This document shows, one piece after another, positions 1-64,000 of a stretch of DNA of 64,000 nucleotides; the first letter of the stretch is position 1, and every line of letters begins with the position of its first letter. Location of the stretch: the IMG/VR virus record IMGVR_UViG_3300013005_000001, positions 62,001 to 126,000 of that record; one strand, 5' to 3'. The notes under the pieces are model-generated. The model was not told where the DNA came from. It was given only the letters and a program-made list of their open reading frames with translations, and did no database searches. Made by a program: the position numbers and the translations under genes.

Positions 1-171
1 GCTGGACTATGAGTTGCACTTCCAGTTCTAAAAACTCTAGCTACATCTCCACTAGCAAAAGCATCAGCTACATCTTTAGGTAAGTTTTCCCCAAAACGGG
101 GATCCATCCCTAGTGCAACCTGAAATAGATCTACTGGTTGTTTTGCCATGGTTTAATCCTTTTAATTAAGA

Positions 172-405
172 TTATATTGATGCGGTTTCTTTAGCTGGGA
201 TACAAGTCCTGCAGCAATACATAGAGCTATTGTCTTCATATACTATACCTTTGACTAAACTTCTTTTGCAAGAAGGACAAACGAATGGTCTATCTGGAAC
301 ACCATAATACATTATAGCTTTTCCGGGAAGTTCTTTTTTAACTTCCTTTGTAGTTGTCACATTTCTTTTTGCTGGTTTTTTACCGGCCATAACATACCTC
401 CACAT
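172..405 (-). CDS. small basic protein with CxxC/CCxxC zinc-ribbon
   Basis: CPSC...CCRTC motif, Lys-rich N-terminus. Confidence 0.55.
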   Translation of the reverse strand: MWRYVMAGKKPAKRNVTTTKEVKKELPGKAIMYYGVPDRPFVCPSCKRSLVKGIVYEDNSSMYCCRTCIPAKETASI

Positions 406-466
406 ATTGGTTACTATTAGTATATAGTAAGTAAATTACTGCAAATACCTTCGAATTGGTGGCAAT

Positions 467-1855
467 ATGACGCAAAATAGAACATTTAATGTTGATGATT
501 ATATAAGGGTATCTCCATTTATAGAACAGGGCCCATACCGTGATTCGATACAAAATTTAACTGAACGCCTTAAAAAAGCTAGGCTAGAAAACTCTATAGC
601 AACAATAAGAAATGTTCAATCTACAAGATCATTAAGTCCATCTAGAGCAGCAAAAACTTTTGGGTCTGGAACATTAAGTGTAGGTCAAGTTTTAAACCAA
701 AGTTTTCCATCTTATGGACAGCTATTTGGAAAATCTATCTATGCATTTACAAGCCCGGAAGGATGGGATGATTCCATAGATCAAATTTTTGGAATGTTTG
801 GGTCTCTTAGTACCATGGACACAGCAGCTTTTCAAATGGCTCTTGATCCTAATGAAGTTCCGAAAAACGCCGGCGCTACAACCACGCATCAAGATGTAAT
901 GGAGGCATTAACAGGAGACGTAAGGCAAAAAACTAAACTTTTTTCTGGTGATCCTATTCCAGGAGAAACAGTAGGTGGAAAAGTAAAAATTTCAATTCCT
1001 AACCCTCAAGAAATATTTCATCTTAATATGACAAAACCGCCTGGTGGTGGGATTGGAGGTCCTAAAGCTGGATCAGTTCCAGATATTGAAAGAGAAGTAA
1101 AAATTACTGGACATGAACTAACTCACGTGTTAACAGCAGAGGCCGGAACAAGAAACGAAACACTTAAGCAAAATCTCGAGCAGTCTATTGTATCATTAAT
1201 GACTCCCGATAGAGAATCTCATATTAATAGTATCTTTCGTAAGCGCTTTGCTCTTATGACTAGATACCAAAAATTTTTAAAATCACAAGGATTAACCGAA
1301 GAAGAAATATCTGACAGAACTCCTTACACCTTAAAAGAAGATCGAAGTAAAAAAATAGCACAAAGGCTTTCTACATCTGTCGATCCAAAATTAAAACTGT
1401 CAATTAATTCTCCACAAATTCAAGAAATTTTACAAGGCGCAAGAACTTTTATGCACGAAAAAGTTATCGAAGAAGTAACTGCTGAAGTTGGTGGAAATTT
1501 AATCAGTTTAAGATCTGGAAATGTTGAAGATTTAGTTCAAAATATAAGTAAAATTGCTGGGGTAGGTTATTTTGCACCAAGTGCTTGGACTGGATATTCA
1601 AGTGGTGTGCTTGGTAAAGCTAAATCAACTTTAATTCAATTAGCAGATTCCGGCTTGTTAATGGGCGAAAAAGGAGAATCTATGACTAGTGAGGCAGTAG
1701 AACAATTCTTTGAAGCTTCTAAGCAATCTATTTTAGATTTTAGCGGCGCGGCATTTGCTGTTGGAATGGAAGACTCTATTTTATCGCTTCCCGACAGTAT
1801 GGATGGAAAATCTTTGAAAGAATTCAAACAGGCATATTTACGGAGCAATTCGTAA
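467..1855 (+). CDS. hypothetical protein with HExxH zincin-like motif (possible virion-associated metallopeptidase)
   Basis: 462 aa ORF containing GHELTHVL and a later E (EEVTAE) that could be the third ligand. Confidence 0.5.
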   Translation: MTQNRTFNVDDYIRVSPFIEQGPYRDSIQNLTERLKKARLENSIATIRNVQSTRSLSPSRAAKTFGSGTLSVGQVLNQSFPSYGQLFGKSIYAFTSPEGWDDSIDQIFGMFGSLSTMDTAAFQMALDPNEVPKNAGATTTHQDVMEALTGDVRQKTKLFSGDPIPGETVGGKVKISIPNPQEIFHLNMTKPPGGGIGGPKAGSVPDIEREVKITGHELTHVLTAEAGTRNETLKQNLEQSIVSLMTPDRESHINSIFRKRFALMTRYQKFLKSQGLTEEEISDRTPYTLKEDRSKKIAQRLSTSVDPKLKLSINSPQIQEILQGARTFMHEKVIEEVTAEVGGNLISLRSGNVEDLVQNISKIAGVGYFAPSAWTGYSSGVLGKAKSTLIQLADSGLLMGEKGESMTSEAVEQFFEASKQSILDFSGAAFAVGMEDSILSLPDSMDGKSLKEFKQAYLRSNS

Positions 1856-1900
1856 AAGAGTAAGGGAACAAGAAACTACCACAGAATATGTAAAGCGGAA

Positions 1901-2257
1901 ATGTCCCCGGCTATTCGAGGAGAACAGATTATAAAACTCGGAATAGAAAGTCTAACAAGAAATAAAAGTGCAGTAAAAATACCTAATGTTGGATATCAAA
2001 GAGCTTATATAGAATTAAAAACTGGAACATTAGCACCTGAAATAGATCATTTTGGAAGAGTAATTGATATAGCACCCATGATTGATACACCACCCTCTGG
2101 TCAGGGTGTAAGTGCAGTTGTTTCTAGTGCTACTGCTACTAGTCCATCTAACCAGACTATGAGAATGACGGAATCAATTCTTCGGAACTCCAAGAGTCTC
2201 AAAAAGAGTTCCTCAAAGCACATCTGCAGTATCCGAAGCAGTTGCTGCTGGCACTAA
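1901..2257 (+). CDS. hypothetical protein, probably frameshifted near 2201-2205 with true end at 2330
   Basis: ORF track; the +1 frame after an A5 run reads KRVPQSTSAVSEAVAAGTKASRKLGSSAVQALRGTNFGRLFR*. Confidence 0.5.
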   Translation: MSPAIRGEQIIKLGIESLTRNKSAVKIPNVGYQRAYIELKTGTLAPEIDHFGRVIDIAPMIDTPPSGQGVSAVVSSATATSPSNQTMRMTESILRNSKSLKKSSSKHICSIRSSCCWH

Positions 2258-2326
2258 AGCTTCAAGAAAACTTGGTTCCTCAGCTGTTCAAGCTTTAAGA
2301 GGTACTAATTTTGGTAGACTATTTCG

Positions 2327-3337
2327 TTAATCTCTCCACAGCCATTCAGGATGAGCCTTAGTCCACTCAACTGTAAGCTCTAAAGATCTCTCCAGTGCCA
2401 TTGGAGCAACCCATCCAGCATCAGCAAGCTTCTTTCCGTCAAGGGCATAGCGTAGGTCATGTCCCGGTCTTGTGGTATGGAAGTCCTCGAATATAAAATT
2501 CAATTCCTTGCCCCAGTACTTAGCTACAAGCTGAGCCATCTCAAGGTTATTAATCTCTTTCTCGCCCACAATATGATACTTATCTGGTCGATCTGAGTTT
2601 GGATAATGTGTAGCAGGTAGATTCTTTAGAATAAAGACGAGAGCATCTGCTTGATTTCTTGCGTGTAAATAAAAGCGTGAACCAATATTATCTGGAGTGC
2701 CATGGATTGTCATTGGTACATCTTTTTCAAGACAGTACATGATCTTTGGAATAAACTTCTCAGGATCCTGACGCTCACCAATAATATTCATGGTGTTAGT
2801 TATGACTACTGGAACGTCAAACGTTCTCCAATATGAGATACAAGCAGCTTCCTGTGCAGCTTTAGAGCCTGAGTATGGATTAGATGGCAGGATAGTGTCC
2901 CATTCCTTGTGGGCATATCCCTTGGGAGCAGGACCATAAACCTCATCTGTTGAGACATGTAGAAATACTTCTGGCTTAATCTTGCGTGCAAGCTCTAGCA
3001 TGTTAACGACCAATGCTACATTGTTCATGATGAATGGTGCTGGGTCTGTAATAGATCTATCTACGTGTGAATCAGATGCCATAGAAATAATATAATCAAT
3101 ATGACCCATGTCTTTAATCATTACATCAGAAAATGGAACAGTAAGATCATGAGTAATTAATTTAACTCTGTGCTTGTTTTCTTCCCAAGATTTAATGGAG
3201 GTAATTCTATCTGTTACTCCACGATGACGGAATGAATCGCTAATGACGACATCCCAGTCTGTTGTTTTAAAAATATGTTCTAGAGTGTGGTGTCCTACGA
3301 AACCACCTGCTCCTGTTAAAAATACTCTTTTATTCAC
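2327..3337 (-). CDS. rmlB: dTDP-glucose 4,6-dehydratase-like NAD-dependent epimerase/dehydratase
   Basis: GAGGFVG Rossmann motif, ASDSHVDRSI, STDEVYG, YSGSK (YxxxK), RPGHDLRY. Confidence 0.9.
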   Translation of the reverse strand: MNKRVFLTGAGGFVGHHTLEHIFKTTDWDVVISDSFRHRGVTDRITSIKSWEENKHRVKLITHDLTVPFSDVMIKDMGHIDYIISMASDSHVDRSITDPAPFIMNNVALVVNMLELARKIKPEVFLHVSTDEVYGPAPKGYAHKEWDTILPSNPYSGSKAAQEAACISYWRTFDVPVVITNTMNIIGERQDPEKFIPKIMYCLEKDVPMTIHGTPDNIGSRFYLHARNQADALVFILKNLPATHYPNSDRPDKYHIVGEKEINNLEMAQLVAKYWGKELNFIFEDFHTTRPGHDLRYALDGKKLADAGWVAPMALERSLELTVEWTKAHPEWLWRD

Positions 3338-3362
3338 TGTATTACTTTCTTGATTATTAGAT

Positions 3363-3438
<76 letters not shown>

Positions 3439-3545
3439 ATAGGTGGTACTAGTATACCATGGATATACTGAATATGATTTTCTTTTTGATAGGATTAATG
3501 CAAAGGTGGAGGGTTTATTGGACCCTATTAACTACCCCTGCAAAA

Positions 3546-3773
3546 TTAATTCTTATCATCTAGATCATAACCACCTAGTTTTACTGTAGCAGTAAACTCT
3601 TCTACTATGTCCATTATCTCATCCATTATAAATGGAAATTGCACCTTAGTATAAATGAATATATCATTCATTGCGTCAGCTATACGAAGAGCAGCCTTGT
3701 GAGTTTTTTCGTGTGGTAGATTTGCTTTAGAAATCGCTGCATAAACCTGCTTGTAGTTTTCAGTGTAAGTCAT
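3546..3773 (-). CDS. hypothetical protein
   Basis: ORF overlapping the upstream gene, phage-like composition. Confidence 0.6.
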   Translation of the reverse strand: MTYTENYKQVYAAISKANLPHEKTHKAALRIADAMNDIFIYTKVQFPFIMDEIMDIVEEFTATVKLGGYDLDDKN

Positions 3774-4161
3774 CTATTTCTTCTTTCGTTGGAGATAGCA
3801 TGGTAGCACTGACCAAAAGACTATCTGTAAATTTAAGGTCATATTTTAACCATAAGTCATATGTATTAACTTTAGTGCCAGGGGCATCAGGGTCTAAGTA
3901 TATACCCATGTAAACTTGAATGTGACCATGGTAATATATTTTTTCATAAGTTGATCTTACATCTTCCTCAAAGTCAATAAGATTAGAAGCATATATTCTA
4001 CCAGCATTGTCAATATAATATCGATCCAAGAAACAATCTAAGTCCTTTGTTTGAAACTCATCTTGATTGAAAGCTGCCTGTATATAAGGGACATACTTTT
4101 CAGGTATATAACTTGGAATTGGTAGTGGATAATCTATTTTAAAGTAATCAAACATTCCCAT
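3760..4161 (-). CDS. phage hypothetical protein (MGMFD-start type)
   Basis: MGMFDYFK...FQTKDLDC pattern familiar from phage genomes. Confidence 0.65.
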   Translation of the reverse strand: MGMFDYFKIDYPLPIPSYIPEKYVPYIQAAFNQDEFQTKDLDCFLDRYYIDNAGRIYASNLIDFEEDVRSTYEKIYYHGHIQVYMGIYLDPDAPGTKVNTYDLWLKYDLKFTDSLLVSATMLSPTKEEIDDLH

Positions 4162-4282
4162 TATTTTCCTGCGATTTAAGGTCTAGGCTGCTAACCTGTG
4201 GATATAAAGCAATCAAATTGTATCATAAAAAAAACATAAAAGATGAGTACTATTATAGAATAATAACCCAAAGGGAGAAACT

Positions 4283-5203
4283 ATGGCTAGTGTAAGAGGA
4301 ATTTCTGCAAGCATACTAGCCGGTAGCAGTGTGGGAGCTATGGGTTATGCTTATAATAGGAATAGCCAAGGCGGATATGCAGATGCACTTGGAGCAGGAA
4401 CTATTGGTATTGGCCTCGGAGCTGGAGCTTATAAAATTGCTCGTGGCGGTGGAAAATCTTTATCTAATGCTGAAGTCGCAAGACGTGGGGCCACTGCTAT
4501 AGAAAAAACTAGTGGCAGATTTAAAAAAGGTGGAATTGGTCTTGGTGCAGTAGGTGTAGGTGGAGCAGCTTATAGCTATCAACAGTTTCAACAGGGGGAT
4601 TATGGTCAAGCTGCAATAGGGGCAGGAGTGTCAGCTGTGGGCTTTACTGGAGCCGCAGGGATGCTTGGAGCCATGTCTAAGGGCAATAAGGTCTCTGGTG
4701 CTATCCGTTCTAGTTTAGATAGTGCAGATGAGGCCATGAAAGCCTCTAAAAAACTTGCAAATAGAGCAGACTTATTTAAGAAGCCAAGAAACGTTGGTTA
4801 CGGAACAGTTGCAGCTGGTGCATTAACTATGGTAGGGGGTTTTCAACAGGGTTCTATGGGAGGAATAGCTGCAGGAGCAGGAATCATGGCCTTAGGAGGC
4901 GGCATTGCTGCCATTGGTAGGAGTGGCATTTCTAGGAATATGGGCAAGTCAAACGCAGCAAAAAGAACAGCACTAGACCTAGAAGAAGACGCAGCTAGAG
5001 TAGCTAGAAAAGCTAAAGATTTTGGAACACGTCATCTTTCAACCACAACTGCAGCATCTGGAGCTGCAAGAAGGGCAGACAAAGCCCTATCAGAAAGCGT
5101 TACTCTATTAAGAAAGAGTAAGGCCGGCTATGGAGCTGCTGCTGTTATAGGGCTCGGAGCTGTGTCTGCTGGAGTGCTAGGTCATAGCATGGGATTATTC
5201 TAA
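4283..5203 (+). CDS. Gly/Ala-rich protein with several hydrophobic glycine-zipper segments
   Basis: GGGAG RBS; repeated GxxxG hydrophobic stretches separated by basic linkers. Confidence 0.75.
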   Translation: MASVRGISASILAGSSVGAMGYAYNRNSQGGYADALGAGTIGIGLGAGAYKIARGGGKSLSNAEVARRGATAIEKTSGRFKKGGIGLGAVGVGGAAYSYQQFQQGDYGQAAIGAGVSAVGFTGAAGMLGAMSKGNKVSGAIRSSLDSADEAMKASKKLANRADLFKKPRNVGYGTVAAGALTMVGGFQQGSMGGIAAGAGIMALGGGIAAIGRSGISRNMGKSNAAKRTALDLEEDAARVARKAKDFGTRHLSTTTAASGAARRADKALSESVTLLRKSKAGYGAAAVIGLGAVSAGVLGHSMGLF

Positions 5204-5362
5204 ATGGGCTTCTTTGATAAATTAAAGAAGGGTCTAGGCATAGGTGATCTTGGTCCACTTGGGCTTTCGGGAATGCTAGAGTCTATACATAGTGAATTAC
5301 AAAGTTCACAAACTGCTGTAGAGGCTGCAGCTAGCCGGTGTGTCACAAACATTTACAAATGA
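5204..5362 (+). CDS. probable N-terminal fragment of the 5340-6422 gene (MGFFDKLKKGLG...)
   Basis: ATG abuts the TAA of the previous gene; overlaps the RBS-less GTG at 5340 in the +1 frame. Confidence 0.45.
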   Translation: MGFFDKLKKGLGIGDLGPLGLSGMLESIHSELQSSQTAVEAAASRCVTNIYK

Positions 5363-6422
5363 TGTTGTTTATCCCAACTTAAATCCTCGTGTACCTACAC
5401 CTGTTCCAGAGTTAGATACAAAACCTATAGAAAAATTCTTGCAAGACATTGGTAGAATTTCAAACCCAGATGAGTTTTCTGAAGCTGAAGCCTTGCATCC
5501 GTTACAAAGAGGTAAAAAAGTATTCTTTTATCATGCCTCTACATCTCCAATAGCACCTCATTTAATGATCCATCCTCAAGTCAAGCAGGCTATAGATAAT
5601 TTATTTAATGCAGGAATTATTAAAACAGAAGAATTGGAAGCTGCAAAAAATCCAGAAACACTTTTGAAGATTATTAGTGAAAGGGTTGAAGGTACACCCT
5701 TTGCAGAAAGGCACAGCCTTCATATAAAAAGAGTTACTGATTTTCTAAGCGGAGAATCTCAACAAGACGCTGCCTCAGTCTTTCATGCTGGAACCCTATC
5801 TTCTGCTCGTGAAAGAATGGGAGTTTATCCTTCTGGAACTGAAATTTTCTTACACGCATATGAAGTGGACTCAAGTATGATGGATCCAATAATCCATGAT
5901 GACATAGAGGTAGGTAGCCTAGGATATGGTGGGTCAAAAAATTCTATGTTTCGTCAGAGATTAAATACTAGCCTTCAAAGAGGAGATCGCAATATATCCG
6001 GCAGAAAACCAATTGAAGCATTAGGCGAAGTTGAATCAACCATAACAGATACAATAGCTACGGGAAAAAAGGTTGCACTTTCTGGCCAAGTACACCCCTA
6101 TAGAAATGCTGTGGAAGACGCAGGTAATGTGTCTGTTTCAATACCAAGAACTGCAATAGGTTCTTCAGTTAGATATTCCGGCGCAGTCGATATGACCCCC
6201 GTAGGGAGTGCTGATATCTTTGATGAATTCGTTAGAAAGCCGATCATAGCAGCAAGAACAGCTCTTGGCACGCTTGGTGCAAAAGTATCTTCTGCTGCAG
6301 ATGAGATAACTGAAAGTGCAGGTCCTGTACAAAGGGTGACTAGAAGGATCGGTGTTATGAGCAGGGGTACATTGGCTAAAGTGATTGAGGCAGGAGAAAC
6401 TGCAGCTAGAGTAATGAGATAA
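5340..6422 (+). CDS. hypothetical protein (FYHAST/FHAGT motifs, weakly ADP-ribosyltransferase-like)
   Basis: 360 aa ORF; function uncertain. Confidence 0.6.
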   Translation: MSQTFTNDVVYPNLNPRVPTPVPELDTKPIEKFLQDIGRISNPDEFSEAEALHPLQRGKKVFFYHASTSPIAPHLMIHPQVKQAIDNLFNAGIIKTEELEAAKNPETLLKIISERVEGTPFAERHSLHIKRVTDFLSGESQQDAASVFHAGTLSSARERMGVYPSGTEIFLHAYEVDSSMMDPIIHDDIEVGSLGYGGSKNSMFRQRLNTSLQRGDRNISGRKPIEALGEVESTITDTIATGKKVALSGQVHPYRNAVEDAGNVSVSIPRTAIGSSVRYSGAVDMTPVGSADIFDEFVRKPIIAARTALGTLGAKVSSAADEITESAGPVQRVTRRIGVMSRGTLAKVIEAGETAARVMR

Positions 6423-6491
6423 TTTTCGGCAATTTAAGGGCCTAGAAATAAAAAAATATTACTATATATAATAGTTTAAACAGGAGTCATT

Positions 6492-6827
6492 ATGGGAATT
6501 AAACTATCTAAAAATGATATGAAAATAATTGCTACAAGTGGTGGAATGATAGCTGGAGGACATGTAGCAAGCAGTGCAAGTGGAGATAGTGGACCAGTTG
6601 GAATAGCTGGTACCGCTACAAAAATGACAGGCATGATGGGGCTTAGTTATGTTGGAGCTCATGAAACTCTTCAAATGATGGGCATGGGTAGCAAGATTCA
6701 AATGAAAAAGTATGGACAAGACGCAAAAAGAATGGGTGGAGCAATTAGTTCTTCTGCTAGAAGAGCAGCACCAGGATTAAAACTTCTTGCTGGAAAGATA
6801 GCTCAAGGAGCTAATCAAATAATATAG
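6492..6827 (+). CDS. small Gly/Met-rich hypothetical protein
   Basis: CAGGAG RBS, glycine-zipper-like segment. Confidence 0.7.
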   Translation: MGIKLSKNDMKIIATSGGMIAGGHVASSASGDSGPVGIAGTATKMTGMMGLSYVGAHETLQMMGMGSKIQMKKYGQDAKRMGGAISSSARRAAPGLKLLAGKIAQGANQII

Positions 6828-7119
6828 TTCTATTTTGTACTAGAAAAAAAGATTTAAATTCCCAGGTGCTAAGAAAAACCTAAAAGGGAATTGGGGCTAA
6901 AAATTTTTTTCCAATTTTACCCTATATAGGTATTTTAAAAACTATTTTTATTTATCATCTTTTGGAGATGGACCAAAGTACTTAATTACAATAGCTTCAG
7001 CTTCTTCTTCGGTTCTTCCGTGATCAAGGACTTCGTGTCGCATATAGAAATGCACGTAATTACCTTGCTCGTCTTTATCGGTCCATTTAGGCTGTGTCAT
7101 GATTATTTCCTTTTAAATG

Positions 7120-7344
7120 CTATTCAGCAATTTCTGTATAATTATATTCTTCACGCAAAGTAGCTATTTGAAGCTTAAGTGCTTCGTTTTCTAATTCTAA
7201 TTTTTTAGATTGATCTACCCAGAATTTGATAAGTTGTCTTTGATTAGCTATTGTTTCAGATTGAGTAAGATCAGGTTGATCTTGATTAATAGGATGACGC
7301 TTTAATTTTTTAATTACTTCTGTAATTGGATTATGATGTGTCAT
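7120..7344 (-). CDS. hypothetical coiled-coil protein
   Basis: Tightly packed minus-strand ORF. Confidence 0.6.
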   Translation of the reverse strand: MTHHNPITEVIKKLKRHPINQDQPDLTQSETIANQRQLIKFWVDQSKKLELENEALKLQIATLREEYNYTEIAE

Positions 7345-7544
7345 TTTTTTCCTAAATCTTTTATTATACGGACAAAGAACTCTTCAACGGTAATGTCTGC
7401 AGACATAGCTGCAAGTGTTATTCTTAAAAAGTCTCTATCATTAAACTTAACAGTACAAATCTTCTTATCATTAGACTGAAGTCTAAATACAACTTTGTGT
7501 TTTTTGCGGTTTTTAATCTTTGAAATAATCATCTTCGTCTTCAA
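7341..7544 (-). CDS. hypothetical basic protein
   Basis: Overlapping start/stop with neighbours. Confidence 0.55.
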   Translation of the reverse strand: MKTKMIISKIKNRKKHKVVFRLQSNDKKICTVKFNDRDFLRITLAAMSADITVEEFFVRIIKDLGKK

Positions 7545-7716
7545 CTACTTCAAAGCAATCATCACAATACCATACTTTGTACATTTTATTAACTGTGATA
7601 AGATCGGTGTATCCACCTTGATTTTCATTAAATGGATTCTTGCAGTTATTGCAAAAATCATTGTGTATTTCGTCTAGTGCTCTAATCATGGCATCTCGCA
7701 TTTCTTTATGATCCAT
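7513..7716 (-). CDS. small CxxC zinc-finger protein
   Basis: CNNC...CDDC. Confidence 0.6.
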   Translation of the reverse strand: MDHKEMRDAMIRALDEIHNDFCNNCKNPFNENQGGYTDLITVNKMYKVWYCDDCFEVVEDEDDYFKD

Positions 7717-7903
7717 CAGATGGAACTCCCCATTCTTGGCTTATCACCTGACATCTCTGTTTACATACAGGACAGGATGGGTTTGAATATTGTCCCCACA
7801 TAGAATGTGCTGGTACTTGTCCACAAGAACACTCTAGTATTACTTCAGGGCCCCAAGTTCTAATCAATCTATCTTTAGATTCAGAAGATATATTTCTTCT
7901 CAT
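7706..7903 (-). CDS. small zinc-ribbon protein
   Basis: CSC...CPVC. Confidence 0.6.
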   Translation of the reverse strand: MRRNISSESKDRLIRTWGPEVILECSCGQVPAHSMWGQYSNPSCPVCKQRCQVISQEWGVPSDGS

Positions 7904-7904
7904 A

Positions 7905-8354
7905 TCAAGATAGATCGTGGTTATGTGGAAAGTCCCATATTTCTTTAGAAGAAGGATTAATTCTCTTATTGTACTTATCTTGAATAGATCTTTTTCTTAA
8001 AGAAATAAGCTTATGAATAGGAGCATGCAAAGAAGGCCAATGTGTACTAAGGCTATCCATAACTTTAGTAAAAGCAATATCAGCACTAGTATAATTAGGA
8101 TCTATAGCTTTAGTTGCAAGAGCTTTATAAATATAATAAAGCTGTTCTTTTTCAGCAGGGGTTAAACTAAACCAACCTTCAGTATCTTTAGATGCATACG
8201 AAGAAGTAATGGTAACAGAACCAGTATAAGGATTAGAGGTTGTTGTCTGAGGAGCAGGTTTAGGGATAATAGTTTTTCTACTATCAGCAAGTTTGCTTAT
8301 AGAATTAGCTAAGTTATTTATAGCGTTAACTAAAGATTTCATATTTTTCTCCAT
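7905..8354 (-). CDS. hypothetical protein
   Basis: ORF track, packed operon. Confidence 0.6.
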   Translation of the reverse strand: MEKNMKSLVNAINNLANSISKLADSRKTIIPKPAPQTTTSNPYTGSVTITSSYASKDTEGWFSLTPAEKEQLYYIYKALATKAIDPNYTSADIAFTKVMDSLSTHWPSLHAPIHKLISLRKRSIQDKYNKRINPSSKEIWDFPHNHDLS

Positions 8355-8362
8355 TAAATTAA

Positions 8363-8572
8363 TCAGGTGTAACCGCGAGCTAAAGCATTTTCTAGTCTAT
8401 GGATTTCTTGCTCACGATGAAGAGCAATTAATTTCCATTCATCAAGATCCATTTGAAGAATCTCAATTTTGGCAACAGCGCATTCAGGGCATTTAGTGAC
8501 CCAGGCTAAAAGGTCTTCTTTACTTTGGCTCATAGGGTTTTCTCCACATAGAAGGAGAGTGTGCACTCTCAA
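8363..8572 (-). CDS. hypothetical protein
   Basis: ORF track; true start probably internal (MSQSKE). Confidence 0.5.
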   Translation of the reverse strand: MRVHTLLLCGENPMSQSKEDLLAWVTKCPECAVAKIEILQMDLDEWKLIALHREQEIHRLENALARGYT

Positions 8573-8750
8573 CGTTTAGTTTATGCTCCGTGTCCTCGTA
8601 AAGACGAATCATATGCATACAAGGATCTGATCCTTCAGCAAATTGATTATCTTCTTCTTCGGTCATAGGAAAGCTGTCATGAGTATAGCATACAGCTGGT
8701 CCACACCAATTGTTATCTAAGCCTATTCTAATCCATTCGTCAAAATTCAT
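8520..8750 (-). CDS. phage hypothetical protein
   Basis: W..CGPAVC.THD...DPCMHMIRLYE pattern typical of small phage proteins. Confidence 0.65.
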   Translation of the reverse strand: MNFDEWIRIGLDNNWCGPAVCYTHDSFPMTEEEDNQFAEGSDPCMHMIRLYEDTEHKLNVESAHSPSMWRKPYEPK

Positions 8751-8754
8751 AATA

Positions 8755-9189
8755 TTAAAACGAATCGTCTAAATCAACAGTAGGAATTGACTGTTGCTTA
8801 GGAAAAGGAATTTGACCTTTTGGATTATAATTCAATTGTTGTTGAGATTGGTCAATAAACTGTTCTTGAAAGCCTTGTTGAATAACAGCTAATTCGCTCA
8901 TGTTTTCTAAACTGTCTACGGCAAAACCTATTTGAATGTTTTTATATTTTAATTGATTATGATTAATAAATTTAGCTAAATCATCAAGAGCAGCTTTTAA
9001 TTCATTTTTAATTTTAGGGTCTAAATTACTTTCAACAATAAACTTTTGTTTTGAGGTAATGAAATTTTCAAAATCAGTGTCGTTAGTGATAGAAGAATCT
9101 TGAGTAGATTGAGTAATTTTGACAGCATTAGAGCTTTCATTTTTTGATACCTTTAAATTTTGTGGCATAGGCCAAATGGAACTAATCAT
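8755..9189 (-). CDS. hypothetical protein with acidic C-terminal tail (DLDDSF)
   Basis: ORF track. Confidence 0.6.
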   Translation of the reverse strand: MISSIWPMPQNLKVSKNESSNAVKITQSTQDSSITNDTDFENFITSKQKFIVESNLDPKIKNELKAALDDLAKFINHNQLKYKNIQIGFAVDSLENMSELAVIQQGFQEQFIDQSQQQLNYNPKGQIPFPKQQSIPTVDLDDSF

Positions 9190-9196
9190 TAAAATA

Positions 9197-9505
9197 TTAA
9201 ACTCTTTCTAGAGGGAAAACTTTTTTAAGTCTTTTTTGACACTTGTGTGTTGGCTCATCGTTTATGCCAACGCATACTTTAACAGTTACTTGGCAAGAAC
9301 GGCACAACCATTTTGTGTTAGGAGGGTATTTAGTTTTAGCACGACGGGGTTCTGGAGACAAAGGAATATCTTCTATCGGATCTTCTTCTAGAACTTCTAC
9401 AGACTTAATAATACAGTCTGGGCAGACTTTAGGTTTTCTTCCTCTAGTTTTCTGACGGTTCCATTCGATGCCACATGAAGCGCATGTAAGTTTATCAAAA
9501 TCCAT
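9197..9505 (-). CDS. multi-CxxC zinc-ribbon protein
   Basis: CASC, CPDC, CRSC, HKC motifs. Confidence 0.65.
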   Translation of the reverse strand: MDFDKLTCASCGIEWNRQKTRGRKPKVCPDCIIKSVEVLEEDPIEDIPLSPEPRRAKTKYPPNTKWLCRSCQVTVKVCVGINDEPTHKCQKRLKKVFPLERV

Positions 9506-9517
9506 TATTATTCCGTT

Positions 9518-10129
9518 CTATGTCTCTTCCTGTACATAACAATAGTAAGGGGGACCAGTGTGAGGATCAAATTTTGCAGAAACGGCAATAGCTTTAAGAC
9601 ACAGGCTTTTAGCTTGAGGGATGTTAGGAATGCCCTTTTTAGGAAACAGTATAGACATAGCCCCCAAAGCATAAGAAGCGCCTGTACCGAGCGCATAGAG
9701 GCCACTCACGTCAGATGTCCAGGAGTAATCACCATCTACAACATAGATGGAGCCATTTATTGAACAAATCACCGTAGACCCTTGCTCAGCTATATGGCTT
9801 GATTCATCTCTTTCTGGTGCAGCATAACCTTGAACTTCAAATGTAGCTCTTAGAGATGGTATGAACTTACTAGTAAAAAACTGGTCCAACTTAGAATCTG
9901 TTATGCCCGGTGGTGGTATTGGTGGTTGAAAAACATGATGCAGGATATTTATAGCCCTAACATCTCCAGCAGCACCTAAAAGATATCTACCATTAATAGC
10001 AACTTTAGAAGAATTTTTACCTAAAGTAGTTATTTGAGAAGCGAAACCGCCATCGTCCATAGAGGATATTCTAGAATCTGCACAAATGATACTGAAACCG
10101 TCACCTTGAACTCCAATTATTGTAGTCAT
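9518..10129 (-). CDS. proteasome beta-subunit/HslV-like Ntn threonine protease
   Basis: N-terminal (M)TTIIG nucleophile, ADSR, SSKV, GAAGDV, ALGTG, DPHTG. Confidence 0.85.
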   Translation of the reverse strand: MTTIIGVQGDGFSIICADSRISSMDDGGFASQITTLGKNSSKVAINGRYLLGAAGDVRAINILHHVFQPPIPPPGITDSKLDQFFTSKFIPSLRATFEVQGYAAPERDESSHIAEQGSTVICSINGSIYVVDGDYSWTSDVSGLYALGTGASYALGAMSILFPKKGIPNIPQAKSLCLKAIAVSAKFDPHTGPPYYCYVQEET

Positions 10130-10327
10130 ATAAATCCTTGTTTATAAATACGGGCAAAAGGATTATACTACATATCTTGAACAAAAACAATTTAAATAGA
10201 GTCTTGTTTAGGATTATAATATAAAGAACCAAATACTTTTAAAGCTATTTCTTTAATTTGCCTAGGATCTTTAGTCTGATAGGAATAGTATTTTTGCTGT
10301 TTTTGATAAGTTTTACTTTTGTTTTTT

Positions 10328-10579
10328 CTACGTTTGGACAACTGTAACACCCTCTTTGTACAGGCACAGAGAAGGGTAAGTATCTCTTATGTCTGTATTG
10401 AAAAATTTACCAGAAGAAGAAGAAGTTATAAAGTTCTGATAAATAGTTTCAGGAATTTGGCGATAAAGCCAAACTGCTCTTGATCGAAAAATAACGATAA
10501 GATCTTTTGTCTCAGTATTCCAAGAAGCAGCGTGTAAAACGCTACTATCTTTAAAGTTGTGTAGTCTAAATGTCTCCAT
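10328..10579 (-). CDS. KTSC-domain protein
   Basis: SSVL...WN..TKDLIVIF....Y..IP...Y..F..SSS.GKFFN..IRD.Y. Confidence 0.85.
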   Translation of the reverse strand: METFRLHNFKDSSVLHAASWNTETKDLIVIFRSRAVWLYRQIPETIYQNFITSSSSGKFFNTDIRDTYPSLCLYKEGVTVVQT

Positions 10580-10604
10580 AATACTTTCCGTATAATATGT
10601 GTAG

Positions 10605-10676
10605 CGCCTCCACTAGGAATCGAACCTAGAACGGGGGATTAGAAGTCCCATGTTATATCCATTTAACTACAGAGGC
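10605..10676 (-). tRNA. tRNA-Arg(TCT)
   Basis: GCCTCTG acceptor, CT-TCT-AA loop, GGTTCGATTCC T arm. Confidence 0.9.
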
Positions 10677-10696
10677 ATTAGACAATTATATCACCG

Positions 10697-11122
10697 CTAC
10701 GGGTATCCATAATTGCTATGAGTGTTAGAGTCTATAAATAGTTTAACTTGAAGAATAGTTTTGTCTTCTCTAACAACATAAACAAATCCATTAGTCCAAC
10801 ATGAACCTTCAACAATATAACCAGGGTCAGGGTCAGTAGGATCTACTAGGCCACATTTTAAATTGTCTAATAACTTAAATCTAAAAGAATTTAATGGAAC
10901 TGCACTCCAATATGAATCATTAAGAATATCTTCAGGAAAAGGAATCTTTCCATGAAAGTTCATAAAATTATTTGCTAAAGAAACAACAAGTTCATGAGAT
11001 AGTTCCTTAGAGTCGTATACTAACCATTCTTTATAGAACTGGTAAAATATTAAAAACTCATAAGAATCTTCTTCAAAAAAAGAAGAATCTAAAGACTGCA
11101 GTGCTTCTATAGAAATAGCCAT
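10697..11122 (-). CDS. hypothetical protein
   Basis: ORF track. Confidence 0.6.
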   Translation of the reverse strand: MAISIEALQSLDSSFFEEDSYEFLIFYQFYKEWLVYDSKELSHELVVSLANNFMNFHGKIPFPEDILNDSYWSAVPLNSFRFKLLDNLKCGLVDPTDPDPGYIVEGSCWTNGFVYVVREDKTILQVKLFIDSNTHSNYGYP

Positions 11123-11123
11123 A

Positions 11124-11504
11124 TTATTTATTTTTCAATAACAACTTAACATAAAGGGTTCTTCTTTCAATATTAGAAAGAAACTTTACGGCTGTCATTC
11201 TCCAGTTGTTTTGTTTATTAACATAATCTAAAACTTCAGATTCTGAATATTGTGAATTGTTTTTTCTTAGATTGTTTTTGTGCATTTCAACTTTAGTTTT
11301 TTGGCACGATAATTGAAGTTCAATTTCTCTTCTAACCAATTGAAGGCTGTAGTGCCAAAGTTCAAGGTGAGAGTGAAGATAAGATTTAACTTCATCAGAA
11401 GTTTCAGGAGATTTAATGTCGCTGGCAACGACCTCTTGAAACTTGGACATCTCTTTGTCTGATATAGAATCTATAGTTCTATCATTCAGGTATATGAGCT
11501 CCAT
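11124..11504 (-). CDS. hypothetical helical protein
   Basis: ORF track. Confidence 0.6.
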   Translation of the reverse strand: MELIYLNDRTIDSISDKEMSKFQEVVASDIKSPETSDEVKSYLHSHLELWHYSLQLVRREIELQLSCQKTKVEMHKNNLRKNNSQYSESEVLDYVNKQNNWRMTAVKFLSNIERRTLYVKLLLKNK

Positions 11505-12240
11505 TTTTGTTGCCTTTCTTATATATAAATTGGTACACTTGTAAGATATCTTCCTTAAAGGAAGCTTGAGCAGATTCTCCAGATTTTAAAACATAATTTA
11601 GAGAATACAATGGGTAAATTGGCCAACTACCTAGCCAATTAAGTTTTTGTTTATAATCTTTCATTTTGACATCAGTGCCAAAAAGATTAGATAAAACAGT
11701 ATTTCCTATTGGACATATAATTTTAGGATTCATAATATGAATCTCATTATGAAGATATGGCAAACAGTTGTCTATATACTTTTGATCTACTTCTCTAGTA
11801 GGGCATCTTAACAGATATGTTAAACAAGCTTTATCGGAAGAAAAGCCTACTTCTTTTAAAGAAGATATAAAGAAATCAGAAGAAGCCTGATCTAAATAAG
11901 AAGTTTCAAAAATAAATAAAACGTCAGGGTTATTAACATTCCATTTTGGTAGAACTGGAGTAGAAGAGAATTGACACTTCCTACAATTGTGAGTAACCGT
12001 ATGCAGGTCTGTAATCTTTAAAGAATTTTTTAAAGAATTAGAAGAAACTCTTGCCTCTTTGATAATGTCAGCAACATCTGCATTTGGCAATTTTTTATCA
12101 ATTGCCGAGAATATATTAGAAACTATATCTGTCTCCATAAAGCCGAGTTGACCATAAGATCTTTCGACTGATGGAGATTCAGATAAAGCTTCGTTTATAA
12201 TTTCTTCTACTAAGGAAGCGTCAAATGAATTAGAACTCAT
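11482..12240 (-). CDS. family-4 uracil-DNA glycosylase-like protein with degenerate catalytic motifs
   Basis: CRKC, LRCP, CLPYL..EI...PKII.PIG; start reassigned to the ATG at 12240. Confidence 0.75.
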   Translation of the reverse strand: MSSNSFDASLVEEIINEALSESPSVERSYGQLGFMETDIVSNIFSAIDKKLPNADVADIIKEARVSSNSLKNSLKITDLHTVTHNCRKCQFSSTPVLPKWNVNNPDVLFIFETSYLDQASSDFFISSLKEVGFSSDKACLTYLLRCPTREVDQKYIDNCLPYLHNEIHIMNPKIICPIGNTVLSNLFGTDVKMKDYKQKLNWLGSWPIYPLYSLNYVLKSGESAQASFKEDILQVYQFIYKKGNKNGAHIPE

Positions 12241-12682
12241 CCGGAACAGAGTTAGCAGAACCACCCTGTTTAGCTTGACTGCTTGTAGCGGTTGCAGTGT
12301 CAGACTTCTGGAAAGAAGAACCAACATAAGTTAAAGCTTCTGCAACAATAACAATCTTTGAACGAGCTGAACCTTCTTGCTGCCAACGCTCTTGAACTAA
12401 GCGTCCAACAAGCTGAACTTGTGAACCCTTTTTCATTTTGCCTTCGCTAAGTTGTTTAGAAACAAATGAAGCATTCTTAGTTGCAAAATCTGTTCCATCT
12501 TTAAGATAGTATGTAACATCAAAGTATCCTGAGGTTACGCCTGCACCTTTTTCGCTGCCTGCAAAATCAACGGCAATTCTGAACTTAGCGATATTGCCAT
12601 TAGCAATTACTTCAGGGTCAGACACAATGCCTGCGGTTAATATTACGTTGTTACGTGGATCTATCATTTCTATTGTCTCCAA
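12230..12682 (-). CDS. ssb: single-stranded DNA-binding protein
   Basis: OB-fold pattern FRIAVD...YFDV...KGSQVQLVGRL.QERW; acidic PDEF tail. Confidence 0.85.
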   Translation of the reverse strand: METIEMIDPRNNVILTAGIVSDPEVIANGNIAKFRIAVDFAGSEKGAGVTSGYFDVTYYLKDGTDFATKNASFVSKQLSEGKMKKGSQVQLVGRLVQERWQQEGSARSKIVIVAEALTYVGSSFQKSDTATATSSQAKQGGSANSVPDEF

Positions 12683-12931
12683 TTATTCTTTGTTTAATGT
12701 ATCTTTAAATGTATTAGATATTTGATCTAAAAATCCAGTAGAAATCTTAACAGCTTCTACTGAACCATATTCTACCATAAGGTAGTTCAAAAGATTAAGA
12801 TATAAATTATATATTCCCATCTTAAGATCTGTAACCACATCAGTGGTAGTGCCTTCGGGAATATCCTCAAGGAGTTTAAACCCTTCGGCATATTCTTGTT
12901 CTTGCTGGTCTTTATTATCTTCTGTTGACAT
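12683..12931 (-). CDS. hypothetical acidic protein
   Basis: ORF track. Confidence 0.6.
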   Translation of the reverse strand: MSTEDNKDQQEQEYAEGFKLLEDIPEGTTTDVVTDLKMGIYNLYLNLLNYLMVEYGSVEAVKISTGFLDQISNTFKDTLNKE

Positions 12932-13229
12932 TAGTAGTCACCCTATTCGATAAAGCTTCGTCAATTATCTGACCAAGATATTTAGTATCTTTGTAACCTT
13001 TGTCATACAAAACAGATATAATTGGCTTTGGATCAACGTGATTATAAGTTACCAGTTGAAGATTTAAAACATCGTTTATAGTATAAATTCTATAATTATT
13101 TAAATCTCTTCTAGGATTGGGATACTTCTTGTTTTTTTCTCGGTTAGCAATAGTCAATGTGGAAACATTGAGAATTTTAGCTACTTCAGATCTATTAAAA
13201 GAAGGCTGAGATGATTTGTTTTTACTCAT
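12915..13229 (-). CDS. MerR-type helix-turn-helix DNA-binding protein
   Basis: SEVAKILNVSTLTI..RE...Y..PRRD.NNYRIYT..DV. Confidence 0.85.
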   Translation of the reverse strand: MSKNKSSQPSFNRSEVAKILNVSTLTIANREKNKKYPNPRRDLNNYRIYTINDVLNLQLVTYNHVDPKPIISVLYDKGYKDTKYLGQIIDEALSNRVTTNVNRR

Positions 13230-13284
13230 TTAAATTACCTTTTCAAGTTTAGATTATATATAATAGCAAAAAGGTATATAAAAG

Positions 13285-14523
13285 TCAAGACGTAACAAGA
13301 GAATTTTGAAGAATATTAGAAAACATTCTTTTGCATTGAACATAAGAATTTGGTTTTACATTTATTCTATTGGTTTTTAAAAACTTAACAGAAGCTTCTA
13401 AGGCTTTTAGTAGAGTTCGGTCTTCTAAAGAAAGACGCTTAGAAACAAAGGTTAAATAAGCTTGTGATTCGTGAATTTCATGAACATAACTACAGTTATC
13501 TGGGCAATAGTCATTGTGATCTTCGTCTTCGGTATGGTCTTCATGAATTACAATATCAAAGTTATTGCAAAAATCATTAATTAAATGTTCTCTAACATTC
13601 ATTAAATGTTGGTAATAAAAATCTGTATCAGTAAAAGGATTCCAAGTTAATGAAGAAACTTCAGAAAGAGGAATTTCTTCCCAACATTTAAAAAAGGGAA
13701 CATGCCATTGAATAGGAAGATTAGAAGGAAGGTTTTGCAAGGGATGATTTTGCAACCATGTTAAATTTGCTTTAGTTTCTGGTTTTAAATATTTTTCGAA
13801 TTGTTCATACTTGTTAGTATGCAAGAAGAAAGATATACCCTCGGTAATGTCAAAGTTAAAACCACTGTTCCAAATCCAATCGTAAGCAGAAGCCATAACT
13901 CCAGAAAGATCTTTAGGATATTTTTCAATATCTTCCATACTACTAAAGAAAGGTCTGCACAATGTGCCGTTAGAATAAAAGTTATACAATGGTGGAGAAT
14001 ATATAGTTTGATCTAATGAAGACAAAGAATTAGATGCAAAAAACATTTTAACAGAAACTAGTCTCATATCTTCTGGATTGTACATAGCAATATATACCTG
14101 CCAAGGAATAGGTAGGTAGTATTCAGATGTGCCAGTTTGAGTACTTATTTGATCTCTGTAATCGTTGTATGCTGAAACAACTTTATAAGTTGGAGGGCGT
14201 TCAAACAATATAATTCCAGGAGACAAATGTCTTACACCGGGAAATAAAAGAGATTCATCTTCATCAACAGAACGTGAAGCAGTAGCTAAATTAAGTTGTT
14301 CTATTGCATTTTCAGCAAAAGATATATTTTGAAATTCAGTATCAATAATAGGAGAAGTGGTTATTTTTTTAGAAGAAATTCCTGATTCATTAGATACTTT
14401 TAATAAGTAATCACAAACAGCATAAGAAGCGTATCGATCAGGAAAAGCTAAAATATTATAATTAAGCTCAATGTAAGAAGAAGAATAATCTTCATTAAAT
14501 ATAAAATCAGCAGGAGTTAACAT
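13285..14523 (-). CDS. prokaryotic E2 family D-like protein (paralog 3)
   Basis: LPIPWQVYI...KMFF...YSPPLYNFYSNGTLC with putative catalytic Cys. Confidence 0.7.
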   Translation of the reverse strand: MLTPADFIFNEDYSSSYIELNYNILAFPDRYASYAVCDYLLKVSNESGISSKKITTSPIIDTEFQNISFAENAIEQLNLATASRSVDEDESLLFPGVRHLSPGIILFERPPTYKVVSAYNDYRDQISTQTGTSEYYLPIPWQVYIAMYNPEDMRLVSVKMFFASNSLSSLDQTIYSPPLYNFYSNGTLCRPFFSSMEDIEKYPKDLSGVMASAYDWIWNSGFNFDITEGISFFLHTNKYEQFEKYLKPETKANLTWLQNHPLQNLPSNLPIQWHVPFFKCWEEIPLSEVSSLTWNPFTDTDFYYQHLMNVREHLINDFCNNFDIVIHEDHTEDEDHNDYCPDNCSYVHEIHESQAYLTFVSKRLSLEDRTLLKALEASVKFLKTNRINVKPNSYVQCKRMFSNILQNSLVTS

Positions 14524-14526
14524 AAT

Positions 14527-15708
14527 TTAAACAATCTCCGATTGTTGGATATAGGAAGCAACTTCATCATGTTGAAATTCACTAAAGAAATCTTTATTAG
14601 GATCTTCATAATTAAGAAGTACAGACTTATATATAGAAGAAATAATATATGGATTAGAAATATAATTAGCAATAGAAGAAGGTTGATAATTTTTAACTAC
14701 TACTCTATAATTTGTTTCTAAAGAACAAGAAGGATAATGAGAATACACTGCAGATAAAACTTTTGCTATTTTAGCCCAAGGAGTTACTGCATTTGAATAA
14801 GTTTGAGGTATTAAGGAAGAAGAAGAAGAATTAGAATTAGACTTTTTTAAATGGTGTTTTAAAGTTGGATAATGAGAAGTGTTTTGTTTAGTATAAGTAA
14901 TATAACCAATATGTTCTTCTAAAGAAGTATTGGACAAAAGAAACAATAAGCTTTTAAAATACTTTGCTGTGTTGTATCTATAGCCCATATTAGCAAGAAT
15001 AGCAGCATTTTTTTTAGAAGAAGCAGATATTCTATCAATTATAGGAGCAAAGTATTCTTGATTAAACATATGAGGAGATAAATCACAATTCCATCCACCA
15101 AAATAAGAATTAAAAATATGATTATAAACGTCGGTAATAGAAGAACCGTTTTGAATAAGTTGAGTAGCTATAAGAGAATCTTGACCCATGCAAATATTTC
15201 CACCACTAGAATTTGGAAGGTAGCAAGGAACCAACACATCATCAAGAGACTGAAGAGGCTTATCATTAAAATATAAATGAAAACCAAAAGTGCTGCTAAA
15301 TGAATGAGATTGATAATTGGTAGATATAACAGAAACTGTCCATGGAATCCAAATTTTCACAGATTGTAAAAACTTAGGAGAAATTCTAGGACGATAAGAA
15401 GTTGAGGTAGAAAAGTCTACTTCTATTTCAAATGGAGGACGTTCTATGACGTGCATTTTTCCATCTGGAGATGAGTACCTAACAGCTAGGGGAAGCAAGG
15501 AATAATCTGTAGTAGAAGTAGTTTCATAATGTTGATTTATAAGTTTGTAAGTATCTAAAAAGTTAACGTGATAGTTAATCCAAAGATCGTTTTCAACTAC
15601 TCTAGGAGTTGCTTGGTGAGTAAGATTAAAAATATTTTCAGGGATATATAATGAATAATTATAGTCGTAAAAATCAATAGAGTTCATGGCATTATTCCTT
15701 AGAAACAA
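14527..15708 (-). CDS. prokaryotic E2 family D-like protein (paralog 2)
   Basis: IWIPWTV...LYF...LVPCYLPNSSGGNICMG. Confidence 0.7.
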   Translation of the reverse strand: MFLRNNAMNSIDFYDYNYSLYIPENIFNLTHQATPRVVENDLWINYHVNFLDTYKLINQHYETTSTTDYSLLPLAVRYSSPDGKMHVIERPPFEIEVDFSTSTSYRPRISPKFLQSVKIWIPWTVSVISTNYQSHSFSSTFGFHLYFNDKPLQSLDDVLVPCYLPNSSGGNICMGQDSLIATQLIQNGSSITDVYNHIFNSYFGGWNCDLSPHMFNQEYFAPIIDRISASSKKNAAILANMGYRYNTAKYFKSLLFLLSNTSLEEHIGYITYTKQNTSHYPTLKHHLKKSNSNSSSSSLIPQTYSNAVTPWAKIAKVLSAVYSHYPSCSLETNYRVVVKNYQPSSIANYISNPYIISSIYKSVLLNYEDPNKDFFSEFQHDEVASYIQQSEIV

Positions 15709-16303
15709 GAGTCTTTAAATAAGAGTTTGTTTCTTTCTGAACAGGAATAAACATAGCATCTTGCGCAATTTCTTCTTCGGTAAATTGTATGGAAAGATCA
15801 ATCAAAAACCTGTTGAAGAGAGCATTAGCTTCTATGTTTAAGTTATCGTTTTCAATTTGAATTTGAGAATATTTAAGTTCAGAATAAACATTTAAATTAT
15901 TATCGTAGATTTTATAATAATAAGTTCCATCATAAGAACGAAATCTAGAAAGATAATAATCAGTATCTACATCTACAGCATTTCTTACTTTGCGAATAAC
16001 AGAAAAGTCTGGTTTGTAGAGAGGGCAGTTGTTTTGCTCCATTGGATAAACGCAAGATAAAGGACGTGAATCATCATTATTTTTACGAGAAGGGACTGAG
16101 CAAGAAAATATACCAGGGTTGTTAGCATAAGCGTAAGAAGTGGCTGGATTGATATTAGAAGGTGAAGTGTAATGAGAACAAGAAGTTAAAAGAGTTTTAG
16201 AAATCTCATTGGCAAATTCGTAGTCGTTGCTTTTGGGATCTTTTATACTTTTTAAAAGAAGATCTATTGCTGATGTTGTAGTTGTCATATTAATTATCTC
16301 CAA
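15692..16303 (-). CDS. hypothetical protein (Cys-containing)
   Basis: ORF track. Confidence 0.6.
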   Translation of the reverse strand: MEIINMTTTTSAIDLLLKSIKDPKSNDYEFANEISKTLLTSCSHYTSPSNINPATSYAYANNPGIFSCSVPSRKNNDDSRPLSCVYPMEQNNCPLYKPDFSVIRKVRNAVDVDTDYYLSRFRSYDGTYYYKIYDNNLNVYSELKYSQIQIENDNLNIEANALFNRFLIDLSIQFTEEEIAQDAMFIPVQKETNSYLKTLVSKE

Positions 16304-16938
16304 GTCATTTGAGAAACTTGATAATTCTCTGTTTTAAGTCTTTGAATTTCTTCAAGAAGAGAATTTATATATATATCTTTTTCAGATAAAAGATTTGAAA
16401 GGTACTGATTATCAAGTTTAGTTAGATTAAAAGAATCAATAAAAGAAGATATAGAAGAATGAAAAGAATCAGAATTATTAAAAGAATGAACAACAAAAGG
16501 TTGGTCTAATTTATGTGTATTCAAAAGAACAACAGAGCCAGATCCTTGGCCAACTATTTTGATATAGTTGTTAGCAGTTAACTCTGCAATTATAGTGTTG
16601 TAATCACTAGGCAGAAATGAGTTAAAAGCTAATGTTTTAAATAATTTCTTTGATCCAATGAAAGCATAAGAGATATGCTGAGTGTTAAAAAGATCATTAG
16701 CAAAAGCGCGTGCAATAACTGTTTGACTTAGTGTCAATTCAGAAGTTAATTGAGCATACCGTTCTACGCTTATTTCAGAACTTTTAGGCAAAGTCTTAAG
16801 ATAAGAATAATTCTTGTTAAGAAGATGATAAGCAATAAAAGTATTTACTGGATACAAATAATCATCAATAGAATCAAGAATATCATCTAGATGTTCATTA
16901 GCAAATCCAGTAGAAGGCATTTGGTATATAGGTAACAT
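16294..16938 (-). CDS. hypothetical protein with C-terminal coiled coil
   Basis: LLSEKDIYINSLLEEIQRLKTEN heptads. Confidence 0.6.
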   Translation of the reverse strand: MLPIYQMPSTGFANEHLDDILDSIDDYLYPVNTFIAYHLLNKNYSYLKTLPKSSEISVERYAQLTSELTLSQTVIARAFANDLFNTQHISYAFIGSKKLFKTLAFNSFLPSDYNTIIAELTANNYIKIVGQGSGSVVLLNTHKLDQPFVVHSFNNSDSFHSSISSFIDSFNLTKLDNQYLSNLLSEKDIYINSLLEEIQRLKTENYQVSQMTWR

Positions 16939-17216
16939 TAAGTCTCCGTAAGTATAGATTCAAAAGATAAGGTATTATTTTGTAATGAATCAAGAAGTGG
17001 CAAAGATGACAAATGCAACGAATGTATTTCGTCATGCACTTGTTTTGCAATTGGATATATTTTGTGTAAAAAATAAAAATTGTTTAATATATTAAAGTTT
17101 TCAGATTCTACAAATAAAACAGAAACGTTATTGATCGGTTCCGTCAGATAACTTTTCGTCAGCCAGGCTCTCAATGGCTGAGGCAACTCCTGGACTTTCT
17201 GCAGCCAATAGACCAC
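16938..17216 (-). CDS. hypothetical protein, start uncertain
   Basis: Fills the gap in the operon; no clear RBS. Confidence 0.3.
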   Translation of the reverse strand: MVYWLQKVQELPQPLRAWLTKSYLTEPINNVSVLFVESENFNILNNFYFLHKIYPIAKQVHDEIHSLHLSSLPLLDSLQNNTLSFESILTET

Positions 17217-17517
17217 CGGCTCCTTCTTTCATGGCTTCAAGCATTTGTTTTCTGCTTTGAGCTATAGTGTCCATAAATATTTTTTGAGATTCAGGAGAAG
17301 CAAATTTAATTTGGGCTATAAGGCCTTCCATATTAACTGCTTGCTCACCAAAACCAAGAATTAAAGTAGCAATCTGCTTTTCTAAGTTCTCGATAGACTC
17401 ATCAAATTCTTTAAATCTTTCATCTATTTTAGCAGACATAGATATAATAAGTTGCTGAGTTTGTTCTCTAAGCAAATCTATATCGTTTATTCCTTCAAAT
17501 AATGAATCATCTGACAT
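17128..17517 (-). CDS. hypothetical coiled-coil protein
   Basis: ORF track, translational coupling. Confidence 0.65.
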   Translation of the reverse strand: MSDDSLFEGINDIDLLREQTQQLIISMSAKIDERFKEFDESIENLEKQIATLILGFGEQAVNMEGLIAQIKFASPESQKIFMDTIAQSRKQMLEAMKEGAGGLLAAESPGVASAIESLADEKLSDGTDQ

Positions 17518-18134
17518 TACGCATCATACCATTCTGTGTTGTTGGTAACGTGAGAAACCAAAGAAAGATCTAGTAAATAAGAAATACTTACAACATCTTG
17601 ACGAGTTACTTTAATAGAGTCAACAGATAAAGGTGATTTCATATCAGGTATGAATGCACCACTGTCAGACTTGCGAGCTTTAAAATGACCGGCTTTCCAG
17701 ATGAATGCAGAAGTATCTACATTGTCACCTGATTGCCAATACTGGCATTTAAAGATTCTACTAATTGATTGACCAGCAGCAGTCATTGTTCCACCGTAAG
17801 AAACATATGCTTCAGGTGTAGCAAGGCCAAGTCGCTCATTGGCAGGAAAGTTAAGAGCAGCAGTTCCATTAGTTATTGCTTTAAGATAGGCTGCAAAGTC
17901 AATGGCATCAACAAAACAATTAGTGTTACTTTCAAGTTTTCCAGAAGCATTGGTCTTGCCAATGTCAATGGAGAATTTCATACCTTGAAACCAAGGTCGA
18001 ATAGAAACAAAACCACTTTGAGATTTAGATTTAAACCACTTTTTATAAAGTGTGTTAGTGTATTTTGGTTTATCATCTTGGTTATCAGAATCTAGTGATT
18101 CTAAAAACTCTTCTACATTTTCTTCAATTGACAT
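17517..18134 (-). CDS. hypothetical beta-rich protein directly downstream of the AAA ATPase
   Basis: GAGG RBS, 205 aa. Confidence 0.7.
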   Translation of the reverse strand: MSIEENVEEFLESLDSDNQDDKPKYTNTLYKKWFKSKSQSGFVSIRPWFQGMKFSIDIGKTNASGKLESNTNCFVDAIDFAAYLKAITNGTAALNFPANERLGLATPEAYVSYGGTMTAAGQSISRIFKCQYWQSGDNVDTSAFIWKAGHFKARKSDSGAFIPDMKSPLSVDSIKVTRQDVVSISYLLDLSLVSHVTNNTEWYDA

Positions 18135-18156
18135 AATTACCTCTTGTTTAAGATTG

Positions 18157-19755
18157 TTAAACTTTCAAGTCCCATGAAGGGGCTTGAGAAGATTTTTGTT
18201 TACCAAGTATATCATCTATATCATTGTACTGGAAGCTAGAAGCCCAGTCCCAGTTTTCATAAGCATAGCGATATAAGTCTTTAATCATTTCGCGTTCTTT
18301 ATTCCAAAGAATATTGCGCATAAATGGAGCAGCTTTTACTACGTCAGCAGTATTTAGCATGCGGTGTTCAGCAGAAACAACATTAAATTTTGTTTCTTTA
18401 ACAAGTGATTTAATTTCTGCACCAGTAAAATACTTAGTTGCATGAGCTATAGCAGAATAATCATACGTATCTTCAGGAAGATAAATCTTAATAATTTCAA
18501 TTCGTTCTTCAAATGATGGCAAGCCAACAAAGAAGATCTTATCGAATCGTTCTGCACGAAGCATTTCTGGCTTAAGATGATTAAGCTGGTTAGCAGCACA
18601 CATTAAGAATACGTCATTAGGAAGTTCTTGAAGACCAGTAAGAAATTCGCCATGAACACGATCGGTAGTGCCACCGTCTACTTGAGATGAGCTTTGACCA
18701 CCAGACATGTCTCGACCGAACTCGTCAATCCAAACACAAAGAGGAGCCATGACTTTAATCTGTTGAAAGACTGTACGCATGTTTTGTTCTGATTGACCAA
18801 TGAAGGAATTCATTACTTGACTTACACCAGTTCGAGCAAGATCAAGACCAAGTGCACTAGCAGTTGCTTCACAAATAGCAGATTTACCAGTGCCCGGAAT
18901 ACCAACAGTTAGCATGCGACGAATAGGCTGAATGCCAAACTTCTGAGCTTCTTGAGGATTATTCCAAAAATAAAGATTGCGCATAATAACATCTTTAATA
19001 TTATCAAGGCCACCAATTTGATCAAAAGTAATCTTAGGTTTGATTATTTCAAGAATTCCATTTTTCTTAACATTAGCCATTTTAGCTTCGTAAATATAAG
19101 AAGAGCTAATTGTCCCATGCTCAAGAACTGACATAAGACAGAGGTTGATGAACTTAGATTCTGTAAGGCCAAGTCCAGCATTAGAAATTTCTTTAGCCTT
19201 AGCAGCATCTAACACTTCGCCATTAGTTGAAGTGTGTATGTGATTAAGAATTTCGTTTAGTTCTTGAAGAGTAGGGTACATATCTTCATGAACATAAAAT
19301 AGATGAGCAATTTCCTCTGGAACATCAGATGCGCTCAACACTATTAGCTGAAGTGGCATCAGAGAAATGTCATCAGATTTAAAAGATTTTCTGTAGTCAG
19401 AATGAAGAGAAGAAACTAAACCTGAGAATTCGTTAGCAAATGCTTTGGGGTCTCCAATTAAATTGTAAATAAAAGACTTAGGAAGATCTTTAACATCAGG
19501 AGAATTAAACATGTAATCAAATGATAATGAAAGATCTGTAGTTGTTTTCACCATGGGTGGAGCGCCTTCTTCAGGCGCAGGTATAGAAACAAGAACTGGT
19601 TTCCACTGAAAGTTTACGTTTTGAGAAAATCCATCTTTTGAAATCGTAAAATAAGTACGCTTATCAAAAGATATAATGTTTTCTTCAAGTCTGTAGGGGT
19701 CGGTTGTTTTAATCCATATGGCAGGAATGCCAAGTTGAATTTGCTGAAAGAGCAT
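18157..19755 (-). CDS. AAA+ ATPase (Ycf46/Cdc48-like, with degenerate N-terminal AAA module)
   Basis: Walker A GIPGTGKS, Walker B CVWIDE, sensor-1 AAN, Arg finger LRAERFD; GGAG RBS before ATG 19755. Confidence 0.9.
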   Translation of the reverse strand: MLFQQIQLGIPAIWIKTTDPYRLEENIISFDKRTYFTISKDGFSQNVNFQWKPVLVSIPAPEEGAPPMVKTTTDLSLSFDYMFNSPDVKDLPKSFIYNLIGDPKAFANEFSGLVSSLHSDYRKSFKSDDISLMPLQLIVLSASDVPEEIAHLFYVHEDMYPTLQELNEILNHIHTSTNGEVLDAAKAKEISNAGLGLTESKFINLCLMSVLEHGTISSSYIYEAKMANVKKNGILEIIKPKITFDQIGGLDNIKDVIMRNLYFWNNPQEAQKFGIQPIRRMLTVGIPGTGKSAICEATASALGLDLARTGVSQVMNSFIGQSEQNMRTVFQQIKVMAPLCVWIDEFGRDMSGGQSSSQVDGGTTDRVHGEFLTGLQELPNDVFLMCAANQLNHLKPEMLRAERFDKIFFVGLPSFEERIEIIKIYLPEDTYDYSAIAHATKYFTGAEIKSLVKETKFNVVSAEHRMLNTADVVKAAPFMRNILWNKEREMIKDLYRYAYENWDWASSFQYNDIDDILGKQKSSQAPSWDLKV

Positions 19756-19795
19756 GTGTACTCCGAATATCAAAATAATAATCTAAGGGCTTTAT

Positions 19796-19865
19796 AAAAA
19801 ATGATGGGGGGGACCACTCTATTAAGAGTTTAATAAACTATCAAGTAGTTTAATAGCCCCCCCCA
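19796..19865 (-). terminator. branched G7/C8-closed hairpin plus U tract between the Ubl and AAA genes
   Basis: G run 19806-19812 pairs with C run 19857-19864, two internal hairpins, followed by a T5 tract on the minus strand. Confidence 0.55.
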
Positions 19866-19885
19866 CGATCATAGTAGGAAAGGTA

Positions 19886-20137
19886 TTAGCCCTTTTCGCC
19901 TGCACGGCGATGGAACTCAACGTTGTCGTTTGGCTGAATGACATAGTTCTCGTCGAGCTTGTCTTTACCCTTGTAAGCAATAGCGTCTGAGCTAATGCCC
20001 CAGAGCTTGCTGAACTGCTCACGAACTTGTCCAACAGTCTTTCCTGAGACTGGTGCTGGCTGATTGTATACACCGTAACGAACGTTGGCTACGCCTTCGC
20101 TTGAGCTGGTGCTTGTTTGGTTGGAATTCATTTCCAT
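19886..20137 (-). CDS. ubiquitin-like (beta-grasp) modifier protein
   Basis: 83 aa, GKTVGQVR...AY.G...DENYVIQPND.VEF, C-terminal RRAGEKG, adjacent to E1. Confidence 0.85.
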   Translation of the reverse strand: MEMNSNQTSTSSSEGVANVRYGVYNQPAPVSGKTVGQVREQFSKLWGISSDAIAYKGKDKLDENYVIQPNDNVEFHRRAGEKG

Positions 20138-20158
20138 GTTATTATCTCCGTTTATTAG

Positions 20159-20908
20159 TTATAGGTAAGCGGGTTGCTGTTGATTAACCATACGATTGTA
20201 TGGCTGGGACATGCCAAGACCTAAATCAAAGTAGATCTCTGACTGTTCTGGATTTTGTTCGGAAACAATAGTATATTGAATACGACCAAGAATCATTGCA
20301 GCAACAGCCATGTTGGTGGCAAGTATTTGTGTACCACCTTCTACTTCGGCTCGTTCTTGACAAGACATTTCACCTGGATTGCGATCAGGTGGATTTTGGT
20401 ATTCTGGGTGTGTTTCTACCGGATGAGCAGTAACGTCTACGCCATCGCGACGACGATAATGATAGATGCTACCAAAAAGGTTATCATCATTTCCACCAGT
20501 AAAAACATCTACGTTGTTAAGCTTTGAAGCTGCGTCAAATAAAATTTTACGAGCAGCAAAGTTGTCAACAACAGCAAGAACAATATCGCCTTCAGTAATT
20601 AACTGAGTAGCTCTGATCTTGCTAGATTCTTCATCTGTTTCAGGATGTTCATCTGAAACAACCCACTTAGGAATAGGTATAACAAGAGTCTGATTAAACT
20701 GCTTAGTTAGCTCAAGAGCTTTAACTGAAGCCTTGTTTCCTACTTGAGTAAATGATTGACGCTCTAAGTTTCTTTGCTCATAACTGTCACCATCAACAAT
20801 TATTAAAGCAGATCCAGGATATTTCCATTCAAGAAGTCTTACGACTCCTTCTGCTAACCAGGTGCCAATGCCACCGGCACCAACTAGAACTACTCTTTTG
20901 GGGTCCAT
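20159..20908 (-). CDS. ThiF/E1-like Ubl-activating enzyme
   Basis: VGAGGIG, VDGD..E.RNL.RQ, VDNFAAR, PGEMSC putative catalytic Cys. Confidence 0.9.
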   Translation of the reverse strand: MDPKRVVLVGAGGIGTWLAEGVVRLLEWKYPGSALIIVDGDSYEQRNLERQSFTQVGNKASVKALELTKQFNQTLVIPIPKWVVSDEHPETDEESSKIRATQLITEGDIVLAVVDNFAARKILFDAASKLNNVDVFTGGNDDNLFGSIYHYRRRDGVDVTAHPVETHPEYQNPPDRNPGEMSCQERAEVEGGTQILATNMAVAAMILGRIQYTIVSEQNPEQSEIYFDLGLGMSQPYNRMVNQQQPAYL

Positions 20909-20918
20909 AAATTATTCC

Positions 20919-22571
20919 TTAATCGTAATAAGCCAAGCTATTAGTATGCTCATAAGCAACATAATCTTGACATTGAGTAATAGGGTTTTCAATTTTTCTT
21001 TTACTTATAGCAAAATCAAGAATTGAAGTTAAATAAGGTTTGCAATTGCGAGAATAATAAAATTCACAATCAACGCAACTTGACTGATTATCATACACGT
21101 TGTATGGATGAGTGTGATCAAATTCAATTACATCATCATAATATACAGTCTTCTCACAGGTGCATTGTTCAATTAAAGATAAAGGAATGTCACAGCAAAC
21201 TGTTCTAGTCTGATCAAATCCTTCATAGAAATAATCATCAAGAACTTCTACAGTTGTTCCTTCGTTACTAGAAAGTAATGAAGTATGCAAAGAACTGTCA
21301 TCATCGTTATAATCAACTTCTTTAATTCGCATAAGCAAATCTTGATCTTTGCCATCTTTAGTCCAAAGGTAATAAGTTACATTAGGATCTAAATTTCTGT
21401 CAGTTAAATACTTTTTAGCGTTATCGATTATCTCAGCATAAGAATCTGATATAAGAGCAAAGCACAAATCGCAAGTGTCACAATAGAAATTCTTTGCGTA
21501 ATAAGCAAGTACTTCAGTTTGACATGATGGGCATTCAGATCCAGCAGAATCTACTTCACCTATAACGAGATATGGTTCATCGTCTTTTGGATCTGGATAC
21601 TCTTGAAGTCGAGGATCTCCGTTACGAATACCAGGATGAGTAGAGGCCTGCGGAAGACTCTGTGCCTGCGTTGTAGCCTGCGTTGTAGACGCCTGCGCCA
21701 CCCGAGTAACCGAACCCCCCGCTATAGGGGGGAGTGCTTTTTTTACTTTAGAAGTCCATTCTACTACTTGAGGATCGGGTTCTTTAAGAAAAATATAATC
21801 TTCAAATACATCTTCTGGCTTAAGGGTATAAGTATGACCGGCCATTTGCATTTCAATATGATATTGAGTTGCGCCATTATTGACAGATTTTTGCCATCCA
21901 TAAGTAATATGGATACCATCAAAATCAGCTTGGTCTGCATGATCTGTGCCAGATGCATATGCAGCCATATCGGGATGGCTATGAACAGAACCAACAATTA
22001 AAACATCTTCTGGTTTTTGATCTACGATACTGTCCGCATCGTACTTACAGTGAACAGAAGTGTTTACTTGGTCTGGAACAAGAACGCCCCAGCCTTGAGA
22101 AGTGCCTTCATACTGAGGATCAAATGTCAAAAGAACAATTGACTCAGTGCCGTGCTGAGCATGAACCAATCTAAAGAACTCGTCTAGCTTGTCAATAATA
22201 ACACGAGGAATGGCAGGAAGACTGTATTCAGCTGTTTCACGAGTAACGTCAAAGTCAAAGAGGTCTTCGTCAACTATTTCAGAAACAGTTCTTCCAACAA
22301 AGTTGTTAACAACCTTAACAATCTTAGTAGAAAGATCAGTTACGTAAGAAACATTCTTAGTTGTAATGCCCTTATCGTAAACGTTTGTTTCAACTTTGCG
22401 GTCAGTAGCAACATTGCAAATTAGATAATAAATATTGAAACCAAGAAATTCAATTTCTTCTTCAATGTTATCTCTGTTTGCCATAAAGCATGGGACTCCG
22501 GATTTAGTCCAGAAGTAATTTAAGTCTTCTAACTTAACATCCATATAAGTAATATTATCTATTTGGTCCAT
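20919..22571 (-). CDS. JAB/MPN+ (JAMM) isopeptidase with C-terminal Cys-rich zinc-binding regions
   Basis: TESIVLL...GSVHSHPDMAAYASGTD (E-HxH-x7-S-x2-D); CPSC/CDTC and further Cys clusters. Confidence 0.88.
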   Translation of the reverse strand: MDQIDNITYMDVKLEDLNYFWTKSGVPCFMANRDNIEEEIEFLGFNIYYLICNVATDRKVETNVYDKGITTKNVSYVTDLSTKIVKVVNNFVGRTVSEIVDEDLFDFDVTRETAEYSLPAIPRVIIDKLDEFFRLVHAQHGTESIVLLTFDPQYEGTSQGWGVLVPDQVNTSVHCKYDADSIVDQKPEDVLIVGSVHSHPDMAAYASGTDHADQADFDGIHITYGWQKSVNNGATQYHIEMQMAGHTYTLKPEDVFEDYIFLKEPDPQVVEWTSKVKKALPPIAGGSVTRVAQASTTQATTQAQSLPQASTHPGIRNGDPRLQEYPDPKDDEPYLVIGEVDSAGSECPSCQTEVLAYYAKNFYCDTCDLCFALISDSYAEIIDNAKKYLTDRNLDPNVTYYLWTKDGKDQDLLMRIKEVDYNDDDSSLHTSLLSSNEGTTVEVLDDYFYEGFDQTRTVCCDIPLSLIEQCTCEKTVYYDDVIEFDHTHPYNVYDNQSSCVDCEFYYSRNCKPYLTSILDFAISKRKIENPITQCQDYVAYEHTNSLAYYD

Positions 22572-22603
22572 AAAATCTCCAGATTTAGGGTTTCTTTATT
22601 TTG

Positions 22604-24472
22604 TTAAAAAGGGTCAGTGAAAGATTGATTGTTAGCTTGTAAAAAGTTTTGATGTTTTTTAATTCCAACAGATTTGGATAAAGTGTGTACAGATTGCTGA
22701 ATAGCAACTTGAACATACTGTTCTTGGAATGGCTGATAATAAGCTACCATTTCTCCTTCAGGAGATTCTGTAACATTACCAAGGCATTCTGCACAACACT
22801 GAGTTACAGTAAGAGAAGTGTCTTCAGGTAAAATAGTGGGAGTACAAGGTCCAAATTGAGAATTATTATTCTTCAACAATCCGCAAGGGCAAGTAAAATG
22901 CTGAGCATTGCATGATTGACAAAGGGTAATAACTTTAGGAGCTAAGATTAAATCAGGTGAAACAACCATGGCCTTAGACTGAGGATAACTTTCTTGCCAA
23001 CCATTAGTTTCAATAGCAACAGCTGCACATACATAACAGTTAGTAGGAGTTAATTCATTATCTGCTATATAACCAGGTTGGCAGTTAGAACATACCACTT
23101 CTTCAGATTCAGGAATGTGTAGAAGTTGTTTAGCTAAAGCAGTTTTTGCATTTTCAGAATTTCCTATAACGCCTATCCAACTTGAGCAAATATGGCATTC
23201 TGCTACAGTATCATGTTGGGTATGATAGTATTCACAGTCTGATTCAGAAAAAACTATATTAGGATCTTCGTTATTATAGTATTTATCAACAGACTCAATA
23301 AAAGAGTAATGATCATTTATGCATGAGTTGCATACATCATTGCCGTAAGCATCGCAAATTGGTTCTTCATCGCTCATATGATGAATGTCTTCACAGCATG
23401 AGCAAACCCAATCGTTTTCATTATCTTCGTCTTGAGAAAATAAGTTTGGCTGGATTAAAACTGCAGAACCGTTTTTCTCTCTGTTAGCAACAGTAAAATC
23501 ATAAGGGTTATCTTTAGCAGTATGAGTATAATTTACTGGAGAAGAAGCAAAAGCTTTTTTAAACATATCAGCAATGTTTAGATCGGTAAAAGATAAATCA
23601 GGACGAGATACAATATTATACATCTTAGGAATGTTAGTATCAGAATAGTATGCTTGGTAGTTACCTAACATAGCCATAGCAAGAGTTAGCTCTTGTCCGT
23701 TGTAATCATGTTGAGCTTGATTATCCATGTCTTTAACTTTAACAGGGATCCAAAGGTTTTCATCTAGAGTCCAATTAAAACCTTCTTCATCAGACTTTTG
23801 CTGCCAAAGCTTTGGATTTGTAATATATTCAGGCTTTCCGTTAGCAGCATAAAAACGAGGACCATCAGTCTCTGACATGTTGGCATCATTATAAGTCTCT
23901 ACTCCTGAGCAGCGCTCAATGAAACGAGAAACTTTTTCATTAAAAGGAAAAGAAGACCAATCATCTTTATGATACAAGCAAATCCAACCTACGGCATTGC
24001 CTCGATAGCCTTTGCAGTTAATGTTAGGAAGGTTAACGTGATAAAGAACGTTATTAGGAGAAGTGATTGGATATGGAGAATAAAACATTTTAGCACCTAG
24101 AAGGTTGCCGTTTTCAAAGTCTCCAATAACAATGCGATAGGGCTGAGCTACATAGTAAGTTTTAGCGTGTATATCGCCCTCGTGAGAGCCCCAGTTGAGG
24201 TGATACATGCCGGGGGCGTGTTGGGTCACAACTTGGGTATGAGGACCCGCAGAACGGATTGCAAGCACTCCTGTGCCATTCAAGGGAAGTAAGCCTGTAT
24301 CAAAGGATGCAAACTGAGAAAAGTTACTGTAAAAAGATACGATATCTTTATCAGTTACATGGTCTAAGTTAAAAGATTTAACAGAAGACCGGACGGCATA
24401 AGTGCCTTGATCGTTTTTAACGAGAGAGTAGTTATATGAGTCAGTCATTGTATTTTCCATTCGCAATGTCAT
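22604..24472 (-). CDS. prokaryotic E2 family D-like protein (paralog 1) with C-terminal CxxC repeats
   Basis: YVAQPYRIVIG...KMFYSPYP...LYHVNLPNIN...GWICL; roughly ten CxxC-type pairs after residue 350. Confidence 0.75.
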   Translation of the reverse strand: MTLRMENTMTDSYNYSLVKNDQGTYAVRSSVKSFNLDHVTDKDIVSFYSNFSQFASFDTGLLPLNGTGVLAIRSAGPHTQVVTQHAPGMYHLNWGSHEGDIHAKTYYVAQPYRIVIGDFENGNLLGAKMFYSPYPITSPNNVLYHVNLPNINCKGYRGNAVGWICLYHKDDWSSFPFNEKVSRFIERCSGVETYNDANMSETDGPRFYAANGKPEYITNPKLWQQKSDEEGFNWTLDENLWIPVKVKDMDNQAQHDYNGQELTLAMAMLGNYQAYYSDTNIPKMYNIVSRPDLSFTDLNIADMFKKAFASSPVNYTHTAKDNPYDFTVANREKNGSAVLIQPNLFSQDEDNENDWVCSCCEDIHHMSDEEPICDAYGNDVCNSCINDHYSFIESVDKYYNNEDPNIVFSESDCEYYHTQHDTVAECHICSSWIGVIGNSENAKTALAKQLLHIPESEEVVCSNCQPGYIADNELTPTNCYVCAAVAIETNGWQESYPQSKAMVVSPDLILAPKVITLCQSCNAQHFTCPCGLLKNNNSQFGPCTPTILPEDTSLTVTQCCAECLGNVTESPEGEMVAYYQPFQEQYVQVAIQQSVHTLSKSVGIKKHQNFLQANNQSFTDPF

Positions 24473-24845
24473 CTAGTTCCAAATCTACGTCCATAGAAAA
24501 GTCACCAAAGGCCATAGCCAGCCAGTTGGGATCTTGTTCAGCAGTCGTAATTAATTGAAGCTTAGGTAGTATTTTGTTTTTAGCATCAATAAGATCGGCA
24601 ACGCGATCTAAGGCTTTAGCAACTTTTTTTATCTCTTCTTTATCTTCACTAATGTTTAAAATAAACCTTATAATAGGCATATCAGATAAAGTAAAATGAT
24701 CAACAATTTTATCTATTCTTTCATCAATATGAGAAAGATCAGACTGAAGCTGTTTTTTAACACCTTTAGCTGCGTCAAGTCTAAAGTAAAAATTATCTAT
24801 AGGACCGTTAGCACTGGTGGGAATTTTTTCTGGATAAGAAGACAT
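24441..24845 (-). CDS. hypothetical protein
   Basis: AAGGA RBS before ATG 24845 (MSSYPEK). Confidence 0.6.
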   Translation of the reverse strand: MSSYPEKIPTSANGPIDNFYFRLDAAKGVKKQLQSDLSHIDERIDKIVDHFTLSDMPIIRFILNISEDKEEIKKVAKALDRVADLIDAKNKILPKLQLITTAEQDPNWLAMAFGDFSMDVDLELDDIANGKYND

Positions 24846-24855
24846 ATGATCCTTG

Positions 24856-25527
24856 TTAATAAACCTTAAAGCCAAGAGATTCTCTAATGGACTGAAAGGA
24901 TTGATTGATATAAGCGTTAGAAGAGAAAGATCTGACATCAAGATTAGAATAGTCTCTATCTACAATGGCTTTCATCGGAACTCTATTGATTTGTTCACAC
25001 AACTTTTGATAAATATCAATGTTGCGATTTATGGCATGATTTAAAATTTTATGCATAGACCCAAAGTATACGCGAATAAAAGAATCATCTAAAGTAATAT
25101 TTAAATGTTTAGCAGCAAGTTCAAAAGATTTTGTATTGTCTGCTTGCATTATTGCATTTAAAAATTCAATGATAGAAAATCGCTTTGCAATTGATTCTTC
25201 CAATGTATCTGCATACAAATCTTTAGAATATTTGCCATCAGATAAAGTATTTAAAGCATTAAAAATAGAGCGACTTAGGGAATCAGTTTCAAAAACAAAA
25301 CGATTTGTAACTTCATAAAAAGAAGTTATTATGCCAGTTCTAAGCATAAAGCCACCGGAACCGACTCCTTTATTTTTAGCATAGTCTTTAGTAGACTCAA
25401 TAAGGGATTCTAATTCTTCGTCTTTTGTAAATGTTGAATTTGAAAATACGTTATGAAAAGAAGGGGACTGAGTTTGAGGTGATGGCTCTTGAAAAAGATC
25501 ATCATCGTTATCAGAAAAATGAGACAT
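24856..25527 (-). CDS. hypothetical protein
   Basis: ORF track. Confidence 0.65.
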   Translation of the reverse strand: MSHFSDNDDDLFQEPSPQTQSPSFHNVFSNSTFTKDEELESLIESTKDYAKNKGVGSGGFMLRTGIITSFYEVTNRFVFETDSLSRSIFNALNTLSDGKYSKDLYADTLEESIAKRFSIIEFLNAIMQADNTKSFELAAKHLNITLDDSFIRVYFGSMHKILNHAINRNIDIYQKLCEQINRVPMKAIVDRDYSNLDVRSFSSNAYINQSFQSIRESLGFKVY

Positions 25528-25575
25528 TAAATATCCAAACTGTAAGTGGTCTATTTTTTTGTGTAAGATTAAAGA

Positions 25576-25833
25576 CTAATCATAATACTGATTGTCTTCT
25601 TCTTTAGGCATAAAGGAGCGCCTACTTAAATATCGTTGCTTTAACCATGGATTGTATTTTTTGTAAAGTCCAATCATAGTATTATTGTATAAAACAAAAG
25701 CATCGATGTAACACATTAAATCATCATGATGTGATTCGTTAATCTTTTTTTGATACATTTGAAAGACTTTAGTTCTTGCAGAAAGAGGAGGATGCCTAAA
25801 GGGTTGCTTAACCCATTGGTCATTATAAGCCAT
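25576..25833 (-). CDS. hypothetical protein
   Basis: ORF track. Confidence 0.5.
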   Translation of the reverse strand: MAYNDQWVKQPFRHPPLSARTKVFQMYQKKINESHHDDLMCYIDAFVLYNNTMIGLYKKYNPWLKQRYLSRRSFMPKEEDNQYYD

Positions 25834-25859
25834 GTAAAAAAATCCTTTTTAGAATAAGT

Positions 25860-25939
25860 TGGTACGGGCGACGGGACTTGAACCCGCGTGCCACCAACTA
25901 CCCTTTCTACACTTTATAAGAGTGAGGGGATACGCCCGT
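25860..25939 (-). tRNA. non-canonical tRNA-like RNA with TAT (Ile) anticodon-like loop and no standard D arm
   Basis: ACGGGCG/CGCCCGT acceptor, A73, CCA, GCGGG-TTCAAGT-CCCGT T arm, CACT-CTTATAA-AGTG hairpin. Confidence 0.65.
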
Positions 25940-25983
25940 GTGTAAAAACAGAGATGTATCCAAGCATATTCGAAAATCTAATC

Positions 25984-26253
25984 TCATTGTGCGTTCTCTT
26001 TACGGGGTTGTTCTTTGACCATTTGATATAAAGCTTTTATTCCAAGCGGAGTTATAGTATAACCTTTGTTGGATTTGATTGCAAATCGTTGACGGACAAG
26101 AATGTCTAGTGAGCGGGTAGCAGTACTAATTCTTTTATTATACTTTGTAGGAGATAAAGCCATAAGATCATTAACAGTAGACCATTTCTGGCCTCTGGTC
26201 TTAAGATAGTATAACGCTACATGAGTAGGGGAATTACGCTTAATGTTAATCAT
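25984..26253 (-). CDS. winged-HTH-like DNA-binding protein
   Basis: RSLDILVRQRFA...GYTITPLG wing pattern; GGAGG RBS. Confidence 0.55.
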   Translation of the reverse strand: MINIKRNSPTHVALYYLKTRGQKWSTVNDLMALSPTKYNKRISTATRSLDILVRQRFAIKSNKGYTITPLGIKALYQMVKEQPRKENAQ

Positions 26254-26536
26254 GATTCCTCCGATATATAATATAAATAAATTGATAGCAGGCAATGGAG
26301 CGATATGGGGCCACTAGTGTCATTGCTTTTTCGTTAGCAATTCAGTCGGCTTATTTCTGTGTTTTATCACGTAGTAAGTTTGAATTTACTAGCTGCTATC
26401 AAAACTAATGATGGTGAACGCTCACGTCCACAAACGTCCACCATCAAACTAATTAACTAGCATTTACAACGGGAGATATGTGCCCACCCTAAAATGTTGT
26501 AATTCCGTATCCACTACAAAGGCTACTAGTTAAATC

Positions 26537-27007
26537 TTAATGGATATTAAATCCACCACAGTTTTCAAGAAAGACTTGAAATTCTTTCATAACTTCTAAA
26601 TCCATATGGTACCAAGTTGAAAAAGATTTAACTTTTAAAGTACCTTGACAATTATTACATTGTTCAGTTTTAACAGTTCCATCTTCTTGATCCCAATCTC
26701 GAGTTCCTTGACTATTACAAAGTTTGCAATCTTCTAACGGAAGAGAATCCATATGTGCGTAGTATTGAGAAATGTATTCTTCAATAATTCCTTTTTCTAA
26801 ATCTTTTTTTAAAAGCTTAGACAAGGCTAAAGAGTCTCTAGCATTTAAACCATCGCCAGAGTTATCATGTGGAGATTCACATTTGTCACAAATAACAGGA
26901 TGAAGCTGATGTAGGCAGTCCCATAAAGGGTGCCAGTACCAAACATTGGCGCGAAAGTATTCGCCCTGTTCGTTCTTTGGCTTTCTGCCATAAACGTCCA
27001 TTCCCAT
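26537..27007 (-). CDS. phage hypothetical protein with DnaJ-like CxxC insert
   Basis: MGMDVYG...YFRANVWYWHPLW, CKLC/CNNC, FLENCGGF. Confidence 0.7.
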   Translation of the reverse strand: MGMDVYGRKPKNEQGEYFRANVWYWHPLWDCLHQLHPVICDKCESPHDNSGDGLNARDSLALSKLLKKDLEKGIIEEYISQYYAHMDSLPLEDCKLCNSQGTRDWDQEDGTVKTEQCNNCQGTLKVKSFSTWYHMDLEVMKEFQVFLENCGGFNIH

Positions 27008-27009
27008 GT

Positions 27010-27273
27010 TTAATCTCCTACTAGCTTAGTGTACACTTCACCATTCTCTTGTATTTTTGTGTCTTCATACGGTGCTGCAATACGACGATAGAGTTCTAGT
27101 TTTGCGCACTCTAAAGCTCCAATAACTTCGTTAATGGTAGAGTATGATTTACCCTTCTTATCAATAAAATGATTAATAAGGGTAGAGATGTAATAATTTA
27201 ATTCGCCGGCATTGACAATAGCTTCAGGGCTAAACAATATCTCGGCTCGTATTTCTGGTTTAATGTAGGGCAT
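27010..27273 (-). CDS. conserved phage protein (MPYI...GELNY...ECAKLELYRR...YE..KI.ENG type)
   Basis: Recognisable phage family pattern. Confidence 0.7.
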   Translation of the reverse strand: MPYIKPEIRAEILFSPEAIVNAGELNYYISTLINHFIDKKGKSYSTINEVIGALECAKLELYRRIAAPYEDTKIQENGEVYTKLVGD

Positions 27274-27275
27274 AA

Positions 27276-27533
27276 TTAATAATCTTCTTCTTCGCCAAAT
27301 ACTTGTTTCCAACAAGCTGGATGAGTTCCAGAGATCATCCATTCTCTAATATCTTTATCAAGATTAGGGAATACGTCTTGGATGTAAAGTCCACGAACTT
27401 TCCATTTGTTGTATTGTTCTTTGGTCATTAAAAAGAATGTTTCACCTTCACAGTGAATACATTCTGTATGAACATTGTCTGGACAATAAGCGTTTTCATC
27501 TCCTGCAACACGATAATAAATAACGTTAGTCAT
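27276..27533 (-). CDS. small zinc-binding phage protein
   Basis: CIHC...IQDVFP...RE.MISGTHP.CW. Confidence 0.65.
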   Translation of the reverse strand: MTNVIYYRVAGDENAYCPDNVHTECIHCEGETFFLMTKEQYNKWKVRGLYIQDVFPNLDKDIREWMISGTHPACWKQVFGEEEDY

Positions 27534-27690
27534 AGGTTTTCCTCTTCGGTATAATACCAATTTTTTGTAGGAGCATAAACAATTTTAGAAGCAATATAAA
27601 AAATAAATATTGCAAGCAATTGAATAAATAAAGATTGAGTTAATCCTATATAGATTAACCAAATGTAGGTAAACATAAGATTTAGCATAG

Positions 27691-27764
27691 TGGGCCCTCT
27701 GGGGCTCGAACCCAGGACACACGGATTATGAGTCCGATGCTCTAACCGACTGAGCTAAGGGCCC
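27691..27764 (-). tRNA. tRNA-Ile2/Met(CAT)
   Basis: GGGCCCT acceptor, CT-CAT-AA loop, canonical arms. Confidence 0.9.
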
Positions 27765-28054
27765 GTAGAACAGTTGTGACCATCTGGTCTGGGGGGCAGA
27801 TGAATTGGTATATTCACTTTGTGGACGGGCCAGTCGTAAACGAGTGGGACTCCGTAACAATGGGGACTGTTAACTCCCAAAATCAATATGATTGCATGTC
27901 ACTGCATAACATTAATCAGATAAAACAGGAACTAATAAACTAAAAGTAGAAAAAGATATTTTATAGTTATTAATATATTTATCTACAGATTTTTGTTCTT
28001 CTAATTCCCGTTCCAATTGATCAAGATCATGTTGTTCGATTGAACCTGAGCACA

Positions 28055-28255
28055 TTACAGTTTACCTGCTCCAGGAATATACATTTTAATCTGAGCTGAT
28101 TCAAACATAACTGAAGGTTGATCTTCTTTTTCGTATTCATAACCGATTTCGAAGCGTTCGTTTATTTCTTCTTGAAGTAATTGAACTGCATCTGCGTCGT
28201 CTTGGAATTCGCCAGGAATATCGGCGTGAATTTCAACGTTAATTTTAACTTTCAT
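28055..28255 (-). CDS. hypothetical acidic protein
   Basis: ORF track. Confidence 0.55.
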   Translation of the reverse strand: MKVKINVEIHADIPGEFQDDADAVQLLQEEINERFEIGYEYEKEDQPSVMFESAQIKMYIPGAGKL

Positions 28256-28408
28256 GAGTAGGTGTAGCCTCTTCTGTGAGTAGTAGGTATAAACGAATGT
28301 CTAATAACAAGTCTGTCATTTCAGATGACGAGACAAGCTGTTGGCCAGAAATGTCTCCAATGGCTTTGTCGACCATTTGGATTGCATTAGTTTTTGGATT
28401 AATAGTCA

Positions 28409-28687
28409 TTACGCTTTCCCTCCACGTTTTTTGTATATAGTAACTGCTTTTTCTAAGGTGGTGCAGTAATCACCATTTGATGCTTCAAAACCTTGAGGTC
28501 TTGCTGTTACGCTCCATACTACGTATGGATGAAGTTCATTTTCTCCAGAACAGATAGTTATCCAATAGGCATAACTATCTCCAGGAATTCTGTTTGCCAT
28601 TTTAGTAGAAGCAATGACCATACGGTTAGTGGTGCCAACTAAGTCACCAATACGTAGTTCATTGTCTAGGTTTAATTCATTTGTCAT
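28409..28687 (-). CDS. phage hypothetical protein
   Basis: Start reassigned downstream of tRNA-Lys; HPYVVW...GDYC pattern. Confidence 0.6.
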   Translation of the reverse strand: MTNELNLDNELRIGDLVGTTNRMVIASTKMANRIPGDSYAYWITICSGENELHPYVVWSVTARPQGFEASNGDYCTTLEKAVTIYKKRGGKA

Positions 28688-28689
28688 AG

Positions 28690-28762
28690 TACGCCCTCCG
28701 GGGCTCGAACCCGGGACACACGGATTAAAAGTCCGATGCTCTACCAACTGAGCTAAAGGCGC
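28690..28762 (-). tRNA. tRNA-Lys(TTT)
   Basis: Canonical cloverleaf, CT-TTT-AA loop. Confidence 0.92.
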
Positions 28763-29115
28763 GTATTGCTATCTATTAGCTTGCCACCATCGATCTTCTA
28801 GATCTTGGTCGGGTAAATTTGATTTTTGAGAATGCTTGCGAGCAGACTCAACCATTTCCTTAATTTCTTTATCTTCTTCACGAATAGCAATAAAAGTAAA
28901 GATGCCCCATAAAGTGCCCAGTGCAATGATTACATAAGTTAACATTAGAAGTATCTTTTCTTTATAAATTCAAAAATATAGACAACAAAAAAAGCAATCA
29001 ATATATTATAAATAATCATTTTAAATCCTTCTGAGTTAAAGATCAGTATTTTCTAAAATCCAGATAGCAGAACCAATAATAGAATAAAATATCACTAAAG
29101 TTATTAATACTTTAA

Positions 29116-29334
29116 TCATTGAGGATAGATATCGTCAATAGTAGTAGGTTCAATTATTTCTACTTGTTGTAGAATTTTCTTGAACTTCTTACGTTTTTTA
29201 ATCTTGTATCCGTTAATTTCAAGTTCTGAAACTATTTGTTCCGGTATACCATACCAAACAGTAATGCCATTACGAGTTAATACATGAGCTATAATGTCCA
29301 GTTTATTTTTAACGTGCATTTTAACGTATGTCAT
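29116..29334 (-). CDS. hypothetical basic protein
   Basis: ORF track. Confidence 0.5.
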   Translation of the reverse strand: MTYVKMHVKNKLDIIAHVLTRNGITVWYGIPEQIVSELEINGYKIKKRKKFKKILQQVEIIEPTTIDDIYPQ

Positions 29335-29343
29335 TGATCGGAC

Positions 29344-29544
29344 CTATACTGTGCGAACGTTGATTGCTTCAGGACCTTTACGTCCTTCGCCAATATCGAA
29401 TTGAACATTCTGGCCTGTAGTCAATGCAGGTTGAGCAGCTTGTTCAACATTTGAAGTATGAACAAAGATGTCTCCATCTGTGTCTGTAGAAATAAAGCCA
29501 AAGCCTTTTTCTTCATTGAAAAATTTTACAATACCTGTAGGCAT
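29344..29544 (-). CDS. cspA: cold-shock protein
   Basis: GIVKFFNEEKGFGFI (RNP1), DIFVHTS (RNP2), GRKGPEA. Confidence 0.95.
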   Translation of the reverse strand: MPTGIVKFFNEEKGFGFISTDTDGDIFVHTSNVEQAAQPALTTGQNVQFDIGEGRKGPEAINVRTV

Positions 29545-29600
29545 TAGTACTCATTTCTATTATATTATTTGTTTTATTGATTCCATAATAAATTATGGTT

Positions 29601-29888
29601 TCATATTCCATCTTTGTTGATAGTTCTTCTAGGCTTTCTTTTAGCATTACCATAAGGTAAATAGCCAAGAGATACACGTTGTTCTTCTGTTTCGCCACCC
29701 CATATGCCATATTCAAGATTGTTGCGAGCATAAGCTCTACATTGAGTGACTACTGGACATTGGGCGCAAATAGTTAAAGCTTTTGCTTCTCGTTTTACTC
29801 TAGCTTGAGGGCGTTCGTTATAAAGCGGAAAGAATAAATCAGTTTGATTTTTACATGCCGCTGCATCGAACCATGAAGGGTGATACAT
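29601..29888 (-). CDS. whiB: WhiB-family Fe-S transcriptional regulator
   Basis: AAC...LFFP...ICAQCPV...C...GIWGG. Confidence 0.93.
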   Translation of the reverse strand: MYHPSWFDAAACKNQTDLFFPLYNERPQARVKREAKALTICAQCPVVTQCRAYARNNLEYGIWGGETEEQRVSLGYLPYGNAKRKPRRTINKDGI

Positions 29889-29931
29889 TTAAATCCTTAA
29901 AAGATACTAATTTGATATAAAGGTTACTTAA

Positions 29932-30222
29932 TTAAAGTGGCCAATGTTTTGAATCTGCCTTAGGATCTAAAGCAGGAATTATATTACATGATATATTAAA
30001 TTTTTCTTGAGTTGATTCAACCCAAGCTTTTGCCTGCTCCAATGTAGGAAAGGGTCCCCATGATACCACATGGGTATAGCCATGATACTGAGCAAAGTAA
30101 CTATACTTGGGAATATCTTCTGTTGTTAAAACAGAATTGTACCAATCAATTTTAGACATATTAACATCTATATCTTCTAACATAGATATAGTTTTAAGGG
30201 TATTCTTAATTTTTTTAAACAT
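29932..30222 (-). CDS. hypothetical protein
   Basis: ORF track. Confidence 0.55.
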   Translation of the reverse strand: MFKKIKNTLKTISMLEDIDVNMSKIDWYNSVLTTEDIPKYSYFAQYHGYTHVVSWGPFPTLEQAKAWVESTQEKFNISCNIIPALDPKADSKHWPL

Positions 30223-30225
30223 GTC

Positions 30226-30534
30226 TTAGTCCTGACCGAAGTTAACGTGAACGACATTAGTGGTGTCAGTAGATTTAGGATTGTACATAAGTACTTTGGC
30301 TAAAGCCTGAGAATAATTTTTAAATGCTGGGTGATTAATTTTCTCTTCAGGAATTTCATCTCCGTATTCTGCGCGATGGATATAAAGAACACGTCCATCT
30401 TCAAAGTGGAAATCTAAACGATATCCAGAATCAGCAGTAAAAGCTTCTAAAGCATGTTCAATATTTAAATGATCAGCAGTTAAGCCGTCATTTGAACGAG
30501 TTGAGTAAGTAATAAACATTATAGGTACTTCCAT
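30226..30534 (-). CDS. hypothetical protein
   Basis: ORF track. Confidence 0.6.
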   Translation of the reverse strand: MEVPIMFITYSTRSNDGLTADHLNIEHALEAFTADSGYRLDFHFEDGRVLYIHRAEYGDEIPEEKINHPAFKNYSQALAKVLMYNPKSTDTTNVVHVNFGQD

Positions 30535-30731
30535 TTATCAATTCCAGGGATAAGGCCTAATGTAGAACCAGTATCCCAATTTACAAAAACTGTACCATTA
30601 TCATCTACATAGTTGATAACACCCTGAATACCAGGGGTTAAAGCTGTAAATTCATCTGTACAGAGAATCAATTCGATTCTTTTTCCGATAAGAGTTTTGC
30701 CATAATTGGCATACAGTGGATTTTTTTTCAT
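30519..30731 (-). CDS. DUF4314-like small beta protein
   Basis: G.RIELI..TD....PG..G.I.YVDD.G..FV.WD.GS.LGLI. Confidence 0.7.
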   Translation of the reverse strand: MKKNPLYANYGKTLIGKRIELILCTDEFTALTPGIQGVINYVDDNGTVFVNWDTGSTLGLIPGIDKWKYL

Positions 30732-30733
30732 AG

Positions 30734-30806
30734 CTCCCAGAGTAGGGCTCGAACCTACGACCAACGGATTAACAGTCCGTAGCTCTGCCAACTGAGCTAT
30801 CTGGGA
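30734..30806 (-). tRNA. tRNA-Asn(GTT)
   Basis: TCCCAGA acceptor, CT-GTT-AA loop. Confidence 0.93.
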
Positions 30807-30813
30807 TAAATTT

Positions 30814-31074
30814 TTAAATTATTACTTCAGTTGAAGGATCATAATTTTGCAACTGAGGATTATCAAGAAGTTGAATAGCAAATAACGGAGTAACGTCGTG
30901 ACTATCAAAATCTGTTTCAGTGTTGGCAAATGACAAAGTCAAATTAGATTCATGAAGAGATAATAAAAGCTCTCTAAGGTCAAGACCTATAGGTCTAAGA
31001 TTATCAATTAAGCGATGAGCTAAAAGAATAAGATCTTGTGCTTCTTGACGGGTTGGTTGTAATTTGGTTTTCAT
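30814..31074 (-). CDS. hypothetical protein
   Basis: ORF track with RBS. Confidence 0.55.
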   Translation of the reverse strand: MKTKLQPTRQEAQDLILLAHRLIDNLRPIGLDLRELLLSLHESNLTLSFANTETDFDSHDVTPLFAIQLLDNPQLQNYDPSTEVII

Positions 31075-31095
31075 ATTTTTCCTTTATTGTAGTTG

Positions 31096-31320
31096 CTACC
31101 ATGTAAACATGAATAACAAAGTAGTAAAAATTAAAACAATAAGAGCTAATATTTCATTTCTATATTGCATATACTTACGGGCATATTTTATACCGTTACG
31201 ATATATAGGGCTTAATTTGTTATCACCAAAATAAGTAAAAAAATGTTTATCTTCTATTGTTTTGTAGTGTTTGACTCCATAATCAAAACCACAAAAAAAA
31301 GTCTTAATGTTTTGCCACAT
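31096..31320 (-). CDS. small protein with C-terminal TM helix
   Basis: ILALIVLIFTTLLFMF. Confidence 0.55.
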   Translation of the reverse strand: MWQNIKTFFCGFDYGVKHYKTIEDKHFFTYFGDNKLSPIYRNGIKYARKYMQYRNEILALIVLIFTTLLFMFTW

Positions 31321-31368
31321 GTTTATTTCCTTGTAAGTATTGTTGCATTGTTTAATATAAACATACAG

Positions 31369-31452
31369 TACCCGAGACCGGACTTGAACCGGTAAGAGGT
31401 TGCCCTCCGGGGGGTTTAAGCCCCCTGCGTCTGCCTATTCCGCCACTCGGGC
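31369..31452 (-). tRNA. tRNA-Leu(TAA)
   Basis: GCCCGAG acceptor, GGCAGACG D arm, long variable arm, CT-TAA-AC loop. Confidence 0.93.
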
Positions 31453-31598
31453 TAGTGATAAATTAGCTATCTTGAGTTTTTCCAATGATAGCATTTTTAA
31501 GGCAGGTTATACAGAGTAGTTTATTTAAAAGAACAGATTTGTTAACATCATTGGAAGTAACTCCACAAGATGAACATTTCTTTTTAGAAGTAAAATTT

Positions 31599-31877
31599 CT
31601 ATTTAATGAATTGTTCTGAGGGTTCTTCATTTTTTAGATAATCTTGATATTCATCATTTTCTTGTTCTGTCATACCAGGATTAGTAAGGATATAATGCAT
31701 TCCAGCAAAGTACCCTGAAATATGTTCTATTTCAGGTTTGCTAATTTTTGCATCACCATACTCTACATAAGTAGCGTGTTCTCCGAGCATATTTTCAACT
31801 AACTTAATAATTTTAATAGTTGTAGTAAGATTAGATAAATCTTCGGGAGAAGACGTTATCATCATTGCCATTGTCAT
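31599..31877 (-). CDS. hypothetical protein
   Basis: ORF track with RBS. Confidence 0.55.
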   Translation of the reverse strand: MTMAMMITSSPEDLSNLTTTIKIIKLVENMLGEHATYVEYGDAKISKPEIEHISGYFAGMHYILTNPGMTEQENDEYQDYLKNEEPSEQFIK

Positions 31878-31916
31878 AATATCTTCCTTTCTTGGGTAAG
31901 ATTGTTATTATTTTTA

Positions 31917-32267
31917 TTATCTATAAAATATATTTAATATAGAATCAATTACTTGTTGAGACACAGATTGTGAATCATCGCCTACAATTAAAGCATCACC
32001 ATAAATTGTAGAGTTTTGATATATATTAGTATATGTTCTATAGAGAACGGTTGCATCATGATTAACTTTAGAATAAACTCCAAAGTCATTATATGATAAA
32101 ATCATATGTACTTGATCAGTAATCTTTATTTTGTATGTGGATTGATTATCGAAAACGTAATCGATAACTTTATCGTATTCTTCTAAGAGAATACATGCAC
32201 GTCCCTCATAAGGAACGAACAAAGTTTCAATTTTATTTTCAAGATCAATTTGTTTTAAAAGAGTCAA
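31917..32267 (-). CDS. DUF3846-like hypothetical protein
   Basis: VNHDAT.L....IYGDALIVG. Confidence 0.5.
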   Translation of the reverse strand: MTLLKQIDLENKIETLFVPYEGRACILLEEYDKVIDYVFDNQSTYKIKITDQVHMILSYNDFGVYSKVNHDATVLYRTYTNIYQNSTIYGDALIVGDDSQSVSQQVIDSILNIFYR

Positions 32268-32268
32268 A

Positions 32269-33795
32269 TTATTTTCCTTTAGATTTAATACTTAAAGAAG
32301 AACTTTTGTTTTTAGGATATATGTTTTGATTAGAAGTGTAAGATGATGTAGAACCATCATAAGATACGGATCTCATAGCACAGTATGAAATATTCTTAGC
32401 TGGAACTTTTAATCTATAAACGTTCCATCCATAAGAAGCGCTACGAGGAATCATATATTCAGTAGATCCATTGCACTTTAATGTATAATAAGAAACATTT
32501 TTAAAGTTTACATATGGATCTCTATAATAAATTTGAACATAGGTTTTAAATTTACCATCAACTTCATGTAAGTTGGGTGTAGATACTCGTCTAGGTGTAG
32601 TTCCAGGAATTGTTGTAGTGACTACAGGAAGTGTAGTGGTAGTAACAATTGGGACTACAGTAGTGGTAGTAACAGGTGCTGGAACAGTAGTTGAAACAAC
32701 TGGAACTGTAGTAGTTGTAACTATTACAGGAACAGTAGTAGTGGTTAGTGGAAGTGTTGTACTGGTTGTAGTAGTAGGAGTATCTGTTGCAAATATATGA
32801 GCAAAGTCTAAACGAGGAATTGTTATGCGAGCATAAGAATCATAAGCAGTTTTAGTTGTAGATTTAAAATCAGAAACAACTTTAGAAACAGATTGAATTC
32901 CAAACTTAGATCTGTAAACAGCAAATGCTCCAACTACAAATGGTGTTGCCATTGAAGTTCCAGAAGCTGTTCCATAAGTAGATCCAGTTTTTGAAGAGTT
33001 AATAGCATAACCTGGAGCAGCTATTGTAGTGTACTTGCTAATATTTGAAAAATTAGTGATAGTACTTGTACCAGTATACATGGCAGCTACAGAGACTGAG
33101 GAAGAAATGCATGCAGGAGCACTCATTCCGTGAGAATAGTTATTACCAGCAGCAATTACTGTAGCTATGTTCTTAGCTCTAAGATTTTCAATAGCTTTTG
33201 TCATTGATGGAATATAATCGTCACAGGTAGTTAGATATGTAATGTTTCCACCAAGAGACATATTAATTGCAGCAATATTATAAGTATCTGAAATTGATAA
33301 AACCCAATTTAAAGCACGAGTAATATCATCATCGTATGCTGCTCCGGTAGCGTCAAATACATTGATAGCAATGATATTAGCTTCAGGGGCTACGCCATAA
33401 AAAGAAGAATTGTATCCGGCTGCAATTCCGGCAACATGAGTTCCATGCCAGTGAATTGGCTTAGCTGCTCCTGAGCCGATCTGTTGATTCTTGCCATTAG
33501 GACATACAGCAGCAAAACAGGCTTCTAAAGCAACTCTGTTTTGAAAGAAGGGATGAGACACTTCTACACCAGTATCTATGATAACAGTATAGACTCCTTG
33601 ACCACGATACTGTGATTCAAAAGGAATGTTACCAGAGATAAAAGGTATTGAAGTGTTTAATGCATATTTGAATTTAACACGAGAAGTTGCAGGAGCAACA
33701 TCGTATGTATTGTATTGGGCTTTTGCTGGACTGTATATGAATATACTAGAAATTAAAGCAGCAGAAAGCACGAGGTGCTTGAGCTTAAAGGACAT
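32269..33795 (-). CDS. secreted S8 subtilisin-family serine protease with Thr/Val/Pro-rich linker
   Basis: Signal peptide; triad IDTG, HGTHVAG, GTSMATP; INMSLG, AAGN. Confidence 0.93.
   Translation of the reverse strand: MSFKLKHLVLSAALISSIFIYSPAKAQYNTYDVAPATSRVKFKYALNTSIPFISGNIPFESQYRGQGVYTVIIDTGVEVSHPFFQNRVALEACFAAVCPNGKNQQIGSGAAKPIHWHGTHVAGIAAGYNSSFYGVAPEANIIAINVFDATGAAYDDDITRALNWVLSISDTYNIAAINMSLGGNITYLTTCDDYIPSMTKAIENLRAKNIATVIAAGNNYSHGMSAPACISSSVSVAAMYTGTSTITNFSNISKYTTIAAPGYAINSSKTGSTYGTASGTSMATPFVVGAFAVYRSKFGIQSVSKVVSDFKSTTKTAYDSYARITIPRLDFAHIFATDTPTTTTSTTLPLTTTTVPVIVTTTTVPVVSTTVPAPVTTTTVVPIVTTTTLPVVTTTIPGTTPRRVSTPNLHEVDGKFKTYVQIYYRDPYVNFKNVSYYTLKCNGSTEYMIPRSASYGWNVYRLKVPAKNISYCAMRSVSYDGSTSSYTSNQNIYPKNKSSSLSIKSKGK
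32590..32780 (-). repeat. in-frame TTTxP repeats (protease stalk)
   Basis: About seven imperfect (V)xTTTVP units. Confidence 0.75.
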
Positions 33796-33869
33796 GATTT
33801 TTCCGTTTCATATAATATATATAAATAGATAATAATTAATAAATATTTTTTTTTTGTATTTACTAAATA

Positions 33870-35543
33870 TTAAAAGTTTTTTTTATTAGATATTTTGTTT
33901 TGTAGCCATTTAGGCTTAGGATTATTTTCGTAATAACGAGATATGATTTGACTGGCCATTCCCTTGGTCATATCAGAAGTAATAGGAACGCCTATACGCT
34001 TTAAAAGCTTTTGCTGAGAATCGGTTGGAGCATCTGCTCTCCATGTAGCTGATGAATCAAGCAAGGAAACAGATGATGCTCTATTAGATTGTATCCATCT
34101 ATCTGAACGAGCAAATGCTTCACGCATATCAGGAGTGATACCTAAAACTCTAGTAGATTTTTGGTGATTGTCATGTATGGTAACATTCCAACGACCAAGA
34201 GTATCACATTTAATGCGCATAGATTCAGTATTATTTAATCCAAGATGGAATTCATCTTCTGCTATCTCAGCCCAAACTAGCTTAGAATACTCTAATACTA
34301 CAGGGTTTGGTGGAGGTGGCATAAATAAATTAATACGAGTATATGCTACATCGATGTCATCTGGATTGAGAACACGAACGGCTTCACCTGGACAATAAGA
34401 TTCAAGTTCTTTAAACTTGTTAGCAACGTCTGTTAGAGACTGACCTTGTAAATCGAAGTCTGGTGGCATTCCCAATAGAGTAGGAAGGCCAATAGGCTTT
34501 TTGCCTTTAGTAGTATCAGAGATGTCTATAATTATACAATTTTCTTTACCTTCAAATAAACGAGTTCCTCGTCCAACTATTTGGGTATAGAGAAGTGTAC
34601 TTCGTGTTGGTTTGGCCAATATGATGGCTTCTAACGATGGCTCGTCAAAGCCTTCAGTCAAAACGCCAACATTTACAATAACGGAAATCTGGCCACTTGC
34701 AAACTGAGCAAGGATTTTTTCTCGTTCTTCTCGTGGGGTTGAACCCACGATTACTGCTGTTTCTACCGACGCTTGTCTAAAGGATAAGGCCAGGTTTTCG
34801 GCGTGTCTGACGCCGGATGCGAATACAAGGGCTTTTTTAGCCATTGCCAAATTGCGATAGGCAGCGACAACATGAGCATTACGCTCAGGGTTATCAATTT
34901 TTTCTTCCAATTGCGATTGACTATATTCGCCATTTTGGATCTCCACTTCTGAAATGTCGGTACTTGTTTTTACTCTATATCCAACGAGTGGAGCTAACCA
35001 TCCGTCTTGAATAAGATCTTGTATAGTTCTATAGTAGACTATTTCGTCAAAGACATCAATTAGTCTAGTAGAATCTGATCTTTGAGGTGTAGCTGTAACA
35101 CCCAATAAAAAATCAGGAGAAAAATAATCAATGATTCTTTTATAAGACGGAGCAGCAGCATGATGAGCTTCGTCTATAACAATTGATTTAAAATAATCTT
35201 TAGGATATTCTTCAATACGAGGAGTATTGTTTCTACCTAAAGTAGCAACGCTAGCAACGACTACGTCTACTTTGCCAGCTTTACGATCAGCTTGTTCAAT
35301 CTCTACGGTGAGACTAGGGTTTGATGCTAGGATTTTAGACCTAGCTTGTTCTAATAATTCAGATCTATGAGCCAATACTAACATTGGCAAAGTATCTGGT
35401 TTAATTATAGGAAGCTGTGAAAATATAACAGTTTTTCCTGCACCGGTAGGAAGTACGACTAGTTGTTTAGAAATACCATTATTAGCATTTAAAACAACAG
35501 CGTCGAGAGCTTCTTGTTGATATGGTCGCAGTATGAGAGTCAT
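33870..35543 (-). CDS. SF2 DEAH helicase (Irc3/type III Res-like)
   Basis: LPTGAGKT, DEAHH, TAT, LTEGFD, QIVGRGTR. Confidence 0.93.
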   Translation of the reverse strand: MTLILRPYQQEALDAVVLNANNGISKQLVVLPTGAGKTVIFSQLPIIKPDTLPMLVLAHRSELLEQARSKILASNPSLTVEIEQADRKAGKVDVVVASVATLGRNNTPRIEEYPKDYFKSIVIDEAHHAAAPSYKRIIDYFSPDFLLGVTATPQRSDSTRLIDVFDEIVYYRTIQDLIQDGWLAPLVGYRVKTSTDISEVEIQNGEYSQSQLEEKIDNPERNAHVVAAYRNLAMAKKALVFASGVRHAENLALSFRQASVETAVIVGSTPREEREKILAQFASGQISVIVNVGVLTEGFDEPSLEAIILAKPTRSTLLYTQIVGRGTRLFEGKENCIIIDISDTTKGKKPIGLPTLLGMPPDFDLQGQSLTDVANKFKELESYCPGEAVRVLNPDDIDVAYTRINLFMPPPPNPVVLEYSKLVWAEIAEDEFHLGLNNTESMRIKCDTLGRWNVTIHDNHQKSTRVLGITPDMREAFARSDRWIQSNRASSVSLLDSSATWRADAPTDSQQKLLKRIGVPITSDMTKGMASQIISRYYENNPKPKWLQNKISNKKNF

Positions 35544-35734
35544 ATTTTAAAATCCAAACAGGTCACATTCTCCGAAGAATGGTTCGAAGGTAAATTTATC
35601 TTCTAGTTCTTTGTAATCAAACAATTCTAGTTTACCACAGACAAGAGTGTCTGCGTCTTTAATACATACTAAAGATTCAGTAAAATGAAAATGTTCTTTA
35701 TCTAGAACATTAATAGGTGGTTTCATATTTTTCC

Positions 35735-36391
35735 TTAAGCTAAAAACGAAGCAGGTCGTTTTTGTAGATTTTCTTTGTTAACAATTTCATATATCATGTC
35801 ATTGTCATCGAAATAAGCAAGAACATCGTCAATGTGAAAAGGACCAGTATTTTCTACGTGAGAGAAAATATAAAAAAGTTCTAACATATCGCCAGCAGCA
35901 GCAGCAGCAGCTTCGTCTTCTTTGATAACAGATATCATATGAGATTGATCATAATCAAATATTACTTCATTGGCATCTTCAATTTTATATGGAAGAGTAT
36001 ATATAAAGCAAAAATCAGGAGATACAAAAGTCATATTCATAGCATCTTGTTTAGAATTATCATCTTCAGGATCTCTTATTACAGTATCTGTAATAACAAT
36101 AAATAATTCAGAACGAATAGATACAGGAAGAAATAATATTTCACAAAGAGATTGATATAGATCTTCTTTACCAGAAACTGGTCGAGAAGTAACAATTGCT
36201 GAAAGTTCTTTGTCGCAATTAAATACTACAACAGTAGCAGAAAATGTATTTGGACCATTTGCTTTAATTACTTGAGCAAAAAATTTAGTAGATTTAGTTA
36301 CTTGAGCCCAAGCATCAGAAAGAATAGGGGAAGTCTTTTCATTAAAGTCTTCTGGGTTAGTGAATTTAAAGTTATTGTCTTTATCAGACAT
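35735..36391 (-). CDS. hypothetical protein
   Basis: GGAG RBS, 218 aa. Confidence 0.7.
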   Translation of the reverse strand: MSDKDNNFKFTNPEDFNEKTSPILSDAWAQVTKSTKFFAQVIKANGPNTFSATVVVFNCDKELSAIVTSRPVSGKEDLYQSLCEILFLPVSIRSELFIVITDTVIRDPEDDNSKQDAMNMTFVSPDFCFIYTLPYKIEDANEVIFDYDQSHMISVIKEDEAAAAAAGDMLELFYIFSHVENTGPFHIDDVLAYFDDNDMIYEIVNKENLQKRPASFLA

Positions 36392-36478
36392 AAGGTCTCC
36401 AATTTAAAATATTAAACTAAAATACAAAAGAAGAGTCTGGGGATATTGCTATCCCCAGACACTCCAATTTTATATTTA

Positions 36479-39019
36479 CTAGAACTCAGCTTTGAGTCTA
36501 CGTGCAGGAGCAAGTGCTTCATTGTTAGTAAACACAATAGGTGAAAAGGTTGCATGATGCTTCTGGTATTCGAGCACATCGTTAAAGACGTGTTCTGTAC
36601 CATCAGGATCAGTGTAGACCCACTTATTGTGTCTAAAAGTTTTGATCTTATACTCATTGTCTTCGTATTGCATGATTACACGCTTACCAATACCGTAGTG
36701 AATGAGAGCTTTCTCAAGATACGGATATACAGTGCGGTTCATAACAATTTGGTCAGACAACTTACCTGAACTAGTAGGCTCTTTAATGCTTGAGCAATAC
36801 AAAGCAAGTACAAAGTCATGTTGATCCTCGACGCGTTCAAATGAATTGATTGCATCGACAACAAACTTGTACAAGTAATCCCATTCTTCACGCTTTATAG
36901 AACCAACAGTTTGAACGAATTCGTTGCTGTTAGTATTATAAATGTTCATACGGAACTTACGTAGTATGGGGCCAGCGTGAAAGTACAAGCGTTCAGCAAG
37001 AGCTTGAATAGTCGGAGACAATTCAATATTTTCTTGTGAATACTTGGTTACACGCTCTACATACAATGCATTGTAGTGCTTGCAGAGATTATTCAAATGA
37101 GTAAGTGTACCTTCGTAGGTTTCTACTTCAGGATGCTTACGAGCAAGATTCTTAAAGCGACCAAACCATAGATCATGATCTATTGGACGGCCGGAATTAA
37201 GAACCTCTTGAATAATAGTTTCTGCTTCAGCATCGATAGCTTGACGATCACGAGGATCTGAAGTCTGAGTACATCCGTCAATAGCAGATTCTAAAGAACA
37301 TACTTGAACTGGACGATGTTTTCCTAAAGTGGAAGAGTGAAGCATTGATCCGTTTACAAAACGACCAACGTTACCACCCATCATCGCAGTATCAATGTCT
37401 GCCATAACATCTGCTACAGAATAATTTTGCTCAGTCTTACGGACAGGCAAAGGGTTGTGATCACTTGGCAAACCAAGATACTTAACCTGATCGTTACGAA
37501 TTGCATAAGACAATCGAACTGGCCAGTTACGACCATTTACTTCAGGAAAGCTAATCACTTCGCCATTAGCTTTAGACCAAGTAGGATACCACTCGTCTTC
37601 AACATAGCTAAGAATGGTGTATTCACCATAGCCATTAGGAGAACGAGCGATAATAACTACTTTTTGACCGTCTTGAGTACCACCGGTAAGTGTACGATAG
37701 AATAACTTAAAGAAGTCGTCTTGATCATGACCGCCATGGCTCTCGTACATCTCAAGCCAGTCAAAGTCATTGACAACGTGAACACCGATATCATTGAGTC
37801 GACGAATTGTACCTTCTTCAACTTCAATATCCCATCCGCCCATACGTGCTAACGATTCAGGAATAACCTGCTCGTAAACACTGCACGGGATAGGGATACG
37901 GTTTTCAAGTGGCTTTGCGTGTGAGATAGCAAGAGTCTTAAACAACCACGGAGAATCCGTAATTGATAGTCCCATACTAGCCCAACGATAACCAACGTAT
38001 CCGATGCGAGCTTGAGCTTCTACATCTTCGACTTCTTTATTGTCACGTGAGAACTGACGAACAAAGTATGACTTCCAGTTGGTGAGAAGACGTCCATTGA
38101 CTGCGTCTTGGAACATCTTTTCATAGTCTTCTTTAAGCCACATTTCCATGTCAGCTTTGCGGAACAACTTTGGAAAGTTGATTACTGTTTGATCGTCAGT
38201 AACTACACGGGATTTAGGTCCTTGAGGTTCTGCGATAAGACGGAATCCACTAGAATAAGCAAGTTCTTTCTTAACGTTTTCACGAGTTGAAAGAATGTCA
38301 ACTCCTTCTGGAAGATTATCGGAAACAATGAAGTTGCCTTTAATCATGCCGTCTTCAAATAGAAGTCGACCATTGAATACGCGAGATTCAATTAGAAATC
38401 TGCGAAGGTCTGCTTGAATCTTTGGATCATAGTATACATCGTTTTGATCTTCTGAGTTGTTAGAGTCATAGATAGGCATTGCTTCTACAGCCTTACGAAT
38501 AAGACGTGAAGAAACAATGAAGCCACCATCGAGAAGTCGAGGTGTAGCTTGTTCTACCCATTCTGCCCAACCAGATTCAAAATTGAAACGTGTATAGTCA
38601 GTAGGATTAACCCATTGAATATTGACATCATCAAAATGAGCATTGATAAGTGCAGCACGGTGTACGGTTTTAAGACGCTTAGAGGTCTTGCCACCACCTT
38701 TGACTTTATATCCAGACTTAGTAAGTGCTGAAAGCCATCCGTTAGATCCCTTAAGGGATACAGCAACAATCTTGTTCTTGTCAACCAAAGCGTATTCGAC
38801 TGAAGGATGAGAAATAATCTTTTCAACTTCTGCACGGTCAAATACATTGGTGGGAATAGGCATTGTTGCTACACGAAACTCGGAAGCATCAACATTTTCC
38901 ATAAGCTCACGCATGATGCCTATGTCATAGAATCCAATTTGGTAGTCGTTAGTAGAACGCAATGGAGCATCCTTAAATGCTTTCATGCGTACTGTTGGTC
39001 GGTATGTATTAAAGTTCAT
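36479..39019 (-). CDS. putative single-subunit two-barrel RNA polymerase (RdRP/YonO-like), paralog 1
   Basis: SKRL, DGGFIVS, NGRLLFEDGMIKG, NVKKE, DDQT, GGHDQDD, ARSPN; AGGAGG RBS. Confidence 0.6.
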   Translation of the reverse strand: MNFNTYRPTVRMKAFKDAPLRSTNDYQIGFYDIGIMRELMENVDASEFRVATMPIPTNVFDRAEVEKIISHPSVEYALVDKNKIVAVSLKGSNGWLSALTKSGYKVKGGGKTSKRLKTVHRAALINAHFDDVNIQWVNPTDYTRFNFESGWAEWVEQATPRLLDGGFIVSSRLIRKAVEAMPIYDSNNSEDQNDVYYDPKIQADLRRFLIESRVFNGRLLFEDGMIKGNFIVSDNLPEGVDILSTRENVKKELAYSSGFRLIAEPQGPKSRVVTDDQTVINFPKLFRKADMEMWLKEDYEKMFQDAVNGRLLTNWKSYFVRQFSRDNKEVEDVEAQARIGYVGYRWASMGLSITDSPWLFKTLAISHAKPLENRIPIPCSVYEQVIPESLARMGGWDIEVEEGTIRRLNDIGVHVVNDFDWLEMYESHGGHDQDDFFKLFYRTLTGGTQDGQKVVIIARSPNGYGEYTILSYVEDEWYPTWSKANGEVISFPEVNGRNWPVRLSYAIRNDQVKYLGLPSDHNPLPVRKTEQNYSVADVMADIDTAMMGGNVGRFVNGSMLHSSTLGKHRPVQVCSLESAIDGCTQTSDPRDRQAIDAEAETIIQEVLNSGRPIDHDLWFGRFKNLARKHPEVETYEGTLTHLNNLCKHYNALYVERVTKYSQENIELSPTIQALAERLYFHAGPILRKFRMNIYNTNSNEFVQTVGSIKREEWDYLYKFVVDAINSFERVEDQHDFVLALYCSSIKEPTSSGKLSDQIVMNRTVYPYLEKALIHYGIGKRVIMQYEDNEYKIKTFRHNKWVYTDPDGTEHVFNDVLEYQKHHATFSPIVFTNNEALAPARRLKAEF

Positions 39020-39213
39020 AATCCCTCCTTAGGATTAGTCATTGGTCCCTTCTTTTTGTATAAACTATTCCCTTATTAAAAAATAATTTACACAATTAGA
39101 ATATTTGATACTTGTATGTGTGAGTGCCAGCTGTTATATTTTCGAAGCCAGGCTGGCGCTGGTTCTTTTCAGGTATATAACTAAACCTGTTCTTAGTTAG
39201 CTTTGGAGCATTG

Positions 39214-39411
39214 CTAAGAAACTTTACGAGGGACAGAGTAACCCAACTTAGGGCCAGGAGCCTTAGTTAATGTTGCCTTGCCACTGATAAGTATGTTGTA
39301 ATCATTTAAAGCGTCACAAATTCGCAAGCAAATATTGTGAAGCTCATGGTGGTTGATTTGGTTTGTTTGCAGACTTTCGTAGATGTCTGAATACATTTGT
39401 GTATAATTCAC
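39214..39411 (-). CDS. hypothetical protein
   Basis: GGAG RBS. Confidence 0.5.
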   Translation of the reverse strand: MNYTQMYSDIYESLQTNQINHHELHNICLRICDALNDYNILISGKATLTKAPGPKLGYSVPRKVS

Positions 39412-39499
39412 AAATATCTCCTTTTATAGACATGAACTACTCATCTACAGCATAAAGTTAATAAGCTGTTGAAGAATGTTCAAGTATTTTAACTTGTCA

Positions 39500-40081
39500 T
39501 TATTTTGCAGGTACCAGAAGGCCGTTAGTAAAGTTTTCAAACTTAGGACGACCCTTAGTAGAGATTCGCCATAAGTTGAAAGCCCAACGGTCTGGATCTA
39601 CATCTTCTGTCCAATGCAAATTCTTGCAATTGAACTCGAAGACTTCTCCACCAGTCATTTCAATCTTAGTGATTTCAGGTGGATTAATTTGATGTTCTTC
39701 AGGTACCCATTTATACATTGGGTACGCTTTAGAATAGCACCATGTAACTCTACCAAGATTAATTCCGATAGAACGGAAGTCAGCATAAGCTGCATCTCGG
39801 TGAGGACTAATGCTGCCACCTTTGGAAACCAGACCTAACTCTGGTTCCCATTCAAATGTTGAACAAATGTTTTTAACAAATGTCCAGATCTTATCATCTT
39901 GACAAGCAAGTTGATAGTCTCTGGCTTCACTTAGTGGAGCTTCGTATGGAAACCATACTCGACTTCGACCAGGTGCATAGTTAGAAACGTCAGTGCCAAG
40001 TTGAGGTACAATATTCTCTTCGAGGTATTGAACTGCTTTAGCAACACGTTCTGGACTTATTGTTGTAATAATATTAAGCAT
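39500..40081 (-). CDS. 2OG-Fe(II) dioxygenase (AlkB-like)
   Basis: ISPHRD (HxD), INLG, NLHW (distal His), RWAFNLWR. Confidence 0.75.
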   Translation of the reverse strand: MLNIITTISPERVAKAVQYLEENIVPQLGTDVSNYAPGRSRVWFPYEAPLSEARDYQLACQDDKIWTFVKNICSTFEWEPELGLVSKGGSISPHRDAAYADFRSIGINLGRVTWCYSKAYPMYKWVPEEHQINPPEITKIEMTGGEVFEFNCKNLHWTEDVDPDRWAFNLWRISTKGRPKFENFTNGLLVPAK

Positions 40082-40089
40082 TGTGTTCC

Positions 40090-40530
40090 TTATGGCTTGA
40101 ATGGGTCGTTAAAAATTGAATTTAAATCAAATTTTGGTTTTGAAGTTTTGCGAGGAGTAACAGGTAAAGCTGATACTGCAAAAAACAAATTAACTTGTGA
40201 GCGTCGAACTGTAACCATTCTTCCATCAGAAAGTTGAACTTTAGATTTTGTAACAGGTTCAGGAATATCACCGCTTGCAAGAGTATTTAACTCTCCATTG
40301 ACACTATAGACAAGAGCCCATCCAGTAGCACCAGGAGGAATTCTTGTTCCATACTTAGATGCACGAATTCCGTAGAAGTCAAATGATTCAGTGTTGTTCT
40401 TTTTTCTGCGATAGCCTAGAAGAGCACGAGCAAACAATGAGTCTGCGTAGCCTTCTTCGTCTTTAGTAGCATGCAAAACAAAATAGCAGTCAGCAAAGTC
40501 TGTAGGGATTGTTAATTCATTAGTATTCAT
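40090..40530 (-). CDS. hypothetical protein
   Basis: ORF track. Confidence 0.6.
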   Translation of the reverse strand: MNTNELTIPTDFADCYFVLHATKDEEGYADSLFARALLGYRRKKNNTESFDFYGIRASKYGTRIPPGATGWALVYSVNGELNTLASGDIPEPVTKSKVQLSDGRMVTVRRSQVNLFFAVSALPVTPRKTSKPKFDLNSIFNDPFKP

Positions 40531-40539
40531 TTTAATTTT

Positions 40540-41286
40540 TTATTCTTTAAATGGGTTGTTAGGGATTGGGACTTCTTGCTTTTCACCATCAATATAAATA
40601 AAAGATGGACGATCAGGAACAACATTGTAATGTGCCTGGTAAGCAACAGCGTGGTAATGGCTCAAAAAGATCTTGACAGCAAACCTACGTGCTTGAGCAT
40701 CTATCTGTTCTTGGGGAAGTTTTCCCAGAGATAGAGTATCAAGGTTCAGTTTATTTTTTGAACTTGCATTGTCAAGAAGTTCATAAGCTTTATCAGCATA
40801 CATTAAACTGTTGTTATTGTCAGTTCGTCTTGCGCGATCTTGCAAATATAGGTGTCCATAAAAACACTTGGAACGATTAGCATACTTTGAAAAATTTAAA
40901 CCAATTTTCCAACAAATGTTTTTAAGTTCACCATTGTATGCTGCTTTGCCACTGTCTTGTGCAGATGGATCAAAACCAGCATAACGCCAGAGAGCACCAG
41001 CTGTGTTGGCTTTGGTGATATCAATATGGGACATAATGCCCGCAGTAAGTACTGGGCCAAGACCATATTGGTTAATACACCATTCGCCAACAACTGAAGC
41101 TGTTGAATAGTTAGTAAGTGGACGCTTAATGAGAGCGTCTACCGAATCAAGCGAGTCAAGCATAAGCTCGACAAGTTCGATGTCATCTTCGTCTTTAAGA
41201 AGATGTTCGATAGATGCTTTAGCCTCTTGAATTTTGTAATAAGAAGCTACAATTTTGCGGACAGAATTGTTATCTAAATTGGACAT
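40540..41286 (-). CDS. stand-alone IS110 C-terminal/Nop-like RNA-binding protein (TasA-like), no RuvC domain
   Basis: YYKIQ coiled coil, GLGPVLTAGIMS.ID, ALWRYAG.DP, YN.ELK, ARRFAVKIFL. Confidence 0.65.
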   Translation of the reverse strand: MSNLDNNSVRKIVASYYKIQEAKASIEHLLKDEDDIELVELMLDSLDSVDALIKRPLTNYSTASVVGEWCINQYGLGPVLTAGIMSHIDITKANTAGALWRYAGFDPSAQDSGKAAYNGELKNICWKIGLNFSKYANRSKCFYGHLYLQDRARRTDNNNSLMYADKAYELLDNASSKNKLNLDTLSLGKLPQEQIDAQARRFAVKIFLSHYHAVAYQAHYNVVPDRPSFIYIDGEKQEVPIPNNPFKE

Positions 41287-41312
41287 GATACTATTCCTTT
41301 ATGTAATATAAA

Positions 41313-41756
41313 TTATGAAGCTTTTTTATAAGCCTTGTACTTGGTAGTTGCCTTACGGCTAATCCAAATGGGTGCAGTAATAACTTTACCGGTACCGTAT
41401 GCAACTTTAGCCAAATCACCGGCAAGTTCTTTGCCTTTATCTGATTTGTCTTTTACCACGGTTTTAATATGAACAGTACGAGGAGTCCCAAGAGTCTGAG
41501 CTTTAGGACTATCGTAGTTCCAATGCAAGAATGCATAACCGGGAATTGACAATACGGTCGATATCATAGCTGCACCAAGGGCAATTAAGCCTTGAGCACC
41601 AAATGCAAGACCCAAGATAAATGAGATTAGCACGGATACAACCATGTTAAACCATTTGTACTTGTGAGCATTGACTCGCCAACCAGCAAAGTTGGCAGCA
41701 AACATCATTTCGACAATAGTCGAAGAGATTGCTAGCATTATCATCATCATAAACAT
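41313..41756 (-). CDS. membrane protein (about 3 TM helices)
   Basis: Hydrophobic N-terminal segments. Confidence 0.65.
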   Translation of the reverse strand: MFMMMIMLAISSTIVEMMFAANFAGWRVNAHKYKWFNMVVSVLISFILGLAFGAQGLIALGAAMISTVLSIPGYAFLHWNYDSPKAQTLGTPRTVHIKTVVKDKSDKGKELAGDLAKVAYGTGKVITAPIWISRKATTKYKAYKKAS

Positions 41757-41801
41757 TGTATATTCTCCTATGTAATTATATAGTCTTTAGTTTTGTAGAT
41801 A

Positions 41802-41942
41802 CTATAGTTTTTTTTTCTTGTCAATTTTCTCCTGTTCACGCTTAGATCTGTATTCAGGATCTCCTTTTAGAAAGAAGACTAATAAGACTATGAAGCATAT
41901 TGGAAAGAATATAATAGTTATAAGATCTATGTATACTGGCAT
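41802..41942 (-). CDS. small membrane protein
   Basis: MPVYIDLITIIFFP... TM helix plus basic tail. Confidence 0.45.
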   Translation of the reverse strand: MPVYIDLITIIFFPICFIVLLVFFLKGDPEYRSKREQEKIDKKKKL

Positions 41943-42063
41943 AAAATTACCTTCTGTGTAGTGTTCCCTTCTTTTTTGTACGAACAAAAAAAGTGGATAC
42001 ATAGCAAAGGGGCCGGACTCTTGCGAGCCCGACCCCTAAATGCCGTGTCTTTTGTTGCTTATC

Positions 42064-42426
42064 CTAGCGGCTAAGTTCTACCCAAAGATTCCAAGCGTTG
42101 GCTTTGGTTTGATCTTGTACGATACAACGACTTAGTCTAAGGCCGTCTTGATTGGCTTTAGCGTACATGGTAGCTGCAAAGTTGTTTGCTTCTTTTTGAG
42201 TAGCAAACGGGATATTGATATGGAATGATTGGTTCATGTTTTCCAGAAGATGTGCGTACATCTGTGTGGTAATAGCATTACGCTTACGTCCACGGCCAGC
42301 TCCTATTGGAAAGCTAGCTACTGGTGTCATGAGTGAGGTTACATCAGTTATACCAAATCGCTCTGGGCGTTTGATCAACTGAGTAGCAGTGGACATGTCT
42401 GACAGGTTACGAATCCGTGTGGTCAT
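42064..42426 (-). CDS. hypothetical protein
   Basis: AAGGAG RBS, followed by a hairpin terminator. Confidence 0.65.
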   Translation of the reverse strand: MTTRIRNLSDMSTATQLIKRPERFGITDVTSLMTPVASFPIGAGRGRKRNAITTQMYAHLLENMNQSFHINIPFATQKEANNFAATMYAKANQDGLRLSRCIVQDQTKANAWNLWVELSR

Positions 42427-42487
42427 CGTATTCTCCTTATATTAATAATGAAAGTTTGGTATATTTCTGTACATACAGCTGTACATA

Positions 42488-43363
42488 CTATTGTCTAGCT
42501 TTTATATTCCAATTGGATAATCTTCCACTTGAAAAGTGTAAGATCCAGCTGGCAAACAAAGCGTTGACTTTTGGATTCATTAAATCTTCAGGACTATATC
42601 CAAATTGTTCTCTTAATGTTTTAAACCATGAAGAGTTAATTTGTAATAGACCTGAATCATATGATCCATTGCTGTTAAGTGTCCAAACTAATTTGCCATT
42701 TTCCCATTTAGCATTGACGGCTCCAGGATTACACCTAGATTCACGCCAAGCAATATAGGAAAAGACTTTAGGTGGCATAGCATACTGTTTAAAAGTAGGT
42801 TCATATTGAGGACAATAGAACTGATCACCTATAGGTAACTTAGCTTTTAGTACAGTGTCTTTTTTAGCTTTTAGATAGGCGTTGTTTTTAATACAACCCC
42901 ATCCATTGAATCCTACTGCTGGACGATAGAAAGGCTTATTAGCCAATTTATCTTCTAGAGTTAGGAATTCTTTTGTTTGGTAACCGAGTACAGCTATTCT
43001 GTTAGCTACAACAATTTGTTCTAGCACAGTCGCTTTGGAAGGGTGAGAAGCAAATTCTTTGCCTCCGTAACCCTCCCAGGTAGATCTGGCTATGCCAAGT
43101 CCACCTCCCCAGTTACCACCATCTTGCCAGTTTTGGGCAGTTTCACATTGTGCCACTTTAGTCCAATACTTTATGGAAGGTCCCATCTTAAATGTGACGT
43201 ATTTCCATTTGGTTGGAACACTAGGCAGGTTTGTACTTCGGGGTTCGGAAGATGACTCCGAAACACCTCCGACATCCTGGGCAGATGCTGATGTTGTTGT
43301 TGCTGGTAATACTCCAGCTATTGCCACTATAAGTGACAATAATATATTTCGTATGTTGCGCAT
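42488..43363 (-). CDS. secreted Rpf-like transglycosylase fused to a second lysozyme-like (SLT) domain
   Basis: Signal peptide; W.KVAQCET..NW...GGGL.I..STW..YGG...EQI.VA; IAWRES...N...DSGLLQIN. Confidence 0.85.
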   Translation of the reverse strand: MRNIRNILLSLIVAIAGVLPATTTSASAQDVGGVSESSSEPRSTNLPSVPTKWKYVTFKMGPSIKYWTKVAQCETAQNWQDGGNWGGGLGIARSTWEGYGGKEFASHPSKATVLEQIVVANRIAVLGYQTKEFLTLEDKLANKPFYRPAVGFNGWGCIKNNAYLKAKKDTVLKAKLPIGDQFYCPQYEPTFKQYAMPPKVFSYIAWRESRCNPGAVNAKWENGKLVWTLNSNGSYDSGLLQINSSWFKTLREQFGYSPEDLMNPKVNALFASWILHFSSGRLSNWNIKARQ

Positions 43364-43548
43364 GGTATCGCTCCTTTCGTGTGGGTCTGAGACTTACGTC
43401 TCATTAGCAAACGCGCAGGTTGCGAAACCGAAGATGCACGGACACAACGAATTGTCCGTAGCAGTGGCAGGATTGCCTCTCCGACTTCGTAGATATAACT
43501 ATCTATTTGGGTTGGGGATGTTACCCCTGCCCGTTGCAAGCGGGCATC
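43364..43548 (-). ncRNA. highly structured 5' leader (candidate cis-regulatory RNA) of the Rpf gene
   Basis: Six hairpins including TACGGACA/TGTCCGTG and TGAGAC-GTAA-GTCTCA. Confidence 0.45.
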
Positions 43549-43841
43549 ATATATTGTATCACATAGTTGATAGTGTTGGTAGTTTTTAAACTAAACAGTT
43601 TGTTCCTCCAGTGTTTTACCATACAGGATATTATTTAATATAATATTTTCCTGTTTTAATTTCATTTGAAATTATGGTATAAACGGAAAAAGGAATACAT
43701 TACTTAAAAGTAGATATCCCGAGAAACTGTTGGGACAATTTCCCGGGATATTACAAAGACATTGTATTCCTGCGCTTCGCAATAATTTAATTGCGTTCTA
43801 TAAATAGTAACGGTTTTTAAAGTATTACTAAGCTTTGGTGT

Positions 43842-44096
43842 TTACATTTCCGTAGATGCGTCAATTGTCATGCTGCCACTGCTGCTGCTGTTAACAGCGT
43901 TAGTGCCAGATGGATTAACTTTATATACGCCTCTACGAACTTGAGAGAATCTAGAAGAATTCTTTCGCATGTAGATGTAAACGTTTTGAACAGTGCAGCC
44001 AATTTCTGTTGCAAGTTGAGCAACAGTGATTTCAGTTCCGTTGCTGTACTTGGTATTGATGAGCTGTTCAATAGCATTTGTTTTTCCTCTTGGCAT
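43842..44096 (-). CDS. HTH DNA-binding protein
   Basis: ITVAQLATEIGCTVQNVY...RRGVY. Confidence 0.7.
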   Translation of the reverse strand: MPRGKTNAIEQLINTKYSNGTEITVAQLATEIGCTVQNVYIYMRKNSSRFSQVRRGVYKVNPSGTNAVNSSSSGSMTIDASTEM

Positions 44097-44285
44097 TTTG
44101 GTACTCCTCTATGAGGTTGTTGATGTTAATAAGATATATAAAGATATATAGCTACAGGTGTTAAATGTAGATGATATCAGAAATATCTAAAGTTTTTCAG
44201 ATACCATCATTACAAGTCATATATATTATATAGTATTAAAAACCTCAAAGGTGTATAAAATAGGAGGTTTAACAAAAAATACGAT

Positions 44286-44468
44286 TTAGAAGACAATTCC
44301 CTTAGCTTCGCACAAGGCTGGAAGAGACTGAGACATGTTACTAAAAGCTTGAGACAGAGTGTCAAATCCTTCAGTTAAAGATCTTAAGTCCTTCACGTTT
44401 TCTTGTACGATAGGAACTGTAATTAAACAATCATAATATTTTGTATAGGTTTCGTGAAAGACTCTCAA
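44286..44468 (-). CDS. hypothetical protein (start likely further upstream)
   Basis: ORF track. Confidence 0.4.
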   Translation of the reverse strand: MRVFHETYTKYYDCLITVPIVQENVKDLRSLTEGFDTLSQAFSNMSQSLPALCEAKGIVF

Positions 44469-44679
44469 GTTCTCAAAGAACTGAGCCTCTAGTTCACCTA
44501 GTGATGTTTTTGGATTTTGTTTAGGAAGAATAATCTTACCCCTTTTTAAAATAAAATTGGTGGAAGACCAGCCCCCAGTAGCACAAAGGATTAGACTACT
44601 GAGGACTGGACTGAGTTAGCTGTAGACCAAGCTTGACTACCTAGTGGGAGCTAAATGTAAAGGAGGGTATATATCCAGC

Positions 44680-44970
44680 TCAGCTTGGATCTTGAAGCGT
44701 AACTTTTTCCACTTTTTTTAACTTACTATAATTTTCAATCATATCTAGGATATCATCAATTCTTTGAATGGACGATTGAATTCTAGTATGATCTTCTTTA
44801 GTTATAGTGTTGGTCAAATCAAGGTTTAGATAATTTCTTAGTGTAGACTGTTGAGATAACAGTGATTTGTTGAGAATTTCTAAGTTAGATTCATCGTCAA
44901 AAATCTCGCTAATTAGATTGTTCATTATATCTCTTTTCATGCCAAATCCGGCGATTAATTTTTTTTTCAA
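44680..44970 (-). CDS. hypothetical protein
   Basis: ORF track. Confidence 0.5.
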   Translation of the reverse strand: MKKKLIAGFGMKRDIMNNLISEIFDDESNLEILNKSLLSQQSTLRNYLNLDLTNTITKEDHTRIQSSIQRIDDILDMIENYSKLKKVEKVTLQDPS

Positions 44971-45414
44971 TTAGAACGGATCATCTGAATCATCAGTGAT
45001 AGTGGGAAAAGCTAGGATAGTCTTGTTAAGGTTATCCTTAGCTGGCTTTAACCGTGTGCTGTACCAGTCTAACTCGTGATCTAGGTAATTAGACAGGTTG
45101 TCACCTGATTGTAAGATCCAGTCTGCTGGAGCAAATGAGTTTGCAGCGTATAGAATATCTAACGCTAGGGCTCGCCAGTCTACGGCTGGCTCGCCGGCAA
45201 AATCATTAGTAAAGTCTTTTGATGAGGATGATGAAGATATATCTGGAGAAGTATAATACTTGTCATGCCAGGCTTCTATCTGTGAGTTTAGTTCTGGATT
45301 GCTAGTACGCAAGGGTGCGTGTTCGCAATGGCCGGAACAAAAACCATCTGAATAGAATCCTATAGCTACAAGTAGCTCATGAACATCATTAGGGGGATAA
45401 GGTTTATTGGACAT
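44971..45414 (-). CDS. hypothetical protein, acidic DDPF tail
   Basis: ORF track. Confidence 0.55.
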   Translation of the reverse strand: MSNKPYPPNDVHELLVAIGFYSDGFCSGHCEHAPLRTSNPELNSQIEAWHDKYYTSPDISSSSSSKDFTNDFAGEPAVDWRALALDILYAANSFAPADWILQSGDNLSNYLDHELDWYSTRLKPAKDNLNKTILAFPTITDDSDDPF

Positions 45415-45655
45415 GTTGGTAAGTTTCTGTGTGTAGTACGCCACGGATGGCGTAGGTGAATAGTGCTATTAGTGCTAGGGCTATAGAGGCTTGAATATAC
45501 ATGCCAGCTATCATAAGAGATATGACAAGGCCGGCAGAATAAAAGCTCTCTAATGCCCAATAGGATACTAATACTTTTCTAGGAGTATCTTTAGACTTAA
45601 TACGGTTAATAACCTTGGCTGTAGTACGGCCTATGTGCTTAAGTAGTCGTTTCAT
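45404..45655 (-). CDS. small membrane protein
   Basis: Two hydrophobic helices; GGAG RBS. Confidence 0.6.
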   Translation of the reverse strand: MKRLLKHIGRTTAKVINRIKSKDTPRKVLVSYWALESFYSAGLVISLMIAGMYIQASIALALIALFTYAIRGVLHTETYQHVQ

Positions 45656-46070
45656 AGATAGCTCCTATATCAGTGTTTTATCACATTGTATTCATAGCTT
45701 GATTAAGCATTTATAATACTTGTGTAGAGAGGGATTGTAGTGGTGGGTGGTGGGGACTAGTGGGGGATAGAGGGTAGGACTCATTTATAGGGTTGTATAG
45801 TTTATACAGGTTATATATGGGTACCCCTGCGCGAGGGTCTACCTTATGGGGTTTTATTAACAAAAAGGTTCAAGGATTGATCCTGTAGTTACCCTAAAGG
45901 TATACTGTCGCTATCCTATTTATGTATATACCATAGGTAAGTAAAGCATTATTTGATTGCGGCGATTCTCGCCCTAGAATTAAAAAATATAATATTTTAA
46001 CTAGGGACATACGAAAAGCCGGCGTAGGTAACCACTATACCTACAACCGGCTTCTCAGTCCGCATATGAC

Positions 46071-46286
46071 TCAAACAGGGAGATTTACATTGTACAATCT
46101 TTTAAAGTCTCGACGCATGGGATGCAGGGCTGATTCTGTTCCATGTGTCGTGTACATAGGGCCTTGGATTGTAGAGGGGGGAACAATCTTGTATACGCCC
46201 GACTTAGCTCTTTCAACTTGGAATCCTAACCGGATTAGCTCCGATAGGACTTTTTTCATCGTGGATGATTGGTGTTGCCGAGGCAT
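46071..46286 (-). CDS. HicA-like (dsRBD-fold) protein
   Basis: L..LGF.VE..KSG.YK...H pattern; GGAG RBS. Confidence 0.5.
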   Translation of the reverse strand: MPRQHQSSTMKKVLSELIRLGFQVERAKSGVYKIVPPSTIQGPMYTTHGTESALHPMRRDFKRLYNVNLPV

Positions 46287-46515
46287 GTCTATTATTTCTC
46301 CTTATATGAGTTGTCTGCTTAGACGATATAACTATATCAGTTGTATTCCTTGCGAGCAACTCGTAGGACAAATAATGACGGCTCGAATACCGCTTTTAAA
46401 ACAAGGTTTAAATTGCGGCGATTCTCGCCTTATAGAAAAAAATAAAAAGGCATGTTATATACCACAGGGGATACATAACAATGCCTAATTAGATTTTTGT
46501 AGATACGGTTAATTA

Positions 46516-46758
46516 TTAGTCTCCAAAAGGAGAATGTTCTTTAACGAAGAGGACTCGATTGCGTTGAATTGCTTTATCGAGACAATCGTCACAGATGATT
46601 GCTTGGTATTGATTACAGTCAAATACAGAACCATAACTACCATAGATGATTACATCTGATGCACTATCAAGGTTTGATGATTCACCTGCTAGTTCTTCTG
46701 GCCATAGGTGTATGACTGCTTTTTCACATATAAGGCATGGTGTGAGTTCTTGTCTCAT
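46516..46758 (-). CDS. small zinc-finger protein
   Basis: CLIC...ICDDC. Confidence 0.65.
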   Translation of the reverse strand: MRQELTPCLICEKAVIHLWPEELAGESSNLDSASDVIIYGSYGSVFDCNQYQAIICDDCLDKAIQRNRVLFVKEHSPFGD

Positions 46759-46958
46759 TGTTTTGCCTTTGCTGCGAGCTTACCAAGATGATCTATTGCT
46801 ACTTCTTTAGATGCTGGATCATTGGTAAGTAGGAGCTTGTGGATTTGATTGATGTACTGGTATAGTTTCTCTTGTGCTTCGCCATGAGTTTTGACTACTA
46901 GCCTGTATTGTTCAATTAATTCTTGTTGTTGTTGGATGATTTCTTCTAGTGTGGTCAT
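46755..46958 (-). CDS. hypothetical coiled-coil protein
   Basis: AAGGAG RBS. Confidence 0.6.
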   Translation of the reverse strand: MTTLEEIIQQQQELIEQYRLVVKTHGEAQEKLYQYINQIHKLLLTNDPASKEVAIDHLGKLAAKAKQ

Positions 46959-47415
46959 TAATATTCTCCTTTGTACGAATAAAAAATGTATTTTTATATA
47001 TGTTTATGCGACTTGGGACCATTTTTAGATCATGTCCAGGATCATTGCCAATTGCAACACTAAATTTAGTATATTGATAGAACATTCGTCAATGCATATA
47101 CTAGGCATGATAATTTTACGCAGGTTTTCTATCAATCCCGACACGTCACTTTACTTATAATTAAGAAGGACACGTGCAGCCCTTAGTACGCCTAAATGGA
47201 TTCGAACCATTATAATATTAAGTCTTTACTTTAACCAAGGTTCTTTTCGAGAACATTAATACCGATTACCTATCGACGTCTAGCCTTTTATATTGTCAAT
47301 GCTAAGGACAAGCTTTAAAAAAATACTAAGATTGTTTACAAACATCTTATGTAATTATAATAAATGTGCGTTTATTATACTGTATGCGCACCCCACAGTT
47401 GGTGGTTACCGAAGT

Positions 47416-48426
47416 TTAGAAGGGATCTTCTTCGGTTTCTGTTGCTCCAACGACAACTGAAGTCTGCTCAGCACGTGCCGAGTTACTCCAGAGATCGCAT
47501 GAAACGATTTCGCCTTGTACTGCAAGTGAGAAACGACCACAAGGGGCGTTTACTGGGTCATAGACATTCTGAGGTGTCTTTGAACCGTTCTTCTCAACCT
47601 TGATACGCTGTTGTGAGCCAGACCAGTTGGTGACCCATTGACGTGACAAGGCAAGAAGTTCCTTGCGCTTTTCTTCTGCTTCTTTGACTTTAGCTTGAGG
47701 AAGATCAGAAATCTTCTGGCCAAGTACATGTGCTTCAAGGCGAAGACCATAGACACGTTGGAACGTTTGAACAGAAGCGTCAACAAGGTTTAAGAAACCC
47801 TGATTGGTACGCGACTTTTCACGATCGGTTGTGCCAAGCTCGAAGCTGGTCATTGGAACACCTGTTTGATGTTGGTATGCAGCAACAATGCGACCAGGAT
47901 TCTCGATAGAACCTGTTACATCGATTGCACCAGCAGCTTTGAAAGCGTTGATGGCATGCTTGATACCTTCTTCGTTAGCACCGAACTGTTGGAAGAACAA
48001 CGGCATACCAGCAGAGTAGTTCATACCCATTGCTGTAAGGCTGTCTTCAAACTTCTGACGCTCAATGACGTTACCGCCATCTTGTGCAAATGCATGCAAA
48101 AGATCTACGATGCTCATTGAGTTACCGTCGATGTTGACGTTCAAATCAAGCTTGACTGGGTTCATTACACCAGTAACAAGCAGGTATTCCTTACCAGTGT
48201 ACGGTGACGACTGGCGAAGAACTGAAAGTCGGGACAAGTTAGCTTCACGAAGAGTAACTTCTGCAGGAACTTCAACGCCGTTAATCGAGCCAGTGAACTT
48301 GACTGTCTTGCCAACTACGAGGCTCTGTGTACGAGCAGTAGATTGCAAGTTGTCAATGTTCTCTGCGATTGCCGAGAAGAGGTCACCTGAGAGACCGAAC
48401 TTGTTGAGGATGGATGGATTGGACAT
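47416..48426 (-). CDS. hypothetical protein, apparently highly expressed, EEDPF tail
   Basis: Strong RBS, C-ending codon bias. Confidence 0.75.
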   Translation of the reverse strand: MSNPSILNKFGLSGDLFSAIAENIDNLQSTARTQSLVVGKTVKFTGSINGVEVPAEVTLREANLSRLSVLRQSSPYTGKEYLLVTGVMNPVKLDLNVNIDGNSMSIVDLLHAFAQDGGNVIERQKFEDSLTAMGMNYSAGMPLFFQQFGANEEGIKHAINAFKAAGAIDVTGSIENPGRIVAAYQHQTGVPMTSFELGTTDREKSRTNQGFLNLVDASVQTFQRVYGLRLEAHVLGQKISDLPQAKVKEAEEKRKELLALSRQWVTNWSGSQQRIKVEKNGSKTPQNVYDPVNAPCGRFSLAVQGEIVSCDLWSNSARAEQTSVVVGATETEEDPF

Positions 48427-48522
48427 GGATATCTCCTATGTGTTATAATTGTGATTAATTGTGAATAATTTTGAAAAAAGGTATATCTGAGGTATACCCT
48501 TCTTTTTGCTTATACCGCAGTG

Positions 48523-48765
48523 TTAGGCTGTGGCTGTATCTGAGTCAGAAGTATCTTCAACTTCAGCAGGACGAACCTCGCGATAACCTTCTGCAATTGC
48601 ACCGGTGATGCTACGTGTGAGATCACTGGTTTTAGAAGGTGTTACTTTGATTGCGTCTACCGTTTTACCGGTAATGCTGCTAGTTGCAGAGATAGTTTTT
48701 GCGGTTAATTTACCGAAAAGCTTAGCTGTTTTTTCTGCCATGGGTGTTTTTTCTGTTGTGAACAT
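48523..48765 (-). CDS. hypothetical protein
   Basis: AAGGA RBS. Confidence 0.6.
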   Translation of the reverse strand: MFTTEKTPMAEKTAKLFGKLTAKTISATSSITGKTVDAIKVTPSKTSDLTRSITGAIAEGYREVRPAEVEDTSDSDTATA

Positions 48766-49067
48766 GATTTTCCTTTTGTGTTTGTGATTATTGGGTGTCT
48801 GTGTTTGTTCCTGGAATTATGAATTCTAGGATGTCTGTGATGAAATCGAGTAACCAATCAAGCATTTGTTTTCTCCTTTCCCTTCTTTTTTGTGGTTGCT
48901 GTCTGAGGAAGCATTTTAGAAGCTAGAAAGAAAAAACAAATACAACGGTCAATCACGCCACCTTTGAGGTGTGTAATTGCCGTTGTTATTGCTCTTTTGA
49001 TTAACGATTATATAAATGGTTGCTAAGAATGCGTAATTGCATACAAAGCCAAGCATAAACATTGCCA

Positions 49068-49370
49068 TTATACTAAGTCCAACTCTACAAGTTGAGTATT
49101 TTTCTGGTACCATTCTACTAAAGTAGCAGATTGTCCGCGAAGACGACTGCTGTGTTCGTAGTTATAGCCGGCGTACTCCTTGAAGTACTCGGTTCCGTCC
49201 ATAAGTTGAATGCTTGTTTTATTGTTGAGCGTATGATCAATAATCATAAGCACTGGACAACCTACAAACATTCTGATATATGCTTGTCCACCATTATAAT
49301 GGTAGAGTCTGTCTTCTTTGGCAGCGATATCTATCATTTCTAACGATTGGATGTATGTAACTTTTTCCAT
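49068..49370 (-). CDS. hypothetical protein
   Basis: AAGGAG RBS before MEKVTY. Confidence 0.6.
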   Translation of the reverse strand: MEKVTYIQSLEMIDIAAKEDRLYHYNGGQAYIRMFVGCPVLMIIDHTLNNKTSIQLMDGTEYFKEYAGYNYEHSSRLRGQSATLVEWYQKNTQLVELDLV

Positions 49371-49465
49371 TTTATTTGCTCCTTGAGTTGTAAAGTGTTC
49401 GTGCTTTGTCGCCGGCGTATAGTCCGATGACAAAACACATTGTGGTGAATGCTACTGCAAGATGC

Positions 49466-49672
49466 TTACGCATTGGTTGCCTTCCTTTTTTGTTGTGCTA
49501 ATTTGTACAGATCATTCATTGCTTGACCGTTATTGTACGTATCACGCAGTTTTTCTTCTGCAGGTGTTAGCTTTTTGCTTTTTTCTTCTTCGCCTTTGAT
49601 CCAAATGACGAAGGCTATTCCGAGGTATACGCCAGCTGAAAGCCAACGCATACGATTGATTATTGTGGACAT
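49466..49672 (-). CDS. small membrane protein
   Basis: AAGGAGG RBS, TM helix. Confidence 0.6.
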   Translation of the reverse strand: MSTIINRMRWLSAGVYLGIAFVIWIKGEEEKSKKLTPAEEKLRDTYNNGQAMNDLYKLAQQKRKATNA

Positions 49673-50245
49673 GGTATTCTCCTCCTTATAAAGAGATTTA
49701 GTGGTTAGGGATAAAAATAATAACAAGACACACCAGTGTGGATAGCCGGTCTAACTTAAGGGAAAGAACCGACTATCCACAACCTGGGAGGTGTCATGCA
49801 GAGATAGAGAGCAGTTATTTGCAGTGTCGTACTCAGGACACTCTATGTAAGTCTGACAGAAGACTCAGTTTCGACTGTCAGCTAGGGACATAATCAATCC
49901 CTAAGACCTATCGCCAAGAACCAGTCTCGATGATTTCGAGAATGATTCCACGTGGCTCAATGAACAAGTCACCGGCCGGAGAAATCCAGCGAATGATATC
50001 TAAGTTAGAAACAATGCTATCTGCTTCTGCGAGACGGGTAACAGTGTCATTGATAAGTCGCTCAAGTTTGGTAATGGACATGGTATTCCTCCTTGGAATG
50101 TTTTGGGCTTACACCCTTCTTTTTTGATAGAATTCTCTTTTGTATGCACTAATTGAAGGACTAGTGAGAAAAAAGGGGAAAGTCCCAACAGACCCGCACT
50201 TGTGGTACGGATCTGCTGGGACAAGGAACAAGGGACAAGAGGCGG

Positions 50246-50665
50246 TTAGGCCAAGACGTCATCTCCGTCGTCGTCACCGAGAAGAGCACGAAGCTCATCA
50301 GAGATAGACATTGTTGACTTGATGATTGTCAACTCGGACATTCCGTCAGCCCAACACGAGGCTTGCATCTCTTCGATCTTTTCGCCATCGTTGTTGATGT
50401 ACGAGTTGAGCTTTGGTTCTGTGATGATGATGTCGTCACAGGACAAGGCCAACTTAGATCCGTTCCGCTTAGCCAAGTTGAACGCCTTGGTGACCGCTTC
50501 GAGTTGATTTTCGAAGATTGTCATCGTGAGCTTGTTCACGTTGGACGCGTTCTTCTCGTCGAGGATGTTCTTTGACAAGCCGACCAAGACGGTGTAGAAC
50601 TGAGTTCCGTCCTTCTTGGTGTTGACTTTGGGTTGAGTGTTGATGAAGATAAGCTTCTTGGACAT
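50246..50665 (-). CDS. paralog family A protein (possible OB-fold/SSB-like), copy 1
   Basis: INTQP..KKDGT.FYTVLVGL...MTIF...ASCWADG, acidic tail. Confidence 0.7.
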   Translation of the reverse strand: MSKKLIFINTQPKVNTKKDGTQFYTVLVGLSKNILDEKNASNVNKLTMTIFENQLEAVTKAFNLAKRNGSKLALSCDDIIITEPKLNSYINNDGEKIEEMQASCWADGMSELTIIKSTMSISDELRALLGDDDGDDVLA

Positions 50666-50817
50666 GATTGAGACCTCCTAATGGTCGTTATGGATGAGGT
50701 AATCACCCTTCTTTTTAGACAGAAAGTCCTAGTTTAGAAGGGTATCTTGGGCATGTTATAGATTAAACACGCACTAAAGAGGCTTTAGAAGCAATATAAT
50801 ATTTGCTCCTATCATCT

Positions 50818-53196
50818 CTAGATTGAGTTAAGTGCTCGGATAAGCCAATCAATTGGTTGATTAGGGCTCTTTGCACTGAACGTGTACAACCACTGGTCGT
50901 GATTGGCCTTTGGATACTGACGCTTGGCAATATACGAGTGATAAGCCAGTGACAGTATCTTACGGTTCATGTAGTCGACACCCTTGTCTGGGTTGTTGTC
51001 GATACGAGTGAACAGATCGCACAAGTAATCTACCCATGCTTCTGCGGTCATGATGCTACGCTTGACAGTGAGCTTTTGGTGTTCTTGAGCTGCCTTAAGC
51101 AATTCTTCTTCTGTCCATTCGATATTGAACAGCACCTCTGGCTCAACAAGAGTTGTATTGAGATGGTCTGACATTTGAGAAACAGTGGTCCGCACCAGCA
51201 TTTCTCGCATTATGTGCATCTGACACCAAGGTGACTCTTCAACTGTAGTAGTCTCAAGGTCCTTAGCATGTGCTTCTGGCATACGAGTTACCATCCAGAA
51301 CATATCCATCTTGGTACCGTTAAGCCCATTTGTTTCACGGATTTGGCGATACAGTTCACCAACCCATTGTGCAATGAGCTTTACGTCAGCAACAGTAGCG
51401 AGTCCCTGTTCGATGCCATCAATGATCTCTTCGTTGCGAGCGACAGGATTCTTGATGTATTCGTTGATCAGAGCATGCCAAAGAATCTTAGGCAATACTG
51501 CAGAACCAACTCCACCAGGGAATGCAAGTGCTACAAGTCGGCTACGTCCTTCATCACCCAGAGAATACTCAGGATTGATCTTTAGAGTAGAACTACCAGG
51601 AAGGGTTCCGGGAACAACCAAATTGTTCTCTTCCAAGTACGAAGATTGAGGAACAGCCATAAACAGCTCCTCATAATCGATGACAGGTGGAAATGCAGTA
51701 TACCGATGGAATACTGGACCATAGTTCTCGATTGGAATCATAGACCATTCACCAAAGTCATTTGGGTTACGGAGGATGAACGCCATGAGCTTGATGTCTC
51801 CATCAGCAAAACGCACTAGTCGAACATGGATCTTCCATGTATCGTCTAAGTCATCTCCACCATGGTTGATGTGATTCTTCTCGAAGTACTTACCAGGTAC
51901 CGCAAAGCAATGTGTCTTCTTGTGGTAGTAGCCACAGTCATTATACACATTCTTGAAACCAAAGATCTCAAGAGCTTCTTGTGTCATCACGTGAGTTGCA
52001 TAGGCCCATTCAACTGGAAACCAATGATACTGCTTATGACGCCATACATTACCAATGCCTTCGCCTTCTTCGTAAGCACCAAGGAATGACCTCTTTAAGC
52101 CATTGACCGTTAACCAGCGAAGAGTCTGAGTTGCATCAAATGGTATTCCAGCCTGATCAAGATCACGAACAGCCTTCTGCACAATCTCAAGCGTAGACAC
52201 AGGTCGACGGAATTCATCTTCCTCGTTATCTTGATACTGGGCAACTGCATTATTATTATCCACCAGGGTAGTCATGAACTTGAATTGCTTACCTTCTGCA
52301 AGGTCAACTTTTGCTTGTTCAAGGGCACCTACTAGACCACGAATGACATCTTCTTGAGTATACAGACCATTTACCTTCTGGTAGATGGCCATAGTAAGGT
52401 CATCACTCTTGACAGGAATAGCCGAATACGACGGTTCGATTGTAGCAAACTGCCAACCCTTAGTGCTGATCTCAGGCTTGATGTTGGGACCAAAGGTCTT
52501 GATATCGTACCCATCCATCATCTTATCTGGGAGGATTAGAGCATTGCCCTTGATCAACCCATCTTTCATGAGGACTCGGATCTGAACTACTGATGTTTGA
52601 CCATCAAGGATTAGTGCAATCTGTTTGTTGATCCATTCACGTGATGCACGATGGTTACTTACAACACAGCGTATAGCAAAGCTTTGGCTGATTGCGGAGA
52701 TTCCATCTACATCACTATCGATGTACCCAAGATCTAGGTGGTCGATAGTTTGAACCTTGATGTTGCCATCCGGATCATATGTCCACATGCATGACATGCG
52801 AACAATTTCTGCCAATCGCTTGCTCATCTTCTTTGAGTTCTTGATCACAAGACCAACCTCATCGAGTCCAGCAAGCCACGTTGTCGTACGTCCACGATGG
52901 GGCTTCACACCTTTAATCCGTACTGTGTACTGATCTGATGAGTTGCTCCAACGCAGGATTTCTGAATTGGCTAAAACTGGCAGTGCTGTAGGATCCTGTG
53001 AAGGAACCCCAGTGTGCCAGCTCTTGTTTATCTTTCGCACTTCGATCCGGTAATGATCCGGAAAGAATTGCTCCAGAAAGGCGGGCCAATAAGGACCACC
53101 ATCAAACTCCTCAAGAACTTTATCGTTCTCAAGGAGAGGGAGTGCAGTGATAAGCCGGAACCAGCCATCATTGCGTTTGACAATACCATGAAACAT
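50818..53196 (-). CDS. putative single-subunit two-barrel RNA polymerase (RdRP/YonO-like), paralog 2
   Basis: SKRL, DGISAIS, QIRVLMKDGLIKG, NIKPE, SDDLT, GGDDLDD, LRNPN. Confidence 0.62.
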   Translation of the reverse strand: MFHGIVKRNDGWFRLITALPLLENDKVLEEFDGGPYWPAFLEQFFPDHYRIEVRKINKSWHTGVPSQDPTALPVLANSEILRWSNSSDQYTVRIKGVKPHRGRTTTWLAGLDEVGLVIKNSKKMSKRLAEIVRMSCMWTYDPDGNIKVQTIDHLDLGYIDSDVDGISAISQSFAIRCVVSNHRASREWINKQIALILDGQTSVVQIRVLMKDGLIKGNALILPDKMMDGYDIKTFGPNIKPEISTKGWQFATIEPSYSAIPVKSDDLTMAIYQKVNGLYTQEDVIRGLVGALEQAKVDLAEGKQFKFMTTLVDNNNAVAQYQDNEEDEFRRPVSTLEIVQKAVRDLDQAGIPFDATQTLRWLTVNGLKRSFLGAYEEGEGIGNVWRHKQYHWFPVEWAYATHVMTQEALEIFGFKNVYNDCGYYHKKTHCFAVPGKYFEKNHINHGGDDLDDTWKIHVRLVRFADGDIKLMAFILRNPNDFGEWSMIPIENYGPVFHRYTAFPPVIDYEELFMAVPQSSYLEENNLVVPGTLPGSSTLKINPEYSLGDEGRSRLVALAFPGGVGSAVLPKILWHALINEYIKNPVARNEEIIDGIEQGLATVADVKLIAQWVGELYRQIRETNGLNGTKMDMFWMVTRMPEAHAKDLETTTVEESPWCQMHIMREMLVRTTVSQMSDHLNTTLVEPEVLFNIEWTEEELLKAAQEHQKLTVKRSIMTAEAWVDYLCDLFTRIDNNPDKGVDYMNRKILSLAYHSYIAKRQYPKANHDQWLYTFSAKSPNQPIDWLIRALNSI

Positions 53197-53364
53197 GATA
53201 TCCTCGCTTTCTGTTGAATTGGAGGCTTCAACATAGCCTTTTGTTTTAGTGGATAGGTTCTAGGTTTATGGCCTGTAGTCTATCCATAAAGAGAAAACCC
53301 CTTTCGGGGTCTCCTCCTTCTTCTAACAGAATGCTGTTAGGTATAGTCCCGTTGGATCCAACGA

Positions 53365-53808
53365 CTAGAGGATGTCTCCATCTTCTTCGCCGTTGAACTC
53401 TTCGAGGAGCTTCCGCAGTTCCTCTGAGATGCCCATCGATGATCCGATGACGTCCAGAGTTCCTCCGTTAGCCCAGCATGAAGCCTTGAAGCCTGTAACG
53501 GCGACACCATCTTTGGTGACGAAGTTATTTGGCTTGATGTCGGTCAATGTGAACTCGTCACACTTTACGACCAGCTTCAACCCAGCTGCCTTTGCTGCTG
53601 CAAAAGACGCTGCCACGGTTGCAACCTTTTCAGGGAAGATTGTCATCTCCACTTTGAGGTTGGCCAACATGTCCGCAGAGACTCCCTTTGCAGAGAGTAC
53701 ATCCTTGGCAATCCCAATCAAGACGGTCCAGAACATAGTTCCGTCCTTCTTTGAGTAGGCACGTGGTGCTGTGTTGACGTACAAGTACGCCTGCTTTTCT
53801 ACTGACAT
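53365..53808 (-). CDS. paralog family A protein, copy 2
   Basis: VNTAP...KKDGTMFWTVLIG...EEDGDIL. Confidence 0.75.
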   Translation of the reverse strand: MSVEKQAYLYVNTAPRAYSKKDGTMFWTVLIGIAKDVLSAKGVSADMLANLKVEMTIFPEKVATVAASFAAAKAAGLKLVVKCDEFTLTDIKPNNFVTKDGVAVTGFKASCWANGGTLDVIGSSMGISEELRKLLEEFNGEEDGDIL

Positions 53809-54058
53809 GACAACCTCCAAGTTGTATGTAGAGGTGAATATTATTGTTTTAACACGATGTACTCACATCACCGTGCCCACACTTTAGTTATCACATCTCT
53901 CAATATGATCTGGTAGTAAGCACCAGGTTCCTCCTGTAGTTTCGGCTCAGGCCCCTAGGGTATGATCTAGGATCTACCCATAAAAGAAAAACCCCCCGAA
54001 GGGAGTTCTTCTTCTCTTCCAACAGAACGCTGCTGGGCATGGTCAGGTCGAATACCGA

Positions 54059-54325
54059 CTAGTGGCGGATAAGCACCACGTATGTCATCATCTTTGTGTT
54101 AACCCACTTGCCGTCGGTCCACGCAGAGGTGTATTTAACCCTGGTTGGTCGCTTTTCAGCAATGTTTCTGTTGTTCACAAGGAACAATTCTGCATCTGCT
54201 TGCTGGCTGAACCAGTAGATGGTGTATCCCTCATAGGACCTTGCGGTTGCGAAACCACCAGTGCCTGTCAGGAAAATGTCAGAGTTAAGGAACTCCGACC
54301 CATCATTTTTACTGAATTGGGGCAT
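54059..54325 (-). CDS. hypothetical protein
   Basis: AGGAGGAG RBS. Confidence 0.6.
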   Translation of the reverse strand: MPQFSKNDGSEFLNSDIFLTGTGGFATARSYEGYTIYWFSQQADAELFLVNNRNIAEKRPTRVKYTSAWTDGKWVNTKMMTYVVLIRH

Positions 54326-54566
54326 GACTCCTCCTAAAGTGTCATGTTGCATATGCACACCACGTGCATACGACTAACTATTTACTCGTTGACCTGGAGC
54401 TGCTAAGCCACAGGACCAGCATTAAATACTGGGTGGATATAGATCTAGGACCTACCCATAAAAAAAAGATTTAAGCCCTAGGTATAGGGTCACGTCCCAA
54501 TGTTTTAGAGATAGTTGTACTAGTGGTAGTTTTATTATTTAATAATATGATCCATGTCATGACGCA

Positions 54567-54812
54567 TCACTCCTCGATCTGATCGAAGAGACTTGGCTGG
54601 TGGAACCATGGGCAGACAGGAGTTGGCTGACCTTTTCTGTCATGCATATAGATGAACTGATGACACGCCCGGCACAAAACCATCTTATAAGGATGCCTTG
54701 ATGTGAACGTGTCATACTGGTAATCATCCAGTCCATGGGTACGACATTCATCGCATTGTTTGTAACCGCTGTATTCCCAACGACGGTTGCTTTTCTTTTT
54801 GTTGTATGACAT
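54567..54812 (-). CDS. small zinc-finger protein
   Basis: CDEC...CRAC; AAGGAG RBS. Confidence 0.55.
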   Translation of the reverse strand: MSYNKKKSNRRWEYSGYKQCDECRTHGLDDYQYDTFTSRHPYKMVLCRACHQFIYMHDRKGQPTPVCPWFHQPSLFDQIEE

Positions 54813-54850
54813 TTCTGTCTCCTTTTTGTTGTTGTTGTTTTTCATGTTAA

Positions 54851-56707
54851 TTACGCCCACCCTGCAATTTCTACGCTGAGTTTATCTTTCAAGAACTTAA
54901 TGATTGGCTTGCGTGTTTCCTCGGCAAGAGGCTGATTGTGCTTACCAAGAAGCTGAGTCATTGTGCCTTGAACCTCACCATTAAGTATTTGTAATGGCGT
55001 AGAACTCCTTCTTACTTCTGCGTGCCCAATCCAATTGCCTTCAACATCTTTGAAACCAATGATGATTGTCTGACCGTCGTAAACACGATCTGCGTAAGAG
55101 CCAATGCAATTGTTTTGAGTAGCTCCCCATTCAACAAGGTCATGCGTCATCTTAGGAACAATCATTTGAATCCCTTCTGCAATCCACTTTCCATCAAATT
55201 CTGCAAATGCTCTTAGGTAAGGAGTGTTTCGCAGCTTCTTGTTTTCTGTCTTGATCTTGTTGTACTCTGCAGTAACAAAGTCATGGATTTGTTCAACATT
55301 CATCCTTGATCGTGCTACGTGCTGCTTAATTGCAGTTCTGTGGTTACGGCCCTTGATTTGTGTAAACATGTGTGCTGCATCAACAGCGTGCTGCCCATTT
55401 AAATACAAATGACCAGGATCTTTGTCAGATGTAAACATTTGCAAGAGATATTCATCCTTATAACCAAAGTCCCGAAAGAATGCCTTAAAACGTTTTCTCA
55501 TTAAAGGACTTGAGTTATAGCGCATGTAGTGACACACTACGTCAAGATCTAACTTCTCTAGCACTTGAGGATTGAACCCACGGGCAATGATCAACAGGTT
55601 AATAGCTCCACGAAGATGATGGAGCGTATTGATCTTGTTTATGTCACCAAAGATCTTCTTAGTTACTCCGTGCGGATGCATGAAAGCCTTATTCAAGATT
55701 TTCTTAGTTGATGTCTCTCCACCAATCCAATAGATGTCAGATTGAGTAATTCCATTTGGGTACAGCCCTGCACACGTACCACCATACTCAGTTGGCATGT
55801 ACTTGAGGATTTTCAATACATCCTCTTCCTTAATCAACTGATCACGCAAACCAAGCACTGTCAGTTCGATTGTGTCATCCAGTGGAACCAATTTCTTTCT
55901 TGCCATCTGGCCGTAAATAAGACCCCAGATCGGTGTGCCTGTCTTTTTGTTCTTCCACATGAGACGGTACCCATTGTTGGTTTTGTTCATGAATAGAACT
56001 CCAGGCCACTTCTTTTGGTAGTGCTGACCCCTGGTGTTAATAGTTGCTGTTTTGAATTCAACAATCCAACCAGCTTTTTCACCAGGCATTTCCGAAACGT
56101 ACATCTCATTGATAGAGACGTAATCAAACAACTTGTGTTCCTCATATTCATCTCCATATGTTTGTTCAAATTTCAAGGCTCGTTTGGTGCGTTCCCCTTT
56201 GTTAACAACTCGAGTTGAGTATGCGCACAATGGAGAGAAGTTGTCTTCGCCGGAACCCAACAGTCCCAACTTTTCTACCTTCTCATTGAACTTTTTAATG
56301 GCATTTCTTGCATCCAAGTAGTTGTCATTAATAAGAGCCAATGACTCTATTACTTCAATCTTGGATTGGAACTCTTGCATTGAACTACCAGCTCGTGGGA
56401 AGGAACGATCATTGCCCACCATGGTCATAACACTTAAATGATGATCAATCTCAGCTCTACTCATTACTTGTTGGATCTGAGTGATATCAAGTATGGCTTT
56501 TGCCAAGTCCATTGAATTCATTTCTGCTGGATCCATGTTTGCAAACCAGATGTTATATTGCTCTAGCGTGCCTTTCTTTGTTTGAATTGTGAGCTTCATG
56601 GGCTCTACCTCTTTCTGTATAGGGAATGGGTTTTTCTCCTGCGGAAGCAGGATTGGTGGTTGTGGATAGTGGGTGGATGGGACATCAGTTTGCTCGAAAC
56701 TGCTCAT
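54851..56707 (-). CDS. PcfJ-like domain protein
   Basis: C-terminal VPK...DLVEWG..QNNCIGSY...V..G...I...Q..G.HN; alternative start at 56599. Confidence 0.8.
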   Translation of the reverse strand: MSSFEQTDVPSTHYPQPPILLPQEKNPFPIQKEVEPMKLTIQTKKGTLEQYNIWFANMDPAEMNSMDLAKAILDITQIQQVMSRAEIDHHLSVMTMVGNDRSFPRAGSSMQEFQSKIEVIESLALINDNYLDARNAIKKFNEKVEKLGLLGSGEDNFSPLCAYSTRVVNKGERTKRALKFEQTYGDEYEEHKLFDYVSINEMYVSEMPGEKAGWIVEFKTATINTRGQHYQKKWPGVLFMNKTNNGYRLMWKNKKTGTPIWGLIYGQMARKKLVPLDDTIELTVLGLRDQLIKEEDVLKILKYMPTEYGGTCAGLYPNGITQSDIYWIGGETSTKKILNKAFMHPHGVTKKIFGDINKINTLHHLRGAINLLIIARGFNPQVLEKLDLDVVCHYMRYNSSPLMRKRFKAFFRDFGYKDEYLLQMFTSDKDPGHLYLNGQHAVDAAHMFTQIKGRNHRTAIKQHVARSRMNVEQIHDFVTAEYNKIKTENKKLRNTPYLRAFAEFDGKWIAEGIQMIVPKMTHDLVEWGATQNNCIGSYADRVYDGQTIIIGFKDVEGNWIGHAEVRRSSTPLQILNGEVQGTMTQLLGKHNQPLAEETRKPIIKFLKDKLSVEIAGWA

Positions 56708-56829
56708 GGTTACCTCCATGTTGGGACCTGGCGAAGGTCTTGGTTCTAGCCATAAAAGAAAAACCCCCCGAAGGGAGTTCTTCTTCTCTTCCAACAGAAC
56801 GCTGCTGGGATGGTCAGGTTAAATACCGA

Positions 56830-57276
56830 CTAGAGGATGTCACCATCTTCTTCGTCATTGTACTCATCAAGAAGCTTCCGGAGCTCCTCTGAAACGCCCA
56901 TGGATGAACCAAGAACGTCAAGAGTCTTTTCTCCATTAGCCCAGCACGAAGCTGCAAAGCCATTAACCGCAACACCATTGTTATTGGTGTAGTTGTTTGG
57001 CTTTACTTCTGTAAGAGTGAAATCTTCACACTTCAGAACCAGCTTCAACCCAGCTGCTTTTGCCTTAGCAAATGCATTAGCCATCAATTCGAGCTTGTCG
57101 GGAAAGACTGTCATCTTTACCTTGAGCGTCTTGGCTTGTGCCTCGGAAACTCCCTTTGCAGAGAGCAAGTCCGGGGTAAGCCCAATGAGGACAGTCCAGA
57201 AAACTGTTCCATCCCCCTTGTTGTTAGGCGCTGGTGCTGTGTTGACGTACAGGTACGTCTTTTTTGTTTCTGACAT
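56830..57276 (-). CDS. paralog family A protein, copy 3
   Basis: Clearly similar to copy 2, same upstream TTGGAGGTTGTC RBS. Confidence 0.75.
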   Translation of the reverse strand: MSETKKTYLYVNTAPAPNNKGDGTVFWTVLIGLTPDLLSAKGVSEAQAKTLKVKMTVFPDKLELMANAFAKAKAAGLKLVLKCEDFTLTEVKPNNYTNNNGVAVNGFAASCWANGEKTLDVLGSSMGVSEELRKLLDEYNDEEDGDIL

Positions 57277-57493
57277 GACAACCTCCAAGTTGTATGTAAG
57301 ATGCGGATGTACAGAATGCACATACGACTACTATTTACTCGTTACAGGAGCTGTTAAGCCACTGTTGACCACACCAAAAGGTGCTGAGGTTGTAATCTAG
57401 TTACTACCCATAAAAGAAAAACCACACTGGATGTGTGGCTCTTCTTGACCGTTATAAATGCATAGGTGGTCAACCTTGGTCATGAGTTAAAAC

Positions 57494-57706
57494 TCAATTG
57501 TTTTGCAAGTCTGCAATCTGCTCACGGGTGAATGTGTCAAACACCCACCGGATTGCCTTGCGGGAACATTTTTCATAGCTCCACTTGTGCTTGGGGTCAC
57601 TTTGGATTTTGTCTGCAATCTTGATGATTGCCAAGCCGAGCTCAAGCCCGTATTGACGACAAATCCTTTCTTGTACTTGAGTTTCCTCAAATTGGGACTG
57701 GGACAT
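57494..57706 (-). CDS. hypothetical protein
   Basis: AAGGAG RBS in cassette. Confidence 0.6.
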   Translation of the reverse strand: MSQSQFEETQVQERICRQYGLELGLAIIKIADKIQSDPKHKWSYEKCSRKAIRWVFDTFTREQIADLQNN

Positions 57707-57819
57707 GGATTTCTCCTTTTGTTGGGCCCAAGCTTCATGCCTGGGGACTACCCATAAAAAAAAGATTTTGATATTATAGATATAGTTATAGGATTAAAGG
57801 CTAGTGTCACCCACATCAC

Positions 57820-58251
57820 CTACTGCCAAACCTTTGCATCGATTACATTCAACCCAAGGCTTTTCATCATCTCCAGGTTAGGATCTTCGTCATCCATAGC
57901 CCATTGCAGGTCATATTTCTTCAAAAGCATCTTGATCATGTGCTCTTTGTATTTCCTGCTACTAATTCCATTCCACTTATTAGGCCTGTGCCAGATCGAA
58001 TCAACCAAATGGTCAATCTCTAATTCCCGCAACTTCTTCCAAGTATTTGCCTTGCAACTTTGCCCTCTTGCAGTTAAGAACACAAGTTCATAACCCATCA
58101 ATTTAAAGGCTTTAAGCATAGCTATACCTCCATCTAGACCATTTGCATTTAGCGTTTCTTGAACCCACTGGTCATCACGCTCTGGTGACCAGTTTGGTGT
58201 GACACTCACAAGAGTGCCGTCGATGTCCACAAGGACAGCTTTTGGTTTCAT
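57820..58251 (-). CDS. HAD-family phosphatase (polynucleotide 3'-phosphatase-like)
   Basis: DIDGTL, LTARG, K, MDDED motifs. Confidence 0.8.
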   Translation of the reverse strand: MKPKAVLVDIDGTLVSVTPNWSPERDDQWVQETLNANGLDGGIAMLKAFKLMGYELVFLTARGQSCKANTWKKLRELEIDHLVDSIWHRPNKWNGISSRKYKEHMIKMLLKKYDLQWAMDDEDPNLEMMKSLGLNVIDAKVWQ

Positions 58252-58375
58252 GATTTTCTCCAATCACTAGGGTCTAGACTTGGTGCCTAGAAACTACCCA
58301 TAAAAGAAAAACTCCCCTAAGGGAGTCCTTCTTCTCTTCTAACAGAACGCTGTTAGGTATTGTCAATCAGTTGGA

Positions 58376-58702
58376 TTAGCTGTTAGGGCACTTACCCTCT
58401 ATGAGGAAGCGTTTGCTCCTCATGCATCCGTATTCCTCAACACGAGCCACTACCTTGTTGTAGTGAATCTTGTCTCCCGGCACACGTATGTATGCCTTGT
58501 TCATCAGTGCTCCAATGAGACGACCAACACCCCATGCGATGTCGCTCGCTTCATCTTTGAACTCTGCCATGCTCTTTGCTTCAAAAAGTTCGTAGATTTC
58601 TCCACGACGCTTTCCTTCCACAAGATCACGACTGAACAAGTCAGCAATGCCCTCCTTGAACGTGTGCACTTTCATGCATCCGCACCAATTTGTTGTTTCC
58701 AT
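58376..58702 (-). CDS. hypothetical protein, weak MazG-like acidic motif
   Basis: E..E...DEASD. Confidence 0.5.
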   Translation of the reverse strand: METTNWCGCMKVHTFKEGIADLFSRDLVEGKRRGEIYELFEAKSMAEFKDEASDIAWGVGRLIGALMNKAYIRVPGDKIHYNKVVARVEEYGCMRSKRFLIEGKCPNS

Positions 58703-58790
58703 TGTTACCTTTCTAAGCAGGGATCTCAACCCTACTCATAAAAAGAAAACGGCCCTATCTCCCGACAGTACCGTTCCCTTTTCCAACCAC

Positions 58791-59141
58791 TTAGTAGTCG
58801 CGCTGGTTGAAGACGCAATCTCCAGTAAATGGCCTATCACCGGTATTGTATTTACCATCTCGATGTTCAGTCATTACTAAAGGTTTTGTACCTTCAGACA
58901 GAATTTCCTTAATGTACTTTTCTAGCTGTTGGTACTGCTTCTCGTAGGATTGCTCATTACCAACCTGACTGTGACACTCAATGTTCTCAAGCATGTTGAC
59001 AATGGTCTTTTCAACATCTGCATAAACATCGGTGATGTCATAGCCCCAGAAAGCCCAGTAATTGACGTATGCACGCCCCTCACTGGTGTGACCCAGTATG
59101 ATGTTGATCATCGTAATGATGATTTCCTTTGGAATGAACAT
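58791..59141 (-). CDS. hypothetical protein
   Basis: GGAGG RBS in cassette. Confidence 0.6.
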   Translation of the reverse strand: MFIPKEIIITMINIILGHTSEGRAYVNYWAFWGYDITDVYADVEKTIVNMLENIECHSQVGNEQSYEKQYQQLEKYIKEILSEGTKPLVMTEHRDGKYNTGDRPFTGDCVFNQRDY

Positions 59142-59277
59142 GTTTTACCTCCATGTTCTAATGCCCACACCACGTTGGTGTAGGACTTGGTAGCTTTCAG
59201 ACTACCCATAAAGGAAAAACCACCCTGGATGGGTGGTATCCTTCAGGTTTACTTGATTCAACCTTGTTGCTACAGTT

Positions 59278-59769
59278 TTACTTGTGAGCTTTGTGTGCCT
59301 TTGCTGGGTAACTACCCCAGTTTGCGTTGCGGACGTGATCCCAGGTGCAGTGACGAGAACTGCAGACGCTGCACTTTGGATGCGTTGCGCCGTTTCTCAC
59401 TTTCTTCACTTGGACTCTTTTTGCGTCCGCCTTTTCCATTTCTTCCTGAAGAAGATACATCTCATCGAGCTTGGTGTTTGCTTCGATGTACTCTTTGCGG
59501 GCAGTGCCCAGAGAGATGTAGTAGTCCAGTTTGTCTGAGCAGAACCAGCAGTAGCCCTCGTTGTGACCACTTGTGTCCCACTCAGTGCTTCCGCACGCTT
59601 TGCACGGTGAGCATTCCTGAACTTCTTCTTCCTTGACACTCTTCAGTTCGTTGATGGTTTCCTTGATGGATTCCTTGACGAAGTGCTTGATTGCCCTTTG
59701 CTGGAAGTTGATCACCAGATTGGAGACGAAGATCGCCACCAGACTGAGAATCAAGAAAAGATCTGCCAT
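59278..59769 (-). CDS. membrane-anchored protein with CxxC zinc fingers
   Basis: N-terminal TM, CKAC, CWFC, CSVC. Confidence 0.6.
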   Translation of the reverse strand: MADLFLILSLVAIFVSNLVINFQQRAIKHFVKESIKETINELKSVKEEEVQECSPCKACGSTEWDTSGHNEGYCWFCSDKLDYYISLGTARKEYIEANTKLDEMYLLQEEMEKADAKRVQVKKVRNGATHPKCSVCSSRHCTWDHVRNANWGSYPAKAHKAHK

Positions 59770-59924
59770 AACAGATTCCTCCTTTTTTTGTGCCCACACC
59801 CCAATGGTGTAGGACTTGGCAGCTTTCAAACTACCCATAAAAGAAAAACTACACTGGATGTGTAGCATTCTTTTGAACCGTTATAATAATATGTATAGGT
59901 GGTTAACCTTGGTCATACTTCTCG

Positions 59925-60245
59925 TTAAGGAAAGAAAGAGTCTCCTATTTCTTCACATGGATCACACCACATACCGTAACGATCTACGGGTGTAGTGTGA
60001 CACTTGTGGCATTTTGCAATGCAGCCGACATGTGCAGAAAGAAACTGATTCCTCTCCTCTTCTGAAACCAGGACGTAGTAACTGTCGTCGTTTTCCCATT
60101 CCAACCTTTCAGTTGGGAAATGGTAACCACAGTTACATACCCATGTCACCGGTGCAAGCCTGCCATCAATGTCATACTCACTTTCCGGATAGTATCCAAA
60201 GCGAAGAGCCCAGATACCTTCTGGTAACTTGAAGTTCAAAGGCAT
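59925..60245 (-). CDS. Cys-rich zinc-finger protein
   Basis: CNC, CHKC, CDPC; AAGGAGG RBS. Confidence 0.6.
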   Translation of the reverse strand: MPLNFKLPEGIWALRFGYYPESEYDIDGRLAPVTWVCNCGYHFPTERLEWENDDSYYVLVSEEERNQFLSAHVGCIAKCHKCHTTPVDRYGMWCDPCEEIGDSFFP

Positions 60246-60351
60246 TTCTGCCTCCTTTCAGTTTTGCCCACATCGGAGTGATGCAGGACTTGGCAATCGT
60301 CAGACTACCCATAAAAGAAAAACCACACTGGCTGTGTGGCATTCTTTTGCA

Positions 60352-60624
60352 TCAAACTTCAACAATTTCCAATATGGATTGTGAATCCAACATGGTCAAG
60401 AGTCCGTCTGCTGCGTCGATGTATACAACTGTTCCAGCCAGAACTTGATGACACTCTGTGCCAAAATGTTCTTGATAGAATTCCATTGCTACATCGTTGG
60501 ATGGAATGATGAATTCGTCAATCACTTCTTCCTGATCGAAATCAGACCAGATATGAACGTAACGAATGTACACCCTTTTTCCTGCTTCCATTTTGCCTCC
60601 TTTCTCATTCGGTAATATGGACAT
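60352..60624 (-). CDS. hypothetical protein
   Basis: AGGAGG RBS. Confidence 0.55.
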   Translation of the reverse strand: MSILPNEKGGKMEAGKRVYIRYVHIWSDFDQEEVIDEFIIPSNDVAMEFYQEHFGTECHQVLAGTVVYIDAADGLLTMLDSQSILEIVEV

Positions 60625-60703
60625 GGACCTTCCTCCTTGAGTAATCGTCAGACTACCCATAAAAGAGAAACCTCAGGAACTAACCCTGAGGCTCTCTATC
60701 ATG

Positions 60704-60994
60704 TCACTTACTTATTGGAATCTGGATTGTTTGTCCAGGCCGCAAAGATGTGCCATTATGCACAACCAGGTAATCGGTTAGTGGTTGATATCCACTGCAA
60801 TTACCTGACTGCACTTGTTCTGATGCAATCCCTGTGATGGTGTCTCCCGACTTTACCACAACCTGGATTGCTTGTTTACAAAGGAACTTCTCTTGTAAAG
60901 AGTTCCCCAAAAATGAAATGACGTTAATCATTCCAATGATTGCAAGAACCAAGACAACAAGTGCCATGATTCTCCTGTACCAGTAGATGCTCAT
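60704..60994 (-). CDS. membrane-anchored LysM-domain protein
   Basis: TM helix then VVVKSGDTITGIA...N...LRPGQTIQIP. Confidence 0.8.
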   Translation of the reverse strand: MSIYWYRRIMALVVLVLAIIGMINVISFLGNSLQEKFLCKQAIQVVVKSGDTITGIASEQVQSGNCSGYQPLTDYLVVHNGTSLRPGQTIQIPISK

Positions 60995-61141
60995 CACATC
61001 TCCTTTCAGTTTTGCCCACACGGTTATGCAGGACTTGGTGGTCGTCAGACTACCCATAAAAGAAAAACACCATACTGGATGTATAGTGTTTCTCTATTAG
61101 TGATTGTTCTGTTGCCAGGCGTCACTACTGCCCCGTACTAA

Positions 61142-61318
61142 TTACAGATCCTGCCTGGTATTCAAATACTCTTTAAGCTGTTTAAGCTTCAAGTGCATTT
61201 CTTCCTTGCATTCATCTATATTTAGGTGATGGTTCTCATCGTGCATATACATGACTGACTGTTGCCATTCACATGTTGCACCATAAGCATCACTTAACAA
61301 GTCTGCTAGATTGTTCAT
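61142..61318 (-). CDS. 58 aa protein, tandem copy 1
   Basis: AGGAGG RBS; MNNLADLLSDAYGATCEWQ... Confidence 0.7.
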   Translation of the reverse strand: MNNLADLLSDAYGATCEWQQSVMYMHDENHHLNIDECKEEMHLKLKQLKEYLNTRQDL

Positions 61319-61450
61319 CTTGCTTCCTCCTTTCTGAATAGATGGCCTACCAAGCCTAGAATCTACCCATAAAAGAAAAACTACACTGGATGTGTAGTTC
61401 TTCTTCGTGATTGTTCTGTTGCCAGGCGTCACTACTGCCCCGTAGTCTAA

Positions 61451-61627
61451 TTACAGATCCTGCATGTTATCCAAATACTCTTTCAGGTTTTTAAGCCTCA
61501 AGCGCATTTCTTTATCACACTGGTCTATATTTAGGCGATGGTTCTCATCATGCATCCACATAACTGAATGTTGCCATTCACATGTTGCATTAAGAGCATC
61601 GCTTAACAAGGATGCTAGATTTTTCAT
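61451..61627 (-). CDS. 58 aa protein, tandem copy 2 (absent from the ORF track)
   Basis: MKNLASLLSDALNATCEWQHSVMWMHDENHRLNIDQCDKEMRLRLKNLKEYLDNMQDL. Confidence 0.7.
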   Translation of the reverse strand: MKNLASLLSDALNATCEWQHSVMWMHDENHRLNIDQCDKEMRLRLKNLKEYLDNMQDL

Positions 61628-61752
61628 CTTGCTTCCTCCTTTCTAGATAGATGGCCTACCAAGCCTAGAATCTATCCACAAAAAGAAAACCCCTTTCGGA
61701 GTCTTCTTAATCACCAATTATAATAATATTTATAGGATGGTGAATCCTTGGT

Positions 61753-62172
61753 CTAACCCTTCGTGAAGCCCTCGCTTGCGTTGAAGACATTGATTTCCAT
61801 CTTCGTGATGTGTTCTTCGTTATACATAACGACGATGTCATCACGCTGGATTTCTTTCTTCAGCCAAGCTTGCAGACATTCAGTCACAACATGATGACTG
61901 ATTTCTTTTGTTGGGCTCAGAAGACAAAACGGGTTGGTCTTTTCCCATTCGGAGTCATACTTGCTGACTACGGTAAACATCCAATTGAAGCCCTTTTCAA
62001 GGCCAATCAGCTCGACATCAACCCAGTTGGCAATGGGAACTACCTTTCCGTTGATGTATCGGCCCGGAGACACAATTTCATCAAGAGTCAGGTCGTAGCT
62101 TGCCCACAGAAGCAGTGCTCCAATAGGAAGATTCATGAGAGCTTCGACAAGCTCCCAATCCTTCTCGTCCAT
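61753..62172 (-). CDS. hypothetical protein
   Basis: AAGGA RBS in cassette. Confidence 0.6.
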   Translation of the reverse strand: MDEKDWELVEALMNLPIGALLLWASYDLTLDEIVSPGRYINGKVVPIANWVDVELIGLEKGFNWMFTVVSKYDSEWEKTNPFCLLSPTKEISHHVVTECLQAWLKKEIQRDDIVVMYNEEHITKMEINVFNASEGFTKG

Positions 62173-62542
62173 GGTTTCCTTTCGGGTGGCCCCAACCAAG
62201 GGACTCTTAGTCTACCCATAAAAGAAAAACCCAGGAACTGACCCTGGGTTATCTTTATTGTCTAGTTTTCGAGTAGCTTCGCCAATACATCTAGCACTAA
62301 ATCCCATTCTCCCCATTCTTGGTCTGCAACGGTCTTACGGTTAATTGCATCGGCTAACTTAGTTTTCGCTGATTCGATATCGGCTAGAACTTCTTTTGGC
62401 AATGACATGGATTTCTCCTCTGTTAGATTAGGCTTTCATACCTAATGACTATTCATAAAAGAAAAACCCCAGGGGATTGCCCTGAGGTTCTTCTTGACAG
62501 AGTATTTATTACACACCCCTGACTGGTGTGGGCACAAGTGGC

Positions 62543-62833
62543 CTACCGACTCAAGTCCGAAGGGCAGTCTCCAGAATGGCTAACCACTCTGTAGAGCTGC
62601 TCTCCGGTTGGTCCGAACTCCCTCTGAGGGTGGAAATTGCTCGGCTTCCGAAGAAGCTCAAGCAATCCTACCTTCTTATGGCAGAACAGACAACACTTCT
62701 CTGGTGAAAAGAGTCGAATTGTCATCAAATAACTCAAGGTTATCTGATTAAATTCGCTCTTCACCAAAGAAGACCGAAGTCGGTTGTGGAGAATGATCAT
62801 AAACCAGTAGACTCGAAAGTCTTCTGGTACCAT
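62543..62833 (-). CDS. hypothetical protein
   Basis: RBS before MVPEDF. Confidence 0.5.
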   Translation of the reverse strand: MVPEDFRVYWFMIILHNRLRSSLVKSEFNQITLSYLMTIRLFSPEKCCLFCHKKVGLLELLRKPSNFHPQREFGPTGEQLYRVVSHSGDCPSDLSR

Positions 62834-62970
62834 GATGATACCCCCTTTCTCCATGGTTTCACCCATGGGTAAAGGCGCACACCGGGTTGGTGCACGACTT
62901 GGCAACCTTGCGGCTACCCATAAAAGAAAAACCCAGGAACTGACCCTGGGTTATCTTTACGAGTTTTACA

Positions 62971-63291
62971 TCAAGCATCGTAGAAAAGCTTAATAAAGCC
63001 TTCTTCGATATCCTTTGTAGGAAGAACTTTAATTGAATAAAGATCATCTGCAAAGAGACTGATGTATCCACCTTCTTGGGCAACGGCCTGCAAATCATGC
63101 ACCCCCATAGGGACACAGACATACATGTCGTTTGGCAACGATACCAATGGATGCTTCTGGTTGTCCAGATAGCACCCGTCTAGCACTCGGCTGTGCGCCT
63201 GTGTGCATGACATGTGTACCTCCATAAGGGTGTCGCCCTCAAAGAAGAACACGTGGTACGTATTCCTAGAGTAAATGGTTACCTCTTCCAT
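62971..63291 (-). CDS. hypothetical protein
   Basis: AAGGAG RBS in cassette. Confidence 0.6.
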   Translation of the reverse strand: MEEVTIYSRNTYHVFFFEGDTLMEVHMSCTQAHSRVLDGCYLDNQKHPLVSLPNDMYVCVPMGVHDLQAVAQEGGYISLFADDLYSIKVLPTKDIEEGFIKLFYDA

Positions 63292-63502
63292 AATTGCTCC
63301 TTTCAGTTAGCAAGTAGGGGTTGCGTACACCGGTTGGTGCACGACTAAGTAGCTGTTGGACTACCTATAAAAGAAAAACGGACGCATACGAGACGCCCGC
63401 TTTCCTTACCTGTGATCATTCGGCTTCTTTTTTCTCACTTACTAGATCTTCTGTTGCCAGGCCAAAGATATGGCCCCGAATCAAATTCAATTAGCGATCA
63501 AC

Positions 63503-63688
63503 TCAGATGTGCTTCTTGATGGTCCTTGCTCCGAAGAACGAGGCAACCACAAGAACGCCCAACCAGTTAACCAAGCCAAGAACGATTGCAACAACCGTCC
63601 AAGCCCAGCTCACTGCAGGAGTCACCAAGAGAACAACCACAAGGATTGCAAACCTGTGCTCCCGGAGGAACGCTTTGATTTTGTTCAT
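63503..63688 (-). CDS. small membrane protein
   Basis: AAGGAGGT RBS, two TM helices. Confidence 0.6.
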   Translation of the reverse strand: MNKIKAFLREHRFAILVVVLLVTPAVSWAWTVVAIVLGLVNWLGVLVVASFFGARTIKKHI

Positions 63689-64000
63689 TTCACCTCCTTT
63701 CACAAAGATGAACGAGCGCATGCCGGAGTGGCACACGACTTAGCAACCTCTCGGCTACTCATAAAAGAAAAACACCACACTGGCTGTGTGGTGCCTCTTT
63801 ATCAGTGATTGTGATTAACAGAGCGTCACTACTGCTCCGGCTTAATACATGCAACTAACCGTTATATGAACGATCGCAGCTAGGGCAACGTGTTTCTCCA
63901 TTATCTGGGAACTCGTGTCCACACCACCTGCACTTAAGCTTGAGTAAAAGGCGCATCTAACCTCCTTTCTTTGGGCTCAGGCTTCCATACCTGATAACTA

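What the first reader, a model, noticed from the sequence alone, without database searches (positions are those of the whole stretch)
58276..63760. Second box at a fixed 11 nt spacing plus a covarying leader hairpin
Seen: GGGTAG-N11-C(C/T)(A/T)AGTC(C/G)T in 7 cassettes (motifs at 59202, 59831, 60305, 61050, 62914, 63361, 63755) and N10 at 58294. It is followed by a hairpin with compensatory changes (TACACC/GGTGTG, TGCATC/GATGTG, TGTGCC/GGCATG). The same AGTCGT plus hairpin occurs about 75 nt from the motif at 54370 and 57324. Inference: a bipartite promoter with a structured 5' end, or a conserved RNA element for processing, translation or protein binding.
Basis: seen in the sequence. Interest (0 to 1): 0.65.

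Follow-up and report, generated by a model that had tools for sequence, protein, structure and literature searches.

The report
Structured leaders of phage early-gene cassettes
The "second box at 11 nt" is the far side of an RNA hairpin that folds back on the conserved GGGUAG, followed by a second hairpin; together they form a modular 5' leader on small early genes of an uncultured 210-kb lake phage that probably carries its own RNA polymerases.

Summary
On the minus strand, GGGTAG-N11-CYWAGTCST occurs 7 times between 59.1 and 63.8 kb, against 0 expected. Each copy lies in a single-gene cassette: GC hairpin terminator, T-rich tract, GGGTAG, leader, SD, ATG. The genome has 24 such cassettes, all in one 11-kb array.

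The fixed spacing is not a promoter spacer. GGUAG pairs with the CUACC/UUGCC half of the "box" to form hairpin P1. AAGU is a linker. CCU/CGU opens hairpin P2. Across 20 leaders (7 here, 13 from related IMG/VR phages):
- 98.3% of cells pair.
- 8 of 15 pairs show double-sided changes.
- 0 of 500 shuffles reach this.
- 22.5% of cells are G-U, so the fold is specific to the sense RNA.

Insertion variants keep the P1 closing helix. All other leader classes also pair GGGUAG. Homologous genes carry different leader classes.

The best reading is a non-sigma70 promoter core that overlaps the start site, with the RNA beginning at GGG, and a 5'-terminal stem acting as an mRNA stabiliser. P2 is a conserved hairpin whose role is still inferred. 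The start site itself is unproven, because no RNA runs exist.

The last gene of the array encodes a QDE-1-like two-barrel RNA polymerase. A probable second one lies among the giant late genes. The closest analogue is the PeSL promoter-terminator cassette of T4-type phages.

The parts
53280..64000 (-). Array of about 21 single-gene cassettes. Each is a GC hairpin terminator, TTTTYYTTTTAT, GGGTAG, leader, SD, ATG. The array runs on past the window end to genome position about 126,630.
   Evidence: There are 24 motif copies in the 210-kb genome, all at 115,291-126,009 on the minus strand. Gene and leader map. Terminator-like sites number 32 against 9.5+-3.3 in shuffles; sigma70-like sites number 14 against 16.7.
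60259..60310 (-). Class A leader, used as the reference copy. P1 is 60309-60303 with 60298-60292. The AAGU linker is 60291-60288. P2 is 60287-60280 with 60274-60267. The ATG is at 60245.
   Evidence: R1 covariance model 70.4 bits, E 3e-16. Fold. Pair counts.
61007..61055 (-). Class A leader with a short P2 and one A-C mismatch in P1.
   Evidence: R1 52 bits.
59785..59836 (-). Class A leader.
   Evidence: R1 67.4 bits.
59156..59207 (-). Class A leader.
   Evidence: R1 67 bits.
62868..62919 (-). Class A leader of the CGU...GCG P2 subtype. P1 has 7 bp and a GCAA loop.
   Evidence: R1 65.6 bits.
63316..63366 (-). Class A leader with the AGGTAG variant; A1 pairs with U.
   Evidence: R1 50.9 bits.
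63709..63760 (-). Class A leader with the GAGTAG variant; A2 is compensated by U in the partner.
   Evidence: R1 55.3 bits.
60618..60658 (-). Leader with P1 only. The SD follows directly and there is no P2.
   Evidence: R1 20.2 bits, E 0.004.
58264..58299 (-). GGG is closed by CCC around an inner hairpin.
57293..57332 (-). P2-like hairpin directly after AGUCGU, inside a 133-nt class C leader whose GGGTAG is at 57409.
54339..54378 (-). P2-like hairpin directly after AGUCGU, inside a 132-nt class C leader whose GGGTAG is at 54457.
50818..53196 (-). Last gene of the array (GGATAG motif at 53285). It encodes a 792-aa single-subunit two-barrel RNA polymerase, P0001.
   Evidence: AF2 pLDDT 88.6. Foldseek: QDE-1 E 3e-8 prob 1.0, then RDR2, phage P32 gp64 and P74 gp62. 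Invariant GGxDLDD and RNPxD..E. No Pfam, PHROG or PDB sequence hit.
50706..50716 (-). First of six AAAAAGAAGGG motifs. The others are at 50114-50124, 48880-48890, 48497-48507, 41966-41976 and 39047-39057. This is a second promoter-like class that begins right after the polymerase gene.
   Evidence: The motif is kept, in the same position, in relatives whose polymerase is 36-59% identical.

Best explanation
Each cassette is an independent early transcription unit of a jumbo phage.

Shown:
- The 18-nt core TTTTYYTTTTAT|GGGTAG sits directly after the intrinsic terminator of the previous gene.
- GGGUAG is present in the sense RNA and is always base-paired with a downstream segment.
- In class A leaders it forms a 5-7 bp hairpin P1 with CUACC/UUGCC. 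A 4-nt AAGU linker follows, then an 8-bp hairpin P2 (C-N-U-R-C-A-Y-C with G-R-U-G-U-R-N'-G) and GCA, about 10-40 nt before the SD.
- These leaders are modules that are exchanged between genes.

Inferred:
- The core is a short promoter that overlaps the start site and is read by a non-sigma70 polymerase. This is most likely a phage two-barrel RNAP delivered with the DNA; the candidate is the 1356-aa ORF P0122.
- Transcription starts at the first G, so at most one nucleotide at the 5' end is unpaired.
- P1 then works as a 5'-terminal stem-loop that shields the mRNA from 5'-end-dependent decay (RNase E/J, RppH).
- P2, with its conserved closing pairs, tandem U-G/G-U and fixed flanks but free loop, is a further stability element or a protein-binding element shared by a subset of early mRNAs. 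It does not cover the SD.
For: Pattern: 7 hits against 0 expected.

Structure on 20 leaders from this and related phages:
- 98.3% of cells pair, against 31-51% when the partners are slid by 1-3 columns.
- 8 of 15 pairs change on both sides.
- 0 of 500 shuffles reach the observed values.
- 22.5% of cells are G-U.
- The antisense strand would pair only 76.8%.

P1 keeps its closing helix around 8-nt and about 30-nt insertions, at L019:769 and L007:208.

Motif variants are compensated. GGATAG has its own Watson-Crick complement downstream in 6 of 7 cases and the canonical one in 0 of 7. GAATAG/CTATTC, TGGTAG/CTACCA, AGGTAG and GAGTAG behave likewise.

At least 4 of the first 6 nt are paired in 87.5% of 112 unique cassettes. 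The figure is 62% with shuffled downstream sequence and 19% at a mock 5' end.

The core persists without a terminator hairpin, at 57759 and 54463. Positions -12 to +6 are conserved.

There is no sigma70-like enrichment, while terminators are enriched.

Leaders are not tied to the coding sequence: one protein family carries A, B and C leaders.

The phage encodes a two-barrel RNAP and a probable second one.

Precedents:
- Thermus phage P23-45 uses a virion and a non-virion two-barrel RNAP with two distinct promoter motifs (PMC10770324).
- The phiKZ late promoter is TATG with +1 at the G (PMC4666361).
- 5'-terminal stem-loops stabilise mRNA (Emory 1992 and Bouvet & Belasco 1992, listed in PMC3997798).
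Against: No transcript ends were mapped. All 24 runs that hold this DNA are DNA libraries.

A cleavage site would give the same mature 5' end.

GGGUAG is G-rich and pairs in 62% of shuffled controls, so that statistic is weak on its own.

In a more distant relative (L060) the GGG is not kept (TTTTA-NN-RATAG), so +1 = G is not universal.

The polymerase that reads the core is not identified. P0122 has only modest structural support (Z 5.9, pLDDT 71).

No function of P2 has been tested.

Many of the 20 leaders are paralogous or orthologous copies, so the shuffle test overstates independence.
Confidence: 0.55

Rival explanations
1. Processing cassette. The array is transcribed as long read-through RNAs and an endonuclease cuts in the single-stranded UUUUAU|GGGUAG. 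The terminator-like hairpin is left as a 3' protector, and the P1-closed end as the 5' end of the next mRNA.
For: This model gives the same mature ends. The conserved AU-rich single-stranded tract lies between two stable hairpins. No recognisable promoter type is present. Upstream of the first cassette lies a distinct, lineage-wide conserved element that could hold the only promoter.
Against: The hairpins are textbook intrinsic terminators with U5 tracts, and they are enriched 3-fold, which argues against long read-through. Two cassettes keep the core without any hairpin. The polymerase gene and the AAAAGAAGGG class show that this phage uses short GGG-ending promoter-like motifs elsewhere.
Confidence: 0.2
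2. Bipartite DNA promoter. A polymerase contacts GGGTAG and a second box CCAAGTCCT held 11 bp away.
For: The spacing is fixed in 7 of 7 copies in this window.
Against: - The box covaries with GGGTAG as a helix.
- The spacing changes by 8 and about 30 nt in relatives, with pairing kept.
- 17 other cassettes of the same array have the core without the box.
- Abundant G-U pairs make the complementarity strand-specific.
- The same P2 module sits 80 nt away in class C leaders.
Confidence: 0.05
3. The two-hairpin leader is a cis-acting regulatory RNA rather than a stabiliser. One version is a put/nut-like element that makes the transcribing polymerase read through the array's terminators. The other is an operator for a phage RNA-binding protein that shuts off a subset of early mRNAs.
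For: Two adjacent hairpins joined by a short conserved linker lie right after the start. The flanks and lower stem of P2 are conserved while the loop is free. Only a subset of cassettes (7 of 24) carries it. Terminators follow every gene.
Against: No partner protein has been identified. The SD is not occluded. The loops vary in length and sequence, unlike boxB. Nothing shows read-through.
Confidence: 0.15
4. The similarity is only historical. The leaders are copies spread by cassette duplication and recombination at the shared core, as with PeSL elements, and the structure has no function of its own.
For: Cassettes and leaders are shuffled between genes and phages. Paralogous cassettes exist, for example 61627-61451 and 61318-61142.
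Against: Compensatory double changes and maintained pairing (98.3%), at 64% mean column identity, indicate selection on the fold. Slid controls fall to 31-51%.
Confidence: 0.05

Closest known systems
PeSL (promoter-early stem-loop) cassettes of T4-type phages (PMC2839356, PMC4122927)
   Same: A small composite element, made of a stem-loop terminator and an early promoter, is repeated between small orphan genes in one plastic region. It flanks single-gene modules that are shuffled between related phages.
   Different: The promoter here has no sigma70 -35/-10; it is a T-rich tract plus GGGTAG overlapping the presumed start. The element continues into modular structured 5' leaders whose 5' arm is the motif itself. 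Recombination at the element was not tested. The host is probably an actinobacterium and the phage is not T4-like.
5'-terminal stem-loop mRNA stabilisers (ompA and papA leaders in E. coli; 5' stabilisers in B. subtilis)
   Same: The hairpin begins within 0-1 nt of the presumed 5' end. It lies upstream of an accessible SD and does not depend on which gene follows.
   Different: The 5' end and the half-life effect are not measured. The 5' arm is a conserved promoter-proximal hexamer shared by more than 100 cassettes. A second conserved hairpin follows.
Promoters of phage-encoded non-canonical RNAPs: P23-45 vRNAP/nvRNAP motifs (PMC10770324) and the phiKZ late TATG with +1 at G (PMC4666361)
   Same: These are short phage-specific motifs at or overlapping the start site. 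There are two motif classes in one genome, matched by two phage polymerases. The early region is dense in such motifs and terminators.
   Different: The sequences are unrelated. No biochemical or TSS data exist here. The polymerases are only 10-12% identical to solved ones.
HK022 put and lambda nut antitermination RNAs
   Same: Promoter-proximal structured RNA (two stem-loops for put) lies upstream of terminators.
   Different: There is no sequence or loop conservation of the boxB type. Every cassette has its own start motif, so antitermination is not required. This was recalled from memory and not tested.

Membership tests
PeSL promoter-terminator cassette | Stem-loop acting as terminator next to the promoter, repeated in intergenic regions | tested here: met
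   GC hairpin plus U tract lies at a fixed 12 nt before GGG. Terminator-like sites: 32 against 9.5+-3.3 expected.
PeSL promoter-terminator cassette | Promoter identical to the host sigma70 consensus with an AT-rich upstream region | tested here: not met
   No sigma70-like site coincides with the motif, and such sites are not enriched: 14 against 16.7.
PeSL promoter-terminator cassette | Flanks orphan genes in a hyperplastic region and mediates modular shuffling | tested here: inconclusive
   Orphan small genes and a different cassette content in relatives were seen, with leaders swapped between homologous genes. Recombination junctions and mini-circles were not examined.
5'-terminal stem-loop stabiliser | Stable hairpin with no more than about 2-4 unpaired nt at the mRNA 5' end | tested here: inconclusive
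   The hairpin starts at nt 1-2 of GGGUAG in nearly all leaders. The 5' end is not mapped because no RNA runs exist.
5'-terminal stem-loop stabiliser | Removal shortens the mRNA half-life | not testable with these tools
   This needs reporter or half-life assays.
Bipartite promoter | Two DNA boxes whose spacing, not complementarity, is constrained | tested here: not met
   The boxes are complementary and covary. The spacing varies by 8 and about 30 nt with pairing kept.
N4-type DNA-hairpin promoter | Hairpin formed by the template strand upstream of +1 | tested here: not met
   22.5% G-U cells mean the template strand would carry C-A mismatches; it would pair only 76.8%.
Any Rfam family | Match reaching the family's gathering score | tested here: not met
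   Only three sub-threshold chance-level hits were found in 50-64 kb, none on a leader.
Two-barrel (DPBB) single-subunit RNA polymerase (for P0001) | QDE-1-like fold with two double-psi beta-barrels | tested here: met
   pLDDT 88.6. The 15 best PDB matches are 14 QDE-1 chains and maize RDR2 (E 3e-8 to 7e-6, prob 1.0). Phage gp64 and gp62 follow.
Two-barrel (DPBB) single-subunit RNA polymerase (for P0001) | Metal-binding DxDxD loop | tested here: inconclusive
   The invariant motif is GGxDLDD, that is DxDD and not DxDxD, in 33 homologues. The same variant occurs in P0122.

The most novel reading that the evidence does not exclude
The GGGUAG core with its modular hairpin leaders is the recognition-and-control system of a virion-delivered two-barrel RNA polymerase. 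In this reading the nascent P1-P2 RNA acts in cis on that polymerase, or on a phage RNA-binding protein, to decide whether it stops at the next cassette's terminator. The leader classes A, B and C would then encode different expression programmes within one early array.
Probability: 0.12. Interest if true: 0.8.

Novelty: new variant of a known kind. Interest (0 to 1): 0.55.

Why it matters
This gives a concrete, testable transcription map for an uncultured lineage of about 200-kb lake phages, probably actinophages. The map has four parts:
- a dense array of terminator-plus-start-motif cassettes;
- a covariation-supported family of modular 5' leader RNAs absent from Rfam;
- two promoter-like motif classes;
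- two candidate phage two-barrel RNA polymerases.

The PeSL idea of mobile regulatory cassettes is thereby extended to a system that does not use sigma70 promoters and in which the conserved DNA motif doubles as one arm of an RNA helix. The leaders would also be useful parts for expression in actinobacterial hosts if their stabilising role holds.

Tried and rejected
- **RNA evidence.** The only run search found 24 lake-water DNA libraries and no RNA. Read laying was therefore not used and no start site could be mapped.
- **Rfam.** Nothing was found on the leaders.
- **Phage database.** Blastn found no match. P0001 found no tblastn match.
- **Known polymerase families in six frames.** PF00940, PF00623 and PF00562 gave no match.
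- **Giant ORFs of 3534, 2221 and 2071 aa.** No PDB sequence match was found for the 3534- and 2221-aa ORFs. None of the three has profile similarity to P0001. PHROGs names none of them a polymerase.
- **Atlas feature search of P0001.** No usable hit.
- **Upstream ORF starting at the ATG inside TTTTATGGGTAG, or a leaderless mRNA.** Rejected for three reasons. The ATG is lost in ATA and GTG variants and in the L060 lineage. Insertions are not multiples of three. The conservation pattern is that of helices with G-U pairs.
- **Integron-like attC reading of the hairpins.** Rejected, because they are short GC stems with U tracts.
- **Formal pair count for class B leaders.** Abandoned, because MAFFT did not keep the inner hairpins in register. 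Only single-sequence folds are offered for that class.
- **P0122 structure.** Foldseek gave no hit at E <= 0.001.
Full report
**What the sequence is.** The window is bases 62,001-126,000 of a single 210,302-bp IMG/VR virus record with terminal repeats, rated 100% complete. It is found in lake-water metagenomes. It has six tRNA genes in the window and very few Pfam or PHROG matches. It has no DNA match among 50,697 deposited phages. It carries a WhiB gene at window 29670-29873, minus strand. WhiB rang only in Corynebacterium among the 14 control genomes, so an actinobacterial host is likely. This is an inference.

**Check of the observation.** All genes between 50 and 64 kb are on the minus strand.
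- Read on that strand, every small gene is preceded by one cassette: a GC-rich hairpin, then TTTTYYTTTTAT, GGGTAG, a leader of 35-170 nt, a strong SD and the start codon.
- The motif occurs 24 times in the genome. All copies lie at genome 115,291-126,009 and all are on the minus strand.
- The eighth case (N10, 58294) belongs to a different leader class. There the apparent CCAAGTC is the loop plus 3' arm of another hairpin.
- The two distant AGTCGT-plus-hairpin sites are real. They lie about 80 nt into long leaders.

**What the second box is.** Folding shows that GGUAG(NN) pairs with (NN)CURCC, that is, with the first half of the box. This forms a 5-7 bp hairpin P1 with a 4-6 nt loop. AAGU is left single-stranded. 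CCU/CGU opens an 8-bp hairpin P2 that closes with GGG/GCG and is followed by CA.

An exact scan of IMG/VR for the 17-nt core returned 32 loci, about 20 of them from related phages with the same cassette arrays. I aligned the 7 local leaders with 13 from relatives (alignment A1, mean column identity 64%). On this alignment:
- The two helices are paired in 98.3% of 298 cells.
- 8 of 15 pairs change on both sides. For example, the second P2 pair is C-G 12, G-C 6, A-U 1 and G-U 1, and the seventh is C-G 11, U-A 7, A-U 1 and U-G 1.
- None of 500 shuffles reaches any of the five measures.
- Sliding the partners by 1-3 columns drops pairing to 31-51%.
- 22.5% of cells are G-U. The opposite strand would pair only 76.8%.

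The structure therefore belongs to the sense RNA, not to DNA and not to the template strand.

Two relatives carry insertions inside P1, 8 nt in L019:769 and about 30 nt in L007:208, and both keep the closing helix. This is what a helix predicts and the opposite of what a fixed promoter spacer predicts.

A covariance model (R1) finds the seven copies plus one P1-only leader in this genome. It finds 2-4 copies in four of five related records and none in more distant relatives.

**Generalisation.** Class A is one of at least three leader classes. In class B, GGG(U) is closed by (A)CCC around an inner hairpin. In others, GGGUAGAU pairs with AUCUAUYC. Class C has a long structured leader that ends in the same AGUC-hairpin-GCA module as P2.
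- Across 112 unique cassettes, at least four of the first six nucleotides are paired in 87.5%. This compares with 62% when the downstream sequence is shuffled and 19% at a mock 5' end. This statistic is modest on its own.
- Variants of the hexamer are compensated. GGATAG has its own complement downstream in 6 of 7 cases and the canonical one in 0 of 7. GAATAG/CUAUUC, UGGUAG/CUACCA, AGGUAG and GAGUAG follow suit.
- Leader class is not linked to the coding sequence. One protein family carries A, B and C leaders, and three other families also mix classes.

The leaders are thus modules under selection for their fold, not passengers of gene duplication.

**How it most likely works.** What is shown is that GGGUAG is transcribed and sits in a helix at the start of every leader. 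The core -12 to +6 is conserved independently of the terminator hairpin, since two cassettes lack the hairpin. Intrinsic terminators are enriched threefold, and sigma70-like promoters are neither enriched nor coincident with the motif.

What I infer is that the core is a short promoter overlapping the start and that RNA begins at the first G. P1 then leaves at most one unpaired 5' nucleotide. This is the geometry of known 5'-terminal stem-loop stabilisers (Emory et al. 1992 and Bouvet & Belasco 1992, cited in PMC3997798).

P2 has conserved flanks and a conserved lower stem, including tandem U-G/G-U, but a free loop. It does not cover the SD. A stability or protein-binding role is my guess, not a result.

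The main rival is an endonucleolytic processing site in the U-rich tract, which would give the same mature ends. Only 5'-end chemistry can separate the two models, and no RNA libraries hold this phage.

**Which polymerase.** No T7-like or multisubunit RNAP domains are detectable.
- The last gene of the array, preceded by a GGATAG core, encodes a 792-aa orphan protein, P0001. It has 120 metagenomic homologues.
- Its model (pLDDT 88.6) matches the two-barrel polymerases QDE-1 and RDR2 at probability 1.0, followed by Thermus phage gp64 and gp62.
- Its invariant motifs are GGxDLDD and RNPxD..E.
- The same two motifs occur in a 1356-aa ORF, P0122, among the giant late genes at genome 185,906-189,973, outside the window. 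hhalign gives E 9e-4.
- The P0122 model is weaker (pLDDT 71). Its two best matches among 48,161 chains are QDE-1 (Z 5.9, 376 residues aligned) and phage P74 gp62 (Z 5.7). It is therefore a probable second polymerase, not a certain one.

A second motif, AAAAAGAAGGG, occurs six times, starting right after the P0001 gene. It is kept, in the same place, in relatives whose P0001 homologue is only 36-59% identical. The array core, in contrast, drifts: it is TTTTA-NN-RATAG in L060 and absent in L061.

By analogy with P23-45, where a virion and a non-virion two-barrel RNAP each read their own motif (PMC10770324), I propose the following. The array core is read by an injected enzyme (P0122) or by the host enzyme, and AAAAGAAGGG is read by P0001. 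This is inference only.

**Comparison and novelty.** The architecture is closest to the PeSL cassettes of T4-type phages: a terminator stem-loop plus an early promoter between orphan genes, driving modular shuffling (PMC2839356 and PMC4122927). It fails the sigma70 criterion, and it adds structured, exchangeable leaders whose 5' arm is the conserved motif. The phiKZ late promoter (TATG with +1 at G) shows that such start-overlapping promoters exist. No Rfam family matches. I rate this a new variant of a known kind, of moderate interest in itself. The interest is raised by the phage's unusual transcription machinery.

**Limits.** The sequences are related copies, so the shuffle statistics overstate independence. 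The TSS, half-life effects, polymerase specificity and any P2 partner are all untested.

Noticed in passing
window 50818-53196 (-): A 792-aa orphan protein is a QDE-1/RDR2-like two-barrel single-subunit RNA polymerase with an invariant GGxDLDD loop (DxDD rather than DxDxD). It has 120 unnamed metagenomic homologues.
   Followed up: yes
genome 185,906-189,973 (+), outside the window (L034:6673-10740): A 1356-aa ORF among the giant late genes shares GGFDLDD and RQPTSFQE with the polymerase above. It weakly matches QDE-1 and phage gp62 by structure. Homologues are about 1750 aa, so the gene may be split here. It is a candidate virion RNA polymerase.
   Followed up: partly
window 39047-39057, 41966-41976, 48497-48507, 48880-48890, 50114-50124, 50706-50716 (-): A second intergenic motif, AAAAAGAAGGG, begins right after the polymerase gene. 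It is conserved in the same position in relatives whose polymerase is only 36-59% identical. It is possibly the promoter of that polymerase.
   Followed up: partly
window 61109-61131 and 61416-61438 (-); a variant lies near 63800-63840; also L005 and L060: A conserved element of about 35 nt (GCAGTAGTGACGCCTGGCAACAG...) lies in the 3' UTR, between the stop codon and the terminator, of several cassettes. It is shared with distant relatives. It is the source of the weak alpha_tmRNA Rfam hits.
   Followed up: partly
genome about 126,770-126,800 (-), just beyond the window end (L036 about 775-800); also L060, L061, L062, L005 and L019: A conserved element, TTTAACGAG-SSYAC-GGGGGTATACC, stands at the head of the early array in every lineage, including those with a different or no cassette core. 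It could be the first promoter or another entry-related site.
   Followed up: no
window 29670-29873 (-): A WhiB-like gene (PF02467, 60 bits) is present. A relative (L061) also has one. Together with helicase hits to Gordonia and Mycobacterium phages, this points to an actinobacterial host.
   Followed up: partly
window 50000-64000: G+C content rises from about 30-40% over most of the window to 42-47% in the array and polymerase region, with negative GC skew.
   Followed up: no
window 61451-61627 and 61142-61318 (-): Two adjacent paralogous 58-aa genes have near-identical class B leaders. This looks like a recent tandem cassette duplication.
   Followed up: no
window 54851-56707 (-): The only other large array gene (618 aa) has a C-terminal PcfJ-like domain (PF14284).
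   Followed up: no
L060 (contig of a relative whose polymerase is 46% identical): The cassette core has drifted to TTTTA-NN-(G/A)ATAG. The terminator hairpin, and the pairing of the hexamer with a downstream complement, are both kept.
   Followed up: partly
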